Made by a program: the position numbers and the translations under genes | Shown here: positions 1-64,000 of the stretch, in pieces | How positions within the stretch are numbered: the first letter of the stretch is position 1 | How the letters are laid out: every line of letters begins with the position of its first letter | DNA from: a virus | Lineage: Duplodnaviria > Caudoviricetes | DNA length: 64,000 nucleotides | IMG/VR virus record: IMGVR_UViG_3300028804_000001 | Coordinates: 96,001-160,000 of that record | Reading direction: 5' to 3' (one strand) | Notes under the pieces: model-generated | Seen by the model: the letters and a program-made list of their open reading frames with translations, nothing else | Database searches by the model: none | What the model was told of the DNA's origin: nothing

Positions 1-100
1 TGCGTTTCATACAAACATGGAATTCAATATCTTTCCATGTTGCATCACTCTTGTTAAGAGCCTTAGCAAACTCTTTCCATGCTTTATCTGCTGTGTTCAT
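1..100 (-). CDS. Hypothetical protein, 5' part only (runs off window edge)
   Basis: ATG at 100 preceded by GGAGG SD; open frame MNTADKAWKEFAKALNKSDATWKDIEFHVCMKR... to position 1. Confidence 0.6.
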   Translation of the reverse strand, partial: MNTADKAWKEFAKALNKSDATWKDIEFHVCMKR

Positions 101-325
101 ATGTTTGTCCTCCCAGACAATTGTGTCATCGAAGTCAGGACCCCGTAGGCTCGGAGCTTTCGAGATTCTGAGATATGACTACTAGGTTGCAGTGTGGAAA
201 GGTGTAAGGAATTAGAGAGAGGGGAGGTGATAGTGATACTTGGAGATGATTATTAGGTAGTAAGGGGGGAGTTTGTATAGTGATTTGGGGAGGTACGATT
301 TTTTAAGGCGGTTGATGATTTCAGG

Positions 326-1096
326 ATGAGTAATAAGGTTAAACGTATTTATAACTGGTTCCCTTCAAGACCGGATCATAGAGATATGAAATTAAGCTAT
401 GGCCTGGTGAAACGAAAGCTCTTGCTTCCTAAGAAGGTAGATTTGAGAGGCGGTATGCCTGAAGTATATGATCAAGGAGAATTAGGATCATGTACGGGCC
501 AGGCTATTGGAGCCGCTTATGAATATTCTCAGATGAAGCAGAGACAGAAGGATTTTACCCCCAGCCGTCTCTTTATATACTACAATGAGAGAAAGCTTGA
601 AGGTAATGTAATGGTAGATTCCGGAGCGGTAATTAGAACCGGAATGAAAGCAATATCAAGATTCGGCGTATGTACAGAAATTACATGGCCGTACGATATT
701 AAAAAATTCACCCAGGATCCAGGAAGCAAAGCTTACGCGGAAGCTTCTTACCACCAGGCAATTGAATACAGGAACGTAGATCAGGACCTGGATCAATTAA
801 GGGCGGCCTTGAATGACGGTTACCCTGTCGTATTCGGATTCACCGTATTCGAAGGTTTCGAATCGGATGAAGTAGCTAAAACCGGCCTGCTTAAGATGCC
901 CGAAGTATCTGAAAAAAACATGGGCGGTCATGCAGTTCTTATGGTCGGCTATGATGATTCTAAGAAGCATTTCATAGTCCGCAATTCCTGGGGGAAGAAC
1001 TGGGGAGACAAAGGCTACTTCTATATGCCTTATGAGTATGCCATAGACGCCGGCCTGGCTGATGATTTCTGGACGCTCACAAAGGTAGAGCAATAA
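326..1096 (+). CDS. Papain-like cysteine peptidase, family C1
   Basis: QGELGSCT (catalytic Gln/Cys), GGHAV (His), RNSWG (Asn), WGDKGYF. Confidence 0.93.
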   Translation: MSNKVKRIYNWFPSRPDHRDMKLSYGLVKRKLLLPKKVDLRGGMPEVYDQGELGSCTGQAIGAAYEYSQMKQRQKDFTPSRLFIYYNERKLEGNVMVDSGAVIRTGMKAISRFGVCTEITWPYDIKKFTQDPGSKAYAEASYHQAIEYRNVDQDLDQLRAALNDGYPVVFGFTVFEGFESDEVAKTGLLKMPEVSEKNMGGHAVLMVGYDDSKKHFIVRNSWGKNWGDKGYFYMPYEYAIDAGLADDFWTLTKVEQ

Positions 1097-1104
1097 TACC
1101 GACG

Positions 1105-1461
1105 ATGAGTTTGAGGATAGTATCAGTATTAGTTGCTGTAGTTGCACTCGGCCTGAGCTGTTTAAGCATCTCGGCCGAGCCTTCTCGACCTGATATGAAC
1201 CCGGATATAGAGAATGTTCCCGCGGGGAAATTCTTTTCGGTTATACAGTTTGAGGGTATTAAGGATGGAATAGTGACAAGGGGCTTATTGATATACGGTC
1301 CTATTCCGGGTGATGAAGACGATTGCTTGAGGTTTACACAGGCTAAGACTGCTTCATTTGGGCGCCTGGGATTTCAGGTGGCTGGTAAGTGTGTGGAAGA
1401 CCGTAAACAGAAAGAAGAGAAACCGGAAGAGTTGAGAGTTAATAATTATGCACAAAAATAG
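1105..1461 (+). CDS. Hypothetical exported protein
   Basis: Hydrophobic N-terminal signal; 8 nt after peptidase; TAG stop. Confidence 0.7.
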   Translation: MSLRIVSVLVAVVALGLSCLSISAEPSRPDMNPDIENVPAGKFFSVIQFEGIKDGIVTRGLLIYGPIPGDEDDCLRFTQAKTASFGRLGFQVAGKCVEDRKQKEEKPEELRVNNYAQK

Positions 1462-1564
1462 ATTTGGTAAGTTTGCCCAGAAAGTTCCCAGGCCTCAGGT
1501 AGAAGTTCCTAAGACCAGCGGACATGCTGCCACTAAGCCGGCAAAGGTTAAGAAAAAGAAGTAA
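1448..1564 (+). CDS. Small basic protein (38 aa)
   Basis: MHKNRFGKFAQKVPRPQVEVPKTSGHAATKPAKVKKKK*; fills the gap exactly; not in ORF track. Confidence 0.5.
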   Translation: MHKNRFGKFAQKVPRPQVEVPKTSGHAATKPAKVKKKK

Positions 1565-1566
1565 GA

Positions 1567-2172
1567 CTATTTCTTATTTATGGCTGGGAGCATTCCTGGT
1601 ATTTCGAACAGAGTGATATGCTTCAGGTTTGGTAGTTCAAAATCAAACTTGAGGCATTTCTGGTCTACGGCTCTGAAGAATTCCACATCTGGAAATAGAG
1701 ATATTACTTTCTGTGTTTGACGTATCCAGTTATCGTAATGGGTGGCGGGGGAATCGGCTTTGGCATAATTGGTTGTTCCGGCGTAAACATTGTTGATCTT
1801 CCCATCGTTGCTTGAGTAATCGAAACCAATGACATATACATGAGTTGCTCCTCGAGAGCATGCAAGCCATAGTGCTGCAGGGCCTGAGCTCCATCCCTTC
1901 TCGGGCTCGATATAATTAAGCCGCTTATCTTCTCTATCTGCCGGATCCACATTGTTTTTGTATGTCCATATAGTGGGGAATCTTTTCTGCTTGGATTCTT
2001 CAGAAGCCAGGATTTCTGAAGTCATCTTGGGATTGACGCTTACAAGATGATCGGGAAGAAAGTCACGGTATATGGCATTGCAGCCAAATATCTCAGCCGG
2101 CCTTTTAAGTTGAGATAGATTTACCTTTACTCTGCTTTTGCCGTTGCCTATAACATATGCCAGCTTCATCAA
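1567..2172 (-). CDS. MptE/Maf_flag10-like (GT29-like Rossmann) protein
   Basis: VIGNGKSR, IFGCNAIYRDF.PDHLV, WSSGPAA, VYVIGFDY motifs typical of this phage family. Confidence 0.6.
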   Translation of the reverse strand: MMKLAYVIGNGKSRVKVNLSQLKRPAEIFGCNAIYRDFLPDHLVSVNPKMTSEILASEESKQKRFPTIWTYKNNVDPADREDKRLNYIEPEKGWSSGPAALWLACSRGATHVYVIGFDYSSNDGKINNVYAGTTNYAKADSPATHYDNWIRQTQKVISLFPDVEFFRAVDQKCLKFDFELPNLKHITLFEIPGMLPAINKK

Positions 2173-2237
2173 TAGCTTATGATTATGTCTAAGTTAGAGT
2201 AGTACCTCTGGGCAAACCTAATCAATAGTAGCCTTTC

Positions 2238-3674
2238 ATGGGAATAACCACAATGCTGGGAAAACTACTTAACCTGCTTCGAATAAGAAAAGACGATAAG
2301 CTTTTTCAGATGGCACATTTTGATCAGGTTACCGGCCTTTCTAATAGGCGAACATTCTTTAATGAGATGGAGAGATTGGTTACCAAATGTGACAGAAACA
2401 AAGGCAACTTCGTTCTTCTATTCTTTGATCTTGATAACTTTAAACCGGTTAATGATACCTACGGGCATGAAGTTGGAGATGTTGTTTTAAAACTCCTGGC
2501 AGGAAAACTTACAAAGGAGATGCGCAAGTCTGATGCCATTTACCGGTTAGCTGGAGATGAGTTTGTTCTTGTATCTGAGAATATACCAAATTCAAAAACT
2601 GCTGCTATAATTGCTGAGAAGCTTATACGTATATGCTCGGAAGATATCCACGTAGATGATAAGATCACCGTCAATGTCTCAGCCTCGGTAGGAGTATGCT
2701 TCTACCCTACTGATGCAGACTCTGTTAAAGATCTACTTCGAAAAGCAGATACTGCTATGTATCTTGCTAAGAAGAAAGGCGGTGGAACTTTCCAGATGTA
2801 TGCTGGGGAAGTTCATGAGAAAGTCATGGAGAAGATGCGGATAGAAACCAGCATCAAACAGGATCTCAAAACTAAGAACCCTGGCTTTCAGGTAATGTAT
2901 CAACCGCAGATAAATATAAAGACCGGCAAGGTGGTTGGGTTTGAAGCACTTCTCAGATGGAATAACCCTTCTATTGGAATGGTTGATACTGGTAAGCTTA
3001 TCTCTATTTGTGAGGAATCTAATCTCATAATCGATGTTGATAGATTTGTTTTAAAACAAGCATGTCAGGATATTAATAAAATTAACGCGGAACTTGGAAC
3101 AAGATTATTCGTTAGTGTAAACTTCTCTCCCAAATATCTTTATTCCAAGGAAGTTGTTAAGGATGTAATGAACATCCTGGAACAAACATATACAATACCT
3201 CAGGTTGTAGAGATTGAAATAACTGAGAGAACTGTTATGGCTGATATGGATATGGCAGCTCTTAATATCATGAATCTGTCCAAAGAGGGAATCAAAGTAG
3301 CCCTGGATGACTTTGGAATAGGTGCATCTTCTCTTAACTACCTTAAGAAATTCAAGGTCAATAAGCTTAAAATAGACCGGGCTTTCATTAGAGATATAAT
3401 GAATAATGAGGATGATAGGAAGATTGTAAATGCTATCCTGGCTATGGCCTACCATTTTGATCTTGAATGCACTGCGGAAGGGGTAGAAACTAAGACTCAG
3501 ATGCAGTTTTTAAAGGCCAATGGGTGCGATCATGTTCAGGGATATTACTATAGCAGAGCTCTTCCAGTGGACGAAATGCTAACTCTTCTTCTGAAATCTA
3601 GAGAAAGAAAGAGATTGAAGCAGGAAGAAATGATCCAGATTTTAACCAAATATCATGATGATATAATAACTTAG
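2238..3674 (+). CDS. GGDEF-EAL diguanylate cyclase/c-di-GMP phosphodiesterase
   Basis: DQVTGLSNR, DLDNFKPVNDTYGH, RKSD I-site, AGDEF; then YQPQ, EAL, EITE, DDFG, KIDR, EGVE, QGY. Confidence 0.95.
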   Translation: MGITTMLGKLLNLLRIRKDDKLFQMAHFDQVTGLSNRRTFFNEMERLVTKCDRNKGNFVLLFFDLDNFKPVNDTYGHEVGDVVLKLLAGKLTKEMRKSDAIYRLAGDEFVLVSENIPNSKTAAIIAEKLIRICSEDIHVDDKITVNVSASVGVCFYPTDADSVKDLLRKADTAMYLAKKKGGGTFQMYAGEVHEKVMEKMRIETSIKQDLKTKNPGFQVMYQPQINIKTGKVVGFEALLRWNNPSIGMVDTGKLISICEESNLIIDVDRFVLKQACQDINKINAELGTRLFVSVNFSPKYLYSKEVVKDVMNILEQTYTIPQVVEIEITERTVMADMDMAALNIMNLSKEGIKVALDDFGIGASSLNYLKKFKVNKLKIDRAFIRDIMNNEDDRKIVNAILAMAYHFDLECTAEGVETKTQMQFLKANGCDHVQGYYYSRALPVDEMLTLLLKSRERKRLKQEEMIQILTKYHDDIIT

Positions 3675-3682
3675 GAGTTGAT

Positions 3683-3814
3683 ATGAGTAAGAAACAGAAG
3701 ATTCTTCTGGCAGTTTTGATAGTGGCTCTTGTTGGTTTGCTTGGAGAGAAGCAGATACGAAACTTTGTAAAAGAAGTTGAAATCGATTATCTGTTCTACA
3801 AAAGCTCCCGCTAA
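3683..3814 (+). CDS. Small membrane protein (43 aa)
   Basis: AGGAG SD; MSKKQKILLAVLIVALVGLLGEKQ...; not in ORF track. Confidence 0.6.
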   Translation: MSKKQKILLAVLIVALVGLLGEKQIRNFVKEVEIDYLFYKSSR

Positions 3815-3831
3815 CTAATAGTCTATATCGA

Positions 3832-4650
3832 CTAAAAATTAGCCGATGTAGATTTCATAAAAACATCAATTCTGTTCATAATCTTAGCAGCTACTATAGC
3901 GTAGCCTTCTGGAGTGGGGTGAATCTGCTCACCCCAGTATTTCTTTGGTATCTTTCCTCTAAGATCTACTACTTCCAGACATGGTGTTTCCTTTGCCAGC
4001 TTTAACAATTCCTTATTTGTTATATCTACAAACTCTCTGACTATCTTACTAGCCAGAGGAATAGGAACATTGTTATTATAAAAGAACTCTTTAAGCATAG
4101 CGGTAAACTTAGAATTGGGTTCTTTTTCTGGGTGGAAATAATCATATCCATGAATAATAATCTTGAAGTATTTTAAGTGCCCATACTTCTCATACTGTCT
4201 AACCAGGCTTGTTACATATCTCTTTAACTGTGGAAACATTACCGTTTTTATAAAGTTCGTAAGATGCTTTTTCTTCAGCTTGCATTTGGATCCGGATCCT
4301 GACATAAACGATGAGAAGATGTTCAGCATATCATTCCCACCAAGTGATAAAACTATAACCAGGGGTCTTCTAAGGTTTACTATTTTAAGTGCAAGATCGC
4401 AGAGTCTGTTCTTTATTTCATCTTCCAGTGTGTATCCAGGAATTGCACAGTTAATAAGTGGATACTTTTGCTTGATCCAATCAATCGTATCCCAATGTAA
4501 TGGCCCTCGATCAAACAATCTTCTGTTTAGCCAGGAATCTCCTATGGCAATAATAGAAGGAACTTTCTTGCGCAGTATTAATCTTAATAATAATAGCCGT
4601 AGTTTTTTTCTTAAAACAGCTGCGCTAAAGAGCATGCTCACTAGCTTCAT
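3832..4650 (-). CDS. SGNH/GDSL hydrolase
   Basis: IGDSW block I, SLGGND block III, IHP block V. Confidence 0.8.
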   Translation of the reverse strand: MKLVSMLFSAAVLRKKLRLLLLRLILRKKVPSIIAIGDSWLNRRLFDRGPLHWDTIDWIKQKYPLINCAIPGYTLEDEIKNRLCDLALKIVNLRRPLVIVLSLGGNDMLNIFSSFMSGSGSKCKLKKKHLTNFIKTVMFPQLKRYVTSLVRQYEKYGHLKYFKIIIHGYDYFHPEKEPNSKFTAMLKEFFYNNNVPIPLASKIVREFVDITNKELLKLAKETPCLEVVDLRGKIPKKYWGEQIHPTPEGYAIVAAKIMNRIDVFMKSTSANF

Positions 4651-4689
4651 TTAAGAGATTGTTCTCTTTTATGCAAAAATGTACCCATT

Positions 4690-4753
4690 TTCCCGTACGG
4701 GAAGATTTGATCTTGGACTGAAGGTTTTGAGGCGTTTTAATCCCGTACGGGAA
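4690..4753. repeat. Two copies of palindrome TCCCGTACGGGA, 50 bp apart; putative operator pair
   Basis: TTCCCGTACGGGAA at 4690-4703 and TCCCGTACGGGA at 4741-4752 in a divergent intergenic region. Confidence 0.75.
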
Positions 4754-4767
4754 TATATGATTTCTAA

Positions 4768-4795
4768 TTGACTGAACCTTCGCAAGTATCATTAT
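4768..4795 (+). promoter_or_regulatory. Putative sigma70-type promoter
   Basis: TTGACT-16 nt-CATTAT, 7 nt before ATG 4803. Confidence 0.4.
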
Positions 4796-4802
4796 TGTCC
4801 GG

Positions 4803-5411
4803 ATGTCAGATCAAGAAATCCTTAGTATTGTTAAATCCTGGTGGATCATTCCAATCTTTATTCTTTGGTCAGTATTAGTAGCTATAGCAAGTAGATACAT
4901 TGGATCCATTCTCGCTAGCATCCTGGATGCTTTCGTTTTTCTAGTGGATCTAATTGGTATGATTATTTTCGATATTAGACATCGAAGAGCAAGAAATAGA
5001 TTATCCAGATCTGTTTTAAATCAATTGGATTCAATAAGAAGAAGAGAATACGAAAGAAGAGAAAGATATACTTCTGTAACTGGAACGATGGGTTCAGATG
5101 GAGTTCACCATAGAAGAGAAACTGGAGGTGGTAGATATTCTGTAATAAGTGGAACTGGTGGAACTGGTGGAAATGGATTCTTGAATGAAGATCCGTTGGA
5201 TAGAATAAGACAGCAATCCTCTGGCCGACTTCTTACTTTTGAAGAAACTATATATAGTGAAACGAATAATGGATCAAGAAATAAAAGAAGAACTAAGCCA
5301 AAGGTTGAAATCTATGATGAGATTACAGAAGATGTAGTTATAGAAAATCCATCTACGTTAAAAGAGAAACTGTTAAACACCAGAACTAAGAATACTAAGA
5401 CAATAGGATAA
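4803..5411 (+). CDS. Hypothetical membrane protein
   Basis: Two hydrophobic N-terminal segments; charged/Gly-rich tail. Confidence 0.65.
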   Translation: MSDQEILSIVKSWWIIPIFILWSVLVAIASRYIGSILASILDAFVFLVDLIGMIIFDIRHRRARNRLSRSVLNQLDSIRRREYERRERYTSVTGTMGSDGVHHRRETGGGRYSVISGTGGTGGNGFLNEDPLDRIRQQSSGRLLTFEETIYSETNNGSRNKRRTKPKVEIYDEITEDVVIENPSTLKEKLLNTRTKNTKTIG

Positions 5412-5414
5412 AAT

Positions 5415-5756
5415 ATGAAAGTTGTATTCTCAAACAGAGAGCGCAAACTTCCTGGGTGGAAAAAGAAAGTAAAGGCTGCCAATGGCAATGCGGTATTTGT
5501 AGTTATAAACAGTCATCCGGATATAGATGTGTGGATAGATTGTAATTACGAGATGGAAAAAGATGTTAAGAAGGATATGCATCTTCCCTGGAATATTTCA
5601 GATCCTGTCCCAGAGGATCCGGATATTGTCCTCTATCCTGTATGGCCTATAGGATTAAATGGACTTATATATTTAATAATCCCTATTAATGAGAATATTG
5701 AGGATATCGGAAGCCAAATTCTACTTGCGGCCTCAAAGAAACCGGCTATCAATTGA
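5415..5756 (+). CDS. Hypothetical protein
   Basis: Tightly packed ORF in + operon. Confidence 0.6.
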   Translation: MKVVFSNRERKLPGWKKKVKAANGNAVFVVINSHPDIDVWIDCNYEMEKDVKKDMHLPWNISDPVPEDPDIVLYPVWPIGLNGLIYLIIPINENIEDIGSQILLAASKKPAIN

Positions 5757-5883
5757 TGAATGTTAGATCCTCTTATAGCAGCAGTAATAGTATTTTGCTG
5801 CTCGGCAGAGTTTATATGGTTATGTCTCATGCTTGCAATGCTAGAAGAGAAGGCGCTGTTCATACCAAAACAGAAGAAAAAGA

Positions 5884-6147
5884 ATGAGCAAAAGAAGCTC
5901 AAGAAGCAGAAGACCCAAAGAAAAACGGTATACAATCCCACCCGTCGTGAGCGGGGAATGGGGTCAAAGAAGTATTGAGGAGGATTTAAAACAAGATAAA
6001 AGAATCAATAGAGATTCGGATGGATCCTTTACAACAACAGATTTGGCAGTAGCTAGAGAATATGCTAGTAAGCTGAGAGGATCATCTGTAATGGGTAAGT
6101 GTTGCGATTTAATGCCAAGATGTGAACATTGGAAAGGAGATATCTGA
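5884..6147 (+). CDS. Hypothetical protein
   Basis: Stop overlaps dCMP deaminase start (TGATG); overlaps competing ORF 5760-5978. Confidence 0.5.
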   Translation: MSKRSSRSRRPKEKRYTIPPVVSGEWGQRSIEEDLKQDKRINRDSDGSFTTTDLAVAREYASKLRGSSVMGKCCDLMPRCEHWKGDI

Positions 6148-6599
6148 TGAGTTCTGAGAAATGGGATAAGAGATTTATGGAAATGGCTAAGCTGGTAGCT
6201 AGCTGGAGCAAGGATCCATCTACTAAAGCCGGCGCTGTTATTGTAAGACCGGATAAAACTATCGTATCTGTTGGCTATAATGGATTCCCATCTAAGATGC
6301 CAGATGATCCAAAGATGTATGAAAATAGAGAGGAGAAATACTCTCGGATTGTACATGCGGAGGTCAATGCTCTTATCTTCTCGAGAGAACCGGTGGTAGG
6401 ATACACACTATACACATACCCATTCCTTTCATGTGATAGATGTTTTTCCCAGCTAGCCCAGGCAGGAATCTCAACATTTGTATCTCCCATATGTCCTCCA
6501 CATCTTCTAGAAAGATGGGGGAAATCATTTGATATGGTCAGATTACGGGCTAAGGAAATGGGAATTAATATCCAAGAGTATGAGGATATAACGCCATGA
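6147..6599 (+). CDS. dCMP deaminase
   Basis: WDKRFM, SKDPSTKAGA, VGYNG, HAEVNA, CDRC zinc motif; AAGGAG SD before ATG 6147. Confidence 0.93.
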   Translation: MSSEKWDKRFMEMAKLVASWSKDPSTKAGAVIVRPDKTIVSVGYNGFPSKMPDDPKMYENREEKYSRIVHAEVNALIFSREPVVGYTLYTYPFLSCDRCFSQLAQAGISTFVSPICPPHLLERWGKSFDMVRLRAKEMGINIQEYEDITP

Positions 6600-7096
6600 A
6601 CAAACAAACTCCAACTGCTAAAGAATATTCCAGATCTATTAAACAATCATTGATGGAGAATATTCTAGCGTTTAACGACACCGCGTTTATCCATTGTTTG
6701 CCACATAAGGATTTGATCATAGGTAGACGGGGTCTTCAAGGAAAAGAAAAAACAGAAGGTATTGTTCTGGTCCTTGGGCCTACAAGCTATAAGGATATTG
6801 TTATAGAAGAGGATTGCATTAAAACGAGTTTGCAGTTCGGTCAGAAATGGGAAAATATTACGATACCATTGGACTCTTTGGTATCTATATGGGACAAACA
6901 TGGTTTCTTTCAAATAAGATTGGCCGTATTTGAAGATGAGCTTTTAGAAGAAGCAGATACTCCAACTATTACAGATCCAGCAATAGATAATCCAGATTCT
7001 ATGGGAAATTCTCCACCGGAAAAGAAAAAAACAACAGTAAAAAGCGAAGGTAATGTGGTTGCTGTTGATTTTATCAAAAGAAAGAAGATAAAATGA
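6596..7096 (+). CDS. sspB: ClpXP specificity-enhancing factor SspB-like protein
   Basis: GIVLVLG...LQFG..WE.I.IP.D core, acidic linker, C-terminal NVVAVDF+KRKK ClpX-docking-like tail; resembles Leptospira SspB from memory. Confidence 0.65.
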   Translation: MNKQTPTAKEYSRSIKQSLMENILAFNDTAFIHCLPHKDLIIGRRGLQGKEKTEGIVLVLGPTSYKDIVIEEDCIKTSLQFGQKWENITIPLDSLVSIWDKHGFFQIRLAVFEDELLEEADTPTITDPAIDNPDSMGNSPPEKKKTTVKSEGNVVAVDFIKRKKIK

Positions 7097-7455
7097 GCAT
7101 TAAGGATAGACTACAAAGAAAGAAAGTTATCCTAGAGAAGAGAGCAGCCCGGAAAGAATTATTTCGAGTTAAAAAGAAAATCCAGGAACTCATTGATTCT
7201 GGAAATCCATCTAAAGTAGAAATCCGAGGAACTCTAGAATTTGTAGATGGGAGAGAAGAAGTAAGAGTAATAGGCCAGTGCTATATAGATGAAAATCAAC
7301 AAATATGGGTTCTTACAGAGAGTAATGAATTGGTAAAGTTTATTGCAACTGAGTCGCAGAGGAATGCTATAGTTGAATTAATGGAACATCAACGAAGAGC
7401 TATGGAAGAGTTAGAAGATCAAGAAAGAATATACACAACTATGTTAGGAGATTAG
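7093..7455 (+). CDS. Hypothetical protein
   Basis: ATGA overlap with upstream gene. Confidence 0.65.
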   Translation: MSIKDRLQRKKVILEKRAARKELFRVKKKIQELIDSGNPSKVEIRGTLEFVDGREEVRVIGQCYIDENQQIWVLTESNELVKFIATESQRNAIVELMEHQRRAMEELEDQERIYTTMLGD

Positions 7456-7457
7456 TA

Positions 7458-7637
7458 ATGACCATACTCAATATCTTTTTAATCGTATTATGTATATGGC
7501 TAATATGTTCAATAATTACATTTATAGCTATAAGGCGGATGAATCCTAAGAGAAAAATACCTATTGATATTCTAGTTAGTTTAGGATTGGGTCCCTTTGG
7601 TATTATACTTTTAATGATTGCTTTAGCGCAGGGGTAA
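7458..7637 (+). CDS. Small two-TM membrane protein (59 aa)
   Basis: AGGAG SD; MTILNIFLIVLCIWLICSII...LGPFGIILLMIALAQG*; fills gap. Confidence 0.6.
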   Translation: MTILNIFLIVLCIWLICSIITFIAIRRMNPKRKIPIDILVSLGLGPFGIILLMIALAQG

Positions 7638-7639
7638 TA

Positions 7640-7915
7640 ATGTCAGAACTTTGTTATTATGTTGATGATCATGGAGATATGTGCCGCAATATGGCAGAAT
7701 GGGAGATAGCTCACTATGAAAGAGCTGGAAATCTAGAAACAGAAGAAGAGATATTGGATCCAGACGATGTATGTGAATTTGTTACATGCACTTGTAATAA
7801 TCATCTACTTCAAATGTTAGAAAAGAATTATGTGAATGTTGTCCAACATATGAAGGAAAAGGTGGATATTGGAACCCATCTGAATGGGATCATGACAGCA
7901 GAATCTTTAAACTAG
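7640..7915 (+). CDS. Hypothetical Cys/His-containing protein
   Basis: Packed ORF in operon. Confidence 0.6.
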   Translation: MSELCYYVDDHGDMCRNMAEWEIAHYERAGNLETEEEILDPDDVCEFVTCTCNNHLLQMLEKNYVNVVQHMKEKVDIGTHLNGIMTAESLN

Positions 7916-7925
7916 GAGAAGAGAA

Positions 7926-8849
7926 ATGAATAAAAGAATACTTGTAACCGGCGGGAATGGATTTCTCGGATCCTATGTAGTTGATCGCCTCGAACAACTA
8001 GACCATAAGGTAGATCATCCTGATAGAAAAAGATGTAATCTTCTAGATGAGAAGAATCTCTACGACTATCTATCCTGGCTATCTCCAGATATAGTAATCC
8101 ATCTAGCTGCCGTTGTTGGAGGAATTGGAGCAAATAAAGAGAATCCTGGAAAGTTCTTCTATGAGAACATGCAGATGGGCATGAATATGATTCATGCTGC
8201 ATCTAGATTAGGTGTTGGAAAATTCGTATTTGTTGGAACTACCTGTTCCTATCCAAAATTTACTCCTGTCCCATTCAAAGAAACGGATATATGGAATGGC
8301 TACCCAGAAGAGACTAATGCACCATATGGAATTGCAAAGAAAGCACTTATTTCTATGGGCAATGCTTACCGGCAGCAATATGGATTGAACTTTATATCTC
8401 TATTGCCGGCTAATCTATATGGACCAAAAGATAACTTTGATCCAAGTGCAAGCCATGTCATTCCAGCACTGGTAAGAAAGTTTCAGGAAGCCAAAGATAA
8501 TAATTCTGAAGGTGTTACATTATGGGGAACTGGTTCAGCATCGAGAGAATTTCTATTCGTGGAAGATTGTGCCCGCGGGATCTGTCTAGCCACAGAAAGG
8601 TACGATAAAGAAGAATCGGTCAACCTTGGTTCAGGTAAAGAAATATCAATAAAGGAAGTTGCTACTATTATTGCCGAAGAGATTGGGTATTCTGGTATGA
8701 TCATATGGGATAGTTCAAAACCAGATGGTCAGCCCAGAAGATGCCTTGATACTAGCAGAGCTAAAGAGTTTGGCTTTGAAGCTAGTAAGGATTTTAGAAC
8801 CGGTGTAAGAGAAGTAATAGCCTATTGGAACCAGGTTAAATCTTCATGA
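7926..8849 (+). CDS. fcl: GDP-L-fucose synthase
   Basis: VTGGNGFLG, LAAVVGGIGAN, TCSYPK, YGIAK, NLYGP.DNF, SHVIPAL, SREFL, KPDGQPRR. Confidence 0.95.
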   Translation: MNKRILVTGGNGFLGSYVVDRLEQLDHKVDHPDRKRCNLLDEKNLYDYLSWLSPDIVIHLAAVVGGIGANKENPGKFFYENMQMGMNMIHAASRLGVGKFVFVGTTCSYPKFTPVPFKETDIWNGYPEETNAPYGIAKKALISMGNAYRQQYGLNFISLLPANLYGPKDNFDPSASHVIPALVRKFQEAKDNNSEGVTLWGTGSASREFLFVEDCARGICLATERYDKEESVNLGSGKEISIKEVATIIAEEIGYSGMIIWDSSKPDGQPRRCLDTSRAKEFGFEASKDFRTGVREVIAYWNQVKSS

Positions 8850-9088
8850 ATGATGTTATCTACGATAGCTATAATCCTAAATTAATCCAGCTTACTAACC
8901 AGTTAGAGCAGCTAATTAAAAAGGATCCAGATCTTGTTTTTCAAGATGATCTATTAAAAGCCATTCATTACACAGTGCACAATCGCAAATGGGTTAATAA
9001 ACGACAGTATGATGAGGCTATGCTGTCCATAAAAAAGAAACTGTCATTACACGGCAAAGTCCAGGAAGCAGCGGTACGTCCGGAGTAG
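8846..9088 (+). CDS. Hypothetical protein
   Basis: ATGA overlap with fcl. Confidence 0.6.
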   Translation: MNDVIYDSYNPKLIQLTNQLEQLIKKDPDLVFQDDLLKAIHYTVHNRKWVNKRQYDEAMLSIKKKLSLHGKVQEAAVRPE

Positions 9089-9107
9089 TGAACATGAACG
9101 TCTTACC

Positions 9108-9572
9108 ATGTCTTCTAAAAAGAAGAGTAAGACTAATGACTCATCTATCGCTTCTATAAGTGAAGAAGTCTACGGGACAGTTATCTTTTTTCTCTATTGC
9201 CCTGCAAGGGATCTTAAAAAACATATACTAAAGAGCAAATCGATAGTAGATACTTTTGGAGATTCAAAAACTAGAGACCATGTAACTGAAACGCCTGCAC
9301 CTGATAGCCATGGAGAAACAACTACATGGGTAAACAAGTTTAAAGATAATGACAGGCTGTATATTTTAATATGGATAAACTCAGAAACAATTACTAAGTC
9401 TAGAGGTTTCGAACACTTAGCTGGAATAGTTGCACATGAATCTCTCCATGCTTCTATATTTGCTCTTAAAAGATTACAAGTAGAGGTAGATGTAGAATCG
9501 CAAGAAGCGATCTGCTATTATATACAATGGATAGTATTAAATCTTACAAAATGGATAAAGGACAAATGGTAG
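9108..9572 (+). CDS. Putative zinc metallopeptidase-like protein
   Basis: HExxH motif (AHESLH) with downstream QEAICY. Confidence 0.55.
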   Translation: MSSKKKSKTNDSSIASISEEVYGTVIFFLYCPARDLKKHILKSKSIVDTFGDSKTRDHVTETPAPDSHGETTTWVNKFKDNDRLYILIWINSETITKSRGFEHLAGIVAHESLHASIFALKRLQVEVDVESQEAICYYIQWIVLNLTKWIKDKW

Positions 9573-9961
9573 CATCCCGTTACAACGATGGGATGATCAG
9601 AGTCTATTGGAACCTTCATAAGAAGTGTTATTCATTATCAGTTTATAGAAAAGGAAAAGGTTGGAGTAAAGTAGAACATAAGGACCATGTTCAGTTAAAG
9701 AATGCGTTTCCTCTAGTAAGAGTTAGAGGTAGAGAACGAGTAAGAAAAGAAAAAAGAAAGAACGTGCATGCATTCCTAATAGGATATCCGGCCGATAATC
9801 TTAAAATCGGTCTTTCTAAAATTACATATAATCCTTATGAGAATGAAACATTTGTTATAAATAGCATAGCGGGAGAAAAAGAATGGGAGGGTGGATCCAT
9901 TATAATGAAAGTAGATAACTTTCCAGATGGGCCCAAACCAAGAATCCATTTAGCATTTTAA
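9566..9961 (+). CDS. Conserved phage hypothetical protein
   Basis: VYWNLHKKCYS...RVRKEKRKNVHAF...ITYNPY motif set seen in many phages; AAAGGA SD before 9566. Confidence 0.7.
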   Translation: MVASRYNDGMIRVYWNLHKKCYSLSVYRKGKGWSKVEHKDHVQLKNAFPLVRVRGRERVRKEKRKNVHAFLIGYPADNLKIGLSKITYNPYENETFVINSIAGEKEWEGGSIIMKVDNFPDGPKPRIHLAF

Positions 9962-9962
9962 C

Positions 9963-10445
9963 ATGGAAATAGAAGGCTACTTAATAGGCGCATCTATATA
10001 TACCTGCCTGGGTCTAGTAACAGAAACTATCTTTACATCAATTTGGAACTTTTTCTCCGACCATCAGAAGAATAATATATGGTTATTTCATGGGACTGTT
10101 TCTCTTCTTATGATTCCTGTATATTTTACAGGTTACTACTTTCTATCTGCTCCACTATCGCCTTTTCTTTCTAAATCTAACATCTATCTTACCTGCGTAA
10201 TTATAACACTGATGATATATACGGTTGAGTTCTCATGGGCATCTATCTATGACTTATTCAATATCCGACCATGGAACTATGACCATTCTACTACCCTGTT
10301 TGGGGTATATATAAGATTTGATATTCAGGGTAAGATAACAATGCTGTATCTTCCCTTCTGGCTTTTATTCTCTTTTATCACCTGGAAATATCACCTTTTG
10401 TTTGTGAATATATATGAAACATACATAAGGAAATACTGCATGTAA
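9963..10445 (+). CDS. Multi-pass membrane protein (CmpB/putative ABC permease-like)
   Basis: Four TM segments; GLVTETIFT, SLLMIPVY, VEF, PWNY, I.M.YLPFW. Confidence 0.65.
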   Translation: MEIEGYLIGASIYTCLGLVTETIFTSIWNFFSDHQKNNIWLFHGTVSLLMIPVYFTGYYFLSAPLSPFLSKSNIYLTCVIITLMIYTVEFSWASIYDLFNIRPWNYDHSTTLFGVYIRFDIQGKITMLYLPFWLLFSFITWKYHLLFVNIYETYIRKYCM

Positions 10446-10450
10446 TAGAG

Positions 10451-10478
10451 TTGACCGCCTGAGTTTTTTAAATAGAAT
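10451..10478 (+). promoter_or_regulatory. sigma70-type promoter
   Basis: TTGACC-16 nt-TAGAAT, 10 nt before ATG 10489. Confidence 0.55.
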
Positions 10479-10488
10479 GTGATACTTA

Positions 10489-10716
10489 ATGAGCTTTTCT
10501 GATGAACAGGCATGGGAAGGAGATAAATATCGCCTTGTCATTAGAACGTATTCTAAAGATTCCTCTTTCTATAGAGTAATCGTAGAGAGAAGAATGGGTC
10601 CGTTCTGGCTTCCTATGGGCGAGTTAAAAGATATTCTTAAGCTGCTGAAGAATCTTGAGATATCGCCTGACGACTTTTTATCCGAATGGGTTGAAAGAAG
10701 AAAAGGTACGAAGTAA
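10489..10716 (+). CDS. Hypothetical protein
   Basis: ORF directly downstream of promoter. Confidence 0.6.
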   Translation: MSFSDEQAWEGDKYRLVIRTYSKDSSFYRVIVERRMGPFWLPMGELKDILKLLKNLEISPDDFLSEWVERRKGTK

Positions 10717-10738
10717 GTATACTGTCTATTATATAACA

Positions 10739-10915
10739 ATGGATACAAACAAGATTATTGAATTAGGTAAAACCGGCGGCGGACTTGCTGGATGGATTGC
10801 TTTAATTGTAGTTGGTGCACTCTTTCACAACTATGTTATGGCAGGCGCCATCATTGGAACCGTCTTAATGGTCGGTTTACTGGCTTTTGATATATACAAA
10901 AAAAGAAAAGGCTAA
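10739..10915 (+). CDS. Small two-TM membrane protein
   Basis: MDTNKIIELGKTGGGLAGWIALIVVG...YKKRKG; followed by terminator. Confidence 0.6.
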   Translation: MDTNKIIELGKTGGGLAGWIALIVVGALFHNYVMAGAIIGTVLMVGLLAFDIYKKRKG

Positions 10916-10920
10916 TTTAT

Positions 10921-10954
10921 AAAAAGGAGGCTCTTAATGGGGCCTCCTTTTTTT
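10921..10954. terminator. Rho-independent (likely bidirectional) terminator
   Basis: AAAAAGGAGGCTC-loop-GGGCCTCCTTTTTTT. Confidence 0.85.
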
Positions 10955-10989
10955 ATTGACCCGTCCAAATAAAGATACTTTACTGCCTT

Positions 10990-11226
10990 GTGCATCTGAA
11001 ATTAGCAACTCTAAGAAGATTGCTTAGATTCTCCAAAAGCATCTATCCGCGTATTATAATCTTTATCATAGCATTGATTATCGTAGATGCTATCTCTCCT
11101 GTATGCAGGATAGAATGTAATATCAAAATTCACAACCAACAAGAGGATAAGAAAGATGAATATCTTATGGAACAAAATACAAGAGTGGTTAAAAAAGAAT
11201 CTCCTTCTTGTAATCCTTATTGCTAA
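10990..11226 (+). CDS. Hypothetical membrane protein
   Basis: GTG start shortly after TTGACC-17-TTTACT; one TM; overlaps next ORF. Confidence 0.4.
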   Translation: MHLKLATLRRLLRFSKSIYPRIIIFIIALIIVDAISPVCRIECNIKIHNQQEDKKDEYLMEQNTRVVKKESPSCNPYC

Positions 11227-11578
11227 TAGTGCGATTCTCTTATATGCTCTTCTCACTCTTGAGATTAACATCAAGAATGAGAATTTCCAATTCCAGTTCC
11301 AGTCTCAGGATCAAAGACAGTGGCAGCTGCAGCAGACCGTAATAGTTAATGGTCAGATCTTCCAGCAGTTTAAGTTAGAATCAGAAGCATGGACTGCTAA
11401 AGATTGTGGTATTGAACATCACGCTTGGAATAGTTTGTTTGGTGAGAATAATGAATTCCAGCTCTATACCTGTATTGCTAAACACTGTAAGGATAAGCCT
11501 TTTGGATGTTCTAATGTAATAGTGGATAGTAAAAACTATTCATTCTTTATTCTCTATTGGAATGTAAAAGATAAATGA
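11156..11578 (+). CDS. Hypothetical membrane-anchored protein
   Basis: One TM, Gln-rich segment. Confidence 0.6.
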   Translation: MNILWNKIQEWLKKNLLLVILIANSAILLYALLTLEINIKNENFQFQFQSQDQRQWQLQQTVIVNGQIFQQFKLESEAWTAKDCGIEHHAWNSLFGENNEFQLYTCIAKHCKDKPFGCSNVIVDSKNYSFFILYWNVKDK

Positions 11579-11913
11579 AAACCTGCCCACGTTGCAAGAA
11601 ATCTAAACAGATAACAGATTTCTATAAATCCAAGCACACTAAAGATGGCCGGCACGTATACTGTGCCGATTGCTCTAAAGCTATTAAGAAGTTATCTGAT
11701 CATAAGAATATGAAGAAGAAGGGATCTAACTTTAAGATCCCAGATTCTAAAGTATGTTCCAGATGTAAGAAAGTAAAATCATCGGATAACTTTGTTAAGA
11801 ATGAAAGATCTGGAGATGGACTCTGGTGGTACTGCAAGTCGTGCGATGCAGAATATCGTAAGATAGACTATAAGAAAAAAGCAGCTAGAAGAGCTGCTAC
11901 TAAGAAGGTATAA
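11575..11913 (+). CDS. Tandem zinc-ribbon protein (HNH-endonuclease-associated CxxC repeats)
   Basis: Two K.CxxCKK.K...F.K.....DG....CxxC repeats; no HNH domain. Confidence 0.7.
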   Translation: MKTCPRCKKSKQITDFYKSKHTKDGRHVYCADCSKAIKKLSDHKNMKKKGSNFKIPDSKVCSRCKKVKSSDNFVKNERSGDGLWWYCKSCDAEYRKIDYKKKAARRAATKKV

Positions 11914-11914
11914 T

Positions 11915-12295
11915 ATGATGTCCATGGCTGATTATCTTGGAGATACATCATTTAGTTCCAATAATCCAAATATTGGAGTAGCATATGGTTCAACTTCTGG
12001 ACCAATTAAAGAAGCATGTACACTCAATACATCTGGTTCTTACACTGGAGATAATATTCAGAGAATATGGGATCCTAATAAAAACTATGGTATTTGGAAT
12101 CCCCTCGAACAATATCAAGAAGCTGCTCCTACTATTACATTAGATATTCATTTAACAGAAGATGATCTCTTAACACATATGGAATCCGGCAGGCATTTAT
12201 CTCATAAAACTATTCTGTTGCTAATGATAAGACAGAGAAGAATAGAAAAAATATTAGCTAAGGCTTTGAAGGACAGTAACATCCAGGATAAATAA
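11915..12295 (+). CDS. Hypothetical protein
   Basis: Packed ORF. Confidence 0.6.
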   Translation: MMSMADYLGDTSFSSNNPNIGVAYGSTSGPIKEACTLNTSGSYTGDNIQRIWDPNKNYGIWNPLEQYQEAAPTITLDIHLTEDDLLTHMESGRHLSHKTILLLMIRQRRIEKILAKALKDSNIQDK

Positions 12296-12334
12296 TAACT
12301 GGTACGTATCATCTAATATATTCTCACATTAGGT

Positions 12335-12667
12335 ATGATTAATTCGCGTGACGAAGATCCTACTGATATATCTGAAGAATGGAAAGAACTTCTTGGAGCA
12401 GAAAGGGCAGAAGAAGTTGCACAGTTTGTAGATCAGCTGATGGAAAATGCCAGCCTAATGGTAGATGGAACCTTCGGTCTTATACTTAAAAATATTTCAA
12501 TCACCGCAGAGATAGACGGAAAAGATATTCAGATTAATGCTAATCTAGTAGATCCAGGATCCGAGATAGTAGTCCTAGAACCTTCAGAGTTATTTGATGA
12601 TGAAGACACTGACTATGACATCGATGATGATACAGGTGATATTATTTTTCTCGAAAGAGAAGAATAA
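12335..12667 (+). CDS. Acidic hypothetical protein
   Basis: Very Asp/Glu-rich; converges on the tRNA cluster. Confidence 0.6.
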   Translation: MINSRDEDPTDISEEWKELLGAERAEEVAQFVDQLMENASLMVDGTFGLILKNISITAEIDGKDIQINANLVDPGSEIVVLEPSELFDDEDTDYDIDDDTGDIIFLEREE

Positions 12668-12674
12668 TTAATAG

Positions 12675-12756
12675 GGGGCCTGGGTGGATTTGAACCACCG
12701 TTTCTTACAGATCTGGAGTACATCTCTGTAAGCGCATAACCGCTTGCATCAAGCCC
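12675..12756 (-). ncRNA. tRNA-like RNA with elongated anticodon arm
   Basis: Acceptor GGGCUUG/CAGGCCC; D-arm GCA-AGCGGUUA-UGC; 8-bp stem CUUACAGA/UCUGUAAG with 13-nt loop; T-arm GGUGG-UUCAAAU-CCACC. Confidence 0.7.
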
Positions 12757-12759
12757 ATT

Positions 12760-12810
12760 TGGTGCCCCATCTACGACTCGACGTAGACGATAGCTTAAAC
12801 TATATGGGGC
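12760..12810 (-). ncRNA. 51-nt minimal tRNA-like RNA with encoded ACCA 3' end
   Basis: GCCCCAU/AUGGGGC acceptor + ACCA; hairpin AUAG-UUUAAG-CUAU; T-like arm CUACG-UCGAGU-CGUAG. Confidence 0.65.
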
Positions 12811-12816
12811 GTTCTG

Positions 12817-12888
12817 TTAGCCATCAGGGGTTCGAACCCTGGACAAAGCCTTTTAGAGGGGCCTGCTCTACCACTGAGCTAATGGCTA
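12817..12888 (-). tRNA. Amber suppressor tRNA, anticodon CUA
   Basis: UAGCCAU UA GCUC AGUGGUA GAGC A GGCCC CU-CUA-AA AGGCU UUGUC CAGGG UUCGAAC CCCUG AUGGCUA A; canonical cloverleaf with U33 and A37. Confidence 0.9.
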
Positions 12889-12896
12889 ATATTCTT

Positions 12897-13226
12897 TTAA
12901 AGCTTCAACAGCTTGTATTCTTTAAACACTTTCCTCCTTTTCTTATTGGTAATTGGTTCACTTGCTATGGCAGTCATAGCATAGTCAAGATCCGAATCAA
13001 TAAAATAACGGTATCTAATACCATTATCATCTAGATTGCGCATTGCTTTAATCAGTTCTCGCTCGGATCCTATAGAAAGGACCACAGTGTGGAGATTGGT
13101 TACTGATTTGTAGAAGTGGTTTATAGCCTCACAGGCTGCGTGGATGGATTGAACACATTGCTGTTCCTTAGGCAGATCGCTTCGGATCAGAATGTAGATA
13201 TAAGGTTTATCTATCTAGTGTTTCAT
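12897..13226 (-). CDS. Peptidyl-tRNA hydrolase II (PTH2/PTRHD1-like) with in-frame TAG at codon 4
   Basis: MKH*IDKPYIYILIRSDLPKEQQCVQSIHAACEA...TVVLSIGSEREL...FIDSDLDYAMTAIASEP; YxxxRxDL, QxxHA, VVL..E.EL and D...TAIA..P match the PTH2 fold; ORF track calls only the last 62 aa. Confidence 0.8.
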
Positions 13227-13235
13227 GATGTAACT

Positions 13236-13265
13236 ATAGTAGCACAATATCTGGCGTACCGTCAA
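13236..13265 (-). promoter_or_regulatory. sigma70 promoter for the pth2/tRNA cassette
   Basis: TTGACG-18 nt-TACTAT with extended -10 TG; 9 nt before ATG 13226. Confidence 0.7.
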
Positions 13266-13344
13266 CAAAAAAAATTACTATTTATGCACATACTAACCAT
13301 TTCAAAATATTGACAGATACTTGGCAACAAGAGGATATAGCCAT

Positions 13345-13728
13345 ATGGAACAAGAAACAGGAGATACTATAGAGATTAAAGAAGCCCCTTCAAAGATACG
13401 TAAGTTTAAAAACATGAAAGAAGCTGTTCAGTATTATGGAGAACAGGGCCATACCCCTGAACAAATATCCAGGTTCACTGGATTTGATGAAGGGCATGTA
13501 CGTGCAACGATGAAAGAATTATCCCTGATAGAGGGTAATCTAGTAACTCAAGCACAAACATTAAAGCTAGTTGGACTTCTTCTAGATGAAAGTCTAACAT
13601 TTGAAGAGATCGGCCGGAAGTTTGGTATTACCAGACAGGCAGTAGAATCAGTTAAGAGGAAGGGTTTGGAGTTTGGGATTCCTTTCCCAGAAAGATCCAG
13701 TTCAACTGGAAAAAGGAGATTAAGATGA
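13345..13728 (+). CDS. HTH DNA-binding protein (sigma70 region 4-like)
   Basis: TPEQISRFTG and LTFEEIGRKFGITRQAVESV HTH motifs; GAGGA SD before ATG 13345. Confidence 0.7.
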   Translation: MEQETGDTIEIKEAPSKIRKFKNMKEAVQYYGEQGHTPEQISRFTGFDEGHVRATMKELSLIEGNLVTQAQTLKLVGLLLDESLTFEEIGRKFGITRQAVESVKRKGLEFGIPFPERSSSTGKRRLR

Positions 13729-14045
13729 GACTGCAGCAGGAAGAACGGATTAGGAGATCCATTAACGAAGTCTCCCATCTGTTATCCCCCCAAGACTTAA
13801 GATCTGTTCTGAACATTCCAGAAGAGATTAGAAAAGAAATAAACACCGTAAAGAAGATCAAAGGTAGAGATCTTACTGATGCCGAACTGGAGATTCTTGC
13901 GGAGTTTACAACAAGATCTATAGAGAAGCTTGCTGAAAGTGCCACTAAAGCAAAAGAGCAAGAACCAAACCTCTTCCAAAAAGCGGTTCGTTTTTTTGAT
14001 AAGTTCCGTTTATGGGTGGAGGAACAGTTTGGCAAAAATAGCTAA
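13725..14045 (+). CDS. Hypothetical protein
   Basis: ATGA overlap with HTH gene. Confidence 0.6.
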   Translation: MRLQQEERIRRSINEVSHLLSPQDLRSVLNIPEEIRKEINTVKKIKGRDLTDAELEILAEFTTRSIEKLAESATKAKEQEPNLFQKAVRFFDKFRLWVEEQFGKNS

Positions 14046-14655
14046 GAATGAAGCGTGTGTTATCATAGACTTTTGGAACTTCTCTCATTCTATATATAAA
14101 TTCTTAAAACAGGATTTAAAGCCTATAAAGGGCCAAACGAATGAAAATGCGCATAAGTCTAGTAAGATTAATTGGATAGCTGTTCCAAATATAATCGTAC
14201 AAGAATACTCTAAATCTAGTGGTAAGGGTTTGGTTCTAGAGCCTGCCAATGTTCACATACATCTAGCCTATTTCCAAAAGCATAGTAATGGCTTTATGGA
14301 AAAGCTTCTATATGCGATGGATATGGCGGGGTTCTCTATACATAATCACCCAACGGTTCTTAGAGAAACTAAGTGCGATGAATGTGGTTTAGTTAAACAA
14401 GAATACAAAGAGAAAGGTGTAGATGTATCTATTGCAGTCCAGATGCTAACTTCTAAATACCATTATATCTTTCTTCTTTCAGAAGATGCAGATCTGATAC
14501 CCGCGGTAACGGAAGTGCAAAAACATAATAAGAAAGTTATAAACGTATATACCTCTGGTAGAAATACATTTGAGGATATAAGTTTTAACGCAATGGATGC
14601 TCGTAAAATAATGGGCCGGCTGATATCTACTATACCTGGTAAGAATCTGGGATAA
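14029..14655 (+). CDS. NYN (LabA/DUF88, PIN-like) domain nuclease
   Basis: IIDFWNF, EKGVDVSIAVQM, LSEDADLIPAV; CxxC insert; GGAGG SD before TTG 14029. Confidence 0.85.
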   Translation: MAKIAKNEACVIIDFWNFSHSIYKFLKQDLKPIKGQTNENAHKSSKINWIAVPNIIVQEYSKSSGKGLVLEPANVHIHLAYFQKHSNGFMEKLLYAMDMAGFSIHNHPTVLRETKCDECGLVKQEYKEKGVDVSIAVQMLTSKYHYIFLLSEDADLIPAVTEVQKHNKKVINVYTSGRNTFEDISFNAMDARKIMGRLISTIPGKNLG

Positions 14656-14656
14656 T

Positions 14657-15316
14657 TTATCTCTGATTCTGCCACCAGGTCATATCTTTTCCCTTACCTG
14701 CATAGGTTGTGGATAAAGCGTGCCTAACTGTGATATGCTTAACCTCATCTATGTAGGTAAGCTGCCTTACCTTTTTAGATAAAGAAACGCACACCATTTT
14801 ATTATAGCCTAGATCTTCTCCAAAGGTATAAGCTTCTGGCCATCGAATATCCTTAAAGGATTTATGTAGAATATAGGATCCAACCGGGTATGGATTAAAG
14901 CTAGGTGTAATTATGTTAGCTAGTTCTGTAGTAGTCCTTATTGTTCTTCCAACGGCCCACATAAAATTATCAGGAACCATGTGATGCATATCATCTTCGG
15001 ATGGTTGGAAATATCTCTCAGAAGCAAAGAATACTGCAAGGGATCCACTAGTTAAGTTCTCTATCATACGTGAGCAGAAGAAGTTGTGAAGAACAATGTC
15101 ATCATCGTCTATGAAGTAAATATAGTCCCCAGTGGATCTGGCTAGAGCTATGTTTCTCTGAGCACCTGCGGATTTCTTTTCAGATATAACTATAGGGTTC
15201 TTGACTATCTCAATACCAGATGGGACCGCCAGGTTGTTTATGGCAGTCAGGCATCTTTTTAGATAATGTTCTCTTGGGGGTATTGTTGGAATAATGAAAT
15301 CAATCTGAATCTTCAT
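14657..15316 (-). CDS. Glycosyltransferase family 2
   Basis: IIPT, AQRNIAL, YIYFIDDDD, GEDL. Confidence 0.8.
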   Translation of the reverse strand: MKIQIDFIIPTIPPREHYLKRCLTAINNLAVPSGIEIVKNPIVISEKKSAGAQRNIALARSTGDYIYFIDDDDIVLHNFFCSRMIENLTSGSLAVFFASERYFQPSEDDMHHMVPDNFMWAVGRTIRTTTELANIITPSFNPYPVGSYILHKSFKDIRWPEAYTFGEDLGYNKMVCVSLSKKVRQLTYIDEVKHITVRHALSTTYAGKGKDMTWWQNQR

Positions 15317-16221
15317 TTAACTGGCAGTATGTTGTTATTAATGAATTCAGTCAACTCCGTTCTCCACCCACGCCGCATACTGTTAAGCCCAGTCTCAGCA
15401 TAGAATCTTTTAGTATCCATTACTGCATCTACTGGTCTCTTTGCTGGCCTGTTGTCACTAATGTAGCTAATAGGATATACCTTAACTGCTTTATCTATCT
15501 TATACTTAATACGCAGTGTTCTAACTATATGTTCTATGAACTCATGAGAAGATGCTTTTCCATCGCAAGATAAGTGATATGTTCCACACATTCTCTGGAA
15601 TACGCCAGCACCTCTGTTCATTATAGCAGCAATGTGTTTTGCTATATATTCGGTAGAAGTTGGGCAAACGAACCTATCTAAAAACCCGATAATCTTAGTA
15701 TCGGTGGTAATAGAACGTAATGTGGATGATAGTGTAGATGATGGGGATTCATCGTATATATCTCCAATCCTTATTACAACATGATCCTTACTTCTTGATA
15801 TTACTCCAGATTCTCCTCTTAATTTAGTCATCCCATAATAAGAAAGAGGCTTGGGAGTATCTCCTTCACTGTATGCTTTTCCAGAACTACCATCGAAAAC
15901 ATGATTGGTAGAAAAATGAAGAAGCTTAGCTTTAGATGTAGAGCATACATTGGCTAGAGTTGCTGGGAACTCAGAGTTGAGTTTTCTACATAAAGATCGA
16001 TCTTCTTCTTCGGCTTTGTCTAAATTGGTATAAGCTATACAGTTGATAACGATATTAACTTCATTAGTTTTAATGACTGATCTAAGTCTTACATCATCAA
16101 AAACATTCAACGATGCATGTGGAGGTGCAAGTAATATACTAGTATTAATGCCAGATAAAGCTCTGTGTATCTTCTGTCCTAATTTACCAGTTGAGCCAAG
16201 TAGTAATATTCTGGGTTTCAT
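15313..16221 (-). CDS. rmlD: dTDP-4-dehydrorhamnose reductase
   Basis: GSTGKLG, AYTNLDKAE, STNHVFDG, YGMTKLRGE, AKRP. Confidence 0.92.
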   Translation of the reverse strand: MKPRILLLGSTGKLGQKIHRALSGINTSILLAPPHASLNVFDDVRLRSVIKTNEVNIVINCIAYTNLDKAEEEDRSLCRKLNSEFPATLANVCSTSKAKLLHFSTNHVFDGSSGKAYSEGDTPKPLSYYGMTKLRGESGVISRSKDHVVIRIGDIYDESPSSTLSSTLRSITTDTKIIGFLDRFVCPTSTEYIAKHIAAIMNRGAGVFQRMCGTYHLSCDGKASSHEFIEHIVRTLRIKYKIDKAVKVYPISYISDNRPAKRPVDAVMDTKRFYAETGLNSMRRGWRTELTEFINNNILPVK

Positions 16222-16775
16222 AAACTTAAAAATGGACTATTCTTATCTTTCTCAGAGAGTATAAAATCATCTAGAGGAAGATTCTTATTCCATTCCAATC
16301 CTTTAATTGCTGGATCCCTATAGTTTATATACTTAGATCCGCTGGGTGAATATGGAGCATCTACAGTATAGGAAATAATAGTATTAGGCTCTAAAGCTAG
16401 AAAACCATGCGCATGATTTTCTGGTATCCATAATGCCTCATCGTGTTCTGCAGAGAGAACACAAGAAAAGGCATGCATGAAGAACTCGCCTTCATCCAGG
16501 CATATGGCAATATCTAGTATTGCGCCATGCAATACCTTAATTAGTTTATTCTGCCTGGGCTCCTGATAGTGGAATCCTCTGAACACATTTTTATGTGAGA
16601 GGCTTACATTCTCTATAAGAGGCCTTGCCATAAAGGTATTAACGGCCAAGGAGAAGTATTCAATAGGGGATAATCCCTGTAAGAAATATCCCCTATCGTC
16701 TCTGTATTTCTTAAGCTGCACCAGAGAAAATCCAGTGGGAGATATTTGATTAGTTCCTGCAACTTGTATACTCAT
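16218..16775 (-). CDS. rmlC: dTDP-4-dehydrorhamnose 3,5-epimerase
   Basis: DDRGYF, RGFHYQ, AHGFLAL, LSEKD. Confidence 0.92.
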   Translation of the reverse strand: MSIQVAGTNQISPTGFSLVQLKKYRDDRGYFLQGLSPIEYFSLAVNTFMARPLIENVSLSHKNVFRGFHYQEPRQNKLIKVLHGAILDIAICLDEGEFFMHAFSCVLSAEHDEALWIPENHAHGFLALEPNTIISYTVDAPYSPSGSKYINYRDPAIKGLEWNKNLPLDDFILSEKDKNSPFLSL

Positions 16776-17635
16776 AATGATCGTAAGAAATCAGCGTAGT
16801 TATTTTTTACGTTGCTGTACTGCTTAGTAATATACGCTGACATAGTTTTCTTCGAGACATAATCAAGTCTGATTGCAGCCTCCTCAGGAGATCCTACACA
16901 ATTGGAATCTAATTTGCCCATTGTTATATACTTCTCAACAAGAGCTATATTTTCTACCGTTCCGCAATCCTTCCAGAAGCATTCAGTAGGAAGCTTCTCG
17001 ACGTTACATATTTTCAAACCCAAGTATATATTGATAAGATCTACGATCTCGAGTTCATTTCTTTTAGAAGGTTTTAATCCTTTGGCAAAATGAGAAACGG
17101 TAGATGGGAATCTATAAAGGCCAGTTAATGCCTGATTTGATGGTGGGATTTTGGGCTTCTCTACTAGTTTATTCTTAACAGGATCATAAACTCCAAAGGC
17201 TTGTGGCTTAGGAATATACTTAGTAAAAGCAAATGCATTGAACTTATCTCCCATGAACTTCTTTTGATAATATTCAAAGGGGAAGTTATGAAAGAAGTTA
17301 TCACCAAGAAGTAGTGTAACTGGCTGATCCCCTATAAACGGCCGGCCAAGAATAAACGCTTCTGCTATTCCACGGGGGCTATCCTGGACAGAGTAATATA
17401 TGTTTATTCCCCACTGGTGCCCAGATCCAAGCAGATCTGCCATCCTTCCAGTATCCTGGGGAGTAGAAATGATTAAAATTTCTCGGATCCCAAGCTCCAT
17501 TAAGAAACGAAGTGGATAGTAAATCATCGGCTTCCCATTTATGGGAATAAGCTGCTTAGAAATAGACATTGTTGCTGGGTAAAGTCTGGTCCCAGAACCA
17601 CCAGCTAGTATTATACCACGGTCGGAGATTTCCAC
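16772..17635 (-). CDS. rmlA: Glucose-1-phosphate thymidylyltransferase
   Basis: GIILAGGSGTRLYP, SKQLIP, KPMIYYPL, LGDN, EKP, SKRNELEI. Confidence 0.95.
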   Translation of the reverse strand: MEISDRGIILAGGSGTRLYPATMSISKQLIPINGKPMIYYPLRFLMELGIREILIISTPQDTGRMADLLGSGHQWGINIYYSVQDSPRGIAEAFILGRPFIGDQPVTLLLGDNFFHNFPFEYYQKKFMGDKFNAFAFTKYIPKPQAFGVYDPVKNKLVEKPKIPPSNQALTGLYRFPSTVSHFAKGLKPSKRNELEIVDLINIYLGLKICNVEKLPTECFWKDCGTVENIALVEKYITMGKLDSNCVGSPEEAAIRLDYVSKKTMSAYITKQYSNVKNNYADFLRSL

Positions 17636-18654
17636 GTTCTACCCTCATTCATATACGACTGTTCTAACCATTCTTTATGATCAAGATACCAGCTAACAGT
17701 TTTATAGATGCCTTCTGAGAAACCCACTTGGAATCTCCAATCTACTGCATCTAGGGCCGAACGAGGATCTATGGAGTAAGCCATATCATGCCCAGGTCTA
17801 TCGATTATATAATCTATACCCAGGTTAGGCTTTCCCATTGCTCTTAGAATAATATCAACTACTTGATTATTAGTAATAGCTATGCCAGTTCCTATATTAA
17901 TAACAGTGCCAGGTTGCGCATTCTTTGCTACTTGATATATACATTGAACATTATCTTCAACATATAACCAATCCCTTGAATTCTTTCCATCTCCATAAAT
18001 CTGCGGCTGGATATCGTTCATTGCATATCTAATAGTTCTTGGTATCAGCTTTTCTGGATGTTGCCAAGGACCATAGTTATTGGAAGATCTAGTTACAGCT
18101 ATTGGGTACCTGTAAGTTTTGTAATAAGATCTAGCTATCAAATCTGCGGAAGTCTTACTCGCAGAATAAGGAGAGTTTGGGTAAAGAGCAGAATCTGAAG
18201 TAAATGGTTTATTGTTGTTATACTCTAAAGAGCCATAACTCTCATCAGTTCCTATTTGAATATGAAAGAAGTTCTTCTTATCTGCTTCATCTAGTGTGTT
18301 ATAATATTCTAGACCTGCTGCCATTACATTAGCAGCTCCCATGATATTAGTTTTAAAGAAACCACTCGGATCAACTATTGATCTATCTACGTGAGATTCG
18401 GCCGCACAATTAATTATACAGTTTGGCATATATTTCATTGCCTTTCTCATACTATCTAGATCATTAATATCATAGTTTAAAAATGTATACCGGTTAGGTA
18501 TAACCATGTTGTATTCGAATTCTTCTACTCCGTAGGCATCTGCGTCTTTATCGATATTGATTACATCTATACCATGTTGAATGAATTTTTTAATCAGGCT
18601 TCTACCTATAAATCCATGACCGCCAGTGATAATAACTCTTTCTATTTTTCTCAT
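17611..18654 (-). CDS. rmlB: dTDP-glucose 4,6-dehydratase
   Basis: TGGHGFIG, AAESHVDRSI, TDESYG, SPYSASK, NNYGPWQHPEKLIP, DRPGHD. Confidence 0.96.
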   Translation of the reverse strand: MRKIERVIITGGHGFIGRSLIKKFIQHGIDVINIDKDADAYGVEEFEYNMVIPNRYTFLNYDINDLDSMRKAMKYMPNCIINCAAESHVDRSIVDPSGFFKTNIMGAANVMAAGLEYYNTLDEADKKNFFHIQIGTDESYGSLEYNNNKPFTSDSALYPNSPYSASKTSADLIARSYYKTYRYPIAVTRSSNNYGPWQHPEKLIPRTIRYAMNDIQPQIYGDGKNSRDWLYVEDNVQCIYQVAKNAQPGTVINIGTGIAITNNQVVDIILRAMGKPNLGIDYIIDRPGHDMAYSIDPRSALDAVDWRFQVGFSEGIYKTVSWYLDHKEWLEQSYMNEGRTWKSPTVV

Positions 18655-19544
18655 CGTGCTCTTACCCTGGTAACCGCGGTTGTGTTTGGATCTATATCAA
18701 AATGAAATGTAGGATGTGGCTTATCATAGAATCTATCCATGAATGGACGCTTACATGCAAAATTCATAATGGTTTCAAATATATTGCCAACATCCATACC
18801 TATTAAATTGGCCTCTCTCTTTACCATCGTAGATAATATCTTAGCTGCTGCACCGCAACTAAAAAGAAATACTGCATCCTTATTTCTATATGAATTCCTA
18901 ACTCTCTTCTTGATTTCATCTAGATTGCTCATAGCAAAGTTAGGAATATCTGGAGTTGGGATAGTGTTAACTATGTTAATTCTTTCTAGCTTTAGATCTG
19001 GATGGAGAGATCTGAAAGCTTTGTTAGTATGGAAGTAGTTCTGGTAATATACCATCTTACCTCCAACTAGAACCACATCTCTATCCCATAGATCCTGGAA
19101 CAATCTACCAGATCCTGCATATTTATAAATGGCGTGAACTTCATATAGGGGCTTATTGCCTAATATATTATTAAGGGCCAACATATCCAGGGTCGGTCCC
19201 CAAAAGTTTGGACTTCTATTTATTCTAGGATCGTGAACACCTAAGAATGTAGCTTCTTCTACCGCAGCCATCAACTCATCAGATCTGGGTATATTATTCT
19301 TATCTATCCCGCACCACCATAGTATATTATCAACGGTAGAATCACCAATTGTCTTATTGCGTATAAGAAATCTGGCCTCAACATCTCCTATTCTGACTAA
19401 AGAAAATGGAACTCTATTCTTTAATTTATCGGATATTAGATCTATACACTTCTCACCACTCTCTATAAATTTAGAGTAGAAATCGGCAACTGAATTCTCA
19501 TTGAACTCACTGGAGAGTGTATTTTTTGAATAGTCGTAATACAT
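18651..19544 (-). CDS. GT-D fold (DUF1792-like) glycosyltransferase
   Basis: SLVRIGDVE, GAAAKIL, GMDVG. Confidence 0.6.
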   Translation of the reverse strand: MYYDYSKNTLSSEFNENSVADFYSKFIESGEKCIDLISDKLKNRVPFSLVRIGDVEARFLIRNKTIGDSTVDNILWWCGIDKNNIPRSDELMAAVEEATFLGVHDPRINRSPNFWGPTLDMLALNNILGNKPLYEVHAIYKYAGSGRLFQDLWDRDVVLVGGKMVYYQNYFHTNKAFRSLHPDLKLERINIVNTIPTPDIPNFAMSNLDEIKKRVRNSYRNKDAVFLFSCGAAAKILSTMVKREANLIGMDVGNIFETIMNFACKRPFMDRFYDKPHPTFHFDIDPNTTAVTRVRAR

Positions 19545-20251
19545 TAAAACCCGCGGAGTTTATATTTATCAGTTATAGAACTGTACATCAATCCTTCACT
19601 ATTGAGAAGATCATCTATCTGAGCCGATGTAAAAATACTGTTAACTGTAGAACTCACCTGGTGAAATAGGAAATGAGCATGATCTACTACAGTTCTAAAT
19701 CCTTTCTTTCTAGCCATCTGGTATATAAAGTTATCCCCGTAGAATATTCTTAACTCTGATGGGATCTGCTCGTATTGTTTAACTCTACCAAAGATATACC
19801 ATCCCAACATATGATATTCATTACCAGGTCCTAGGTTGCGAAGATCTGGCTGGCTCTTCTGCTGCTTATGCACCGATAGATATATATCAGAACTGATCTG
19901 TGTTAGCGTTCGAAAGGTTTGGATCCCGATTGTATTATCACTCATTATTCCTTCTGAAGTTTCAATACATGTATCCCATACAAGACAATCATCATTTAAC
20001 AAAAGATAGAACTCTGTTTGTGAAGATACAACTCCTAAGTTCCAGGCTTTGTTAACTCCTATATTAGTTGGGAAATACGAAATCTTTATATTTGGACTAA
20101 GTTCTGAAAAAGGTCTACATCCATTATTAGATGTGTTATCGATAATATGAATATTGCACTTCTGTTTTAAAAGTGTATCTATATTAATCCTAAGAAGCTT
20201 CGGAGCTTTTAGAAGAGTAGGTATAACAACTGTAGTCTTATTATCACTCAT
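19544..20251 (-). CDS. Glycosyltransferase family 2
   Basis: VVIPT, IIDN, NIGVNKAWNLG, LLNDD, FYGD; start coupled TAATG to upstream gene. Confidence 0.8.
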   Translation of the reverse strand: MSDNKTTVVIPTLLKAPKLLRINIDTLLKQKCNIHIIDNTSNNGCRPFSELSPNIKISYFPTNIGVNKAWNLGVVSSQTEFYLLLNDDCLVWDTCIETSEGIMSDNTIGIQTFRTLTQISSDIYLSVHKQQKSQPDLRNLGPGNEYHMLGWYIFGRVKQYEQIPSELRIFYGDNFIYQMARKKGFRTVVDHAHFLFHQVSSTVNSIFTSAQIDDLLNSEGLMYSSITDKYKLRGF

Positions 20252-20997
20252 TATATTCCAATCCACCCTTCTTGGAAAAGACATGATGTATCGATATGGG
20301 ATAATGAAGGTCCAAACCAATTCTTAGGATATACCGTTTTACTTTTTGATAAATAGGCTCCCCACCATGAGAATGATGAATTGGCAATTATAGAACCTTG
20401 TGATTTCTGCAAATGAGCAAAATCTACCGCGGGGTTACTATTAGCAAAAGATACATTTGAACCAAGTTCTTTAAGGTTATCCATACACCATCTATAGTCA
20501 TCAGATATAATCAGAAACTTTTCTAATCCAAAACCTTCCATTATCTTCTTGGCTTCTTTATAATAATCTATGCCAACTACTGGATGGTGGTCTGGTAGCA
20601 TAAGGTAGTCCCCTCTACGCACATGTATGGTTCCAGTTTTATCCATAGAAAATGGAAACTCTATATCAAGAGAGAATAGTTCATGTATGAGATCTTCATA
20701 TCCTTCCCAGTATTTAGGAGATTGGAAATATCCTTTGTAGCTGCAGTTTCTTATTTCTGGTAATGGGTCATATTCCCATCTAGGAGCTTCGTAATTATAA
20801 ACCATTGCTAGTTTAGTTCTAGGTAAAAATCTAATGCCAGCTTTCTCAAATTTATCCTGGAAGACTCTTCTATATTCCCATTCAGAAGGCAATATAACTT
20901 CTTCCTTAATTCTCCTACCATGAGCTACAACTGCAGCTACTTGAAATAGAGAATTGCCTAGCCTTCCATATTCGCCTAAATCAGAAAATGTTATCAT
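20251..20997 (-). CDS. Alpha-1,2-fucosyltransferase-like (GT11)
   Basis: GRLGNSLFQ, GYFQS, HVRRGDY, SDD, IANSSFSWWGAYL. Confidence 0.9.
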   Translation of the reverse strand: MITFSDLGEYGRLGNSLFQVAAVVAHGRRIKEEVILPSEWEYRRVFQDKFEKAGIRFLPRTKLAMVYNYEAPRWEYDPLPEIRNCSYKGYFQSPKYWEGYEDLIHELFSLDIEFPFSMDKTGTIHVRRGDYLMLPDHHPVVGIDYYKEAKKIMEGFGLEKFLIISDDYRWCMDNLKELGSNVSFANSNPAVDFAHLQKSQGSIIANSSFSWWGAYLSKSKTVYPKNWFGPSLSHIDTSCLFQEGWIGI

Positions 20998-21803
20998 AGA
21001 GCTCGCTTCGCCATTCTAATTTGATCTTCCCAATAAGAGAAATTCAATGTCTTATCAATATTGAAACGATCAAAAAGAATATGCGGAGCTTGCTCTGTAA
21101 GCCATTGGGGTTGTAGATCACTCCATGACTTTATCATTAGAATTGGATATATCTTTGAGAACTCTCTGTTAGCCGGCGAATCTACTACTATAGGGATAGA
21201 CCCCATATAGAGTGCTTCCCACAGTCTATGTGTATCATGGCCATTTCCAGGAGGAGCTGCGGTATATTTTGATTCTGCTATATCTTTTAGATAGTGCCTG
21301 AATGGGATTCTCGTTCCCTGCCTTTTTACCCATGGTTTATTCTCTAGGCCGGCCAAACACTCTCCCCTCTCTAGATAGTTGGTAGATGGTGCAATATTTA
21401 GATAAACCAGGTTATTATAGCCATCTCTATCTCTAAAGACCTCAGATAGGTCCTGTATGTTGCCAGAACCCGCTATACCGGGCCTTTCCAGCCCTATGGG
21501 TATAGGGACAAGGTCAGGGGCCTGAACAAGGGCATTCTGGGCAAACCAGCGTGTAATACAGGGTGGTTTTAGGCTATAGACCTCAGGGGTAATGTTATGA
21601 TCTGAGTTATGGGTTATGAGAACAAACCTATTTGGGTCATGTCTAACTATATCAAAGAAGGTTCGAATCTGATCCGTTTTGCAGAATACCAGCTTATTGG
21701 ATTTTAGCTGCTCTGGATCAATAGGACTATCATTCTCTCGAATGATATAGTCACACAATTCTACAAACTTATCTCCATGGATATGGTTAGAAAAACGGTT
21801 CAT
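20994..21803 (-). CDS. Exostosin/GT47-like glycosyltransferase
   Basis: PIPIG, PPGNGHDTHRLWEALYMGSIPIV. Confidence 0.75.
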   Translation of the reverse strand: MNRFSNHIHGDKFVELCDYIIRENDSPIDPEQLKSNKLVFCKTDQIRTFFDIVRHDPNRFVLITHNSDHNITPEVYSLKPPCITRWFAQNALVQAPDLVPIPIGLERPGIAGSGNIQDLSEVFRDRDGYNNLVYLNIAPSTNYLERGECLAGLENKPWVKRQGTRIPFRHYLKDIAESKYTAAPPGNGHDTHRLWEALYMGSIPIVVDSPANREFSKIYPILMIKSWSDLQPQWLTEQAPHILFDRFNIDKTLNFSYWEDQIRMAKRAL

Positions 21804-22702
21804 GATAGATACAGCTCCAGTTGTTTTGAATGAATGTGCAAATTAGCTAATCTGGTAGGTTCGCAGGATCCAACAACTAGGGGGACTTTTCTATTCTTTT
21901 CATCCCTGGTCCATTCAACTGTATATAAACCACTTTGTATATCTCTCCCAACATAGTGATGGGATCCAGTCCATCCTGGGATTTTATCAGTTGTTCCACC
22001 AACATATTGCCCCCAGGATGCACCATCAAATAGAAGATTCATCTTATCAAGGTTCCTATTACAGGAGTTTGTAGAACTTGGGCTAAGTGGAAGTATATCT
22101 AACATTAGATATCCATTCTTGCGCATGTAATCAAGAATGATCATCTCAGAAACCAAAGATTCATTAGTGAGTCTTTGAAGAGCTCGTTCGCCCTTTGCTA
22201 TAAAGGTGATAATTGATTTATTAACTTTCTTCAGAGTTGCTATATTATCTATATATGTAAATGCTATAGCAGAATGTTTATCCCCCACTGGGTTAATAGC
22301 AACCTTATCTTTATATAGGGATCCTAGCATATTCCATAGATTCTCTATGTCAGTATATACTAGAATATCATTCTCTATATGGATGATGCTATCATATCGA
22401 ACAACTTCCATATATTGCTGCAGATAGAATAATCTCTCATAGGTTACATGCCAGAATGCTCCCCAGTTATGCATAAAGCTTACTCTTCTAAACTCATCAA
22501 GAGTGCTGTTATGTTCTGCAAGACTTTCTAAGGATGTGGTATTAACATTGTATTTATCGAAGATGGGATTACTTCTTAATTTCTCTTCTACTAGAAATGT
22601 AATATCGCCTCCATAGAATTTTCTAAGCTGCTCCAAGCAAAATATTACGTGAGGTGGCAGCTCGGATCCTATATGAATTAATACAACTGCAGTGCTTTTC
22701 AT
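21800..22702 (-). CDS. Putative glycosyltransferase (GT-A-like)
   Basis: FW..T.ERLF.L, HIENDILVY, FDGASWGQY.GG, NLHIHSK; family seen in glycan clusters. Confidence 0.6.
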   Translation of the reverse strand: MKSTAVVLIHIGSELPPHVIFCLEQLRKFYGGDITFLVEEKLRSNPIFDKYNVNTTSLESLAEHNSTLDEFRRVSFMHNWGAFWHVTYERLFYLQQYMEVVRYDSIIHIENDILVYTDIENLWNMLGSLYKDKVAINPVGDKHSAIAFTYIDNIATLKKVNKSIITFIAKGERALQRLTNESLVSEMIILDYMRKNGYLMLDILPLSPSSTNSCNRNLDKMNLLFDGASWGQYVGGTTDKIPGWTGSHHYVGRDIQSGLYTVEWTRDEKNRKVPLVVGSCEPTRLANLHIHSKQLELYLS

Positions 22703-23673
22703 TTCGGTTCTCCGTAATTAAATACGAGGCTAGGGCATATATAAAGACGGTCAAATCCATTTGCTATCATGGACATATGAAATGGAACATGATCGCATGT
22801 AACAGGATATTGATACGTAAAAGAGTTCATTCTCCATACCAATGGATCTGCAATCCCATCCAATGGGCCGAATAAATAGAAGCCCTCTTTTTCGTAATTT
22901 GTGTATCTATTATCATAAGGTGGTTCTAATTTAATCTTATTTAGTTGGGCAAGAGATCCAATGTATTGCATAGCTCTTGGATGGCCTTCATTAAGTAGAT
23001 CCGAGATTAACTTCCTATATACCTTCTCCATATCTAGGGTTACTTCTGCAGAATATTGAAAGTTAGAAACCGCGGATCTTTTATATATTCCACATCCACC
23101 GAATGCAGAATATACTGGATACCATTCCTTATCGAGTATCAGATTCTGTTTAGGGGAGTACCATTCCGAATGTCCAATAAGTTCAGGACCTAGCGGCTCC
23201 TTCTTATCTCTGAATGCAAGCCAGTCCCAGTATCCATATGTTGGATCTAACCCATATGCAAATACTGCATCCCAATTATCTTTATTCTTAAATACTTCTT
23301 CAAAGCCTGCATAGTTGGGCTCTACTTTAAAGTCCATATCCATCCATATGATATAATCATATTCCCTAGGGACATAGGATGGCAGCATGCGCATTACAAT
23401 ATTTCTAGCCCTGGATGTTCCAGAAGACTTTAGATAATCACTATTAACATACTTCAGTTCATGGGTATCTTCACATTTTACTATGATCCTATGATCTCTA
23501 TCCTGCCAATCGAGAAGGATGGATTTTGTAGAATCCTTCGAGTTGTCCTCATACATGCATACTCTATAGGATTCGAACATAGAACCTATAGTTTCGGCAA
23601 TTTTAATAGAGTAGGGAAGTCTATCCTGGATATCTTTGCAGATACCACATATAACTACATTGTGTGGTATCAT
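22699..23673 (-). CDS. Glycosyltransferase (GT69/Cap59-like)
   Basis: YEDNSKDST, ARN, WMDMD, VYSAFGG..IY, CDHVPFH. Confidence 0.7.
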   Translation of the reverse strand: MIPHNVVICGICKDIQDRLPYSIKIAETIGSMFESYRVCMYEDNSKDSTKSILLDWQDRDHRIIVKCEDTHELKYVNSDYLKSSGTSRARNIVMRMLPSYVPREYDYIIWMDMDFKVEPNYAGFEEVFKNKDNWDAVFAYGLDPTYGYWDWLAFRDKKEPLGPELIGHSEWYSPKQNLILDKEWYPVYSAFGGCGIYKRSAVSNFQYSAEVTLDMEKVYRKLISDLLNEGHPRAMQYIGSLAQLNKIKLEPPYDNRYTNYEKEGFYLFGPLDGIADPLVWRMNSFTYQYPVTCDHVPFHMSMIANGFDRLYICPSLVFNYGEPK

Positions 23674-24656
23674 TTATAGGGCCGTGCCTTTTCTTTTATT
23701 TTATGAATCCAATATGAATTAGAAAGCTTATCTAGATTATAGTGTTTATTATGAATATGTGTATCTAACCAGATATCTAAATTATCTCTATTCACTACAT
23801 CCCAATTATCTACTATTACAACCGGAAGATCAGAATATAATTCATCCAGTGGTGATGTTTTAACTATTACGATGCAGCCTAGAGTTAGATCTTCCCACGT
23901 TCTATGACAATCCAATCCATTACCATGAGGACTAATAGTAAAAGCATGATTTGCTTTCATCCTCCACAGATCAGATCTTTTCATGAATGGACCATGATTA
24001 ACTGCACCAGTTGCTATTAGCTTTTCGAATATGGCTCTTCTATCTTCTCCAAATTGCTCAAACCTTCTGAATCCCCCATGGGTAGTATCTGAATGTTGGA
24101 AGTCTGCCCATGCATTTCTAGATCTTCTCTCTATTGCGGGAGATTCGTTTCTTATAGTGGATACTAATCTTTCCTGATCGACTGGATTCATTTGAGGATC
24201 TTGCCATCCTCCATTTCTGTATGCAACAGTATGAAAATCGAATCCAATTGGAATCTTTGTCACCTTGTGTTTATTAATTCCCTCATAGTCACAGTTTTGT
24301 GCAAATACATGGATAATATTCTCATTACTAAGAAACATATCAGGGAAGAAGGTATCGAAGTGTACTCCTTCTTGAGATACTGCACAATCAGATGGAAATG
24401 TATTATCTCCATCCAGGATAACAAGGACAACGGGAACTTTAAGGTTTGGAAGAATCTCTCTATTGAAATGATATACAAGCTGGCAGTTTAACCAAAGAAT
24501 ATCTCCAGGCTTTAGATTAGAATATGTGTTCTTGTCCCATACTCTTTCCGCTTCTGCAAAATAATCAAAAGGAGATTTTACTTTATGAGGCCCATGATCT
24601 GCAGTCTGTCCTATTCCAATATTCCATAAATAATTAGATCCAGTCCATGTATTCAT
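23670..24656 (-). CDS. Exostosin/GT47-like glycosyltransferase
   Basis: IPIGFDFH, SPHGNGLDCHRTWEDL.LGCI.IV; paralog of 20994-21803. Confidence 0.75.
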   Translation of the reverse strand: MNTWTGSNYLWNIGIGQTADHGPHKVKSPFDYFAEAERVWDKNTYSNLKPGDILWLNCQLVYHFNREILPNLKVPVVLVILDGDNTFPSDCAVSQEGVHFDTFFPDMFLSNENIIHVFAQNCDYEGINKHKVTKIPIGFDFHTVAYRNGGWQDPQMNPVDQERLVSTIRNESPAIERRSRNAWADFQHSDTTHGGFRRFEQFGEDRRAIFEKLIATGAVNHGPFMKRSDLWRMKANHAFTISPHGNGLDCHRTWEDLTLGCIVIVKTSPLDELYSDLPVVIVDNWDVVNRDNLDIWLDTHIHNKHYNLDKLSNSYWIHKIKEKARPYK

Positions 24657-24657
24657 A

Positions 24658-25017
24658 TTAAACCTCCGGAGTCTTTATAAGCTCCAATCCCCAGCTAGCT
24701 CCATAGTCAATTGCGGCTTTGTGAATAGTAGTAATATAGATATAATCGTTTAATTCTGGATCTTTCAATCTAGCAAGGAAACAAGTATTTGGAATAGAAA
24801 GAGGAAGATCATCTGAGAATACTATATCGCATACGTTCTTACAAGAGTAGTCTACTAGCATATCCAGACTCTGAACACCCTTTCTAAAATAAAGAATATG
24901 TATATGACCAGTTGAATGAATTTCTCTCAGTTGTTTAAATCTATAACTATCTGGAGTTATCTCTGCATATGAGGAATATTCAAATCTCTGGAGATAGGAT
25001 CTAAAAATATCTCTCAT
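24658..25017 (-). CDS. Hypothetical protein
   Basis: Packed in operon. Confidence 0.6.
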   Translation of the reverse strand: MRDIFRSYLQRFEYSSYAEITPDSYRFKQLREIHSTGHIHILYFRKGVQSLDMLVDYSCKNVCDIVFSDDLPLSIPNTCFLARLKDPELNDYIYITTIHKAAIDYGASWGLELIKTPEV

Positions 25018-25661
25018 AAGAATCTCCGGTTTACATAGATATAATTATCAAAAACACCACCGTATGGATTCCCATCAACCAGTTCAAAGTTATCCTTCAG
25101 TAGAAGATCTACTTCATCTAGAAGTTTAATTCCCTTATATTCTTCTTTAAGGAATAGCTCTGCATGGATTATAGAAACATTGGTAAGATATTTACCCAGG
25201 CCACTTATAATATCATACTCAGCTCCCTGAGCATCAATCCACAGAAGATCAGGAACAGGTTCATTTCTCGTTTCTATAAATGTATCTAACCGTGTACATG
25301 GTATAGTTATAACAGAGAATGGATCTTTGTTTATACATGTAGCATCTGGAGTAGGCGCGTATATAGATCCCTGTAGGAGAGTTGTTTTCTCTCCTGCATA
25401 GAATTCCACTTCTCCATCTTTATCACATACTGCTAGCCTATAGATAGAACAATTATTAGGGATCTTACCAGCTAATGGGTTTAGAAGATTAGGTTCAAAT
25501 GCCCTGATGGATTCTGGATTAAAAATCTCCAGCATTTCATAAATATCTTCAATTCTTCCAAGACCTACATCATATATATTCTTTGGAATTTTGATGTTAA
25601 ATCTTCGAGTAAGCTCGATGATTTTATACATCTGTTTCTGTTCACTGGTAAGTTCACTCAT
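25014..25661 (-). CDS. FkbM family methyltransferase
   Basis: YDVG, AFEPN, TRLD, LWIDAQGAEY. Confidence 0.85.
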   Translation of the reverse strand: MSELTSEQKQMYKIIELTRRFNIKIPKNIYDVGLGRIEDIYEMLEIFNPESIRAFEPNLLNPLAGKIPNNCSIYRLAVCDKDGEVEFYAGEKTTLLQGSIYAPTPDATCINKDPFSVITIPCTRLDTFIETRNEPVPDLLWIDAQGAEYDIISGLGKYLTNVSIIHAELFLKEEYKGIKLLDEVDLLLKDNFELVDGNPYGGVFDNYIYVNRRFL

Positions 25662-25663
25662 AA

Positions 25664-26314
25664 TTAATCCTTCTTAAAGATCGCAAAACCATTACGCACA
25701 TGAGGGCCTTCACAAACCAAGGACCATCCAGGTGTTTTTAATAGTTCGTGATAGATTTGGCTGCACTTGTATGCACTAAAAACATCATCTAGCATAAAGC
25801 ATCTGGAACTATCTTTAAGAAGGGTAAATTCGCTATATCCCATGAACTCAGAACCATCAATAAGAACTGCATCATATTTTGGCCTGCGCATGGAAGAATT
25901 TAGAAAGCCAATATTAGTAAGTCTTGATACATCCTGCTCATACCATTGAATAACTAGATCTCTGGGATACTTCCCAACTCCCCGTTCTAAGTTATTGTAT
26001 TCCGAGTTCCAAACTTCATCAAAGGACTTCGGTAAGAATGATTCTCTATTAATAGAGCTCATATTATAAGCCAGTGCCCATGGATAGATTGCAATAGCAT
26101 TCTGAAGATCTTTAAATCTATCTGGATTAATCTCTATGCACTGAAGAAGAGCGTTGTAGCCATTAGGCTCAAGCTTCTTCATCCCATCTATAATACATTG
26201 AGTAGAGCCGGCCCCATCCCAGGAGCCAATCTCTAAGTTAATTCGATAGTTGTTATCGGAGATTACTTTGGAAATACTTCTCCCAAAGTCATCAGCTAAA
26301 GTGACTTCTGGCAT
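25664..26314 (-). CDS. Class I SAM-dependent methyltransferase-like
   Basis: LEIGSWDG.GST, VLIDGSEF, LDD. Confidence 0.7.
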   Translation of the reverse strand: MPEVTLADDFGRSISKVISDNNYRINLEIGSWDGAGSTQCIIDGMKKLEPNGYNALLQCIEINPDRFKDLQNAIAIYPWALAYNMSSINRESFLPKSFDEVWNSEYNNLERGVGKYPRDLVIQWYEQDVSRLTNIGFLNSSMRRPKYDAVLIDGSEFMGYSEFTLLKDSSRCFMLDDVFSAYKCSQIYHELLKTPGWSLVCEGPHVRNGFAIFKKD

Positions 26315-26329
26315 ATGAAACTCCTGTTT

Positions 26330-27604
26330 TTATTTAGAAAGAAGTGTTTGTCTACCGTAGAAGATTACCTTCCAGCCTTTTGAAACAGCATAAGGTATTA
26401 CTAATCTTCCCTTCCCAGAGATACCATCTTCGGAGAAATGTAGATGGTTATCTTTAAGAATGCAGTCAGTATCATCGATGAGAATAAGAGATTGATCGTG
26501 GAGTTTATCTTCAGCTGCCTGGAAAGCCTCGAGATGTCTCTGTGCAGATTCTGGCATATCCATATCCCAGGCATCAAGGAATAAGAGATCTATCTTCTGA
26601 TTGTGCTTTTGAAGGAATTCGATCCCATCCATTGCAAAACCAGTAATCTTTTTACCAGTAGCTTTAAGACATTCAAGCTTTGCATTATCCATATTAGTTG
26701 GATTGATGTCGATAGTAATAAAGTTATCAGTTTCTCTAGCCCAGAAAATAGAGCTATGGCCATCCATGCAGCAATCTATATTGAGCTGGTCTATAGGATG
26801 ATTGAGAGGCATTCTTGCACAACCAATCTCTACAATAGAATTCAGGTTTCTCTTTCTAAACATCTCGAGAGCTCTCTCGATATATGTTTTGGGGAATTCT
26901 CTTTTCTCTGGAACTAGTAACATCTTTGGCTCTCCTTCAATTATATTATCTAATATCAAGTGCGGAAGAAGATTAACTGCACATGCAGATTCATACATAC
27001 TCCCAATATGTATTCTAAGATAAGTTGGATCTAATCTGCAGAATGCATCAAGATATAATATAAAACCTAGCTCCCTAGTTTCTTTTGGGAGGTCATCCAT
27101 ATACAGCTTATATGTTGCATGTAATAGAGTTCTAAAAGCTGTATTCGCATCAGGCCTAAGACCTGGATTTCCAGAAGAGAAATAATTATCGATTATGTTT
27201 AATGCATCCAGAAATACCATTGAAGGATTAAGCATCACAAACTTTGGTTTGGCTAATGCTGCTATTCTTGAAAAGAATCTGCTATATACTTTATCTCTGG
27301 ACTCGGGAGTTTTATACCATTCTGGAATAGGTATCTGTCTAACCGCGGTTAGTTGAAAACATCCAACCTGATCCCAGGATTCAATTGCTGGGTTACCCTC
27401 AAAATCCCACAAGCAGGGATTCGAGAAATTGTTATGTATATAATTTAAGGCTAATACTGAGTTCTTATATTTAGAAGCATGAAAGAGATCAGGTGAGCAT
27501 AATCTTGGAGGATATACCTTTGGTAGGATCTTAGTAGCCCCAGGAGCCCACTGAGTATTATTTAAACCAATTCCATTTTCATCTGTCAGTTTATAAAGCC
27601 TCAT
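26330..27604 (-). CDS. Phage hypothetical domain fused to class I methyltransferase
   Basis: C-terminal IVEIG, IDLLFLD, ILIDD, GKG; internal SD+ATG at 26923. Confidence 0.7.
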   Translation of the reverse strand: MRLYKLTDENGIGLNNTQWAPGATKILPKVYPPRLCSPDLFHASKYKNSVLALNYIHNNFSNPCLWDFEGNPAIESWDQVGCFQLTAVRQIPIPEWYKTPESRDKVYSRFFSRIAALAKPKFVMLNPSMVFLDALNIIDNYFSSGNPGLRPDANTAFRTLLHATYKLYMDDLPKETRELGFILYLDAFCRLDPTYLRIHIGSMYESACAVNLLPHLILDNIIEGEPKMLLVPEKREFPKTYIERALEMFRKRNLNSIVEIGCARMPLNHPIDQLNIDCCMDGHSSIFWARETDNFITIDINPTNMDNAKLECLKATGKKITGFAMDGIEFLQKHNQKIDLLFLDAWDMDMPESAQRHLEAFQAAEDKLHDQSLILIDDTDCILKDNHLHFSEDGISGKGRLVIPYAVSKGWKVIFYGRQTLLSK

Positions 27605-28401
27605 GGATCCTTTGCTCCTTTCATATTAAACCATGTATGGAGAGTAAATAGATGATAATCGGTCATGGCTTTAGATGCTATCTCCGATTGAATATCACTA
27701 TCTGTCCATACAATATCTTCAAAAGATGATGCAAATCTTCCTATCGATACACTATTAGTTTCTCTAAAAGAGTACAGTCCGGGATGGAATTTATGCACAT
27801 ACTGACCATAAATTTCAGGCTCGCCAGGGAAGCAATCCTTGGTAATTATCTCTATCGATTTTTCGATAAAAGATTCAACAGTAAAACCGTATCTATCCAG
27901 CAGTTCACGGATAATTAATTTATCCATGAAGTTCATATCATTTATAAAAGTATGTGGATATACTCTAGGGAGATCAAATACCTTCTCCTGGAATTCAAAA
28001 TATGGGCGGTGGTCTTGTTCCCAACCCATCCAGAATATCCTTCTGCCATCTGTTTCAAACATAGGCATTCTTCTATTGATGATAACATCAGAGTCTACTG
28101 TTAGAAATAGATCATTCTGAGTTACATTTTGGAACATCTTTAAATATTGTTGATATATCCAATTGGGACGATATGGAAATCTAGATGTATCAATATCTAA
28201 AATCTCCCTATCATTCAGTAAATGAATAGGGTATCTGGAATCTGGTATATAGCCAGAGAATAAGTTTTTATCTGGAACAGTTATATATATGTTAGAGAAA
28301 CCACTAATGTTTCTCTCAATAGAAGGAATAAGATATTTAAGCTTATTCCTATCCTTGGGTGCAGCAGGAATTAGAATATCGTACGGAGCACTCATTAACA
28401 C
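27601..28401 (-). CDS. Putative glycosyltransferase (DUF6492-like)
   Basis: W.YQQ.LK, VDSD DxD motif, E.EIYG. Confidence 0.65.
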   Translation of the reverse strand: MLMSAPYDILIPAAPKDRNKLKYLIPSIERNISGFSNIYITVPDKNLFSGYIPDSRYPIHLLNDREILDIDTSRFPYRPNWIYQQYLKMFQNVTQNDLFLTVDSDVIINRRMPMFETDGRRIFWMGWEQDHRPYFEFQEKVFDLPRVYPHTFINDMNFMDKLIIRELLDRYGFTVESFIEKSIEIITKDCFPGEPEIYGQYVHKFHPGLYSFRETNSVSIGRFASSFEDIVWTDSDIQSEIASKAMTDYHLFTLHTWFNMKGAKDP

Positions 28402-29210
28402 TTCACCAATATATGATTAGAATTTGGTATAAACATATCCTGGGCAGATCCAGCGGACCAATAAGAAGGAGCCGCGGGTTGTGGAATAAATACTCTCTCT
28501 GCATCAGATAGGAAAGAAGCCCACCAGGCATATGAACTATTTGAGCAGATGATATTGTTAAAAGCCTTTAGGAATTTAAAATCATCAATGGATGATTTAT
28601 TATCATAGTATACTGCTTTAAATGCTGTATATTTGTTCACAAAGTAATCAATGGTATCATTAGATAAACTCTTACCAACAAAATAAAGCTTCTTTATCTT
28701 ACTGGAATTTTCCTCAATGATTCTATCATAATATGAAAATGGAAGTTGGTTAGATCCAAGAAGATAATCTTCGTGCCTGATATGGAATACCCATTCATCT
28801 GGTCCAGGCATCACCAGCTTAGAACCCCAATCTGGTAGATAAAACCATTCCTTTAACTTATCTCTCCATGGTGTATAGTAGTGATATCTCTGAAAGAACC
28901 CGTGTAAAATTAATCCTCTCTGATTATTGGTTGATCCAATTATCTCTTCTACAGAATTAAAAGGATGTTCGTTTATCATTACCGGTTCTGGAAGAACCTT
29001 ACCATCTATAAAGTCGGGGCAGTTCTTGAAATAATCCTGGTTATCAAAACGAGTAGAACCATGCTCTAATGGAATACCATAAGTTTGCAATAGATCTTGA
29101 TTCTGATTAACTGTATCTAATCTATTCCCAGTAATCTCGTGGATAATTCTTCCTAGTCCATATTGAAATAGATTGTTACCCATCCGGCCTATGTAGTGGA
29201 TCCTGATCAT
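28395..29210 (-). CDS. Alpha-1,2-fucosyltransferase-like (GT11)
   Basis: GRMGNNLFQY, GFFQ, HIRHEDY, SNSSYAWWASFLS. Confidence 0.85.
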   Translation of the reverse strand: MIRIHYIGRMGNNLFQYGLGRIIHEITGNRLDTVNQNQDLLQTYGIPLEHGSTRFDNQDYFKNCPDFIDGKVLPEPVMINEHPFNSVEEIIGSTNNQRGLILHGFFQRYHYYTPWRDKLKEWFYLPDWGSKLVMPGPDEWVFHIRHEDYLLGSNQLPFSYYDRIIEENSSKIKKLYFVGKSLSNDTIDYFVNKYTAFKAVYYDNKSSIDDFKFLKAFNNIICSNSSYAWWASFLSDAERVFIPQPAAPSYWSAGSAQDMFIPNSNHILVKC

Positions 29211-29995
29211 TTTGTTTCACCTTTCCAGCTTTGTATATATGAGCGCAAATCTTCTTCTGTCATTGCAAGAACTTTATCATACTCTTCTTTATTCTTTATG
29301 CTATGTGGAGTTCCTGGAGAGCTATTAATCCCACGTGGATGGCTAACATGATAGATAACTCCAGGACTTCTTTTAAGTCTAAGTCCTAGTCTTTGAAATC
29401 TATAAAAGAATTCGTTATCTTCCCATCCCCATGATCTAAAGTTCTCGTTGCCACCACCAACAGAATCCCAGGATTCCTTTTTTATAAAGAATGCCCCACC
29501 GGGAGAGTTATTAGATAATATACAGAAGTTCTTATCGCTAAGCATGTAGAGACTCATGTTGCTATTTCTTATTTGTTCTACATATAGCCTATCGATATCA
29601 AGGAAAGATCCATTGAATGGATAGATAACATCGGCTTTATTCTTTCTTAAATCATCAACTGCATCCATATATTGTTCTCTTCTCATGAGAACATCTGCAT
29701 CATAGATGCATACATACGGAGTCTCTGCTGCCTTAACTAGTATATTGAGAACACGGGTTTTATGAAAAAGTTCAGAAGCGGATTGAATAAAGATACATTT
29801 AATTCCAGATCCTTCGAATAGAACCGGATCTAGAAGAGGTCTTGCGCAGTGTTCACCTATTAGGATATTAGTATCAAAATGCCATAACAGATAATCACAG
29901 ATTAGATGAAGGTTTTCTTTTCTTTCAGTTGAATCTATCTTTATAGGAATAACAAACGTTACATCCTTTAGATCTACTTTCTTCCGTCCTTCCAT
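29207..29995 (-). CDS. Glycosyltransferase (GT2/GT7-C galactosyltransferase-like)
   Basis: YDAD, GGGNENFRSWGWED, YHVSH. Confidence 0.8.
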   Translation of the reverse strand: MEGRKKVDLKDVTFVIPIKIDSTERKENLHLICDYLLWHFDTNILIGEHCARPLLDPVLFEGSGIKCIFIQSASELFHKTRVLNILVKAAETPYVCIYDADVLMRREQYMDAVDDLRKNKADVIYPFNGSFLDIDRLYVEQIRNSNMSLYMLSDKNFCILSNNSPGGAFFIKKESWDSVGGGNENFRSWGWEDNEFFYRFQRLGLRLKRSPGVIYHVSHPRGINSSPGTPHSIKNKEEYDKVLAMTEEDLRSYIQSWKGETK

Positions 29996-30489
29996 GTGAA
30001 TGAAAAAGCTAGTATGCTTTCTTGTGTATATCCCGGTATAGTATAGTCAGGAACAAGGAACTTCTTAAGAATTTCCGACTTCGTGATATTGGTATATATT
30101 CCCTCGCCTTCGGTCAAGGTAAAAATACCTCCTGAGTAATTAATAAGGGCGTATGGTTTAAGCCGGCTTGAATCTTTAATCAGGAACGATGGATGGTATG
30201 CACTCTTACGTTTGCCTTTGCCTTCTATAACCAAACGACGATCTATTCTATCGGGTTCATCCACAGGTATGGCCACCTGTCGAAGCTTAACCAACCCATT
30301 TGTTTTTTCTTCTAGAGATTCCGCAAAAGCATGTATATTGATCAGGTGATCATTAAGACCACCTGCCCAATCATTAAGGATTTTGTGTACTGCTGCATCA
30401 ACAGCACCTTCAATAACGCTGTCTTCTATCTCTTGAGAAAACGTAGATAGTATGAACTTTGTTATTCTAAGTAACGAATTCTCTGTCAT
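29974..30489 (-). CDS. Hypothetical protein
   Basis: Packed in operon. Confidence 0.6.
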   Translation of the reverse strand: MTENSLLRITKFILSTFSQEIEDSVIEGAVDAAVHKILNDWAGGLNDHLINIHAFAESLEEKTNGLVKLRQVAIPVDEPDRIDRRLVIEGKGKRKSAYHPSFLIKDSSRLKPYALINYSGGIFTLTEGEGIYTNITKSEILKKFLVPDYTIPGYTQESILAFSFTWKDGRK

Positions 30490-30498
30490 AGGGAATTG

Positions 30499-30912
30499 TT
30501 AGAACAAGAACACTCCTACCAAAACACCTAGAAGAAGTGTCGTAGCGTAGCTTCCAATTGTTCCTAAAGTGTCCTGAACTTTATCAATAAACGTTTTTCT
30601 TTTCTGCACTTCATCGAATCTGATATAGAGTTTATGCTTCTGGAAGGTTTTCCTAACCCTTACCCAGTCAGCACCAACATCTACCAGGGTTTCTCTAATA
30701 AGCTTTGGTCTTGCTTTAAAAACAAGGATATAGTCCTCTACGAGTTTATCAATACACTCATCCTTTTCTCTTCCATTGAGAATTTTACACTTCTCAATAT
30801 CATTTGCAATAAGTGAATCTTCCTCTTGCTCAAGCTTAGTATCAGTAGGCTGGAGAGTCCCACATGAAACTAGCCCCGAAAATAAAATTACAATCAAGAT
30901 AAACTTTTTCAT
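30499..30912 (-). CDS. Lipoprotein with C-terminal TM; unimolecular spanin candidate
   Basis: MKKFILIVILFSGLVS-C17 lipobox; C-terminal ATTLLLGVLVGVFLF. Confidence 0.55.
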   Translation of the reverse strand: MKKFILIVILFSGLVSCGTLQPTDTKLEQEEDSLIANDIEKCKILNGREKDECIDKLVEDYILVFKARPKLIRETLVDVGADWVRVRKTFQKHKLYIRFDEVQKRKTFIDKVQDTLGTIGSYATTLLLGVLVGVFLF

Positions 30913-31199
30913 TTCAGAACTCCTGTTTCGGGTGGGAATGCTTTATCGCATTGTTGATATACAGAGTCAGGCGTCATCTGACGCATACACTCTCTCCAAT
31001 CAGAAAATGATTTCGGATCTACTTTATTGGCTGGCGTCGATGGTTTTACACCATCTAAGGGTTTCTTTCCCCATCTATCGTATGGATCATTGAACTTAAC
31101 CCATCCACCATATCCAGCAGCACCAATTAAAAGGAACAAAGCAATGGCAAGAACCGGATGTGTTTTTGCCCATTCCCAAAAGCTTTTGATTGTTTCCAT
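30909..31199 (-). CDS. Single-TM membrane protein
   Basis: N-terminal amphipathic helix plus TM; ATGA-coupled to lipoprotein. Confidence 0.6.
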   Translation of the reverse strand: METIKSFWEWAKTHPVLAIALFLLIGAAGYGGWVKFNDPYDRWGKKPLDGVKPSTPANKVDPKSFSDWRECMRQMTPDSVYQQCDKAFPPETGVLK

Positions 31200-31903
31200 T
31201 ACATACCTACCGAAGTTAGATAATCATTAAAGGCTGGCATAAATCCTTTACGGTAGCCTTCCTCATTGATATGGACAGCATCTCCACAATTGTATTCTGG
31301 TCTAACCCATCCATTTGGGCCGGCCAGATATTTTCTCAGGGGGATATAATCGCAGAAAGCTGCAGCTTCCACCATAGCATTAAAGTGCGGGATCTTTTCA
31401 AAGTTTAACTTGTTCCAACTATCTGTTGGCTTATAACCAAGAGGAAGAATCTCCATCCATCCAATATGCTGTACGCCGCTAGCTTTAAGAAGGTTAACAT
31501 AATCTCTGAGATCTAGAAGAACTAGATCAAGAGGTCTATTTCCCCACATATCATTTCCACAAATGTGAGTGATAACAGTCTTAGGCTTATAGATAGCTAC
31601 AGTAGTTAAAGCTCTTTCGTACAACCATCTAGCTCTATCACCACCAATAGCAGAATCAAAGATTTTTCTATTCCCATTGGCGGTAGAATCTTCTACAATA
31701 GGTTCTCCACCATGCATGATGGAATCACCAGTGGCCACTATATCACATTGACCATTTACAATGGCATCTGCTCTTCTATAATCAGCTAACTTATTATAAA
31801 GGAACGGTCTCTTATCGCTGTAAAGATTCTTATCAAGATTATGCTTATAAGCATAAAGTTGGAACTCACTTACTTTCTTTCTATACCATTGTCCGATTGT
31901 CAT
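31199..31903 (-). CDS. SGNH/GDSL hydrolase
   Basis: GDSI, IGGD, GND, DAVH. Confidence 0.85.
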   Translation of the reverse strand: MTIGQWYRKKVSEFQLYAYKHNLDKNLYSDKRPFLYNKLADYRRADAIVNGQCDIVATGDSIMHGGEPIVEDSTANGNRKIFDSAIGGDRARWLYERALTTVAIYKPKTVITHICGNDMWGNRPLDLVLLDLRDYVNLLKASGVQHIGWMEILPLGYKPTDSWNKLNFEKIPHFNAMVEAAAFCDYIPLRKYLAGPNGWVRPEYNCGDAVHINEEGYRKGFMPAFNDYLTSVGM

Positions 31904-31911
31904 GTTATCTC

Positions 31912-32568
31912 CTATAACCAGTAACTTAATGTTCCACGTTCTTTAATATCTTCGTAGCTGCCCGATGTTAATACTACTTGTTCTGCAGAGCTATACGCAT
32001 TAAGAATAGTTTGCGCACCAGCTAAAAGATCTGCAAGGCCTGCTTGATTATACAGAAGCCCGGAGGAAATATAAGCTGCTTTCTCTGGATCATCATCGGG
32101 AACGTGTCTCTCTCCGAATGTTGCAACTACTCTTAGGAGAGACCACATAGACAGTGGTCTTCCAGCTGGAGTCTTTGCGAGTCGCATGTAATCTTCTACT
32201 TCAAGATTTAGTTTAAGAAGTGCTTCATTTCTAACTTGATCTAGAGTCTTTACGCCATCTGTAATTAACTCATCGACGGACTTTGCAACAATCATACCGT
32301 CTTTTATTTTCTCATATGGATTTAATTGTATTTCTCCAGTATCTACTCTTTCCTGGAGTGTCTTTACTCTTACTCCAGGAATACTAGAATCCCATACAGT
32401 TCCAGTTGGTGGAAATTTATCTCCAGATACCCATCCTTTTTTAGGGGTTCTTTTATTTACTATATTCCAATCCATTACTAAATCTTCCGCTTGTTTGCGG
32501 TAAGATTCGGTATCAGGCATTTCTTGAATTACTGTTCCGGAATCGTTGAAGATATAAATCTTACTCAT
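31912..32568 (-). CDS. Tail-fibre assembly/chaperone-like protein
   Basis: Directly after tail fibre; KTLQERVD.G.I.L..YEKI.DG.IV.KS..EL..DG pattern recalled from Leptospira phage proteins. Confidence 0.55.
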   Translation of the reverse strand: MSKIYIFNDSGTVIQEMPDTESYRKQAEDLVMDWNIVNKRTPKKGWVSGDKFPPTGTVWDSSIPGVRVKTLQERVDTGEIQLNPYEKIKDGMIVAKSVDELITDGVKTLDQVRNEALLKLNLEVEDYMRLAKTPAGRPLSMWSLLRVVATFGERHVPDDDPEKAAYISSGLLYNQAGLADLLAGAQTILNAYSSAEQVVLTSGSYEDIKERGTLSYWL

Positions 32569-35500
32569 GGGTTGTAAACTCCGCCAAATTCATAGATATG
32601 GACTGCTTGTCCAAGAGGTTGATTCTTGTAGCTGAGACGAAGAGATCCATATGAGGATATAGAATCAGAATCAGTTTGGCTGACATTTCCAGTATTATAG
32701 TTTACACTAGAGCTACCTAGGTCCCCTCCACCAAAACCAGTTCCAGCTGATGCAAATGGATGGATCATACCGGAATATATTCCATGATCAATGGAAGTAG
32801 TGTGATAGTGCGGATGGAAGTGAGCTTGAGATGTATCTGTAAATCTAAATCCAGCCAATAAACCATAGTCGGCTGCTTGTTCAAAGCCTTCCATCTTTAT
32901 ATGTTGGGCTGTTGTTGAAGAACCTACTATACGATGTGGGTGAACTCTAAATGTCCCAGATCTAGTTTCGGTAAAAGAAGATCCTGTAAATCTAGCTATC
33001 CCCTTATCTATCCTAATATTATCTAAGTAACCACTATAGGATGTAAGGGATCCACTTTCACCATGACCAATAAATAGAGGTCTATCAGATCCAGTGGTAT
33101 AGTTAGTAGCATCTGCCGCGCTAGCCTGGAGAACTCCATCTATGTAAATCTTAAGAGTTCCAGATTCTCTAGTAACTACCACATGGAACCATTCGTGGGT
33201 TCTAGTAATAGAGTTATTAGGTGTAGAGATAGTTACACCACCTGCTCCAGTTCCTCTCCACTTAATAAGCATATTAGTGGCATCCATCTGGATACCGTAG
33301 ATTCTATCTGTATCTGCTGCAGAAACTGCAGAGGATCTTAATAAAAGATATCTTGTTCCAGAAGTAAAGAAAGGCCACATTCTAAATTCGAATGTAAAGT
33401 CGCCCGTTCCAAGATCCCAACCATCGAAATCAACTATCTCGAAATATGCAGATGATGTGAATCTATAAGAGGAAGACCCAGTATATTTATTCCTTGGTTC
33501 AAAAGTTACCGAGTTTTGATTTTTCACGAAGTGCTTATACTGTGAAAGATCAACTACATAGTTTCCAGAACCAGGATCTTCTCCATCCATGAAAAGAACC
33601 GCAGAAGTATCTACGGTATTTGCATGGTCGATAAGAAGATATCTATTTCTTCTTACACTCCATTCTTTTGGAGAAGTATACGATGACCATACTCCATCCC
33701 AGTGTCTGTTCTCCCAGGTAGATACAGATCCCTTGGTTATCTGGATATTATCCATGTAACCATAGAATGTAAGACCATCGATTCTATTTCTCAGAAGTCC
33801 ACTATATCCTATGAACAATCTTTGTTCGGAAGTTCCAGTATAGTCAGTAGTATCATCTACTTCACCAACCATATTCTGGTTTAACCACATGCGCAGTTTT
33901 CCAGATTTTCTGGACACGGCGAAGTGATACCAAGTGCTCAGGTTTGTAACTGATCCATTTGGAGATGCCAATTGCGTTGTATTGGAGAAGTTTTTACCAG
34001 CCCAGATAATTCTATCTCTAGAACCATCATAGTAAAGTCCAAAAGCAACATCCTGGAGAATATCTTTTCTTACTTTTATAAGGAGTGGTGCGCCGATAGA
34101 TACTACCCAATGACTTCCATCGGAAGTAGATGCTGAGCAATATGCTCCACCAGCTCCCATATTATAAAGGCCGGCTGCATTCCAATGAGTTGAGAAGTCC
34201 TCATTACCCTTGATGATTCCAATGTAGGAGCCAGTTCCACCATTGTAATAGCTGATAACCTTTGCTCCATCAGAACGAAGAGTTATATGGATAGGATTAG
34301 ATACTGGAGTTACAGTAGAAGTAATTACCGCATCTGTTCCGGCTTTACTAGGATCTATCTTATAGATATAATCAGTATCATATACTGGAGCCCATAAATA
34401 GGTCCCGTCATGAACCATTCTATAGCAATCGCCACCTATTGGTATAGGAGCACCCACTTCAAGAGTGGTTTTGTTCATGCTGCGTATATTATTTCCACCA
34501 AAGCTGGAGAACCATATATAGTTCCCATAGCTGGCTATAGCATATGGGTTAGTATCAATATTAGCAGTGATGGTTTGCACAATTGTCATCGTGCCTGGAT
34601 CAATCTTTAATATAGCGTTTCCACCATAGTTAGTAACCCAGATAAATGTTCCATCGTGGACACCACCGTTACAAGCACTCGGAAGAACACATGTTCCAAC
34701 TACTGATATAGATGAAGTATTAACTTTCTTGAGAGTATATGAATCATCTATATACCATATGAACCCGCCACCGTAGAAGATATCAACTACGTAGTTTCCA
34801 CCACCTACAGAAATAGCAGTAGGATCTATTGCTCCAGTTACAGGATAGAACTTAACAAGCTTAGAACCTACAGTATTGGAAGTAACCCATAAGTTAGTTC
34901 CATCCGATGCAACTCTGTAGTTATTACCACCGTTCTGGGTATCAACAAAGTATGTAGCTTCTTGAATAGTTTTTAAGCTGATAATGTTCAGAACTGTATC
35001 ACTGACACAAGGAATAAACATCTCATAACCATTAGAGAGAATAAATGGCTTTGTGTAAGGATTTGCCCTGGTAGAAATTCTACCCGCAGTAATAATAGAA
35101 TTGGTAGTATCTAAATGTTTCAGCGAATTATTAGAATAATCGCAGATGTAGATAACCTTTTCATCTGGGGTAGCTACCAATCCCGCAGGGTTACTCAATG
35201 CAGAATAACTAGCAGTTAGTGTATCTACTACTGCTCCACTAGAATTAATCTTGGAGATGCTGTTACTTCCCCAGTTAGCTACCCATATAAAACCAGCAGC
35301 TTTGGTGATACCTCTGGGGTTAGTTCCAACTGTAATAGGAGAACCAATGATTGAATCGCTTGTAGCATCAAATCTAACTACAGAAGCAGAACCATAGCAT
35401 GAAATCCATAGAGTCCCATTGTCATTGTATATACCTTCTGGATTGTTGGCACCTAATGCCATTGGGTATCCAACCTCTTGAGTATTCGTATTGAAGTTTA

Positions 35501-38500
35501 CTTTAGAGATTGAATTTGCGGTGTTATTAGTGACCCATAAAAACCCTTCAGCATTAACAATTTGAAGGGGCCCTGTTCCTACAGATACAGTAGCAACCTG
35601 AGCCATAGTGCTAGGATTGATCTTTCTAATTATATCAGATCCATAGTCAACTACCCAGATAAAGGTTCCATCATCTGTTATATCGTATAGAGCTGTTCCA
35701 CCGCTATATGTTCCTACAACTCTTCCAGTTTTCAGATCGATTTTCTTTAGAGAAGAGCTAGCATTGGTAGTCCAAAGATAACCAAATGCCTCATGGCCAA
35801 AATAATTGTTTATTCCTGTAGTCCAACCGGCAAGTGCATAATCTAAACGATCGATAGTCTTCTCTCTGGTAATAATACCCATGCTCTGAGCGTTTACTCC
35901 AGAGGTAGATGGATAGAAGTATCCTTCAATAGTGAAGTCTCCTGATAAATCAAAATCAGAATGAGGATCACAAACTAATGTGTCTCCGGCACCATCGAAA
36001 TATGAAGATTCAGTATCAGTTGCATATGCAGAGTTGGATAATCCTCCACCGCTTCTCCAATGTTCTATTCTACGTTTCTTTGGAGATCCATCTCTAATAT
36101 CATAGGAGTTTCCTCCATCTTGATATGGAGATCTAGTGAATAGGACAACATCAGGAGACATCGACCCCTGAGCTTCCTCAGTTGTCTCAGCATCATAACC
36201 ATAGCCGATTACTCTGTAATCGCCAGCAGTTAATGGACCATAACCAGTTTCCAGGGTAATAGTCTTATTCCAATTATGCTTGGATCCTCCTACTACTCCA
36301 CCCTTGGTTACATGAAAGAGTGCATCTTGTCTATAAGATTCGAATACACTTCTTTCAATATATCTATCTTCTAGATATAAACGAACTCCATCTCTATGTT
36401 GAATATAGTTGGTAGCTTTGAAATCTTTTATTCCATAAGAATCAGATGCTCTGTTTCTCCATTCTGGAACAAGAAGAGACCAGTTTAAAATACTGATAAC
36501 AGTATCTTCCTGGGTTAATCTAAACCAAGGTTTATCTACAGTAGGTTCAACACATTCTCTTCTGTGGAAGATATCGCCAACGTGTCTTCCGTAGAATTGA
36601 GCCCAATAATCTACATAGTCTTTTCTAGTTCCATGATCATTATCAGTTGGAGTTAGAGGAAGGTGAATTTGCCCTGCTACAAGAGTTACATCATCCTGAA
36701 CTTGCAGAGCTCCACCAACTGTGCTATTTCCAGTTACAGAAGAGTCTCCACCAATAGTAGAGTCGGATCCTACAGTAAGAGAACCAACCGCTGAAATATT
36801 TCCACCGGCATTGATATCTCCAGATGCTGCAATATTAGAACCAGAACGGATCTGCTTTTCAGCACTAATACCGCCCTTAGTTCTTATTGATGCTCCACCA
36901 GAGTAATTCGAAGTAGTGGCATCTGTAGCATCTTCAACAGATAGAGCTCCAACTGTTTTCTTAATCCAGCTGATCTCATCAACTTTCATAAGAGGCTTCC
37001 AGCCTACTGCAGCTGTTGCCCAATTGAATACTATATTATAGGATCCGCGGTTGGTGAATTTGATCTTAAGATTAGTATCAACTGCCTGGTCAATATAGAA
37101 CCAGGCTAATCCTCTCTCCTGCTTTAAAACCGGGAAGTAATATCCAGAATTATCGCGCAAGTATACAGAGCTGTATCCATCAAGGTCGGAGTCGCCTGCA
37201 TTTGAGCAGTCATAAGCAACACAAACAACCTTGCCTTCAAGTCTGTCGAGAAGTATGTAATCATATTGGTAGTCAGTTACTGTATACTCGAGGATTTCTC
37301 CTGGAGCTATAGTTACTGGATCTCTATTAAAACTAATAGTAGTTAGAGAATTGGGATCTCCGTACTGCCATTTATTATGAACAAACAGAGGATCGGTTAT
37401 GAGGTTATCATTGTCCTCTTCATCCTGACGGAACTCTTCTCCTATATTCTGATAGTATCCAAGGAAAAGATATCCATTCGGATTTTTAACAGAAGGATAA
37501 TCCCCATCCTCACTAATACCGGCAGAATCTAAATACAGCAGATAATCGAAGCTGTCGTTAGGATCACTTGTATAATTGGAGCTCTCGTAGAAGAGAGCAA
37601 GAATGTTATTTCTAGCTAGAATCTTGAACGGCTGAGAAGTAGACTTGCCAGTTACTTCACTTACTCTCTCTTCTCTAGCAACCCAGAGTTTTGCAACTCC
37701 AGAATCAAAACCGCCTACTATGATAGAGGAACCATCACAGTAGTAATATTGTGAAGAAGGATATCTTGCAAAAGTGGTTATAGTGTACTCTTTAGAAGAG
37801 AGGTCTACGATATCATTTCCAGATACAAGATGCTTATATGCTACGATCTTATTATCGTTAGAGATATTGGTAGTAGAGAATACTACATTAATCTTATTAT
37901 CGAAAGACCATACGGCCCCAATATCAGTTTGATCATTGTTGTTAGAAACAGTATCAAATGAAACGTCGTGGGTAGAAAGAAGCTTAAGCGCAGTTTCTAC
38001 TTCTTCGTTGTGATGATCTGAACCATAGAAATCATAAGTGTATGTAGATGTCAGAGAAGCGATATCTTTCTTAAGGATTACCAGTCCAGAATGCTGTCCC
38101 TTATATGCAGTTGTGCATGCAGTTCTTACTTTTAAATTACTGCCGGCCGTATATTCTGTTCTATACGTTCCTCTAAGATTCTTAGCTCTATCAAGGCAGA
38201 ATACATCAACAGTATCACTTACAGTATCTTCTGTCTTACCAATAAATGCGATGATGGTATTACCCTCATCATCGGCACTCATGTGGAACTGTGAGCCAGT
38301 TACAGAATAGAAGGACGAAGATCTAATGAGAAGAGTTGTGACCCCGTAGAGTGAACTGAAATCAGTGTTACTTCCAATAATCTTAGAAGTAACGACAGGG
38401 ACGCCCAGACGAGGAATAACACTACCAACAACAATAGCACATCTTTCAGTAGTTTCATTTAATAATGATCCTGTATAGAATCCCATCAGAACGGCAAAGT

Positions 38501-40718
38501 GTATAACACCTCCGATCTCGACGGAAGAAGATTCAATTATGTAACTATGGGATGTTGCGGCATTGAGCGTACCATGGTTTGCCAGAGATACTTTTTGCTG
38601 GTTAATAAGCTTATAATCTGGGCTACCAGGAATAGCTGCCGACAGCTGAACAAGTAGATATTTGTTTCCACTGTCATCAGTATTGTTTTCATCATGAGAA
38701 AAGCTTACTTCTCCTACAGTATGCCCATCTGTAACAGAACCATTAAGGAATGGTACGGAGAAGGCACTAAGGCTTGGAATCTTAGATGAATCTTGAGTAA
38801 GAGTAGAGTCACCAATAGGTCTAAACTCGGAGGAGGAGCCAGTAGGTCCTACGAGTTCAAACTGCCTAGGATTATGTCTAAGGCCAAGCCCAGAGTTGAT
38901 AGCCAACTGGATGGACTTACCTATTTCATTTGCATTTTCGCCGCAAATAAAATAAGCATCAGAAGGATTTCCGCCAGTCACTTTAGCTCTGAAAGTGATG
39001 CTATCGGCTGACGAAAGAGTAATGGGATCTGCTTTAAAGAAAGATACAATATCTGGCAATGCTGCCTGTGGATGTTGTGTCTTAGCTTGTAAGATTACTT
39101 CATCGAGAAGAAGTATTTCATATTCAAGATAAGTGGATCCAGTCAGTTCCTTAACTTCTGTAATGGTATTTCCATTCTTCTTACAGAGAAGAAATCCAAC
39201 ACCGCCAATCTGAAATGGTTTAGTATAATCAAAACCAGAATCTTCAGTAAAGGGAGAGAATTTAACATCTACAAAATCAGTATCAAGCCAGATTCTATAG
39301 CCAGTATTAATATTGGTAGTTCCCTGCTTTACTTTAACCGGCAGGTGTGCGCCAAAGTCAGTTCTTAACTGATGGGTTCTAATCTTATCTCCGCGGTAAA
39401 CAGCAAGCTTGCTATCCCGAGGAATAAGCTTTTCTCTAAGAGAATTTCTCCAATCTGCTCTTTCAATTGGAATAATTGGATGTGCATTTCTTAAGTCGGT
39501 TAAGACCGATCCTGTGAATCCTTTTGTATCTGGATTTCCACCATATACAATTGGCATAATATCGGAGAGTATCGTCCAGGAACTGCTACTTTTAAGTTTA
39601 GTAGAATCCTCATCCCAGCAGCTTACAAGGACTTCATAGATTGCAAAAGCATTATCTACTTGCTGTGCACCAGACTCGGATTCGGAAGAACCAACAACTA
39701 CACGAATCTCCCCATCTGACTGTGCAACAATGAGATCCTTTCTCCAAGCTGGATAGAAATGATAGAAATAGATAGTAAGAGTATCAGTTTGCTCACTCGC
39801 AAGTGGATCTGGATTGGCAGCGAGGAATACAGAAGGTCTCACTGAGATATAGGCTTCTTCCGAGTTAGATCCATTATAGAGAATCTTGATATCTCTATCA
39901 TTTGGATCTGAGGAAGATTCGCCCAACAGTCTATCAGTTCCATTATCTGCCCATAGAACTTGAAGATCTAGATCTCCAGAAGTGGTAGAGAATTGAGCAG
40001 GCTCTACTGGAAATCTAAGAGGAAGTCCATTTCTAGCTCTAGAGATTGGGATCCTTCCGATAAATCTAGAGGATCCAGTATCATAAGTAAGATCTACTCT
40101 GTTAATAGCTTCCTTAGGGAATACACTATTACTAATGTCGAACTCTACGTTCTTTTTGATCTCTGGTGGATCGATAGTTACACTGTAGGTTTGATTAGCT
40201 GTCCCATAACCTCTTAAGAAGTTAGGACCAAGGATCTTACCACCAACAAGATCAATAGTTCTATCATTGATCTTAAGAATCTCAAACTCGGGGATAACAT
40301 TAACCTGACCGGGAACTAATCTATTTTCAATAGGTGCTACGGCAGATGAGAATGGATCCTGCTCATCGAAAGACTTAATAACACCAACATCAAAGATATC
40401 TTTGAGTGGCAGGGCGCCAGCATCAATACGCTCACCCTGGAGAATGATATTCTGTCTTAATGCTTCAAGAGCCTTCGCAACATTCTGATTCTTAGCAGGA
40501 AGGTTATAGATATCAAAATCAAACTCACCAAGGAGTTGTGCTACCTGCTTGAACGTCTTTTCATACGTAGTAAATCTAGGACCATGGAGTGCATGCATCC
40601 GCTGCTCTGCGGGGTTAAGTCTTGCACCCGGTGCTAAATCTTTATATACGTTCGGATCCCCAGGGCCTGGAGTCTCCGAGGCGAAGTTGAAAAATAATTC
40701 TATCTTTTTCTTAGCCAA
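32565..40718 (-). CDS. Giant tail fibre/receptor-binding protein (2717 aa) with LamG and YVTN/YncE beta-propeller domains
   Basis: GDFTIE/GDFTFE and W.H.AV.R..G LamG motifs; DGT.IWV.N and VGT.P propeller blades; TRKDYVD; C-terminal QAHFH fibre-tip motif. Confidence 0.85.
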   Translation of the reverse strand: MAKKKIELFFNFASETPGPGDPNVYKDLAPGARLNPAEQRMHALHGPRFTTYEKTFKQVAQLLGEFDFDIYNLPAKNQNVAKALEALRQNIILQGERIDAGALPLKDIFDVGVIKSFDEQDPFSSAVAPIENRLVPGQVNVIPEFEILKINDRTIDLVGGKILGPNFLRGYGTANQTYSVTIDPPEIKKNVEFDISNSVFPKEAINRVDLTYDTGSSRFIGRIPISRARNGLPLRFPVEPAQFSTTSGDLDLQVLWADNGTDRLLGESSSDPNDRDIKILYNGSNSEEAYISVRPSVFLAANPDPLASEQTDTLTIYFYHFYPAWRKDLIVAQSDGEIRVVVGSSESESGAQQVDNAFAIYEVLVSCWDEDSTKLKSSSSWTILSDIMPIVYGGNPDTKGFTGSVLTDLRNAHPIIPIERADWRNSLREKLIPRDSKLAVYRGDKIRTHQLRTDFGAHLPVKVKQGTTNINTGYRIWLDTDFVDVKFSPFTEDSGFDYTKPFQIGGVGFLLCKKNGNTITEVKELTGSTYLEYEILLLDEVILQAKTQHPQAALPDIVSFFKADPITLSSADSITFRAKVTGGNPSDAYFICGENANEIGKSIQLAINSGLGLRHNPRQFELVGPTGSSSEFRPIGDSTLTQDSSKIPSLSAFSVPFLNGSVTDGHTVGEVSFSHDENNTDDSGNKYLLVQLSAAIPGSPDYKLINQQKVSLANHGTLNAATSHSYIIESSSVEIGGVIHFAVLMGFYTGSLLNETTERCAIVVGSVIPRLGVPVVTSKIIGSNTDFSSLYGVTTLLIRSSSFYSVTGSQFHMSADDEGNTIIAFIGKTEDTVSDTVDVFCLDRAKNLRGTYRTEYTAGSNLKVRTACTTAYKGQHSGLVILKKDIASLTSTYTYDFYGSDHHNEEVETALKLLSTHDVSFDTVSNNNDQTDIGAVWSFDNKINVVFSTTNISNDNKIVAYKHLVSGNDIVDLSSKEYTITTFARYPSSQYYYCDGSSIIVGGFDSGVAKLWVAREERVSEVTGKSTSQPFKILARNNILALFYESSNYTSDPNDSFDYLLYLDSAGISEDGDYPSVKNPNGYLFLGYYQNIGEEFRQDEEDNDNLITDPLFVHNKWQYGDPNSLTTISFNRDPVTIAPGEILEYTVTDYQYDYILLDRLEGKVVCVAYDCSNAGDSDLDGYSSVYLRDNSGYYFPVLKQERGLAWFYIDQAVDTNLKIKFTNRGSYNIVFNWATAAVGWKPLMKVDEISWIKKTVGALSVEDATDATTSNYSGGASIRTKGGISAEKQIRSGSNIAASGDINAGGNISAVGSLTVGSDSTIGGDSSVTGNSTVGGALQVQDDVTLVAGQIHLPLTPTDNDHGTRKDYVDYWAQFYGRHVGDIFHRRECVEPTVDKPWFRLTQEDTVISILNWSLLVPEWRNRASDSYGIKDFKATNYIQHRDGVRLYLEDRYIERSVFESYRQDALFHVTKGGVVGGSKHNWNKTITLETGYGPLTAGDYRVIGYGYDAETTEEAQGSMSPDVVLFTRSPYQDGGNSYDIRDGSPKKRRIEHWRSGGGLSNSAYATDTESSYFDGAGDTLVCDPHSDFDLSGDFTIEGYFYPSTSGVNAQSMGIITREKTIDRLDYALAGWTTGINNYFGHEAFGYLWTTNASSSLKKIDLKTGRVVGTYSGGTALYDITDDGTFIWVVDYGSDIIRKINPSTMAQVATVSVGTGPLQIVNAEGFLWVTNNTANSISKVNFNTNTQEVGYPMALGANNPEGIYNDNGTLWISCYGSASVVRFDATSDSIIGSPITVGTNPRGITKAAGFIWVANWGSNSISKINSSGAVVDTLTASYSALSNPAGLVATPDEKVIYICDYSNNSLKHLDTTNSIITAGRISTRANPYTKPFILSNGYEMFIPCVSDTVLNIISLKTIQEATYFVDTQNGGNNYRVASDGTNLWVTSNTVGSKLVKFYPVTGAIDPTAISVGGGNYVVDIFYGGGFIWYIDDSYTLKKVNTSSISVVGTCVLPSACNGGVHDGTFIWVTNYGGNAILKIDPGTMTIVQTITANIDTNPYAIASYGNYIWFSSFGGNNIRSMNKTTLEVGAPIPIGGDCYRMVHDGTYLWAPVYDTDYIYKIDPSKAGTDAVITSTVTPVSNPIHITLRSDGAKVISYYNGGTGSYIGIIKGNEDFSTHWNAAGLYNMGAGGAYCSASTSDGSHWVVSIGAPLLIKVRKDILQDVAFGLYYDGSRDRIIWAGKNFSNTTQLASPNGSVTNLSTWYHFAVSRKSGKLRMWLNQNMVGEVDDTTDYTGTSEQRLFIGYSGLLRNRIDGLTFYGYMDNIQITKGSVSTWENRHWDGVWSSYTSPKEWSVRRNRYLLIDHANTVDTSAVLFMDGEDPGSGNYVVDLSQYKHFVKNQNSVTFEPRNKYTGSSSYRFTSSAYFEIVDFDGWDLGTGDFTFEFRMWPFFTSGTRYLLLRSSAVSAADTDRIYGIQMDATNMLIKWRGTGAGGVTISTPNNSITRTHEWFHVVVTRESGTLKIYIDGVLQASAADATNYTTGSDRPLFIGHGESGSLTSYSGYLDNIRIDKGIARFTGSSFTETRSGTFRVHPHRIVGSSTTAQHIKMEGFEQAADYGLLAGFRFTDTSQAHFHPHYHTTSIDHGIYSGMIHPFASAGTGFGGGDLGSSSVNYNTGNVSQTDSDSISSYGSLRLSYKNQPLGQAVHIYEFGGVYNP

Positions 40719-41838
40719 AGTTTACACCTACAGAGCTTATTGTTTGCGGGAAATTATCGTTACTGTTCAATATAAACAGGAGCCAGTATATTTTGTTTGC
40801 TTCAAGGTTGGTTGTACCTTTCAAGACCTCATCGATACCAGTGATGTATTTATTGCTCACCTTATCGAACTCTTCCTGCTTATCATAAACCCGGATACTT
40901 ACGCCACTCAGCTTTGGCGAATACCAGGTTCCATTAACTTCAATGCCAGTAAGTTTGGTATTATCTGGTACACTAAAAGAATAACCAAAATAGCTAGTGC
41001 TGGCATATGTGGTAGAGAATGCTTCAAGTAGATCTACCCCAACGATAGAACCATTTAGACTTTCAATTCTAGATCTATTGGTAAGAGAAATATTCAGTCT
41101 ATTCCCTTGAATTGGAACAAATGGGATATACGCTGGAAAGGTTCTATCAAGAGCAGTAGTTTCGTTAAACTCTATCTGGGAGATCTTATTTGAAATATTG
41201 CTGTCGTTAATAGATACCGAATCAAGTTCCATTAAGCCGCCGGCTGGGAAAGGGTGATATTCTAAAGTATTGAAGGCTGCCAGTTCATTTGAAAGAGAAG
41301 TTTCTAGAATAAGATTAGCTTCTGTTACATCCTTACCAATGAATCTAAGAAGATATGGATACTCTCCAACTAGAATATCATTAATGTCACTTTCAAACAC
41401 TGCCTCTGGTTTGCTCAGGAATATATAGTTATGAGAGCTCTTTCTAATAGTAACACCGGGGCGTATTACTCTCTGCATATCTGCCAGATCAGTAAAGATC
41501 CTTCTCTTATTGATTATCTTACTTACAATGATACCAAATTCTGGAAGAGGTTCTGCTTTCTCGTTATCAGAAATAGATGAAGGATAAACAAACTTGGAGG
41601 TAGGAGTAATAGTTAGATTATAGGTTTTCTTTTCTCTAAGAGAATTCTGAAGAATGATTCTCTTGTTTGAAGTATCTATAAGTCTAAGGCCAGTATTAAG
41701 GATTTCTACCTTACCGAGATTCTCAAATGCTTGATCGTATAGATTTGAAGCATCTGTATAGGCTTGATGGAAATACCTGTTAAGTAGACCGGTATCTATC
41801 CTGGCAATATCACTAAGCTGCTGATCAGGTGTTTCCAT
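40711..41838 (-). CDS. Putative virion structural protein
   Basis: In tail operon. Confidence 0.6.
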   Translation of the reverse strand: METPDQQLSDIARIDTGLLNRYFHQAYTDASNLYDQAFENLGKVEILNTGLRLIDTSNKRIILQNSLREKKTYNLTITPTSKFVYPSSISDNEKAEPLPEFGIIVSKIINKRRIFTDLADMQRVIRPGVTIRKSSHNYIFLSKPEAVFESDINDILVGEYPYLLRFIGKDVTEANLILETSLSNELAAFNTLEYHPFPAGGLMELDSVSINDSNISNKISQIEFNETTALDRTFPAYIPFVPIQGNRLNISLTNRSRIESLNGSIVGVDLLEAFSTTYASTSYFGYSFSVPDNTKLTGIEVNGTWYSPKLSGVSIRVYDKQEEFDKVSNKYITGIDEVLKGTTNLEANKIYWLLFILNSNDNFPQTISSVGVNFG

Positions 41839-41839
41839 T

Positions 41840-42676
41840 TTATACTACAGCCACCATAATATTTTTTTCTACGAGGTAGTTATTCTTTAGAGTAACTTTC
41901 AGTCTACCATCTGCTTGAACCTCCCCAGATACAAAAATAGTATCTGGGTTTTCTGGAAGAACTAAATCTAAACCTGAAATATATTCGAAAGAATAAGGAG
42001 TTCCATCAGCAGCAAACAGAACTTTACCATAAATAAACGATGGGCCACTATGGATATGCATCATGCTGTTAATGTTTAATCCTTCGAGTGACACAGTTCC
42101 AGCAGCTTCCAGAGATACTGCTATTGGCGATGTAGTAGAGTTATTGAGAAGAGCGGATCTTCCTTCTGCAGTATATGTAGCAACATATGTATTGAGACCA
42201 GTATCAAAGTTTACAGTATATGTTCCAATGCAAAGATCTGTAATTGGCTGGTCTTCCAGGAATACAATATCAATCTCTTCTCTTAAGATATAATTGTATT
42301 TCCTATTTCTCTGTCTTTCATTTACACGTTTATCGTCCGTGGTTCTTTTAGAGATACGTACACCAATATAGTATTTCTTGCCAGCCTCAAAATTATCGAG
42401 ACCATAGGAGCTATCCGGTGCAAAAAGAATAGGATTGAAATCAGAGTCCAACCCTCCAAATGATTCAATGTCCAGCTTGGACATATCAAAGCTATTGGTA
42501 GATACTTTTGGATATTTAAGAAATCCCGGAGCACTATCTACAGATGAGCTGATGAATTGGCGCAGCTTTGTAATTACATAGTCAATATCCCGGATATGAT
42601 CCTCAATAGAATAATCATCGAGAAAAGCTTCTGGATTCTCTACGTATGTGCGTTCAGCTGCAGGCACGTTACTCAT
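41840..42676 (-). CDS. Putative virion structural protein
   Basis: In tail operon. Confidence 0.6.
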   Translation of the reverse strand: MSNVPAAERTYVENPEAFLDDYSIEDHIRDIDYVITKLRQFISSSVDSAPGFLKYPKVSTNSFDMSKLDIESFGGLDSDFNPILFAPDSSYGLDNFEAGKKYYIGVRISKRTTDDKRVNERQRNRKYNYILREEIDIVFLEDQPITDLCIGTYTVNFDTGLNTYVATYTAEGRSALLNNSTTSPIAVSLEAAGTVSLEGLNINSMMHIHSGPSFIYGKVLFAADGTPYSFEYISGLDLVLPENPDTIFVSGEVQADGRLKVTLKNNYLVEKNIMVAVV

Positions 42677-43796
42677 AAACTATCTCCACACTGAATGCAG
42701 GAGTGGTTTCTCCTGCAACTAAAATATATATAGTCTCTGCCGTATCAAACGAAGCTGCCTTCAGTGCATTGTAAATAGCCTGCGCATAAGATGCAGTCTT
42801 CAGTATTACATATAAACCATCAGATTCCATCCCCTCTGGAATCATTGATGTTGTATCAAAACTATCAAATGAAAGAATCCTTCGTTCATTCTGTGTCTTT
42901 CTAACCAGGCCGATATAATCGGATCCAGCTATTCCAGAAGCTATCTCATCCATAGCTAGAAGATTAGCTTCTGTTGTGCTATAGAGAGCTCTGGACCTGG
43001 CTGATAACCTGGTCATTAGATTTCTATTTCTTAGTGTCTCTTCTATGATTCTGTCTAATATAGTGCTGATAGTACCTCTAGTTCTGCCAGCCTCTCTGAA
43101 AGCAACGACCAGTTTATATCTCTCATTAGGTCCTTTGAATCTAAAGTTTACACGATGGGAAGGAAACCTCCATACCTTTGGATCCTGCCGGTATTTGATT
43201 CTCTTTTCGAGAAGCTCTGTATCGAAATACTTTCGAATGTGGGGAGCACTTTCAGCACCGAATAATCTTTCCAGAGTATCATTACTTACATATGGTTTAT
43301 AGAGTCTGCGGCCGGCATTCTCCGAGGTGAACCTAGAAGACTCAATTCTTTCAAATCCAGCAATGTATGGTGTATGATAAACAGTTCCAGAGAAATTGTA
43401 AACTATCCTGTACAAATACAGGAATCCTGGTCTAGAATGCGTATCAATATATCTAGTGTTCTGGGTCTTAATGAAATCCGAGATATCTACAAAGGTTGGG
43501 GTCATTCTAAGATTGGCAGCTCTCTGAATAACAGTGAGATTATCATAGTTAGATAAAGCTGGAAGCCAGAAGGCAGATGACATCATCAGCTCATCATTCA
43601 TAAACTGAAGAACAGTTTGTCCTTTTATAGCCTCTCTTATTTCTGCTCTAACCCATTCTTCTGAAAGATCCAGCTCATACTTCTCTAATGTAAACTGATC
43701 AGTATCACTATAACTAGATGGATAATCTCTGTCTAGTATGAGAACAAGTTCACCGGTTTCTTCCCGGATATCTAAATGGAAAGTTCTTATAATCAT
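42669..43796 (-). CDS. Hypothetical (structural module) protein
   Basis: In tail operon. Confidence 0.6.
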   Translation of the reverse strand: MIIRTFHLDIREETGELVLILDRDYPSSYSDTDQFTLEKYELDLSEEWVRAEIREAIKGQTVLQFMNDELMMSSAFWLPALSNYDNLTVIQRAANLRMTPTFVDISDFIKTQNTRYIDTHSRPGFLYLYRIVYNFSGTVYHTPYIAGFERIESSRFTSENAGRRLYKPYVSNDTLERLFGAESAPHIRKYFDTELLEKRIKYRQDPKVWRFPSHRVNFRFKGPNERYKLVVAFREAGRTRGTISTILDRIIEETLRNRNLMTRLSARSRALYSTTEANLLAMDEIASGIAGSDYIGLVRKTQNERRILSFDSFDTTSMIPEGMESDGLYVILKTASYAQAIYNALKAASFDTAETIYILVAGETTPAFSVEIVYE

Positions 43797-46315
43797 CCGG
43801 CTTTGACCTCAGGAGGATCAGTGTTATATTGATTGATACCAAGCCTTCTTAATTCTGGGGTATCGTTTCCAGTTCTTTTATCATTACTGAGAACTATCTT
43901 AATAGTAATGTTCTTAGGTTTGGTTCCGTCATCGTAATCAAACTCCATACGGAATGTCTCTGGGATGGAGATCGGATTAAAATCAGAATCGAATGTTATA
44001 GTCTTAAGATATTTACCTTCTGCATCTGCAGAAAGAATACTCGCATAATCTGGGATTCTATTGAGATAGATCTTCCCATCAAGAAACGCAAACTGTCTAT
44101 CATCAGTTCCACTATTAAGAACTAGTTCATAAATAGGAACTCTACGAAGTGATGCTTCAAATCCACGGAGTTCTACTTCTGAAGAAGGAATATCTATGAA
44201 TGCACCAGAAGAAAGCTTGGTCTTCTGATTAACCCCCCGGAATGGCTGAGAAGATTCAAATATATAGGATCCGGCAGTGAGAGTAAGAGAAGTCAGAGTG
44301 CTTATATCTTCTCCATTAAGCTTATGGTAGTTTCCAGCTTCGATCTCTGCCTTTGTAAAAGGACCTATCGTAACATCAACATTCCTCTCAGTAGACATGA
44401 ACACTTTATAGTTTCTTGATTCTACCTTATCCTGTAGCTGGATGAGAAAATCTGCATATAGTCTTTCTCCTCTATACGAACCAGATTTAACAAATACGAT
44501 TCTCTTTTTATCGAGCTCTTCTACGATATTGTAATCTGTTCCTTCTACCAGAGTCTTTCCATCGGTGTATATCTTTGTTCCATTTCTAAGAACTGAAGAT
44601 ATCTTATCTGATACATTATCCAAGCTGAAGTAGTATTTAACATTATACTTCACACCAGGGTTAAACGTGTTGGCTGGAACTGTAATTCTATACTTACCAG
44701 AAAATTCACCCGCGGTAAAATCTGAGATCTTAATATTAAGAGGCTTTAGATTCCTATCAGTAAAAGAGTACTCACCTTCAGGATAAACTAAATGAGTAAG
44801 ATCCATAGTATGGTCATCTAGTGGGGCTACCTCTTCTTCAAAGGTTAAATAGATAGGAACTGGATCATAAACAGATTCTTCTGCATTCCATTTAGGTTGG
44901 TAAGTTACTTTCTCATATAGAGTAGTAGTTTTTACTTTCTCTCTTACTATAGACCAGTCCCCGATTCCGCGGAATAGTCTCACACTATCATCAGAGATAG
45001 TTACCTTCTTAAGATCTATAGCCGATGATACATCAGCAATAACGTAGAGCTTTCCACCAAAGGTTTTATCTGGGGATAAATAACTCCAGTCTTTGGCAGT
45101 CTTCTTCTGAGTGTTATGAGAAATAGATTCGGTGAATCTCTTTGTTCCAATTCTAACAAAGTTCTCAGATTTATTCTGCCCTTCTCTAGTTGTTGGTATT
45201 ACGCTAAAGAAGTTAATAGGATTCCCATTAACATCGGAGTCATAAGAGATAAGATGTTTTATAGATGTTCCATCGGGAACTACTTCCTCGTTTACCAATG
45301 AAATGAATTTGGTATCTGTCTTCATATCAATTGGAAGAGTCTCTGCGGTTGCAGTAAATACTCTGGCAGTTCTTCCAAATCTAAACTTGCGCATATTGAA
45401 CTTATAAACATTAACCCCGGCAACTCCAGTAGTAGGAAGCTTTTGGTATACGCTTATAGTTGCGAAACGGATATCTCTTTCAGAGAAAGTGACTACTGCT
45501 CTTTCGCCATTAACTATGTTGGTATAGACAATATCCTGTTTGCCAGTAGGATCTTCCAGCATTACCTGCATGTATTGTCCTACAGCTGATGGCTCGAGGA
45601 AGATATCCAGATTATTTACCCTGGTCAAGTTTACGTTAACTCTGAAGTTAACTCCTATTTGTTCAGTAAGAAGACTATAGACTGTTACGTATACTCCATT
45701 GGAGAAGCTGCTATCTATAAGTGATACCTTATTGCCTTTAATCTCCGGGGAGAATTTATCATCTCCTACTACACCAGCAAATCTATCCACAGAGATATTA
45801 ATTGCATCCGGACTGAGATTAAGGCTAGATTGTGGTTCAGACTGAGATGTAAAAAGCTTCAATCCAGAGGACGATGTATCTGCATCCGTAGTCTTCTCAT
45901 TTAATCCGGATTTAAAATCTACTTCTGTAGTGAAGCCGGCTATGAACTGATCAGAGGTAAAGAATACAGCATCATTGGTAATCTTTCTAATCTTCTTGGA
46001 ATAGATAAGTTTATTGATCTCATTAAGCAGAACTCTTTCTCTAACTGTTTCGTAGAACTTATCTAAATAATCGCTGATTGTAGAAGCATCTATACTAATA
46101 AGATCCAGTTCCGCGGTAAGAGAATCCAAATCCATTGGTTCCTCAAATGGTTGAGCTCTATAGAACCCACTCATAGGAAACCATGGTTCTCGTGCCTTTA
46201 CTTTCTCTCTAAGAGATATGATATCTCTTATATCCAGGATTCTATTAGCAAATGTATTACGGTGTAAATACTGCTTGAGTGTATTGTTTATCTTATCTGT
46301 AATTATTGATAACAT
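43793..46315 (-). CDS. Putative baseplate/virion structural protein
   Basis: Helical N-terminus, beta-rich body, VPDGTSIK..IS, C-terminal TPEL; architecture shared with neighbours. Confidence 0.6.
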   Translation of the reverse strand: MLSIITDKINNTLKQYLHRNTFANRILDIRDIISLREKVKAREPWFPMSGFYRAQPFEEPMDLDSLTAELDLISIDASTISDYLDKFYETVRERVLLNEINKLIYSKKIRKITNDAVFFTSDQFIAGFTTEVDFKSGLNEKTTDADTSSSGLKLFTSQSEPQSSLNLSPDAINISVDRFAGVVGDDKFSPEIKGNKVSLIDSSFSNGVYVTVYSLLTEQIGVNFRVNVNLTRVNNLDIFLEPSAVGQYMQVMLEDPTGKQDIVYTNIVNGERAVVTFSERDIRFATISVYQKLPTTGVAGVNVYKFNMRKFRFGRTARVFTATAETLPIDMKTDTKFISLVNEEVVPDGTSIKHLISYDSDVNGNPINFFSVIPTTREGQNKSENFVRIGTKRFTESISHNTQKKTAKDWSYLSPDKTFGGKLYVIADVSSAIDLKKVTISDDSVRLFRGIGDWSIVREKVKTTTLYEKVTYQPKWNAEESVYDPVPIYLTFEEEVAPLDDHTMDLTHLVYPEGEYSFTDRNLKPLNIKISDFTAGEFSGKYRITVPANTFNPGVKYNVKYYFSLDNVSDKISSVLRNGTKIYTDGKTLVEGTDYNIVEELDKKRIVFVKSGSYRGERLYADFLIQLQDKVESRNYKVFMSTERNVDVTIGPFTKAEIEAGNYHKLNGEDISTLTSLTLTAGSYIFESSQPFRGVNQKTKLSSGAFIDIPSSEVELRGFEASLRRVPIYELVLNSGTDDRQFAFLDGKIYLNRIPDYASILSADAEGKYLKTITFDSDFNPISIPETFRMEFDYDDGTKPKNITIKIVLSNDKRTGNDTPELRRLGINQYNTDPPEVKAG

Positions 46316-47979
46316 TAGATTCCGAATGTCTCCTTAACTCTGATAAGATAGCCAAATACTTTAGGAGCAAGAGAGGATCCTGAGTTATCCATTACTATCT
46401 TTAGCTTTACTCTACCGCTTGCTAAAACATTCTCTCTAGCAGGATCCCTAGAATCAAATATCAAACGGTTCTTTAATCCTGCTGGCGGAAGCTGCCGATT
46501 GACCGGCCAAATTTCTATAAAGTTTGTTCCATCGGTAGAAAGGAGATATTTAATAGAAGCTGAAGTAAGTCCCTCTGGAATTAATTCATTTACATTAATC
46601 TCAACAGATTGTATCTCATTTCCTCTTCCAAAGAATGAGCTTATATATTCCCCTCTATCTGACATTTGGATAGTTTGGAAATCCAGCTTTCTAATAGCTA
46701 AGAATCTTTTACTTATAGATTTCTTAATCGGCTCCCTTCTTCCTGTGGTTAGAGCCTGTTCTATATCAGCAGTATTGATTCCTGTTCTTTCAATGGTCAA
46801 TTCACTATTGAAGATGAAATCCTGAATGTAGAGACTTTCAAAATAATTGAATACTCTAATTACTCTATCCTCATTATCGAGGACCTGATACTCTTGATAT
46901 TCAATCTCTTTAGAGTTGGCACATTCGAATACTACTTTGATAGCACTTACTGCAGTTTGGTTGATCAGTATTTTAATAGATGAATAGTTCTGATTGTTTC
47001 CAGGCTTGATAGTCTTGTTATCTGGCTGCGGTTGTAATCCTCTTACTACCAATCCTTTCGAAAAGATACTATCTGTAATATCTTCAAAAGTAGGATTACT
47101 GTTTCTTTGGATGAGTATCTTAGATATCTTAGGGAAATCAGAACACTGGCCAAACTCTATGTTGAGAGTTCCGATTGCCTGATCTGGATTGAGGAAAGTA
47201 TAGTTAATAGCAGCAGTAAGAGTTCCTTCTTCATAGCTTTCAACGTAGAAGGTATCCTCATTATCCTGTTGTAAATTTCCAGGCTGTGGTAGATTTCTAA
47301 ATATAGGATTTAGATCTATGAATTTTCCAAAGTAATACCCAGAGGTAAACAGCTTCTCTGTTTGTATCTTTGCATTAGATCCATCGCGGATAAATAACTT
47401 CTTACCACTTATCTCTACCGATTTATCAGTGAGTGGAATATAAGGTATTTCTGCATTCTCTATAAATGGAACTGTAAGGCAACCTTCAGTAGTATTAATA
47501 TTAAGAGTGTTACTAAAAACAGAATCATGTCCATTAAACATAACCGAGTTATAATTTTCATCTCGGATAGAGTTGGTGGTAGTATTAGTTATGACCCCCT
47601 CTGCTGCAGTCATAAGCGGATCCAGAGAAGCCATATACTTATTTAGATAGGTGGTTACTGATTCTGTATTATCTGCTAGGAATGAAAGATGATCTTTTAG
47701 ATTAATAGATCTAAGATGCTGGAGACCATTGAATACTTTCAGGTTACCAAAGAAAGCATTGAGTTCTTCTGGTGTCCTAACCCAATGCCTTTCAATACCT
47801 ATCCATCTGAGTCCAAGGAATTCTCTGATTCTAATAAGGCTTGATTGGACGATCTTATAGAAGTCGTTAGAGAATGATCTAAAAGACACATTAGACTTAT
47901 CGATAATTCCTTCGATTTCAGTCTTAACAAAGTCTTCTTTAGGATCAGTGATAGACAGCAGTTTTCTGTTTAGAATCAT
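46315..47979 (-). CDS. Putative baseplate/virion structural protein
   Basis: GEYIS..E.IP..SIKY.LS.DG, C-terminal APKV.GY; paralog-like to 43793 and 48257. Confidence 0.6.
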   Translation of the reverse strand: MILNRKLLSITDPKEDFVKTEIEGIIDKSNVSFRSFSNDFYKIVQSSLIRIREFLGLRWIGIERHWVRTPEELNAFFGNLKVFNGLQHLRSINLKDHLSFLADNTESVTTYLNKYMASLDPLMTAAEGVITNTTTNSIRDENYNSVMFNGHDSVFSNTLNINTTEGCLTVPFIENAEIPYIPLTDKSVEISGKKLFIRDGSNAKIQTEKLFTSGYYFGKFIDLNPIFRNLPQPGNLQQDNEDTFYVESYEEGTLTAAINYTFLNPDQAIGTLNIEFGQCSDFPKISKILIQRNSNPTFEDITDSIFSKGLVVRGLQPQPDNKTIKPGNNQNYSSIKILINQTAVSAIKVVFECANSKEIEYQEYQVLDNEDRVIRVFNYFESLYIQDFIFNSELTIERTGINTADIEQALTTGRREPIKKSISKRFLAIRKLDFQTIQMSDRGEYISSFFGRGNEIQSVEINVNELIPEGLTSASIKYLLSTDGTNFIEIWPVNRQLPPAGLKNRLIFDSRDPARENVLASGRVKLKIVMDNSGSSLAPKVFGYLIRVKETFGI

Positions 47980-48260
47980 TAATCGGTCTCCGGCAACTGC
48001 TCTTCTTTATCGTTAATAATAGGAAGCTCTGTGCCCTGCAAGAGAAATTCTTCCAACATGCGGTTACGTTCCTTCTCTGTATTTGTAGCTTCCACTAACC
48101 ACTTCTCAGCTTCATCTCTGATTTGGCGGATATCCTTTATGAGCCTGAGCCAGTTAAGATATACCCCGAGCTGGTCAGAAGCCCTATCCCACTTCTCCAT
48201 GAGCTCTTCTCTAGTTTTTGCATCATATGCAAGTTTAACAATTCTCTCATAGCTTCTCAT
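47979..48260 (-). CDS. Small helical hypothetical protein
   Basis: Translationally coupled on both sides. Confidence 0.6.
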   Translation of the reverse strand: MRSYERIVKLAYDAKTREELMEKWDRASDQLGVYLNWLRLIKDIRQIRDEAEKWLVEATNTEKERNRMLEEFLLQGTELPIINDKEEQLPETD

Positions 48261-51004
48261 CTTCTTGTTGCCATAAGCACCGTGTAATCGTTAATCTCTG
48301 GGGTGGTAAAATACTTGCTAGCATCTCCCTTAAACATCTGAAGTTCGAGAGAGAAGCTATTGCCTATTGTATAATAGAGCACAGTAATCTGAGCCTGCCC
48401 AGGATCATTGGCGAATACAATGGTGTTCCCTTGTACAGTGTATGTTATATCTCTCTCGTCGAAAACTTCCTCTTCCTGATCATCCCGATACTTCGTTACA
48501 TTAAAAGCTTTTCGGTTGTTTACTTTAACAACTATAGGCTCATAAGTTACGCTGAAATTATCGGTATGGAAAAACATCCCGCGGCTAAGTTTCCACTTAG
48601 GACCTTGGAGTATTTTGATGTCAGTATATGGGAACCTGGTAAGCTGTACGCTGGAATCAGTAGTTCCATTAAATACTTCTTTATCGTTGTGGTTTAATAT
48701 GTTGCTCGAAAGTAGAACATAATCATAGAACAAGGGCATATAATGAACCCGGATGTCCTTACCATTCTTAAACCACTCTAACGGTAAGTTGATTACTGTC
48801 TTATTCTTGATATCTCCAGTAGAATCGATTCCGTATTGATGCTCATCTGAAGGAACAAAGAGGATCTTATCTACTTCAATAACTATCATATTCTTGATAT
48901 AGCTATTGGGTAGAGTAAAGGTAAGAAGACCACTGGGTGGTGGTGATGTAATATCTGACCACTTCTTCACTTCAGTAGAATTATGATACAGTCTTTGATT
49001 CTTAAGGATCGTATAGACTTCATTATCAACATCTACTACTTTGTTTTCTGGTATATAATAGTAATCATTGGTATTAAAGAGGCTTGCCTCTGAAAGGGTA
49101 GGAGTATAGGCATCAGCCGGTACGATACCCTTTGCTCCAGTCTTAGGAAGAAGAGCATATACGATCCCTCCCAGATCCCCGTCTATCCCTATGTAGGTTA
49201 TCTCAACACCTTCTTTAAATGATACGATTCTATCATCATCTGACTTAATGAATACATAATCGTTAAGATTGTAAGTGAGGAAGTTAATATCTACGTTTGG
49301 CTTTCCTGCCACTTTAACCATATCTATCCGGGTAGGTTCGTAAGCAGTATTGTTGTGATCCTTTGCTGCCGGATAGTAGGTCATTGTAAGGATAGAACTC
49401 TCATGCGCAGCGGGAGCTGTTATGAGAAGAGACCATCCAGTTGGAGTCTTGGCATAGAAGGAATAATCAGAAGAAGCAAGGAGCTGGCCGTCTAGATATA
49501 ACTCTGCACCCTCTTTAAAATCACCATCTACTATCTCGGGAATAAAGTTGGTGCTGGCTAGATATTGGTTATTGGTAAGATCGAAAATAGTAAGAAGTGT
49601 AGAGTCTGCAACTCTGCCGAATTCATCCAGAGTTGCTATAGGCAATCTTCTGGTATTGATATTGATGAAAGCCATCTCAACAGCTTCTCGAATTGTAAAG
49701 GTAGTCTTCTTTGTAACATCTAATGAAAATGCTACGATGTTGCCATTTACAGTTATGTCCTTGGATCTGAATGTTCCAAATGGTTCATACGAGATATTCT
49801 CTATAGCAAATAGTGTAAGACCGAGGATATAGTTTCTATCCCCATCATCGATGGTGGACTTCTCAATTTGATTTAAAACTCTATCTCTATCAAACAATAC
49901 ATTCTGGTTCTTAAGCGGGTTCATTCCATACAGTTCAGTTTTACGCTTAAGTTCATATTCTTTTAACTTCATCTGGAACTCATCCAGATCTAACTGCCGG
50001 TCATATGAGAAGCTCCCATTAACTCTGACATAATCTTTCTGTCCAAATACAATAAGAACTTCTGCTGCATTAATGATATCAGTGTCACCATTAATATCAG
50101 CTACTATGTTAAGCTCTTTGGCCGTATCTTCTCTATTTTGGTAGAAGGATATATTGGCAGTCTTAAGAGATATAGAATTAAGATCCTGGTTATATACTTC
50201 AGAATAAAACACACCAAGGACATCCATTACATCGGTTGAGAAGTAGCTGAATGTTATCCTATTAAGCTGCTGAACAGAAGGAAACTGAACTCTCAGGAGC
50301 ATTACAACTCCCTGATAGTCTTCTAGATTAAGGACAGAATAGTTTTTGTTTCGCGTGAAATTCTTTGAAGCCATAGAAACAAACCATGGCTTAAGAGGAT
50401 CTCTGCTATAGATATTATCGATAGGTGCCTGATCTACGATACTAACACCTTCCGTAAGTATTTCATAGGATATATTAGATCTCTCTTTTGTAGAGAGAAG
50501 CTTACCGGATCCGTTTAATCTTAATGAGCCGGTTACTTTGTTTACAGCAAGTTTACGCTCAGTCCCTTCAAAGTTATTATCATAGTTAAAGGTCTCATGA
50601 ACTAGAGTGTTATACAAACCCTTCTGAGAACTAATCTTCTTAAATACTCTGATCTTAGATTCATAATCCAGGATCCTATTAATTACTGGAACAACAGTGT
50701 TTTCATGAAGCTGTTCGATTTCCTGTAATCCAGAAGCCAGGTTCTCTAATCTTTTGTACGTAATGAGGTGATCAATAAACGATCCCTCCATACGCTTGTT
50801 CAGTTCTTCTACAGCTACATAGCTCTTTGGCTCTAATTGATCTCTTGGAATAAAAGACTGAAAGATCTCTACAGTATCTAGTTGGGATCCAATACGATCA
50901 ATATCTGCCTGCTTACGGAACAGCTTACTGTTGCGCAGCGTAGTAAGAATTATATCCCTTATTTCAACAATAGGGCTCTTGAGTCTGAACTTAAGATTAG
51001 CCAT
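48257..51004 (-). CDS. Putative baseplate/virion structural protein
   Basis: Coiled N-terminus, beta-rich body, C-terminal TPEINDYTV. Confidence 0.6.
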   Translation of the reverse strand: MANLKFRLKSPIVEIRDIILTTLRNSKLFRKQADIDRIGSQLDTVEIFQSFIPRDQLEPKSYVAVEELNKRMEGSFIDHLITYKRLENLASGLQEIEQLHENTVVPVINRILDYESKIRVFKKISSQKGLYNTLVHETFNYDNNFEGTERKLAVNKVTGSLRLNGSGKLLSTKERSNISYEILTEGVSIVDQAPIDNIYSRDPLKPWFVSMASKNFTRNKNYSVLNLEDYQGVVMLLRVQFPSVQQLNRITFSYFSTDVMDVLGVFYSEVYNQDLNSISLKTANISFYQNREDTAKELNIVADINGDTDIINAAEVLIVFGQKDYVRVNGSFSYDRQLDLDEFQMKLKEYELKRKTELYGMNPLKNQNVLFDRDRVLNQIEKSTIDDGDRNYILGLTLFAIENISYEPFGTFRSKDITVNGNIVAFSLDVTKKTTFTIREAVEMAFININTRRLPIATLDEFGRVADSTLLTIFDLTNNQYLASTNFIPEIVDGDFKEGAELYLDGQLLASSDYSFYAKTPTGWSLLITAPAAHESSILTMTYYPAAKDHNNTAYEPTRIDMVKVAGKPNVDINFLTYNLNDYVFIKSDDDRIVSFKEGVEITYIGIDGDLGGIVYALLPKTGAKGIVPADAYTPTLSEASLFNTNDYYYIPENKVVDVDNEVYTILKNQRLYHNSTEVKKWSDITSPPPSGLLTFTLPNSYIKNMIVIEVDKILFVPSDEHQYGIDSTGDIKNKTVINLPLEWFKNGKDIRVHYMPLFYDYVLLSSNILNHNDKEVFNGTTDSSVQLTRFPYTDIKILQGPKWKLSRGMFFHTDNFSVTYEPIVVKVNNRKAFNVTKYRDDQEEEVFDERDITYTVQGNTIVFANDPGQAQITVLYYTIGNSFSLELQMFKGDASKYFTTPEINDYTVLMATRR

Positions 51005-52896
51005 TATACATCCGGCTCCAATTCGATTTCAAAGTGGAACCCTTCTCTGGTATGTCTTTCCACCGTTGCTCTAATGTGATTGTTAGTCTTTTCCGTTGCA
51101 GTGGCTTTTGGATTTGGAGATCTTAAAGTATCCTCATCGTTGGCCATATATCTATCGAAAAGATTATCCCAGATAGACTGTTTGATTCTAATAAGAAGCC
51201 GGCCGGATATATCTATTGCTTCTCCGTTCCAGTATGTCCAGTCTCCACAATATTCATATTCCTTAATGAATCCACCACCACGTACACGAGAATCGTACAT
51301 GGTAATGAAATCCTCATCTACAGGAGTATCTACATAGAATATTCCCATTGGAAATGCTGTTGCATGAGAAGCAGGAACATTAAGATAGCTCTTTACTTCT
51401 TCTAGAATAGAAGCTCTATTGATTGCAAAGTATTGGAGAAAATCACGGCTGGCCCAGATAAGCTGAGTTCCATTATTAAATCTACTGAGTCGGTGTACAA
51501 ATATACTTCTAGTAGAGTTCGCTTTTAAATACTCCGAAGGAACAATATAGTATATATGATAAAAGTTAAAGGCAGTAGGATCTATGATCGGATTAACATT
51601 GTTTTCAATCAGAATACGCTTATCCAGGGTCCTATAAGATACCCTAACTCTATTATTTAAACCAAGATCCTGTTTAAATCTTACTATCTTCTCTTCAGTA
51701 GAGACACCAACAATTTCGATAGGAGCATTAGAAGTTTCTTCAAATGCTTCTATACCAACAACATTACCATCTCTATCAATTTCCCAGAGTGGGCGTTTGG
51801 TAATTCTAACCTCGTTCTTATTTATGTATTCTCCTGTCTCTTCTACCTTATCGATGGTTCTTCCTTGGGTAAGCTCTGGAGGAGTAAATGAATAGGTAAT
51901 ATGATTCAGCTTATCTCTATATACATACGAGTTTCCCTCGAGGATAATTCTCCAGGGGATTAGAGTGCTTGCATTAAGTGGTTTAGATAGAAACAATTTA
52001 GTATATACATTGTCTCTCTGACGAAAGGAGAACTTCTTGAATATGTTCTCATTATTCTTACTCTGGGATGAAATAACACGGAAGTTGTTATCCATAAATG
52101 GAACAACGGCAAATACATTCTTCTCGTTGTTATCGGTATCTCCAATGAACTGCTCTTCTATTCTCTGATAGATCCTGGTAGGATTAGTTCTTTCTGTAAT
52201 ACGTTCTGTATCACCATTGGGAAGCTTATGAGAATATACTACATCAAGGGGAGCTGAACTCTCTGTATAGATTGTACAGATATATTCATCAGGTGCTGCT
52301 TTCTCATATTGAATAGCATACCTGGATCTATCTGATTGTGAGATCTCTATATTGTTTAGAAGGGTCTCGAATGTTACCTCGAGATCAAATAATACACCAA
52401 GATTAAGAGTAAGTGTTCTACTAATATAGTTCAGGTAATATTCAATAATGTTGGCTCTTGATCCAGAAGGAAGAATTCTGTGAAGTTTCTCGGATCTATA
52501 AGTAATAATCCTTTCAGCCGGAGCCAAAGCCTGAATAGTAACCTTCCCTGGAATATTCTTCTGAGTGTACTTTCCCTCTGTGGCAGTTCTATTAAATACA
52601 GATACGTTAAGAGTATGCTTAAACCATAAAGGGAGTTCGCTCTTTAACTTCTGATCATAGAAATATACATCAGTTAAATCAATATTAGAGAACGGACTCT
52701 TTATATCGAGTTCTGTAATGCCTTCGAAGTGTTTAGTATTGGATTGAATAAAACCAATAGCCGGAGATGGATTTCCAGGAATAGCTGCAGATACATCATA
52801 ACCAAGAATTACATCCTGGCTTCGAATATCAACTGGCTCCACTAAAGCTAGAGGAACATCCTTTTCACCAACGGTATTCTTTATGTCGAAAAACAT
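51004..52896 (-). CDS. Putative virion structural protein
   Basis: C-terminal DSRVRGGG motif recalled from jumbo-phage virion proteins. Confidence 0.55.
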   Translation of the reverse strand: MFFDIKNTVGEKDVPLALVEPVDIRSQDVILGYDVSAAIPGNPSPAIGFIQSNTKHFEGITELDIKSPFSNIDLTDVYFYDQKLKSELPLWFKHTLNVSVFNRTATEGKYTQKNIPGKVTIQALAPAERIITYRSEKLHRILPSGSRANIIEYYLNYISRTLTLNLGVLFDLEVTFETLLNNIEISQSDRSRYAIQYEKAAPDEYICTIYTESSAPLDVVYSHKLPNGDTERITERTNPTRIYQRIEEQFIGDTDNNEKNVFAVVPFMDNNFRVISSQSKNNENIFKKFSFRQRDNVYTKLFLSKPLNASTLIPWRIILEGNSYVYRDKLNHITYSFTPPELTQGRTIDKVEETGEYINKNEVRITKRPLWEIDRDGNVVGIEAFEETSNAPIEIVGVSTEEKIVRFKQDLGLNNRVRVSYRTLDKRILIENNVNPIIDPTAFNFYHIYYIVPSEYLKANSTRSIFVHRLSRFNNGTQLIWASRDFLQYFAINRASILEEVKSYLNVPASHATAFPMGIFYVDTPVDEDFITMYDSRVRGGGFIKEYEYCGDWTYWNGEAIDISGRLLIRIKQSIWDNLFDRYMANDEDTLRSPNPKATATEKTNNHIRATVERHTREGFHFEIELEPDV

Positions 52897-53744
52897 TACA
52901 GATCCTTATCTAGCTTAGTATCATTATCAGGGTTTTGAGAAAGACGCTGCAGAATATCTTCTATACTATTCAGTGCTACCATCATTCCTTTAATCGTCTC
53001 TTCTAACAAGAAGTCCGAGTTTGAAGTTGGCATAGTAAAGCTAGTTTCAATAGCTTCACCAAATTCGAAGTTAAGATAGTCGTTTAAAGAACTGAGCTCT
53101 GTAGAGATCTCGTTAATATGAAGCAGGGATATTGGGGTAATATACTTAATAAGGTTGTTGGATCCTCTATTCTGATTATCTGGTCCACCAATCCACAGCG
53201 GTCTATTCTGTTTTAAGAAAAGCCAGGCATCATCAATACCATGTCTTAATCCAGCAACAAGATCATAAGAAGCCCCACTGGATACTCTTTGAAATGTTAC
53301 ACCGTATTTCTTATTCAGATTATCTATAGTATCATCTGAGAATAGAACATCCGGAGAAAGAGGAACATATTTAGCATATACGATTCCAATATCAGTGCTA
53401 TCCCCAGTTGGAACAACGTGTATTAATCTAACCTTACGAAGGGAAGAGTTATATGTGAAGTGAGTTCCAGCTGTAAGTTTTCTACCATTCTGGTAAACTT
53501 CAACTGTCCCACTTCTAGCTTTCATTGTAGTGTTATAGCTATCCCTAATAAGAGAAGATGGAAACCTGAAGTTATATTCCTGGAAGAATGCCAGGTTCTC
53601 AGAACGAAGTTCGAACGGACGTAGTATATCAAATACTACCCTGTTATAGAAAATGTTCTGCTTACTCTCGGGGAGAGTAGCTCCATCAAATGGCGAAGGC
53701 CATTGGGTTAATGCGTATCTTTTATCTTCTTTAACCCAGCCCAT
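52896..53744 (-). CDS. Putative virion structural protein
   Basis: VYQNGRKLTAGTHFT Ig-like segment; HINEI. Confidence 0.55.
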   Translation of the reverse strand: MGWVKEDKRYALTQWPSPFDGATLPESKQNIFYNRVVFDILRPFELRSENLAFFQEYNFRFPSSLIRDSYNTTMKARSGTVEVYQNGRKLTAGTHFTYNSSLRKVRLIHVVPTGDSTDIGIVYAKYVPLSPDVLFSDDTIDNLNKKYGVTFQRVSSGASYDLVAGLRHGIDDAWLFLKQNRPLWIGGPDNQNRGSNNLIKYITPISLLHINEISTELSSLNDYLNFEFGEAIETSFTMPTSNSDFLLEETIKGMMVALNSIEDILQRLSQNPDNDTKLDKDL

Positions 53745-53745
53745 T

Positions 53746-55395
53746 TTAAAACCCATATATAGAACTAGAATCAAGAGTTATGAAATTCTTTCCTAGATCT
53801 ATTTGTTTGAGGATCATTATGTTTTGTCCAATATCTGCACCGGCAAGAACAAAATCTAAGCGTAACATTGAACCTTGTATTGATATATCTCGTATAGTAA
53901 TACTTCTTGGAGTTCTACCAAGAACCTGACTTTCCACAAAATCAGAAGCAGTGAAGATCTCTAAGTTAAGAGTGGAACTTACTCCATCCACTAGGATATA
54001 AGTTTCTCCATCCGGACCTGTTCTAACATCATGAGTAGAGAATATGAAGTTGCTCACTTCAGAGAACAGGAATAATTTACCATCCACTTTATTGAAGTTT
54101 CTGATATTGAATGTTTGAAGAGTAGTTCCATTTAACCCAAAGCTTATCTGTACATCCTGTTCTCTAGCAGGAATTAACGGGGACATAAAGTATAGAATAC
54201 CAATACCATCTTTGTTTACAGTGCATCTAGTAGAGTAATCAAATGGTCCATTAGAAGATCCAGATATAAGCCCTTCTGTTTTAAGAATTACCTTATCTTG
54301 ATTGGCAGCAATACTGTTTAAAAGAAATCCATTCTCAAATAAGAATCTTTCACTGGGGGATGGATTCAATAAGTTATACTGTGTGTAGTATTCATTGTAT
54401 TCTCCTACCACTACATCAACCGGAAGATTCAGATTATCCGTAAATGATCTAGTGATCCAAGCATCTATAGTTAGATTCTTAATTAGGTTATTCCGGAAGT
54501 TATAGATTTCGAATACTACTGTAGTCATCCCACCAGCTGTTCTGTTGGATTGATCTACAATACGAACTCTATCTGGAATCTTAGGATCCAGGTCAGGATT
54601 AAGAACAAGAAAGCCAGGCCTTGTAATCCTAGACATAGGATTAAAGTTATCCCCGGTAAGAGCTTTTAAAGCTGAACGTTCGTACTCAACTATAAAATAA
54701 GCTTTTCCTGGTGATTCTGGAAGAGGAAGTTCAAACTCAAAAAGAGATTTAACTGGTCTATCATGTATCTTTAATTGATTATAAAAGATATCATAGATAT
54801 ATGTAGATGGATCCAATGGATTAGAAACTCTAAGAGGTTCCCAATATGTAAAGCATTGAGAAATGGGAATTTCTGGCGGAACAGATAGAGGATACATCCC
54901 ACTACTATCGAAACAGATATCATAACCAGTCTCTGCAAATCTATATAAAGGTCCCGCCTCATTGAGATATTTAGAATACATTATCTTCTTGTTGGTAATG
55001 AGTTCATCTAAATATACTCCACCAAAATCTTCTAAGTTAAAAGGACCGAATAACCCAATATGAGAATGTCCATTAGGGTAATCTTTTAGTGGGATAGATG
55101 GCTCTAATACACTTAAATCCACTTCAACTACTTCAGTCACTTTCTGTGAATGGAGATAGTATTCTTTATCTCCTATATAGAAGAACCCCGGATTAACTTC
55201 GAAATCGATTATGGTTCTGTTATCCTGTGTAACATCTCCATCGAGTCCCACTACTCCGCGGAAACAGGTTGGATCTATATTAAGATTCTCTGGCTCCTTG
55301 ATATGTATCAAGTTTCCAGAATAGAGATCTGGCTTATCCCCAGATCCCTGAATCATATCAGGAATCATAACTACTGTAGATTTAGACTGTGACAT
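53746..55395 (-). CDS. Putative virion structural protein
   Basis: VNPGFFYIGDKEYYL, NFNPM...PGFL; in baseplate operon. Confidence 0.55.
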   Translation of the reverse strand: MSQSKSTVVMIPDMIQGSGDKPDLYSGNLIHIKEPENLNIDPTCFRGVVGLDGDVTQDNRTIIDFEVNPGFFYIGDKEYYLHSQKVTEVVEVDLSVLEPSIPLKDYPNGHSHIGLFGPFNLEDFGGVYLDELITNKKIMYSKYLNEAGPLYRFAETGYDICFDSSGMYPLSVPPEIPISQCFTYWEPLRVSNPLDPSTYIYDIFYNQLKIHDRPVKSLFEFELPLPESPGKAYFIVEYERSALKALTGDNFNPMSRITRPGFLVLNPDLDPKIPDRVRIVDQSNRTAGGMTTVVFEIYNFRNNLIKNLTIDAWITRSFTDNLNLPVDVVVGEYNEYYTQYNLLNPSPSERFLFENGFLLNSIAANQDKVILKTEGLISGSSNGPFDYSTRCTVNKDGIGILYFMSPLIPAREQDVQISFGLNGTTLQTFNIRNFNKVDGKLFLFSEVSNFIFSTHDVRTGPDGETYILVDGVSSTLNLEIFTASDFVESQVLGRTPRSITIRDISIQGSMLRLDFVLAGADIGQNIMILKQIDLGKNFITLDSSSIYGF

Positions 55396-56714
55396 TATGA
55401 TATTCCTGATCCTGCACCCTTAATCCCATTAAACGCTGTCTTATTCAAGAACAATTCCCGTTGATATACTTTAGCAAATGCCGGCCCAAATTGGACTATT
55501 TGCTCTTGAGTGGAAGTAACCGATATATTATTATCTGTGAAATCTCCTACTCCGGCGGGAGGAGGTGCTATAAACTTCATACCCTTAACTTGATCTAGTG
55601 TATAGCTAGCCACTTTTATCTTTCCTAACCAATTTCCATCATTAGCATTGATTGATTCGAAAGACTTCCCATCGGAGGATACACTTTTGACTAATGCATT
55701 ATGCGCAAGATTTAAAGGATTTGCCCCAGGGAAACACATGATCGCACCTACTGTAGGTTTATCTGAAAAGTTTATATCTGGTAATACTTTTTTAAACTTC
55801 TCCTCTACATAAGCTATAGTCATTGGCTTGGGAGCATTACTATCCCAGAATCTAAAACCGTCACGTACCTTTGCCGCAAGCTCAGCTCTGCCTGCTTTTT
55901 CATATGCTAGAACCCATATAGTTCTACAGAAGTCATCACAGAATAAACCAGTCCCATTATAACCAGACTTCTGAACCATTAGATTTTTTAATTCGGATGC
56001 ATTAGAACCAGTATTACTCCAAGAAAAAATCCATGTTTGCTCATTTGGATGTGAATATGGTGTTGCATCCACTCCCACATATTTAGAAGCAATTTCAACA
56101 ATGATATTTCCTATATTACTAGTATTATTACTATTCGCGCTGTAGCGAACAGCTGCTGCATTTAATGCCTTAAAATAACTAATACCATTGCCAACTTTTG
56201 TTCGTAAAAACGATTTTGAGTATTGGACAGAGTTACCACTTCCGCCCGACAGGTAACCTTTAAATCCATCTCCCCAAGGATCGTGGACTATCCAATTATT
56301 ATTAGTTTCTCCAATTATTAAAATAATATGGCCAAAATCTGTTAAACGTGTACTAGTGACAACTGGCGAACCAATGGATAAAGCTTTTTTGATTTCAGAT
56401 TCTGGAATATTTGTAGTATCGTAGATATCTTTAAACTCACCTTTTACTCCTATCGAGTTTAATCTTTTTAAACATAAAGGCCAATGACTAGATCTAGTAA
56501 TTCTCGCTACTCCTGTATATGTATTAGTTAATTCTTTAACATAGTCCGTTTCGAAATCTTTTGAAGTTTCGGCTTCCTTTATCCAAGTAGAAAGAAGCAT
56601 AATAAAACTTGTTGCCATACACTGACTACTAAAAGGAAAATCGGGGAAGGATTTGTTATCCCTTTGACTGTTATATGGTATATCAATTTTTATTAAAGGG
56701 GTTTCATCTGCCAT
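55395..56714 (-). CDS. C39-like peptidase + CHAP domain cell-wall hydrolase
   Basis: PYNSQRDN, QCMATS, GHIILIIG, VHDPWG (C39_2); ASKYVG, FCDDFC, PTVGAI, HNALV (CHAP). Confidence 0.8.
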   Translation of the reverse strand: MADETPLIKIDIPYNSQRDNKSFPDFPFSSQCMATSFIMLLSTWIKEAETSKDFETDYVKELTNTYTGVARITRSSHWPLCLKRLNSIGVKGEFKDIYDTTNIPESEIKKALSIGSPVVTSTRLTDFGHIILIIGETNNNWIVHDPWGDGFKGYLSGGSGNSVQYSKSFLRTKVGNGISYFKALNAAAVRYSANSNNTSNIGNIIVEIASKYVGVDATPYSHPNEQTWIFSWSNTGSNASELKNLMVQKSGYNGTGLFCDDFCRTIWVLAYEKAGRAELAAKVRDGFRFWDSNAPKPMTIAYVEEKFKKVLPDINFSDKPTVGAIMCFPGANPLNLAHNALVKSVSSDGKSFESINANDGNWLGKIKVASYTLDQVKGMKFIAPPPAGVGDFTDNNISVTSTQEQIVQFGPAFAKVYQRELFLNKTAFNGIKGAGSGIS

Positions 56715-56716
56715 TG

Positions 56717-59221
56717 CTATAATCTCCACGAAGCATTGGTAGATTCAGAAAAGTGCTTATTAAAACTAAGAGCGGTCCATTGATTTTCTTTTAATAGTTC
56801 ACCACTCTGTACGCCAGAGTCAAAGAAAGAAATATCTCCTATAGTTTTATCCCACTTGGAGTTATCCTTTTCTCTAAAAGCAGAAATAAGTTCATCTCTT
56901 TTGGTTAGATCGTTGATCCACCTATCTCTATATTTACCAGCATGAAGTAGATCTTCTATTATTACTTTATGCTTTTGTTCATCTACTAGATATACGAAAT
57001 TTGGAAGAACTAAATCATCAAAGTTAGAAGCATGCAGATTATTAACTGCATCAACTGTATCATAAAATATAAGAGCTCTTTGTCCTTTATGTTTATTAAC
57101 TATATATGGGCATAGTTCGAAACTCATTGCCCCATTAAAAATTTCAATACTATCATTTTCTGAAATTGTATTTCCAGATATGTTCCAACTTCCAATAACC
57201 GGGATGTTTCCATTTGAATCAGTTACTACTGACATACTATTTTTAGAAAAGGTGGACTTATCAAATTCTGTAGAGTAGTTACTAAACTCATCTGGCAAAT
57301 CAATAGTTGCCCCAGATGGGATTATTAGATTCTTAAGCTTTAGATTAAATGTTCCCGGCTCTGAAAAATCTTCATACTTTGTGAAAGCATAGAGATATAG
57401 CTTTCTAAGAACATCATCAACAATAAGAATTCGAACTGGATAGAATCCAGTATAAACACCTTTTAAACTAACTGTAAATTTTTCATGTGGTCTAATAGTT
57501 TCTATCTGGCTAGGCGGAATTCCAAGTTCTCTTCCAATACCATAGAGCATTCCTCTTTTATCATTACCTTGAAGGTGCTTCCAGAAATCTAAAATACGAT
57601 CTCTATATTGAATATTAGTTTCACCGGGGATCCTTTTAAGTCCCCAGTTATAACCATAATCATCGACAGAGTTTTGAACTTTTCTAGGAACTAGAACTAT
57701 CTCTCTCGGAGGAATAACAATCTCAGATCCCAATGTTCCAACTGGTGTAGTTGCAGTTGCTGTTACAGAAACATTCTTAGAAAGATAGAGAGTCCTAGTA
57801 TTAGATTCTAAGAAAGAATACTTACGGATAAGATTAAATGTATACAATACATTCTTGCCTTCATCCGTTCTAGCGCATACTAATAGAATATCCGGGTTAG
57901 CTAGTGTGCATATAAATGTAACTTCTCCGGTAACATCTATATCATAAAAAGAATCTGTAGATTCTACAGCTTCTCTAGAAGCATCAAAACCATATACTCT
58001 GTATTTGCCAGTTGATATACTTCTAGTGAGAAGAAGGACAATATCATCAATAGAAGTAAGAGCTAATGCATTGTATTCATAAGCCTGAGACCAGGATACT
58101 TTTACTTTATACGCATTAAGGTTTTCAACCTTGGCAAAGTTAACATTCTTATTCTGATCTATTTCTATGAATGTATCACTGATAGATAAATAGGTAGAAG
58201 CATAAATTCCCGGCTGCTTCTCAATATCAGATAATAGAATACTAGAACCAAGGGTATTGGTATTAACAGTAAATACACTATTCTCTACCTTATGAATCTG
58301 TCCTATCTGAGGTTCAGGTATAGAAACATAAGTAACAGTAAAGGCTGGAATTGCAGTAGGAAGAAGGATTAGGGTTCCTTTTTCAAAAGCTACAAACAGT
58401 AATCTTTGAATAGTATTAAGTTCGAACTGTCCAATAGATCCATCTCCATTGGCATCCATTGTACGATATTTAAGATTCCATTCATGTGGATCTGCTTTCT
58501 CAAAGGTAAGACCTTCTACATTCTGAAACTCTGCAAGGTCTTCATCATCGATAATACCATTGGCATTAACATCATACGCATTCTGATATTCATCAGTTCT
58601 AGTAATCTCTTGAACTGTGTATTTAGTAATATTATTGCCGGCTTGATCAACAACACTGGAGATCTTAATAGCTCCTGGAATAAAGCAGAATCTAGTATCA
58701 TGAACCTTCTTCTGAAGAGAAGCTCCCACTTTAAAAGGAGCAGTTGTAAAACTAGTTTCAAGGCCGGAAACTAAATCATAAGTAAGTAAGTCTCCATCTT
58801 CAGTAACTAAGCGAAGAGTATTTATATCTAAAGCAGCACCAGATATAAGCTTCTCAGAAACAGAAAGCTCATGTGTTTTAGAGAGTTCTAATGCATTAAA
58901 GGTATTAGTAAAGAACTTATCAAAATCACTTATATTGGTAACTTCTATATCATTGATAGTAATGAGTTCATTAGGAGCAATAGGATCTCTATTTACCCAT
59001 AAGTATTCTGGTTCATACAATGGAAGGCTAACCGCATGAAATCTGCGGAGCATCTCCAATCCTTCTCTAGCTATGTCCTGCTTAACAGAAAGAATAGTGT
59101 TCCCAAAGTAATAATGGAACGTACGCTTATCATGATAAAGCTCACGCCATGGCTGCACATGAAGTGCAACTTCGTCAGCTACGGCAGAATGTTCATGAAT
59201 TGGTATACTAAGTCTTTTCAT
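56717..59221 (-). CDS. Baseplate wedge-like protein with EF-hand/dockerin-like repeats
   Basis: DDYG..WGL.R.PGETN..YRDRI wedge motif; DVNANGIIDDEDL and DANGDGSIGQFEL. Confidence 0.6.
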   Translation of the reverse strand: MKRLSIPIHEHSAVADEVALHVQPWRELYHDKRTFHYYFGNTILSVKQDIAREGLEMLRRFHAVSLPLYEPEYLWVNRDPIAPNELITINDIEVTNISDFDKFFTNTFNALELSKTHELSVSEKLISGAALDINTLRLVTEDGDLLTYDLVSGLETSFTTAPFKVGASLQKKVHDTRFCFIPGAIKISSVVDQAGNNITKYTVQEITRTDEYQNAYDVNANGIIDDEDLAEFQNVEGLTFEKADPHEWNLKYRTMDANGDGSIGQFELNTIQRLLFVAFEKGTLILLPTAIPAFTVTYVSIPEPQIGQIHKVENSVFTVNTNTLGSSILLSDIEKQPGIYASTYLSISDTFIEIDQNKNVNFAKVENLNAYKVKVSWSQAYEYNALALTSIDDIVLLLTRSISTGKYRVYGFDASREAVESTDSFYDIDVTGEVTFICTLANPDILLVCARTDEGKNVLYTFNLIRKYSFLESNTRTLYLSKNVSVTATATTPVGTLGSEIVIPPREIVLVPRKVQNSVDDYGYNWGLKRIPGETNIQYRDRILDFWKHLQGNDKRGMLYGIGRELGIPPSQIETIRPHEKFTVSLKGVYTGFYPVRILIVDDVLRKLYLYAFTKYEDFSEPGTFNLKLKNLIIPSGATIDLPDEFSNYSTEFDKSTFSKNSMSVVTDSNGNIPVIGSWNISGNTISENDSIEIFNGAMSFELCPYIVNKHKGQRALIFYDTVDAVNNLHASNFDDLVLPNFVYLVDEQKHKVIIEDLLHAGKYRDRWINDLTKRDELISAFREKDNSKWDKTIGDISFFDSGVQSGELLKENQWTALSFNKHFSESTNASWRL

Positions 59222-60381
59222 ACTCTGTAGCTAACTGTCTCCGGGAATGCAAAAACCTTTTCAATCTTTCTTGGATTATATACATTCTGTGTAAGCTTTC
59301 TACCATTAAGGCTTAAGCTATCGTATTCAACATTAGTAACACCAGTTGTATTATTGGTTACTAATGCTAGAATTCCCTGGAAGTCTAGTGGTGTTCCGCC
59401 TTGTACTAAGTTAACGGCAGTAACAAAGTTCCTTCTAAATATCTCTTTTACAGATGCAGTATCAGCATCTACAGCTACAGTAATCTTAAGACTTGCAACT
59501 ACCTTAGATTGTACAAAAGGCCTTACTCGTACATCTGTCCCATATGGTAAAATATTCTCGAGCTGAGCTCTTACTTCTTCAATAACAAGAGAATCTGTTT
59601 CTACATTTTTTGTTTCGATATAGATTACAAAGGATGTAGATGCGGGGTTAACAGTATCTATCTCGAATTTTCTAATCTCGAGATTATCCATTAGAGTATT
59701 AATCTTATTTAAGTTGCTGAGATTAACCGATCTAGCTTTCTCTTGTAAGATAAATCTATAGGTTTCTTCATCTGCAACTATGGATCCTGCAGATACTTGA
59801 ACCTCATTGGATGCTGCTAAAACAAGATCTCCTGCTAAGTTCTGATCTACTAGTGCGTTAGATCTTACATCAAATAAAGTTCCAGATATAGCACCAATGC
59901 CAAGGGTCAACGGTCCTGGTCTTACTGCTATAGCTTTAACATATACTTTAAAATCGTTGAGCTCTACAGTATGCAGAGTCCTCATAACAACATTTTTATT
60001 ACTATCGATTAGCTCTGTTCCCTTCTCTATGACAAGTGGCCCACCGTCTAAAGTAATTGAGGATCCTTTAGCTCTAGTAGAAGTAGATGGGGATTTTAAA
60101 AACAAAGATATAGTTTGTAAATCATCTACTTTAGCAAATGTAACTGCAGCTCTAGGTTCATCTAGTAATAGACCATAATTATCAAGGAAAGTATTTTCCG
60201 CGGTATCTATTCTAGTATTTCTCTCTAATGCATAGATATCAATATAATCGCTTTCCAAGAAACCAGTTTGAGAATCTACTATCTCCCTGGTAATTCCATC
60301 GGAAGTATCCAGCCCTTGAACACTAGCTGCTCTTATTAAAGAGGCTCTAATATCGTTACGTGATCTTTTAAAAACTATCAT
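59218..60381 (-). CDS. Baseplate J/gp47-like protein
   Basis: IDTAENTFLDNYG.LL..PR..A, IEKGT, A...G, DEETYR..L. Confidence 0.75.
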   Translation of the reverse strand: MIVFKRSRNDIRASLIRAASVQGLDTSDGITREIVDSQTGFLESDYIDIYALERNTRIDTAENTFLDNYGLLLDEPRAAVTFAKVDDLQTISLFLKSPSTSTRAKGSSITLDGGPLVIEKGTELIDSNKNVVMRTLHTVELNDFKVYVKAIAVRPGPLTLGIGAISGTLFDVRSNALVDQNLAGDLVLAASNEVQVSAGSIVADEETYRFILQEKARSVNLSNLNKINTLMDNLEIRKFEIDTVNPASTSFVIYIETKNVETDSLVIEEVRAQLENILPYGTDVRVRPFVQSKVVASLKITVAVDADTASVKEIFRRNFVTAVNLVQGGTPLDFQGILALVTNNTTGVTNVEYDSLSLNGRKLTQNVYNPRKIEKVFAFPETVSYRV

Positions 60382-61343
60382 TAGTCTGGATCGCCTTTAT
60401 ATCGTATTTTAGCATTATATGTACACTTATAAACTCCAGGATCTAGCGGAGTTGCAAGTAATGCAATGCTAATGGTTCTATTTACTTTAAGACCAAAAAC
60501 ATGTTCTACGTTTGGTTCCTGTACAAGTTCTGCACTAGAAGCATAGGTAGTTCCATTTGAAGCATGGACTCTAACTCGGGCAACGCTACCAGTAGGTGCA
60601 TCCTTTTTGAAATATATAAATGGAGTTCCATCTTCCATTGGAACTAGAGTTTCAACTCCAGGCCTATCATCAGAAGATCTTAGCTCAAGAACTTCTGATC
60701 CAGATAATACTGTTATTGAATCCACCACGAAGTCATTTGTATAGAAGTCTAAGATGTTATACTTTCTAACATTCTCTATCTTACTGATATTAATTTCGGC
60801 TGTATTAAATTCGGGAATTTGACTCTCTCCAAAAAACAGAATAGGACCAATCCCAGAATAGATAAACGTAAGAGGGACTCTAATGGCTCTATTTGTTACT
60901 ACTATCATCTCAGTTACTGCTCTAGTAGTTTGTGGGAACTCAGAAACAATGGGATTAAAATCATAAACAATCTGAAGCTGAGTTCCTTCTCTACCTAAGA
61001 ACTTAAGTTCTATCGGGTTATTTATACTCTGCCCTTCTGTGGTAGGAAGTCGTAGGGAAATACTAACACTCTCATCTGGGTTTCTTTTAGTAAGAATTTC
61101 TATTTGGGAAACTGGAAATGGAAGCTGTCTCGAGAGAACTGTTGTAAGATAATTTCTAAGAGCCGATTCTATCTCGACATTGTTTCTATATCTGTTTCCA
61201 ATGATAAGTTGAGAAGGCGACTCGACCATTGCCTTATAGATATCCTGGTTGATCCTGGATAAACCAGCAACGATACCCAGCTTTGAATTCTGGGTTATAA
61301 AGAAGTTACCGTTTGGCTTTATTGCTATATCTGGTAATGCCAC
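60381..61343 (-). CDS. Putative gp25-like baseplate protein
   Basis: DIAI..NG.F.....L..V.GL.RI.QDI N-terminus; position before baseplate J. Confidence 0.5.
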   Translation of the reverse strand: MALPDIAIKPNGNFFITQNSKLGIVAGLSRINQDIYKAMVESPSQLIIGNRYRNNVEIESALRNYLTTVLSRQLPFPVSQIEILTKRNPDESVSISLRLPTTEGQSINNPIELKFLGREGTQLQIVYDFNPIVSEFPQTTRAVTEMIVVTNRAIRVPLTFIYSGIGPILFFGESQIPEFNTAEINISKIENVRKYNILDFYTNDFVVDSITVLSGSEVLELRSSDDRPGVETLVPMEDGTPFIYFKKDAPTGSVARVRVHASNGTTYASSAELVQEPNVEHVFGLKVNRTISIALLATPLDPGVYKCTYNAKIRYKGDPD

Positions 61344-61344
61344 T

Positions 61345-62670
61345 TTACGTTCCTAAAATTGGGGGTCTGTTTCTAAGATCAAGAGGGGGCTGCAAAGGAG
61401 CATTGCCCGGTTTGATCATAGTATTCTTGGACCCATCTGCAAGAGATCCTCTTATTCTGCTATAGTCAAGAGGAGTTCCTTGCTTAGTATAATTTTCCAC
61501 AGCGGCTTTAGCTTTCATACCAGCCTCCGTGGCTATCTGATCAAATGCTTTGTTTCTAGCGGTAAGAGAAGCTCCCTTCTTCTTGAGCTCTGCTTCCTCT
61601 ACACTTACTAGTCTTTGAAGATTTCCAGCTTCTGTACCGTTTATCACTCCAACATCTTGAAGAACTGGAAGTAATGCTTTAATTCTTTCAGTCTTCTTAA
61701 GCTTATTTAAACGATCTTTATCAGTATACTGCGCCTGCTCTCCAATAAGAGTTTGAAGATCCTGATCTGTAAGCTCTTGACCATTTACCAATTTGGTAAT
61801 TGCTTCAACCTTTTCTTTTTCGCCAACGGAGTTAATTGCTCGCTGGAGATCCCTTAGATCCTTAAGTCCTTGTTTAGTAATCTTTGTAACTGCAAATAGC
61901 ATCCTTACAATACCAAACAAATATACAATCTCAGTTACCCAGGGGATATGTGTTGGGATAGGGGTAAAAACATTGGATTTGGGAACTGCATCGGCTACGA
62001 AAGTTTCCTGTGCCGGTAGTCCACCAAAGGTGGGATGGTTTCTTCCCCTATCTGCTCCTCTAGTATTGACTGAGTTTACTTGAGTTTGCAGCTGTCCGCG
62101 CTCTATAGCTACTACGTTTCCAGCCTTATCGAACTGAGTAATAGAACCAGTTTGGCTCTGATCAATTGCCATCCCAGAGCTCTTAGTAGTGAATGGTTGT
62201 TGGATAATAACCATTCCCTCTCTCTGGGTAAGACTTTTAGAAAGCTCCTCGAGCTTTCTCTTCTCATCGTTCATTGCAAGGCATACACCATTTAAGCCTT
62301 TGAGAAGAGCGTTCTTATCTACCTTACCAAGGAGATTAGCAGGAACTGCAAGGTTTTGAAATGATGGAGTGGATGGACCTGCTTTAATACGAAGTCCAGA
62401 ATTATCTCCACGTTGAAATGCATCGGCATTGGGCCATACAGCTTCCATCTGCCGGCCAGAAGATAAAGGAGTTACAATACCAGTGTTCTGATCCTCTAGC
62501 TGAACTCCTTTGATAATCTCTGGAGTGCCCTTGCTTGATTGAATTTGAATATCGGCAAATAGAACATCATTAACTCTATACGGGGACCCTGCAAGAGTTC
62601 CTCGTTTGCTAATAGGAGCAGACTGTTGTCCAACCTGCGAACCTGGTAAGTTATCTAAAGGTGTTCCCAT
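61345..62670 (-). CDS. Putative baseplate hub/spike-region protein
   Basis: Position in tail operon. Confidence 0.45.
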   Translation of the reverse strand: MGTPLDNLPGSQVGQQSAPISKRGTLAGSPYRVNDVLFADIQIQSSKGTPEIIKGVQLEDQNTGIVTPLSSGRQMEAVWPNADAFQRGDNSGLRIKAGPSTPSFQNLAVPANLLGKVDKNALLKGLNGVCLAMNDEKRKLEELSKSLTQREGMVIIQQPFTTKSSGMAIDQSQTGSITQFDKAGNVVAIERGQLQTQVNSVNTRGADRGRNHPTFGGLPAQETFVADAVPKSNVFTPIPTHIPWVTEIVYLFGIVRMLFAVTKITKQGLKDLRDLQRAINSVGEKEKVEAITKLVNGQELTDQDLQTLIGEQAQYTDKDRLNKLKKTERIKALLPVLQDVGVINGTEAGNLQRLVSVEEAELKKKGASLTARNKAFDQIATEAGMKAKAAVENYTKQGTPLDYSRIRGSLADGSKNTMIKPGNAPLQPPLDLRNRPPILGT

Positions 62671-63980
62671 TATTGACCTCCTGTCGTGTTAGGAAGAACT
62701 GTCCTAGGGGAATAGGATTGGTTATTTTGAATTCTTTCAATAAGACCACCACCAGGAGTAAAGATATCTTGGCGGACATTATCTTGCGCTATATTAAAGT
62801 CATTCATAGAACCATCAAGCTGATTTAGTTGATCAGTAATAGAAGAACCAAACTCTTCTTTAAAGGCATCAATGTTAGCACTGAATCTAGATTTGAGGAA
62901 CTGCTGAATAACTCCAATACCATCTTCAGTAGTTTGAATATGTTGTTTTTGCATACCATCAAGGTTAGCCACAAATGGCTCACCCTTGGCATATAGTCCA
63001 CTAATAGTTAGAGCATTCTGGCCATAGTAGTTACTTATAATAGCATTGAATGCATTTGCGGTTGGATCCCAGATATATTCTTTTGCTAGATCTAGTCCTT
63101 TATAGGCACCATATGCTCCAGCAAGTCCCTTAACTCCAAATGGTTGGAATGCTGTAGCAGTTTCAAATATTCCCCCTATGATTGAATTACCACCGAGGAA
63201 CTGAGCTGCCAAATGGCGAGCTTTTACGTTCACGGTAAGGAATGCCTGGCTGGCAGTTTCCATAAGTCTCTTTAGATCTGCTGGACTTATATTTCCATTA
63301 GCACTTCCGATCTCCTGTAGATATGATCTTATTAATCCGCCTTCAGCTGCTTCTAGAGATGCTGGAGGAGTTCCTTTTCCAGAAAGCATATTCCAGAATG
63401 CTTCCTCTACATCAGAAGCTTTTACTTGTCTTGATATACCACTAGTCTCAGAAGTAATAGCATTAAGTTTTTCACCAGTAGAAGCCTCTCTAATAACTCT
63501 TTGTATCTCATCAATCTTAGCTTTATCAACAGACTGATCAGTCACACTGGTTATTACACCTTCAAGAGAGTTAGCACCACCATTAAATGTGTCTCGTGCA
63601 GCAGCTTCTACTTTTCCTCTGGCGGCCGATTTTCCAATAGTAGTCTGATTAGCCTCGAGTTCCTTTGCAAACTCACTAACATATTTCTTCATAGAATCTA
63701 GATCAGTTATCTGTCTAGATTCCAATTTATCGAGTGTTGCTTTTATATGAATTTTGAGCTCGGTTGGACTTTCTTCTACTACTCTAGCAATATTAGATTC
63801 ATATGTAGTAGATAGTTTTGCAATTTCTTGTTCAACTCTTGCTCTAAGTGCAATATCCTCTATCTTAGCTGCCGAGCTGTTTAGTTCTACAACAAACTTA
63901 CCAAATGTGGACTCTGCGCTTATTGCTTTTGCTGCAACCCCTTCAGATGCTCTGATCCCTTTTCTTATATTAGAAATCAT
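62670..63980 (-). CDS. Helical tail-associated protein, probably 5'-truncated
   Basis: Frame stays open from ATG 63980 to the window edge; Ala-rich helical. Confidence 0.55.
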   Translation of the reverse strand: MISNIRKGIRASEGVAAKAISAESTFGKFVVELNSSAAKIEDIALRARVEQEIAKLSTTYESNIARVVEESPTELKIHIKATLDKLESRQITDLDSMKKYVSEFAKELEANQTTIGKSAARGKVEAAARDTFNGGANSLEGVITSVTDQSVDKAKIDEIQRVIREASTGEKLNAITSETSGISRQVKASDVEEAFWNMLSGKGTPPASLEAAEGGLIRSYLQEIGSANGNISPADLKRLMETASQAFLTVNVKARHLAAQFLGGNSIIGGIFETATAFQPFGVKGLAGAYGAYKGLDLAKEYIWDPTANAFNAIISNYYGQNALTISGLYAKGEPFVANLDGMQKQHIQTTEDGIGVIQQFLKSRFSANIDAFKEEFGSSITDQLNQLDGSMNDFNIAQDNVRQDIFTPGGGLIERIQNNQSYSPRTVLPNTTGGQ

Positions 63981-64000
63981 AGTAGGATCGTCGAGTGTTC

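Follow-up and report, generated by a model that had tools for sequence, protein, structure and literature searches.

A phage gene for a protein of the Pth2 fold carries an amber codon just behind its start codon, and a tRNA with the matching CUA anticodon is encoded just behind its stop codon. Comparative evidence supports well that this is a real and conserved block matched by a tRNA, and it is very likely that full-length translation of the gene depends on readthrough by that tRNA. Our best explanation overall, to which we give a probability of roughly 55%, is that the arrangement represents a sentinel-tRNA gate placed on enzymes that would recycle tRNA ends. The features concerned are collected in Table 1, with positions given relative to the window, i.e., the whole 64,000-nucleotide stretch of DNA that was analyzed, unless a locus of our comparative survey (L) is named.

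Table 1. Features of the gated module, its surroundings and loci with other gates
Feature	Position	Strand	Remarks
Sigma-70-like promoter (TTGACG, 18 nt, TG-extended TACTAT)	13236–13265	-	Near-leaderless mRNA; chance level alone
Default three-codon minigene Met-Lys-His, ending in the gate TAG	13215–13226	-	Next base A
Pth2-fold gene	12897–13226	-	109 aa on readthrough; R15, D17, Q26 and H29 invariant in the family
Amber suppressor-type tRNA, anticodon CUA	12817–12888	-	Rfam tRNA 59 bits; begins 8 nt after the gene stop
Mini-tRNA-like RNA, 51 nt (acceptor stem, two hairpins, ACCA end, no anticodon arm)	12760–12810	-	Fold z -4.0
tRNA-like RNA, anticodon stem of 8 bp or more	12675–12756	-	Loop varies by 3 nt between strains; from sequence and strain comparison
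HTH gene of sigma70-region-4 type	13321–13728	+	Divergent from the gated operon
NYN-domain RNase gene	13930–14655	+	Follows the HTH gene
Nucleotide-sugar genes	14657–18654 (-) and 7926–8849 (+)		rmlB/A/C/D-like, glycosyltransferase, epimerase
TAA gate with tRNA-UUA nearby	L184:416–694
TGA gate with tRNA-UCA in the same locus	L101:2491, 9965–10001
Four-base gates	L065:9404–10010; L177:1882–3200; L179:4421–4590; L214; L215; L218		Matching enlarged-loop tRNAs

The gated gene and its suppressor tRNA

On the minus strand, an ATG at 13226 is followed by two codons, a TAG at 13217–13215 and 105 open codons in the same frame, which ends in TAA at 12899–12897. Reading of this strand confirmed the in-frame TAG and the PTH2-like frame of 109 codons that had been proposed in the initial annotation. 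It also bore out that no ATG, GTG or TTG lies between the TAG and the conserved motifs, as the first standard start past the TAG is a GTG at 13085 (codon 48), downstream of both the YxYxxxRxD and the QxxH motif. Gene calling under code 11 returns only a 62-codon piece from that GTG, in which the QxxH helix and the first strand are both missing. The possibility raised earlier that the TAG is a read error is excluded, since an identical TAG is present in nine other assemblies of the same phage.

The promoter proposed for this gene fared less evenly. The match is at chance level by itself (5 found vs. 5.9 expected), but both of the closest relatives (L010 and L053) have a TTGAC box in the same placement, with a near-leaderless ATG behind it. 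We infer that the Pth2-like gene and the tRNA-CUA share one transcript.

The tRNA-CUA was likewise confirmed where the initial annotation had placed it. It has the anticodon loop CUCUAAA, a U1-A72 pair, A73, a short variable arm and no encoded CCA, and it matches the general tRNA model RF00005 over its full length, with the GG of the D-loop and the UUC of the T-loop present. The label of tRNA-Pyl given by ARAGORN was rejected because of this canonical class I body and full-length match; a tRNA-Pyl is recognized by a short D loop, a 3-nt variable loop and the lack of both GG and UUC. Among 50 distinct tRNA-CUA sequences the anticodon loop is fixed (CUCUAAA in 35), whereas N73 is A in 32, G in 8, U in 8 and C in 2, the first three pairs vary freely, and the acceptor stems have no common identity set. 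CCA is encoded in only 23 of the 50. Because the acceptor identity varies while the loop stays fixed, it seems unimportant which amino acid is inserted, and such indifference fits a gate at an N-terminus or in a loop. With regard to Gln-type charging, the U1-A72 pair of the window tRNA is Gln-like and its N73 is A, and no identity is shared among the 50 tRNAs. Gln was rejected as the inserted residue suggested by database proteins with a Q at this site, as the DNA has TAG and the Q is the reading of a gene caller.

Behind the suppressor lie two unusual RNAs, an anticodon-less mini-tRNA and a tRNA-like RNA with an oversized arm, which are possible decoys. An RNA similar to the latter comes after the tRNA-CUA in L010, and odd tRNA-like RNAs flank the module also in L054, L078 and L126 in addition to L010. 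Beside the tRNA-CUA genes of 20 loci, no known ribozymes or other Rfam RNAs were found except tRNA and tmRNA. Two tRNAs with the loop ACUCUAA, called Arg(UCU) by ARAGORN, occur near TAG-gated genes (L126:4372 and L172:10) and may be enlarged-loop amber readers.

The virus record to which the gene belongs is 225.6 kb long, follows code 11 and is 83% complete. Genome-wide recoding of TAG (code 15) was rejected, as ORFs of up to 3050 aa stay intact under code 11 and TAG terminates 31 of the 180 long genes of this phage, in agreement with the earlier statement that TAG is an ordinary stop elsewhere. A strong amber suppressor would carry a cost in this phage because those 31 genes end in TAG. Back-up stops after the TAG-ending genes are at no clearly shorter distance (median of 6 codons vs. 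8). A search across the phage genome found no second convincing early-TAG gene, extending to the whole record what had been claimed for the window. An HD partner, a CCA-adding enzyme and a release factor were not found in this genome at its 83% completeness. Divergent from the gated operon is an HTH gene followed by an NYN-domain RNase gene, and the window also contains nucleotide-sugar genes whose presence suggests virion or DNA glycosylation.

Conservation of the gate and changes in its type

The two nearest homologues (L010 and L053; 61–67% identical) both carry the TAG early in the gene and a tRNA-CUA shortly after its stop codon, and the early TAG is kept in homologues at 35–65% identity, including those of cultured phages. 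Searches of GenBank phages with tblastn returned full-length matches at places where the annotation has no gene or a truncated gene. The TAG is at codon 3 or 4 in phages Yen9-04, BF, Kaldavass, CBB, GAP32, ME3 and Arash and in a 595-kb metagenomic phage; cultured jumbo phages with the early TAG are BF, Yen9-04, CBB, GAP32, ME3, Arash and XacN1. The homologue search proposed in the initial annotation thus gave a positive outcome, with both the TAG and a tRNA-CUA present in 11 of 12 GenBank phage genomes; RaK2 has neither, and its gene is ungated.

We surveyed ~150 viral, metagenomic and genomic loci, a set that leans towards loci with an HD gene, for an ATG followed by up to four codons, a stop and a long frame. 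This pattern was found with TAG 183 times, with TAA 69 times and with TGA 75 times, and the excess of TAG is due to one cluster of 135 genes (72 Pth2-like, 57 HD and 6 fusions). No other family with the early-TAG pattern, i.e., no wider amber regulon, was found in this genome or in the ~150 loci.

Clustering of the Pth2-like homologues at 70% identity gave 55 clusters, of which 41 are TAG-gated and five are in modules with another gate. Five of the remaining nine look like second Pth2 paralogues, three have a TAG in the HD neighbor, and one is that of RaK2. The gate TAG is at codons 2–6 in these relatives, and 38 of the 41 gated clusters have no ATG, GTG or TTG ahead of the domain. An A directly follows the TAG in 36 of 41 gates vs. 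13 of 70 true TAG stops; the clusters are mutually related, so that the Fisher p-value overstates their independence. An A after an amber codon favors suppression. In 15 of the 41 gated clusters there is no tRNA-CUA in the available sequence, many of these contigs being short or partial. A pseudogene or read error beside an unrelated suppressor tRNA has nothing in its favor beyond the stop itself; against it are the TAG of the nine assemblies, the position and context kept in dozens of lineages and the intact downstream frame, and we regard its probability as practically nil.

It is also conceivable that ribosomes terminate at the minigene and re-initiate at an AUA or AUU just past the TAG, in which case the tRNA would not be needed. 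Directly behind the TAG, 21 of the 41 clusters have ATT and the window gene has ATA, and AUU is a weak start codon. Fourteen of the 41 clusters, though, have non-start codons at this position (AAC, AAT, ACC, ACT, GTT, GTC or GTA). Re-initiation is also at odds with the HD-domain partner gene, present in most relatives of the window module and absent from this genome, which is itself gated: in HD-Pth2 fusions (Xoo-sp13, XacN1 and RAS14), the TAG is located at the 5' end of the fusion, and in five phages the TAG of the HD gene falls within its domain, at codon 47, a placement that only readthrough can handle. Together with the joint changes of codon and anticodon described below, this makes re-initiation very improbable. 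The gating of HD genes also weakens the earlier description of the gene and tRNA as a self-contained switch.

The gate is not always an amber codon. Among loci that at first seemed ungated, one has a TAA gate and a tRNA-UUA nearby, and another a TGA gate and a tRNA-UCA. A TGA gate was also observed in L109, on a small contig fragment. Further loci of this group are without any in-frame start, and six of these adjoin a tRNA with an enlarged anticodon loop. In these six the anticodon has four bases complementary to the +1 entry site, which is one of only 4–12 candidates, giving the codon/anticodon pairs UAGG/CCUA (L065), UAGC/GCUA (L177, L214 and L218), UUGC/GCAA (L215) and CAUU/AAUG (L179). The same four-base word is present in both genes of four loci; in L214, L215 and L218, which are Pseudomonas plasmid or phage-like contigs, it is in the Pth2 and HD genes, and a short hairpin-like motif is shared after the gated genes. 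On a quickly built tree, the gate must have changed its type at least three times. No other result of the sequence comparison argues as strongly for decoding of the block by the tRNA as this co-variation of gate and anticodon, and together with the conserved pairing of gate and tRNA it supports the need for the neighboring tRNA expressed in the initial annotation.

The same observations bear on the idea, put forward in that annotation, that the gate senses the level or activity of RF1. Among the gates TAG clearly predominates, and there the tRNA competes directly with RF1. Termination at TGA, by contrast, depends on RF2, and UUGC and CAUU are sense-codon gates, served by tRNAs that match them, at which RF1 plays no part. 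Since the gates include TAA, TGA and four-base codons, RF1 is not the common factor of these modules, which would instead be the private tRNA. Sensing of RF1 is thereby weakened to a quite improbable reading.

Likely functions of the gated proteins

The readthrough protein scores 28.3 bits against Pfam PTH2 (PF01981; cut-off 23), its AF2 model has a pLDDT of 95.5, and Foldseek matches it to Pth2 structures at TM 0.72–0.77, with E-values down to 4e-7. The lysine of the Pth2 "GK" motif, which we take to be a member of the catalytic Lys-Asp-Thr triad (Lys of GKxxxQxxH), is Gln in the window protein and Lys in 10 of 83 relatives. Relative to Pth2 (PF01981; PDB 2zv3, 1wn2 and 1q7s), the protein thus has the fold and the RxD and QxxH motifs in common but is without the GK lysine, and it has DSD/EPD instead of the DAG-x-T segment. 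It reaches only 18.1 bits against the cut-off of 126 of the NCBIfam equivalog PRK04322 (Pth2). Pth catalysis in the clade of the window protein appears doubtful because of the replaced lysine and the score far under the equivalog cut-off, so that, of the PTH2 enzyme described initially, the fold stands while the activity is less certain. A clade with the canonical Pth2 motif is likewise gated (L096, L100, L177 and L214); this would tie the module to Pth2-type chemistry, without proving the activity of the window protein. A review of jumbo phages has noted phage PTH2 and proposed a role in ribosome rescue, with suppressors unmentioned (Iyer et al., PMC7824862). A second, ungated Pth2-like family with the motif QxGIQxxHA was observed near the module in L094, L145, L151 and L170.

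The model of the HD partner is most similar to the CC-adding enzyme of Aquifex (Z 12.9, rmsd 3.2, 156 residues aligned), a Z within the range that helical folds can reach by chance, and a sequence search agrees with this match; next comes the HD-like domain of GlyRS. These predicted similarities point to tRNA acceptor ends. Owing to the TAGs, records of Eneladusvirus and Mimasvirus, to which the genes with the TAG at codon 47 belong (L011–L015), split the HD gene in two and in many cases lack an annotated Pth2-like gene. TAG-gated HD genes also occur in bacterial sequences: in eight bins of Obscuribacterales/Melainabacteria type, a tRNA-CUA is <200 nt behind the gene, and L204–L213 (at about 5000–5800) comprise such bins and one gammaproteobacterial bin with a TAG-gated HD gene and tRNA-CUA. 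No Pth2-like gene was detected in the flanks of the L204–L213 genes.

A possible gauge of the tRNA pool and its known counterparts

We propose that the early TAG serves deliberately as a gate on translation and is read by the tRNA-CUA of the same transcript. Host enzymes would mature and charge this tRNA, the amino acid being of little matter, and the tRNA would compete with RF1 at codon 4, with the tripeptide made when RF1 wins and the Pth2-fold protein when the tRNA wins. As the codon would be needed by the module alone, the tRNA could serve as a sentinel, the output reporting how well a tRNA functions. For the gated Pth2-like proteins and the HD proteins of CC-adding-enzyme type, the most likely task would be to release or repair the 3' ends of tRNAs. 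That the gate is regulated by tRNA state has slightly better than even odds in our estimation.

The direction of such regulation is proposed tentatively as a negative feedback, in which tRNA block or depletion leads to more enzyme. When host defenses block or deplete bulk tRNA, the sentinel would gain on its competitors, more enzyme would be made and the pool would be restored. The competition would be with cognate tRNAs at sense four-base gates and over access to synthetase and EF-Tu at stop gates. As the competitor at a sense four-base gate is a host tRNA, depletion of host tRNA would raise the output there. Carrying this logic over to amber gates by way of synthetase and EF-Tu access is the weakest step, and it speaks against a sensor that the direct competitor at amber gates is RF1, which is unaffected by tRNA repair. 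With similar reserve, we suggest that this may be a widespread circuit of phages, megaplasmid-like elements and some bacteria, in which a private codon-tRNA pair (amber, ochre, opal or four-base) would gauge the tRNA pool and switch on rescue enzymes when host defenses block or deplete tRNAs. Bacterial Pth reverses tRNA acetylation by TacT, a finding that concerns Pth1 (PMC9241777), and a counter-defense role, as suggested in the initial annotation, would by analogy be plausible.

The gate could also be real and sense nothing, acting as a constitutive dimmer and timer that keeps a potentially harmful tRNA-end enzyme low and late. Expression would begin only once processing and charging of the phage tRNA are complete. 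A low dosage would be of use given that archaeal Pth2 can hydrolyze formyl-Met initiator tRNA, and all of the conservation data are compatible with this explanation. A weak ribosome-binding site would have been a cheaper solution, though, and a working private tRNA has stayed required through repeated swaps of codon type, at least three on the tree. We consider this explanation unlikely, although by no means negligible.

In a positive feedback or maturation loop, conversely, the gated enzymes would recycle or heal the sentinel tRNA itself, so that the module is a latch that goes off when tRNAs are destroyed; the substrates would be short peptidyl-tRNAs dropping off at codons 3–5 or a 3' end without CCA. 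The gate at codons 2–6 is in a region where drop-off of peptidyl-tRNA is frequent, the CCA is missing from more than half of the tRNA-CUA genes, and the HD protein resembles a CC-adding enzyme domain. Host Pth and CCA-adding enzymes normally do such work, however, and repair enzymes that are switched off upon damage are hard to explain. Such a loop seems improbable.

Returning to the sentinel-tRNA gate, its parts have counterparts in known systems. In prfB, the RF2 gene, an early in-frame stop is passed by a cis +1 frameshift and senses the gene's own product. There, as here, an early stop makes the synthesis of a translation factor hinge on competition at one codon, but the block here would be decoded by a dedicated trans-acting tRNA, and the frame after the TAG is that of the ATG. 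In the pyrrolysine and selenocysteine systems, too, certain genes contain a stop codon that is decoded by a dedicated tRNA; they differ from the canonical class I tRNA, the non-catalytic N-terminal codon and the unconserved acceptor identity found here. Frameshift suppressors of the laboratory and engineered quadruplet tRNAs (SufB2; PMC9094753) read four bases with an enlarged loop, as in the related loci; those are mutants or designs, whereas the gate in the window is an ordinary amber codon. In recoded phages (code 15/4), a suppressor tRNA expresses genes with in-frame stops, which has been proposed as regulation (Borges et al., bioRxiv 10.1101/2021.08.26.457843). In that work many structural and lysis genes are affected and one amino acid is fixed, in contrast to code 11, one or two tRNA-handling genes and a single early codon of exchangeable type in the present case. 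A phage tRNA-CUA is common to code 15 phages and the window, but in-frame TAGs in many genes are not found here.

A literature search, with most subscription journals outside its coverage, found no published description of the gate; in line with the initial annotation, which did not recognize a described system, a tRNA-locked gene has apparently not been reported previously. It would represent a mode of gene control that locks a tRNA-handling module by means of a single private pair of codon and tRNA, with stop and four-base codons exchangeable, and it offers a possible route for keeping suppressor tRNAs ahead of genome-wide recoding. Current annotations omit such genes or give them in truncated form. 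For the orphan amber suppressor tRNAs of jumbo phages with the standard code, the gated genes would be a concrete target, which had been missing for XacN1, whose authors found CUA tRNAs without a target gene (PMC5852040). In that phage, ORF364, the HD-Pth2 fusion, has ATG AAG TAG upstream of the annotated start and is a candidate target of the orphan tRNA-CUA.

What the first reader, a model, noticed from the sequence alone, without database searches (positions are those of the whole stretch)
12817..12888. Suppressor tRNA(CUA) in a genome that is not recoded; unusual identity elements
Long structural ORFs (up to 2717 aa) are intact in code 11 and many genes end in TAG (e.g. 1461, 3674, 7455, 7915, 9088, 9572, 29974, 31912, 56717), so this is not a TAG-to-Gln recoded phage here. 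The tRNA keeps D-loop GG and T-loop UUC, so it is not tRNA-Pyl. U1-A72 is Gln-like, but A2-U71 and discriminator A73 are not typical Gln determinants. It has a C31-A39 mismatch and no full encoded CCA. The charged amino acid cannot be read from sequence, and a weak, tuned suppressor is plausible.
Basis: partly seen in the sequence, partly recalled or inferred. Interest (0 to 1): 0.75.

Follow-up and report, generated by a model that had tools for sequence, protein, structure and literature searches.

The report
Phage stop-reading tRNA gating neighbour gene
A large uncultured phage that uses the normal genetic code carries a real UAG-reading tRNA, and its likely job is to let ribosomes pass a UAG kept as the fourth codon of the tRNA-hydrolase-like gene just upstream, a pairing also present in lab-grown giant phages whose stop-reading tRNAs had no known target.

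Summary
A canonical 72-nt tRNA with anticodon CUA lies on the minus strand at 12888..12817 (Rfam 59 bits). The 225.6-kb record is not TAG-recoded.

Eight bases upstream, in the same transcription unit, a PTH2-fold gene reads ATG AAA CAC TAG. Its conserved domain follows with no usable start codon.

The same early UAG occurs in every sufficiently covered relative I read:
- metagenomic relatives at 44-67% identity;
- cultured phages GAP32, CBB, BF, fHe-Yen9-04, ME3, Arash, XacN1 and RsoM2USA.

Each gated genome I could search also encodes a tRNA(CUA). Homologues with plain starts (K64-1, Hallingskeid) come with no such tRNA. Atu_ph07, which has a UCA suppressor, has a UGA gate instead.

Best reading (about 0.7): this is a dedicated suppressor and target pair that works as a translational AND gate, not a code change. 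The inserted amino acid falls in a non-conserved leader, which fits the lack of shared identity elements among 17 such tRNAs. The C31·A39 mismatch recurs in several lineages, so it is not decay.

Nothing here is experimental.

This scan has reported the same cassette before, on this genome and on many others. I found no paper describing it.

The parts
13236..13265 (-). Sigma-70-like promoter: TTGACG (13265-13260), 18-nt spacer ending in TGc, then TACTAT (13241-13236). It lies 9 nt before the ATG, so the mRNA is leaderless or nearly so.
   Evidence: Consensus scan and direct reading. The same TTGAC-N17-xAxxxT layout lies 6-7 nt before the ATG in relatives L013, L014 and L015. Its function is inferred.
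12897..13226 (-). PTH2-like gene: ATG 13226-13224, AAA, CAC, in-frame TAG 13217-13215, then a 105-codon PTH2 domain ending in TAA 12899-12897. There is no ATG, GTG or TTG between the TAG and residue 45 of the domain.
   Evidence: frame. Pfam PF01981 scores 28.3 bits against a cut-off of 23, over profile positions 4-115, and 27.2 bits in the own-genome search. The AF2 model has pLDDT 94. The top PDB fold matches are all Pth2 enzymes, TM 0.67-0.79.
13215..13217 (-). The amber gate: UAG as codon 4, followed by A (UAG-A context).
   Evidence: Direct reading. An early UAG at the same place is seen in relatives.
12817..12888 (-). tRNA with anticodon CUA (amber suppressor). It starts 8 nt after the PTH2-like stop codon. 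The CCA is not encoded.
12760..12810 (-). 51-nt tRNA-like mini-structure: a 5-bp stem enclosing two hairpins, then ACCA. It is in the same transcription unit and was not studied further here.
   Evidence: Fold of 12660-12820, z = -3.96. Identical in the strain contigs.
12675..12756 (-). tRNA-shaped RNA with a normal acceptor stem and T arm, a 3-bp D stem and an oversized anticodon arm. Standard ARAGORN misses it. It was not studied further here.
   Evidence: Fold. Weak Rfam tRNA match at 12675-12714. ARAGORN at a lowered threshold calls it. Strain contigs differ by a 3-nt indel in the long arm.

Best explanation
The gene encodes a working phage amber-suppressor tRNA. Its conserved job is to read the UAG kept as codon 4 of the PTH2-like gene directly upstream.

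Proposed mechanism:
- One sigma-70-type promoter drives a (near-)leaderless transcript that carries the gated gene, the suppressor tRNA and two tRNA-like RNAs.
- RNase P and 3' processing release the tRNA.
- A host CCA-adding enzyme and a host synthetase complete and charge it.
- Only then can ribosomes pass fMet-Lys-His-UAG and make the hydrolase-like protein. Otherwise RF1 releases a tripeptide.

The pair therefore acts as a translational AND gate, or coherent feed-forward loop, giving no leak and a delayed onset. It does not change the genetic code.

Because the UAG lies in a short non-conserved leader, any amino acid will do. That explains why these tRNAs share no acceptor-stem identity set.

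Shown: the tRNA, the gate, the absence of genome-wide recoding, and the co-occurrence across phages.
Inferred: expression, charging, actual read-through, and what the gate is for.
For: (1) The tRNA is canonical: 59.1 bits, and kept in 9 strain contigs.

(2) The PTH2 domain is complete (Pfam; fold). It has no start codon after the TAG until domain residue 45.

(3) The early UAG is conserved while the sequence around it changes:
- window: MKH*IDKPYIY
- L013: MKL*IAPYIY
- L014: MKKM*IPYIY
- L015: MKTTL*IPYIY
- L017: MSL*VSYLY
- L018: 12 codons, then *
- fHe-Yen9-04: MSH*; BF: MTH*; CBB and GAP32: MAQ*; Kaldavass and XbC2: MAH*
- ME3: MT*; Arash: ML*; RsoM2USA: ML*
- LR756511: MTH*; LR756500: MK*; LR756501: MS*
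- XacN1: MK*; Xoo-sp13: MKK*; CM1: MK*
. All of these stops are TAG.

(4) Every gated genome or contig long enough to test has a tRNA(CUA), upstream or downstream and from 8 nt to about 12 kb away, or in the terminal repeats in XacN1. Homologues with ordinary starts (K64-1, Hallingskeid) have no CUA tRNA by the same pattern search.

(5) Stop and anticodon match in the one opal case tested. Atu_ph07 has a UCA suppressor (PMC6102473) and a Pth2 gene reading MIGEHF-TGA, followed by 23 codons without a start.

(6) The base after the gate is A in 15 and G in 3 of the first 18 gates tallied. From general knowledge of E. coli context effects, a purine there favours suppression over RF1.

(7) Crude scans of the whole record find no other convincing amber-interrupted gene and no excess over TGA or TAA controls.
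Against: - There are no expression, charging or proteomic data.
- TAG terminates 38 credible genes of this phage, including the large terminase, whose read-through would fuse it to the next 932-codon frame. An efficient suppressor should therefore be costly. TAG-ending genes show no closer back-up stops than the others (p = 0.35).
- The tRNA lacks an encoded CCA, and no CCA-adding enzyme was found in the held DNA.
- In XacN1 and Xoo-sp13 an in-frame ATG follows the TAG by 4 codons. In mycobacteriophage IkeLoa a well-spaced GTG follows ATG-TAG directly. The gate is therefore not obligatory everywhere.
- My codon-score scan did not recover the Pth2 gate itself, so it is not sensitive to short genes.
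- CheckV estimates the record at 83% complete.
Confidence: 0.7

Rival explanations
1. It is a general suppressor. Its main job would be genome-wide read-through of host and/or phage UAG terminators, for host takeover, C-terminally extended isoforms or counter-defence. The gated PTH2-like gene would be only a companion that cleans up the consequences.
For: TAG ends about 20% of this phage's genes. It is far rarer in the late or structural half (6 of 71) than in the 36-110 kb region (25 of 91; Fisher p = 0.002). That would fit selection against TAG where the suppressor is active. Authors of jumbo-phage papers assumed many targets (PMC8504454; PMC6102473).
Against: The TAA preference of late genes is equally explained by high expression and low GC. 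There is no enrichment of back-up stops after TAG. XacN1's authors read through all 18 annotated amber stops and found no added homology (PMC5852040). The only feature that tracks the tRNA across phages is the gate.
Confidence: 0.12
2. It is a stage on the way to, or back from, TAG-to-Gln (code 15) recoding. On this view the suppressor was acquired first and in-frame TAGs have only begun to accumulate, or the recoded genes lie in the missing 17% of the genome.
For: Borges et al. (bioRxiv 10.1101/2021.08.26.457843) propose exactly this path and saw suppressors in standard-code relatives. LR756501 has a second in-frame TAG inside its PTH2-like domain. The record is incomplete.
Against: TAG is not depleted (45 of 211 stops in the cruder gene set; 38 credible). 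Density gains only 0.8% with TAG read through, against the 5% criterion for contigs above 100 kb used in PMC10879173. The single-gate state is shared by complete cultured genomes of very different phages, so it looks stable, not transitional. The structural genes in the held 225 kb are intact.
Confidence: 0.06
3. The tRNA does not decode the gate. ATG-AAA-CAC-TAG would be a three-codon upstream mini-ORF, and the PTH2-like frame would be started by re-initiation or by a non-canonical start such as ATA or ATT right after the stop. The tRNA would serve another purpose or be inert.
For: The codon after the gate is ATA or ATT in many lineages. In IkeLoa a GTG with good Shine-Dalgarno spacing follows ATG-TAG. 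Mini-ORFs that stress peptidyl-tRNA recycling are known from phage lambda bar minigenes (general knowledge).
Against: This does not explain why the stop is always TAG where the phage has a CUA tRNA and TGA where it has UCA. It also does not explain why plain-start homologues lack the tRNA. Several gates are followed by AAT, GTT, GTC, GTA or ACC, which are not starts.
Confidence: 0.08

Closest known systems
Stop-codon-recoded phages with phage-encoded suppressor tRNAs (TAG read as Gln, 'code 15': crAss-like, Lak and others; Borges et al., bioRxiv 10.1101/2021.08.26.457843; Peters et al., PMC9523058)
   Same: A phage-encoded tRNA(CUA) in a phage whose host presumably uses the standard code. The suppressor is proposed to control when certain phage proteins can be made.
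   Different: Here there is one gated gene, not dozens. The gate lies in a non-conserved leader at codon 4, not at conserved Gln positions. TAG remains a common terminator. Coding density does not rise under code 15.
Orphan suppressor tRNAs reported in cultured standard-code jumbo phages (XacN1, PMC5852040; RsoM2USA, PMC8504454; Atu_ph07, PMC6102473; GAP32 'Sup-tRNA' annotation)
   Same: The same kind of tRNA in the same kind of phage. Those genomes contain the same PTH2-like homologue, with an early stop that matches the suppressor.
   Different: Those papers name no target, and XacN1's authors searched and found none. The gated gene is unannotated or annotated from an internal start in BF, fHe-Yen9-04, CBB, GAP32, ME3 and RsoM2USA.
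prfB (RF2) autoregulation through an early in-frame UGA (general knowledge)
   Same: A translation-factor-like gene whose own synthesis depends on how an early in-frame stop codon is decoded.
   Different: prfB uses a +1 frameshift and senses RF2 itself. Here a separate tRNA is needed, and any feedback, such as the hydrolase acting on the suppressor's acyl or peptidyl form, is only a hypothesis.
Synthetic suppressor-tRNA feed-forward 'leak dampener' circuits (PMC7969014, title and abstract seen)
   Same: Amber codon(s) in the target gene plus a suppressor tRNA driven by the same input give AND-gate behaviour and remove leaky expression.
   Different: That circuit is engineered. This one is natural, and in this window the gene and the tRNA sit on one transcript.
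tRNA-Pyl (ARAGORN's label)
   Same: Only the CUA anticodon.
   Different: None of the structural hallmarks of tRNA-Pyl is present (see the membership test).

Membership tests
Canonical elongator tRNA (Rfam RF00005) | Cloverleaf with a 7-bp acceptor stem, U8, a 4-bp D stem with G18G19, a 7-nt anticodon loop with U33, and a T-loop UUCRA | tested here: met
   59.1 bits against a gathering score of 29, full length. Features read. The one irregularity is C31 opposite A39.
tRNA-Pyl | Compact core: one base between the acceptor and D stems, a small D-loop without GG, a 6-bp anticodon stem, a 3-nt variable loop and no T-psi-C consensus (general knowledge) | tested here: not met
   Two bases (U8, A9), D-loop AGUGGUA, 5 anticodon-stem positions, variable loop UUGUC, T-loop UUCGAAC.
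Code-15 (TAG to Gln) recoded phage | Coding density at least 5% higher with TAG as sense for contigs above 100 kb (criterion quoted in PMC10879173) | tested here: not met
   0.917 against 0.925.
Code-15 (TAG to Gln) recoded phage | Many in-frame TAGs in structural and lysis genes; TAG not used as a terminator | tested here: not met
   Structural ORFs are intact. 38-45 genes end in TAG. Scans found only the PTH2-like gate.
tRNA-Gln identity set (E. coli GlnRS rules, general knowledge) | U1-A72, G2-C71, G3-C70, G10, G73, U35, G36 | tested here: inconclusive
   Present: U1-A72, G3-C70, G10 and U35. Absent: G2-C71 (it is A2-U71), G73 (it is A73) and G36 (it is A36). The host and its synthetases are unknown.
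PTH2 peptidyl-tRNA hydrolase family (the gated target) | Pfam PF01981 above its gathering score, and a Pth2 fold | tested here: met
   28.3 bits against 23. The model has pLDDT 94. The best PDB matches are MJ0051, PH1539, AF2095, Bit1 and S. solfataricus Pth2.
PTH2 peptidyl-tRNA hydrolase family (the gated target) | Catalytic residues of characterised Pth2 enzymes: the Lys of the G-K motif and the Asp of D-A-G (recalled, not checked against a paper) | tested here: inconclusive
   The family consensus is DLxxxQQxVQxxHA and EPDL....TA.ATEP. An Asp is kept (D75, nearly invariant), but Gln stands where canonical enzymes have Gly-Lys (alignment). The substrate may therefore differ.
Suppressor-gated Pth2-like cassette (a class known so far only from this scan's own notes) | An early in-frame stop before the domain with no alternative start; a matching suppressor tRNA in the same genome; both conserved in diverged relatives | tested here: met

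The most novel reading that the evidence does not exclude
The suppressor tRNA and the gated hydrolase would form a self-measuring circuit, widespread in large phages. The hydrolase-like enzyme would act on acylated or peptidyl forms of tRNAs, including the suppressor itself and perhaps the two tRNA mimics behind it. The early UAG would then report the enzyme's own activity back to its synthesis, much as prfB senses RF2. This would make the orphan suppressor tRNAs of standard-code jumbo phages sensors, not decoders.
Probability: 0.2. Interest if true: 0.85.

Novelty: new variant of a known kind. Interest (0 to 1): 0.62.

Why it matters
Suppressor tRNAs in phages that keep the standard code have been reported repeatedly without a target (XacN1, RsoM2USA, Atu_ph07, GAP32). 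They are usually read as first steps towards recoding.

A conserved single-codon gate in a tRNA-hydrolase-like gene gives these tRNAs a concrete, testable job. It also provides a natural example of a translational AND gate of the kind built in synthetic biology.

It flags a systematic annotation error as well: the gated gene is missing or truncated in several GenBank phage records.

Because the cassette is present in lab-grown phages of Enterobacterales, Acinetobacter, Xanthomonas and Ralstonia, the idea can be tested directly.

Tried and rejected
- Relative searches that found nothing: blastn of 10000-16000 against the phage collection; back-translated pattern scans of viral contigs and metagenome contigs with the PTH2-like protein or its close-clade alignment. 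The 30-sequence alignment was too diverse for that tool.
- Amino-acid identity by similarity to E. coli tRNA genes: the window tRNA and GAP32's give only generic Ile, Asn and Lys matches of about 76%, and Arash's gives none. I rejected this as a way to assign identity.
- The in-frame TAG joining the terminase to the next ORF (1512 codons) was rejected as recoding. The downstream frame has its own ATG three codons after the stop.
- Other candidate amber-gated frames from three scans look like antisense or low-complexity translations.
- The 51-nt element behind the tRNA was considered as an HDV-like theta ribozyme (PMC10879173) or a hammerhead. Two hairpins lie between the strands of the outer stem, which does not fit the HDV topology. 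No hammerhead core is present, and there is no Rfam hit at E <= 10.
- The second 'ATG AAA TAG' after the LR756500 gene opens only a 15-codon frame.
- No HD-like partner gene, of the kind fused or adjacent in cultured phages, is found in this genome.

Full report
**1. The observation**

ARAGORN reports a single tRNA in the window, on the minus strand at 12888..12817, with anticodon CTA. Rfam's tRNA model scores it 59.1 bits against a gathering score of 29, full length.

Read 5' to 3', the tRNA has:
- acceptor stem UAGCCAU / AUGGCUA, so U1-A72, A2-U71 and G3-C70;
- U8 and A9, then D arm GCUC-AGUGGUA-GAGC;
- anticodon stem GGCCC / AGGCU, with C31 opposite A39, and loop CUCUAAA;
- variable loop UUGUC and T arm CAGGG-UUCGAAC-CCCUG;
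- discriminator A73, followed by CAG, so the CCA is not encoded.

ARAGORN's 'tRNA-Pyl' label rests on the anticodon alone, and none of the tRNA-Pyl hallmarks is present. Nine near-identical contigs from other samples carry the same gene. The only change is U8C, in one low-coverage contig.

**2. Is the genome recoded?**

The window is bases 96001-160000 of a 225,628-bp single-contig IMG/VR record. The record has 38.8% GC, is classed as linear, and CheckV estimates it at 83% complete.

- A greedy ORF tiling covers 91.7% in code 11, 92.5% with TAG read through, 91.4% with TGA and 87.7% with TAA.
- Stops are TAA 103, TGA 63 and TAG 45 in that set.
- The only long frame joined by a single TAG is the large terminase plus the following ORF. 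That ORF has its own ATG three codons after the stop.
- Three further scans for frames that need a TAG to be read gave no excess over TGA or TAA controls. The candidates translate to antisense-like sequence. These scans are crude: the codon-score version did not recover the gate described in section 3.
- The held DNA has no RF-1 domain, no CCA-adding enzyme (PF01743), and no class Ic or IIb synthetase.

So 'not recoded' stands for the DNA in hand.

**3.

A note from this scan (e1-5674410) pointed me to the frame just upstream, and I then checked it myself.

On the minus strand, a sigma-70-like promoter (TTGACG, 18 nt, TGcTACTAT) ends 9 nt before the sequence ATG AAA CAC TAG ATA GAT AAA CCT TAT ATC TAC. 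From the TAG onward the frame stays open for 105 codons, to a TAA at 12899-12897, only 8 nt before the tRNA. There is no ATG, GTG or TTG until codon 45 of that stretch.

The 105 residues are a complete PTH2 domain:
- Pfam PF01981 scores 28.3 bits against a cut-off of 23, over profile positions 4-115.
- The AlphaFold model has pLDDT 94.
- The best solved matches are all archaeal or eukaryotic Pth2 enzymes, with TM 0.67-0.79.

The family keeps an Asp in an EPDL motif but has Gln-Gln where canonical enzymes have Gly-Lys. Its substrate may therefore not be the classical one.

**4. Is the gate real? Comparative evidence**

An exhaustive HMMER search finds 825 family members. Most have ordinary N-termini, but a subset of gene calls starts inside the domain. 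I fetched the DNA behind several of these.

| Source | Leader and gate | tRNA(CUA) |
|---|---|---|
| L013 (about 62% identity) | MKL-TAG-IAPYIY | directly behind the gene |
| L014 | MKKM-TAG | contig too short to tell |
| L015 / L016 | MKTTL-TAG | 290 nt downstream in L015 |
| L017 (GC-rich) | MSL-TAG | upstream |
| L018 | 12 codons, then TAG | contig too short to tell |

L013-L015 also keep the TTGAC-N17-xAxxxT promoter 6-7 nt before the ATG. This suggests a leaderless mRNA in this clade.

A tblastn search of GenBank phages found the domain in 34 records, and a second query found 46. I read the DNA.

| Phage | Leader and gate |
|---|---|
| Yersinia fHe-Yen9-04 | MSH-TAG |
| Serratia BF | MTH-TAG |
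| Pectobacterium CBB, Cronobacter GAP32 | MAQ-TAG |
| Erwinia Kaldavass, Xanthomonas XbC2 | MAH-TAG |
| Acinetobacter ME3 | MT-TAG |
| Salmonella Arash | ML-TAG |
| Ralstonia RsoM2USA | ML-TAG |
| Uncultured LR756511 / LR756500 / LR756501 | MTH- / MK- / MS-TAG |
| XacN1 / Xoo-sp13 / CM1 (domain fused behind an HD-like domain) | MK- / MKK- / MK-TAG at the start of the fusion |

In several of these records the gene is unannotated or called from an internal codon.

Each of these genomes has a tRNA(CUA). Two homologues with ordinary starts, Klebsiella K64-1 and the Erwinia Hallingskeid fusion, sit in genomes where the same pattern search finds only tRNA-Arg(UCU).

Agrobacterium phage Atu_ph07 has a suppressor with anticodon UCA (PMC6102473). 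It has a Pth2 gene reading MIGEHF-TGA, followed by 23 start-less codons before the domain. Stop and anticodon change together in the one opal case I tested.

Mycobacteriophage IkeLoa is ambiguous. It reads ATG-TAG-GTG, the GTG is well spaced from a Shine-Dalgarno sequence, and a tRNA(CUA) lies 250 nt downstream.

The base after the gate is A in 15 and G in 3 of the first 18 gates tallied. From general knowledge, that context favours suppressor tRNAs over RF1 in E. coli.

**5. The tRNA's 'unusual' features in context**

I compared seventeen such suppressors.
- Their acceptor stems are unrelated. The first pair is U1-A72, G1-C72 or C1-G72.
- The discriminator is A in 14 and G in 3.
- All but one have the loop YUCUAAA. 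ME3 has C33.
- C31·A39 occurs in the window, XacN1 (two copies), Xoo-sp13, CM1 and Arash, and C·C occurs in L015.
- A mismatched 27-43 pair occurs in L013, XacN1, CM1 and LR756511.

Ten of the 17 therefore have an effectively 4-bp anticodon stem. A 2026 paper recalls older E. coli work in which an unpaired 27-43 pair raised read-through by CUA tRNAs (PMC13092985). Whether a 31-39 mismatch does the same is not known to me. Its recurrence argues against decay.

With the gate in a non-conserved leader, nothing constrains which amino acid is inserted. That fits the absence of a shared identity set. From general knowledge of E. coli amber suppressors, a generic CUA tRNA with A73 would most likely take Lys or Gln. 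That is an inference, and the host here is unknown.

**6. How it most likely works**

One transcript carries the gated gene, the suppressor and two tRNA-shaped RNAs (fold z = -3.96). The terminator scan found no terminator-like site on the minus strand between the promoter and the end of these RNAs.

RNase P cutting at the tRNA's 5' end would leave the message ending 8 nt after its stop codon. Protein appears only after mature, CCA-tailed, charged suppressor has accumulated. The output therefore depends on the promoter twice, which makes a coherent feed-forward AND gate. The same design was built on purpose in PMC7969014.

A failure to suppress costs only a tripeptide. Why this enzyme needs such a gate is open. 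Three options are:
- a timer or leak filter for a protein that is harmful when mistimed;
- feedback, if the enzyme deacylates the suppressor, by analogy with prfB;
- a companion to wider read-through.

**7. The cost problem**

TAG ends 38 genes here. The terminase's TAG is followed in frame by 932 codons. Back-up stops are no closer after TAG than after other stops (p = 0.35).

TAG is rarer in the late half of the genome (6 of 71) than in the 36-110 kb region (25 of 91; p = 0.002). TGA also falls and TAA rises, as expected for highly expressed AT-rich genes.

It is untested.

**8. What is known**

Phage suppressor tRNAs and code-15 recoding are well described. Suppressors in standard-code jumbo phages are reported, but without targets. 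Eight full-text searches found no paper that describes a suppressor-gated Pth2 gene.

Within this scan the cassette has been reported before, both on this genome (e1-5674406, e1-5674410) and on many others. This window is therefore another member of a class that appears to be unpublished.

**Verdict**

The finding is best filed as a new variant of a known kind. The phage suppressor tRNA is known; its use as a dedicated gate for one neighbouring tRNA-hydrolase-like gene is new.

Noticed in passing
window 12675-12810 (minus strand): Two tRNA-shaped RNAs follow the suppressor. One is a 51-nt stem with two hairpins ending in ACCA. The other is a tRNA-like with a 3-bp D stem and an oversized anticodon arm. 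Strain contigs differ by a CTC indel in the long arm and by CCCCCT versus CCCACCC at the 3' end.
   Followed up: partly
G000:C1:2393-6931 (minus strand; outside the window, locus L001): The large terminase (579 aa) ends in TAG. The next 932-codon ORF is in the same frame, with its ATG three codons later. Amber read-through would give a 1512-residue fusion.
   Followed up: partly
whole record G000: Stop-codon use differs by region. At 36-110 kb it is TAA 36, TGA 30 and TAG 25. At 110-225 kb it is TAA 48, TGA 17 and TAG 6 (Fisher p = 0.002 for TAG).
   Followed up: partly
L020 (XacN1) 1955-2815; L035 (CBB) 6564-6887; L038 (ME3) 6306-6869; L043 (Arash) 6311-6847; L053 (RsoM2USA) 3945-4484: An HD-motif domain (HDIGKP...HFPNHA...HDM.FH) is fused in front of the PTH2-like domain in XacN1, Xoo-sp13 and CM1. 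In the other cultured phages it is encoded just downstream of that gene. This suggests a functional pair. No homologue is found in the held part of this window's genome.
   Followed up: partly
L043 (Salmonella phage Arash) 7310-7384: The GenBank record labels this tRNA as tRNA-Phe, but its anticodon loop is CUCUAAA, so the anticodon is CUA.
   Followed up: yes
L056 (LR756501, 735-kb uncultured phage) 1489 and 1591: Besides the codon-3 gate, a second in-frame TAG lies inside the PTH2-like domain. This genome may use TAG as a sense codon more widely.
   Followed up: no
L057 (Mycobacterium phage IkeLoa, Bixzunavirus) 1465-2169: The annotated peptidyl-tRNA hydrolase starts at a GTG directly after ATG-TAG, and a tRNA(CUA) lies 250 nt downstream. 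The linkage therefore reaches actinobacteriophages, but the gate there is ambiguous.
   Followed up: partly
L065 (Agrobacterium phage Atu_ph07) Pth2 match at record 198567-198914 (minus strand): A canonical-type Pth2 gene (73.7 bits) is preceded by MIGEHF-TGA and 23 start-less codons, in a phage whose published suppressor has anticodon UCA.
   Followed up: partly
window 14657-17635 (minus strand) and 13930-14655 (plus strand): Next to the cassette lie a dTDP-sugar pathway block and other genes: an RmlD-like reductase (3e-63), a sugar isomerase and nucleotidyltransferase seen in strain contigs, a family-2 glycosyltransferase, a NYN-domain protein and a small protein with sigma-70 region 4.
   Followed up: no
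G000:C1:76045-76514 (outside the window): ARAGORN in intron mode calls a tRNA-Ser(UGA) with a 384-nt intron. It lies next to the tRNA-Leu, tRNA-Arg and tRNA-Met cluster at 75.1-77.5 kb.
   Followed up: no
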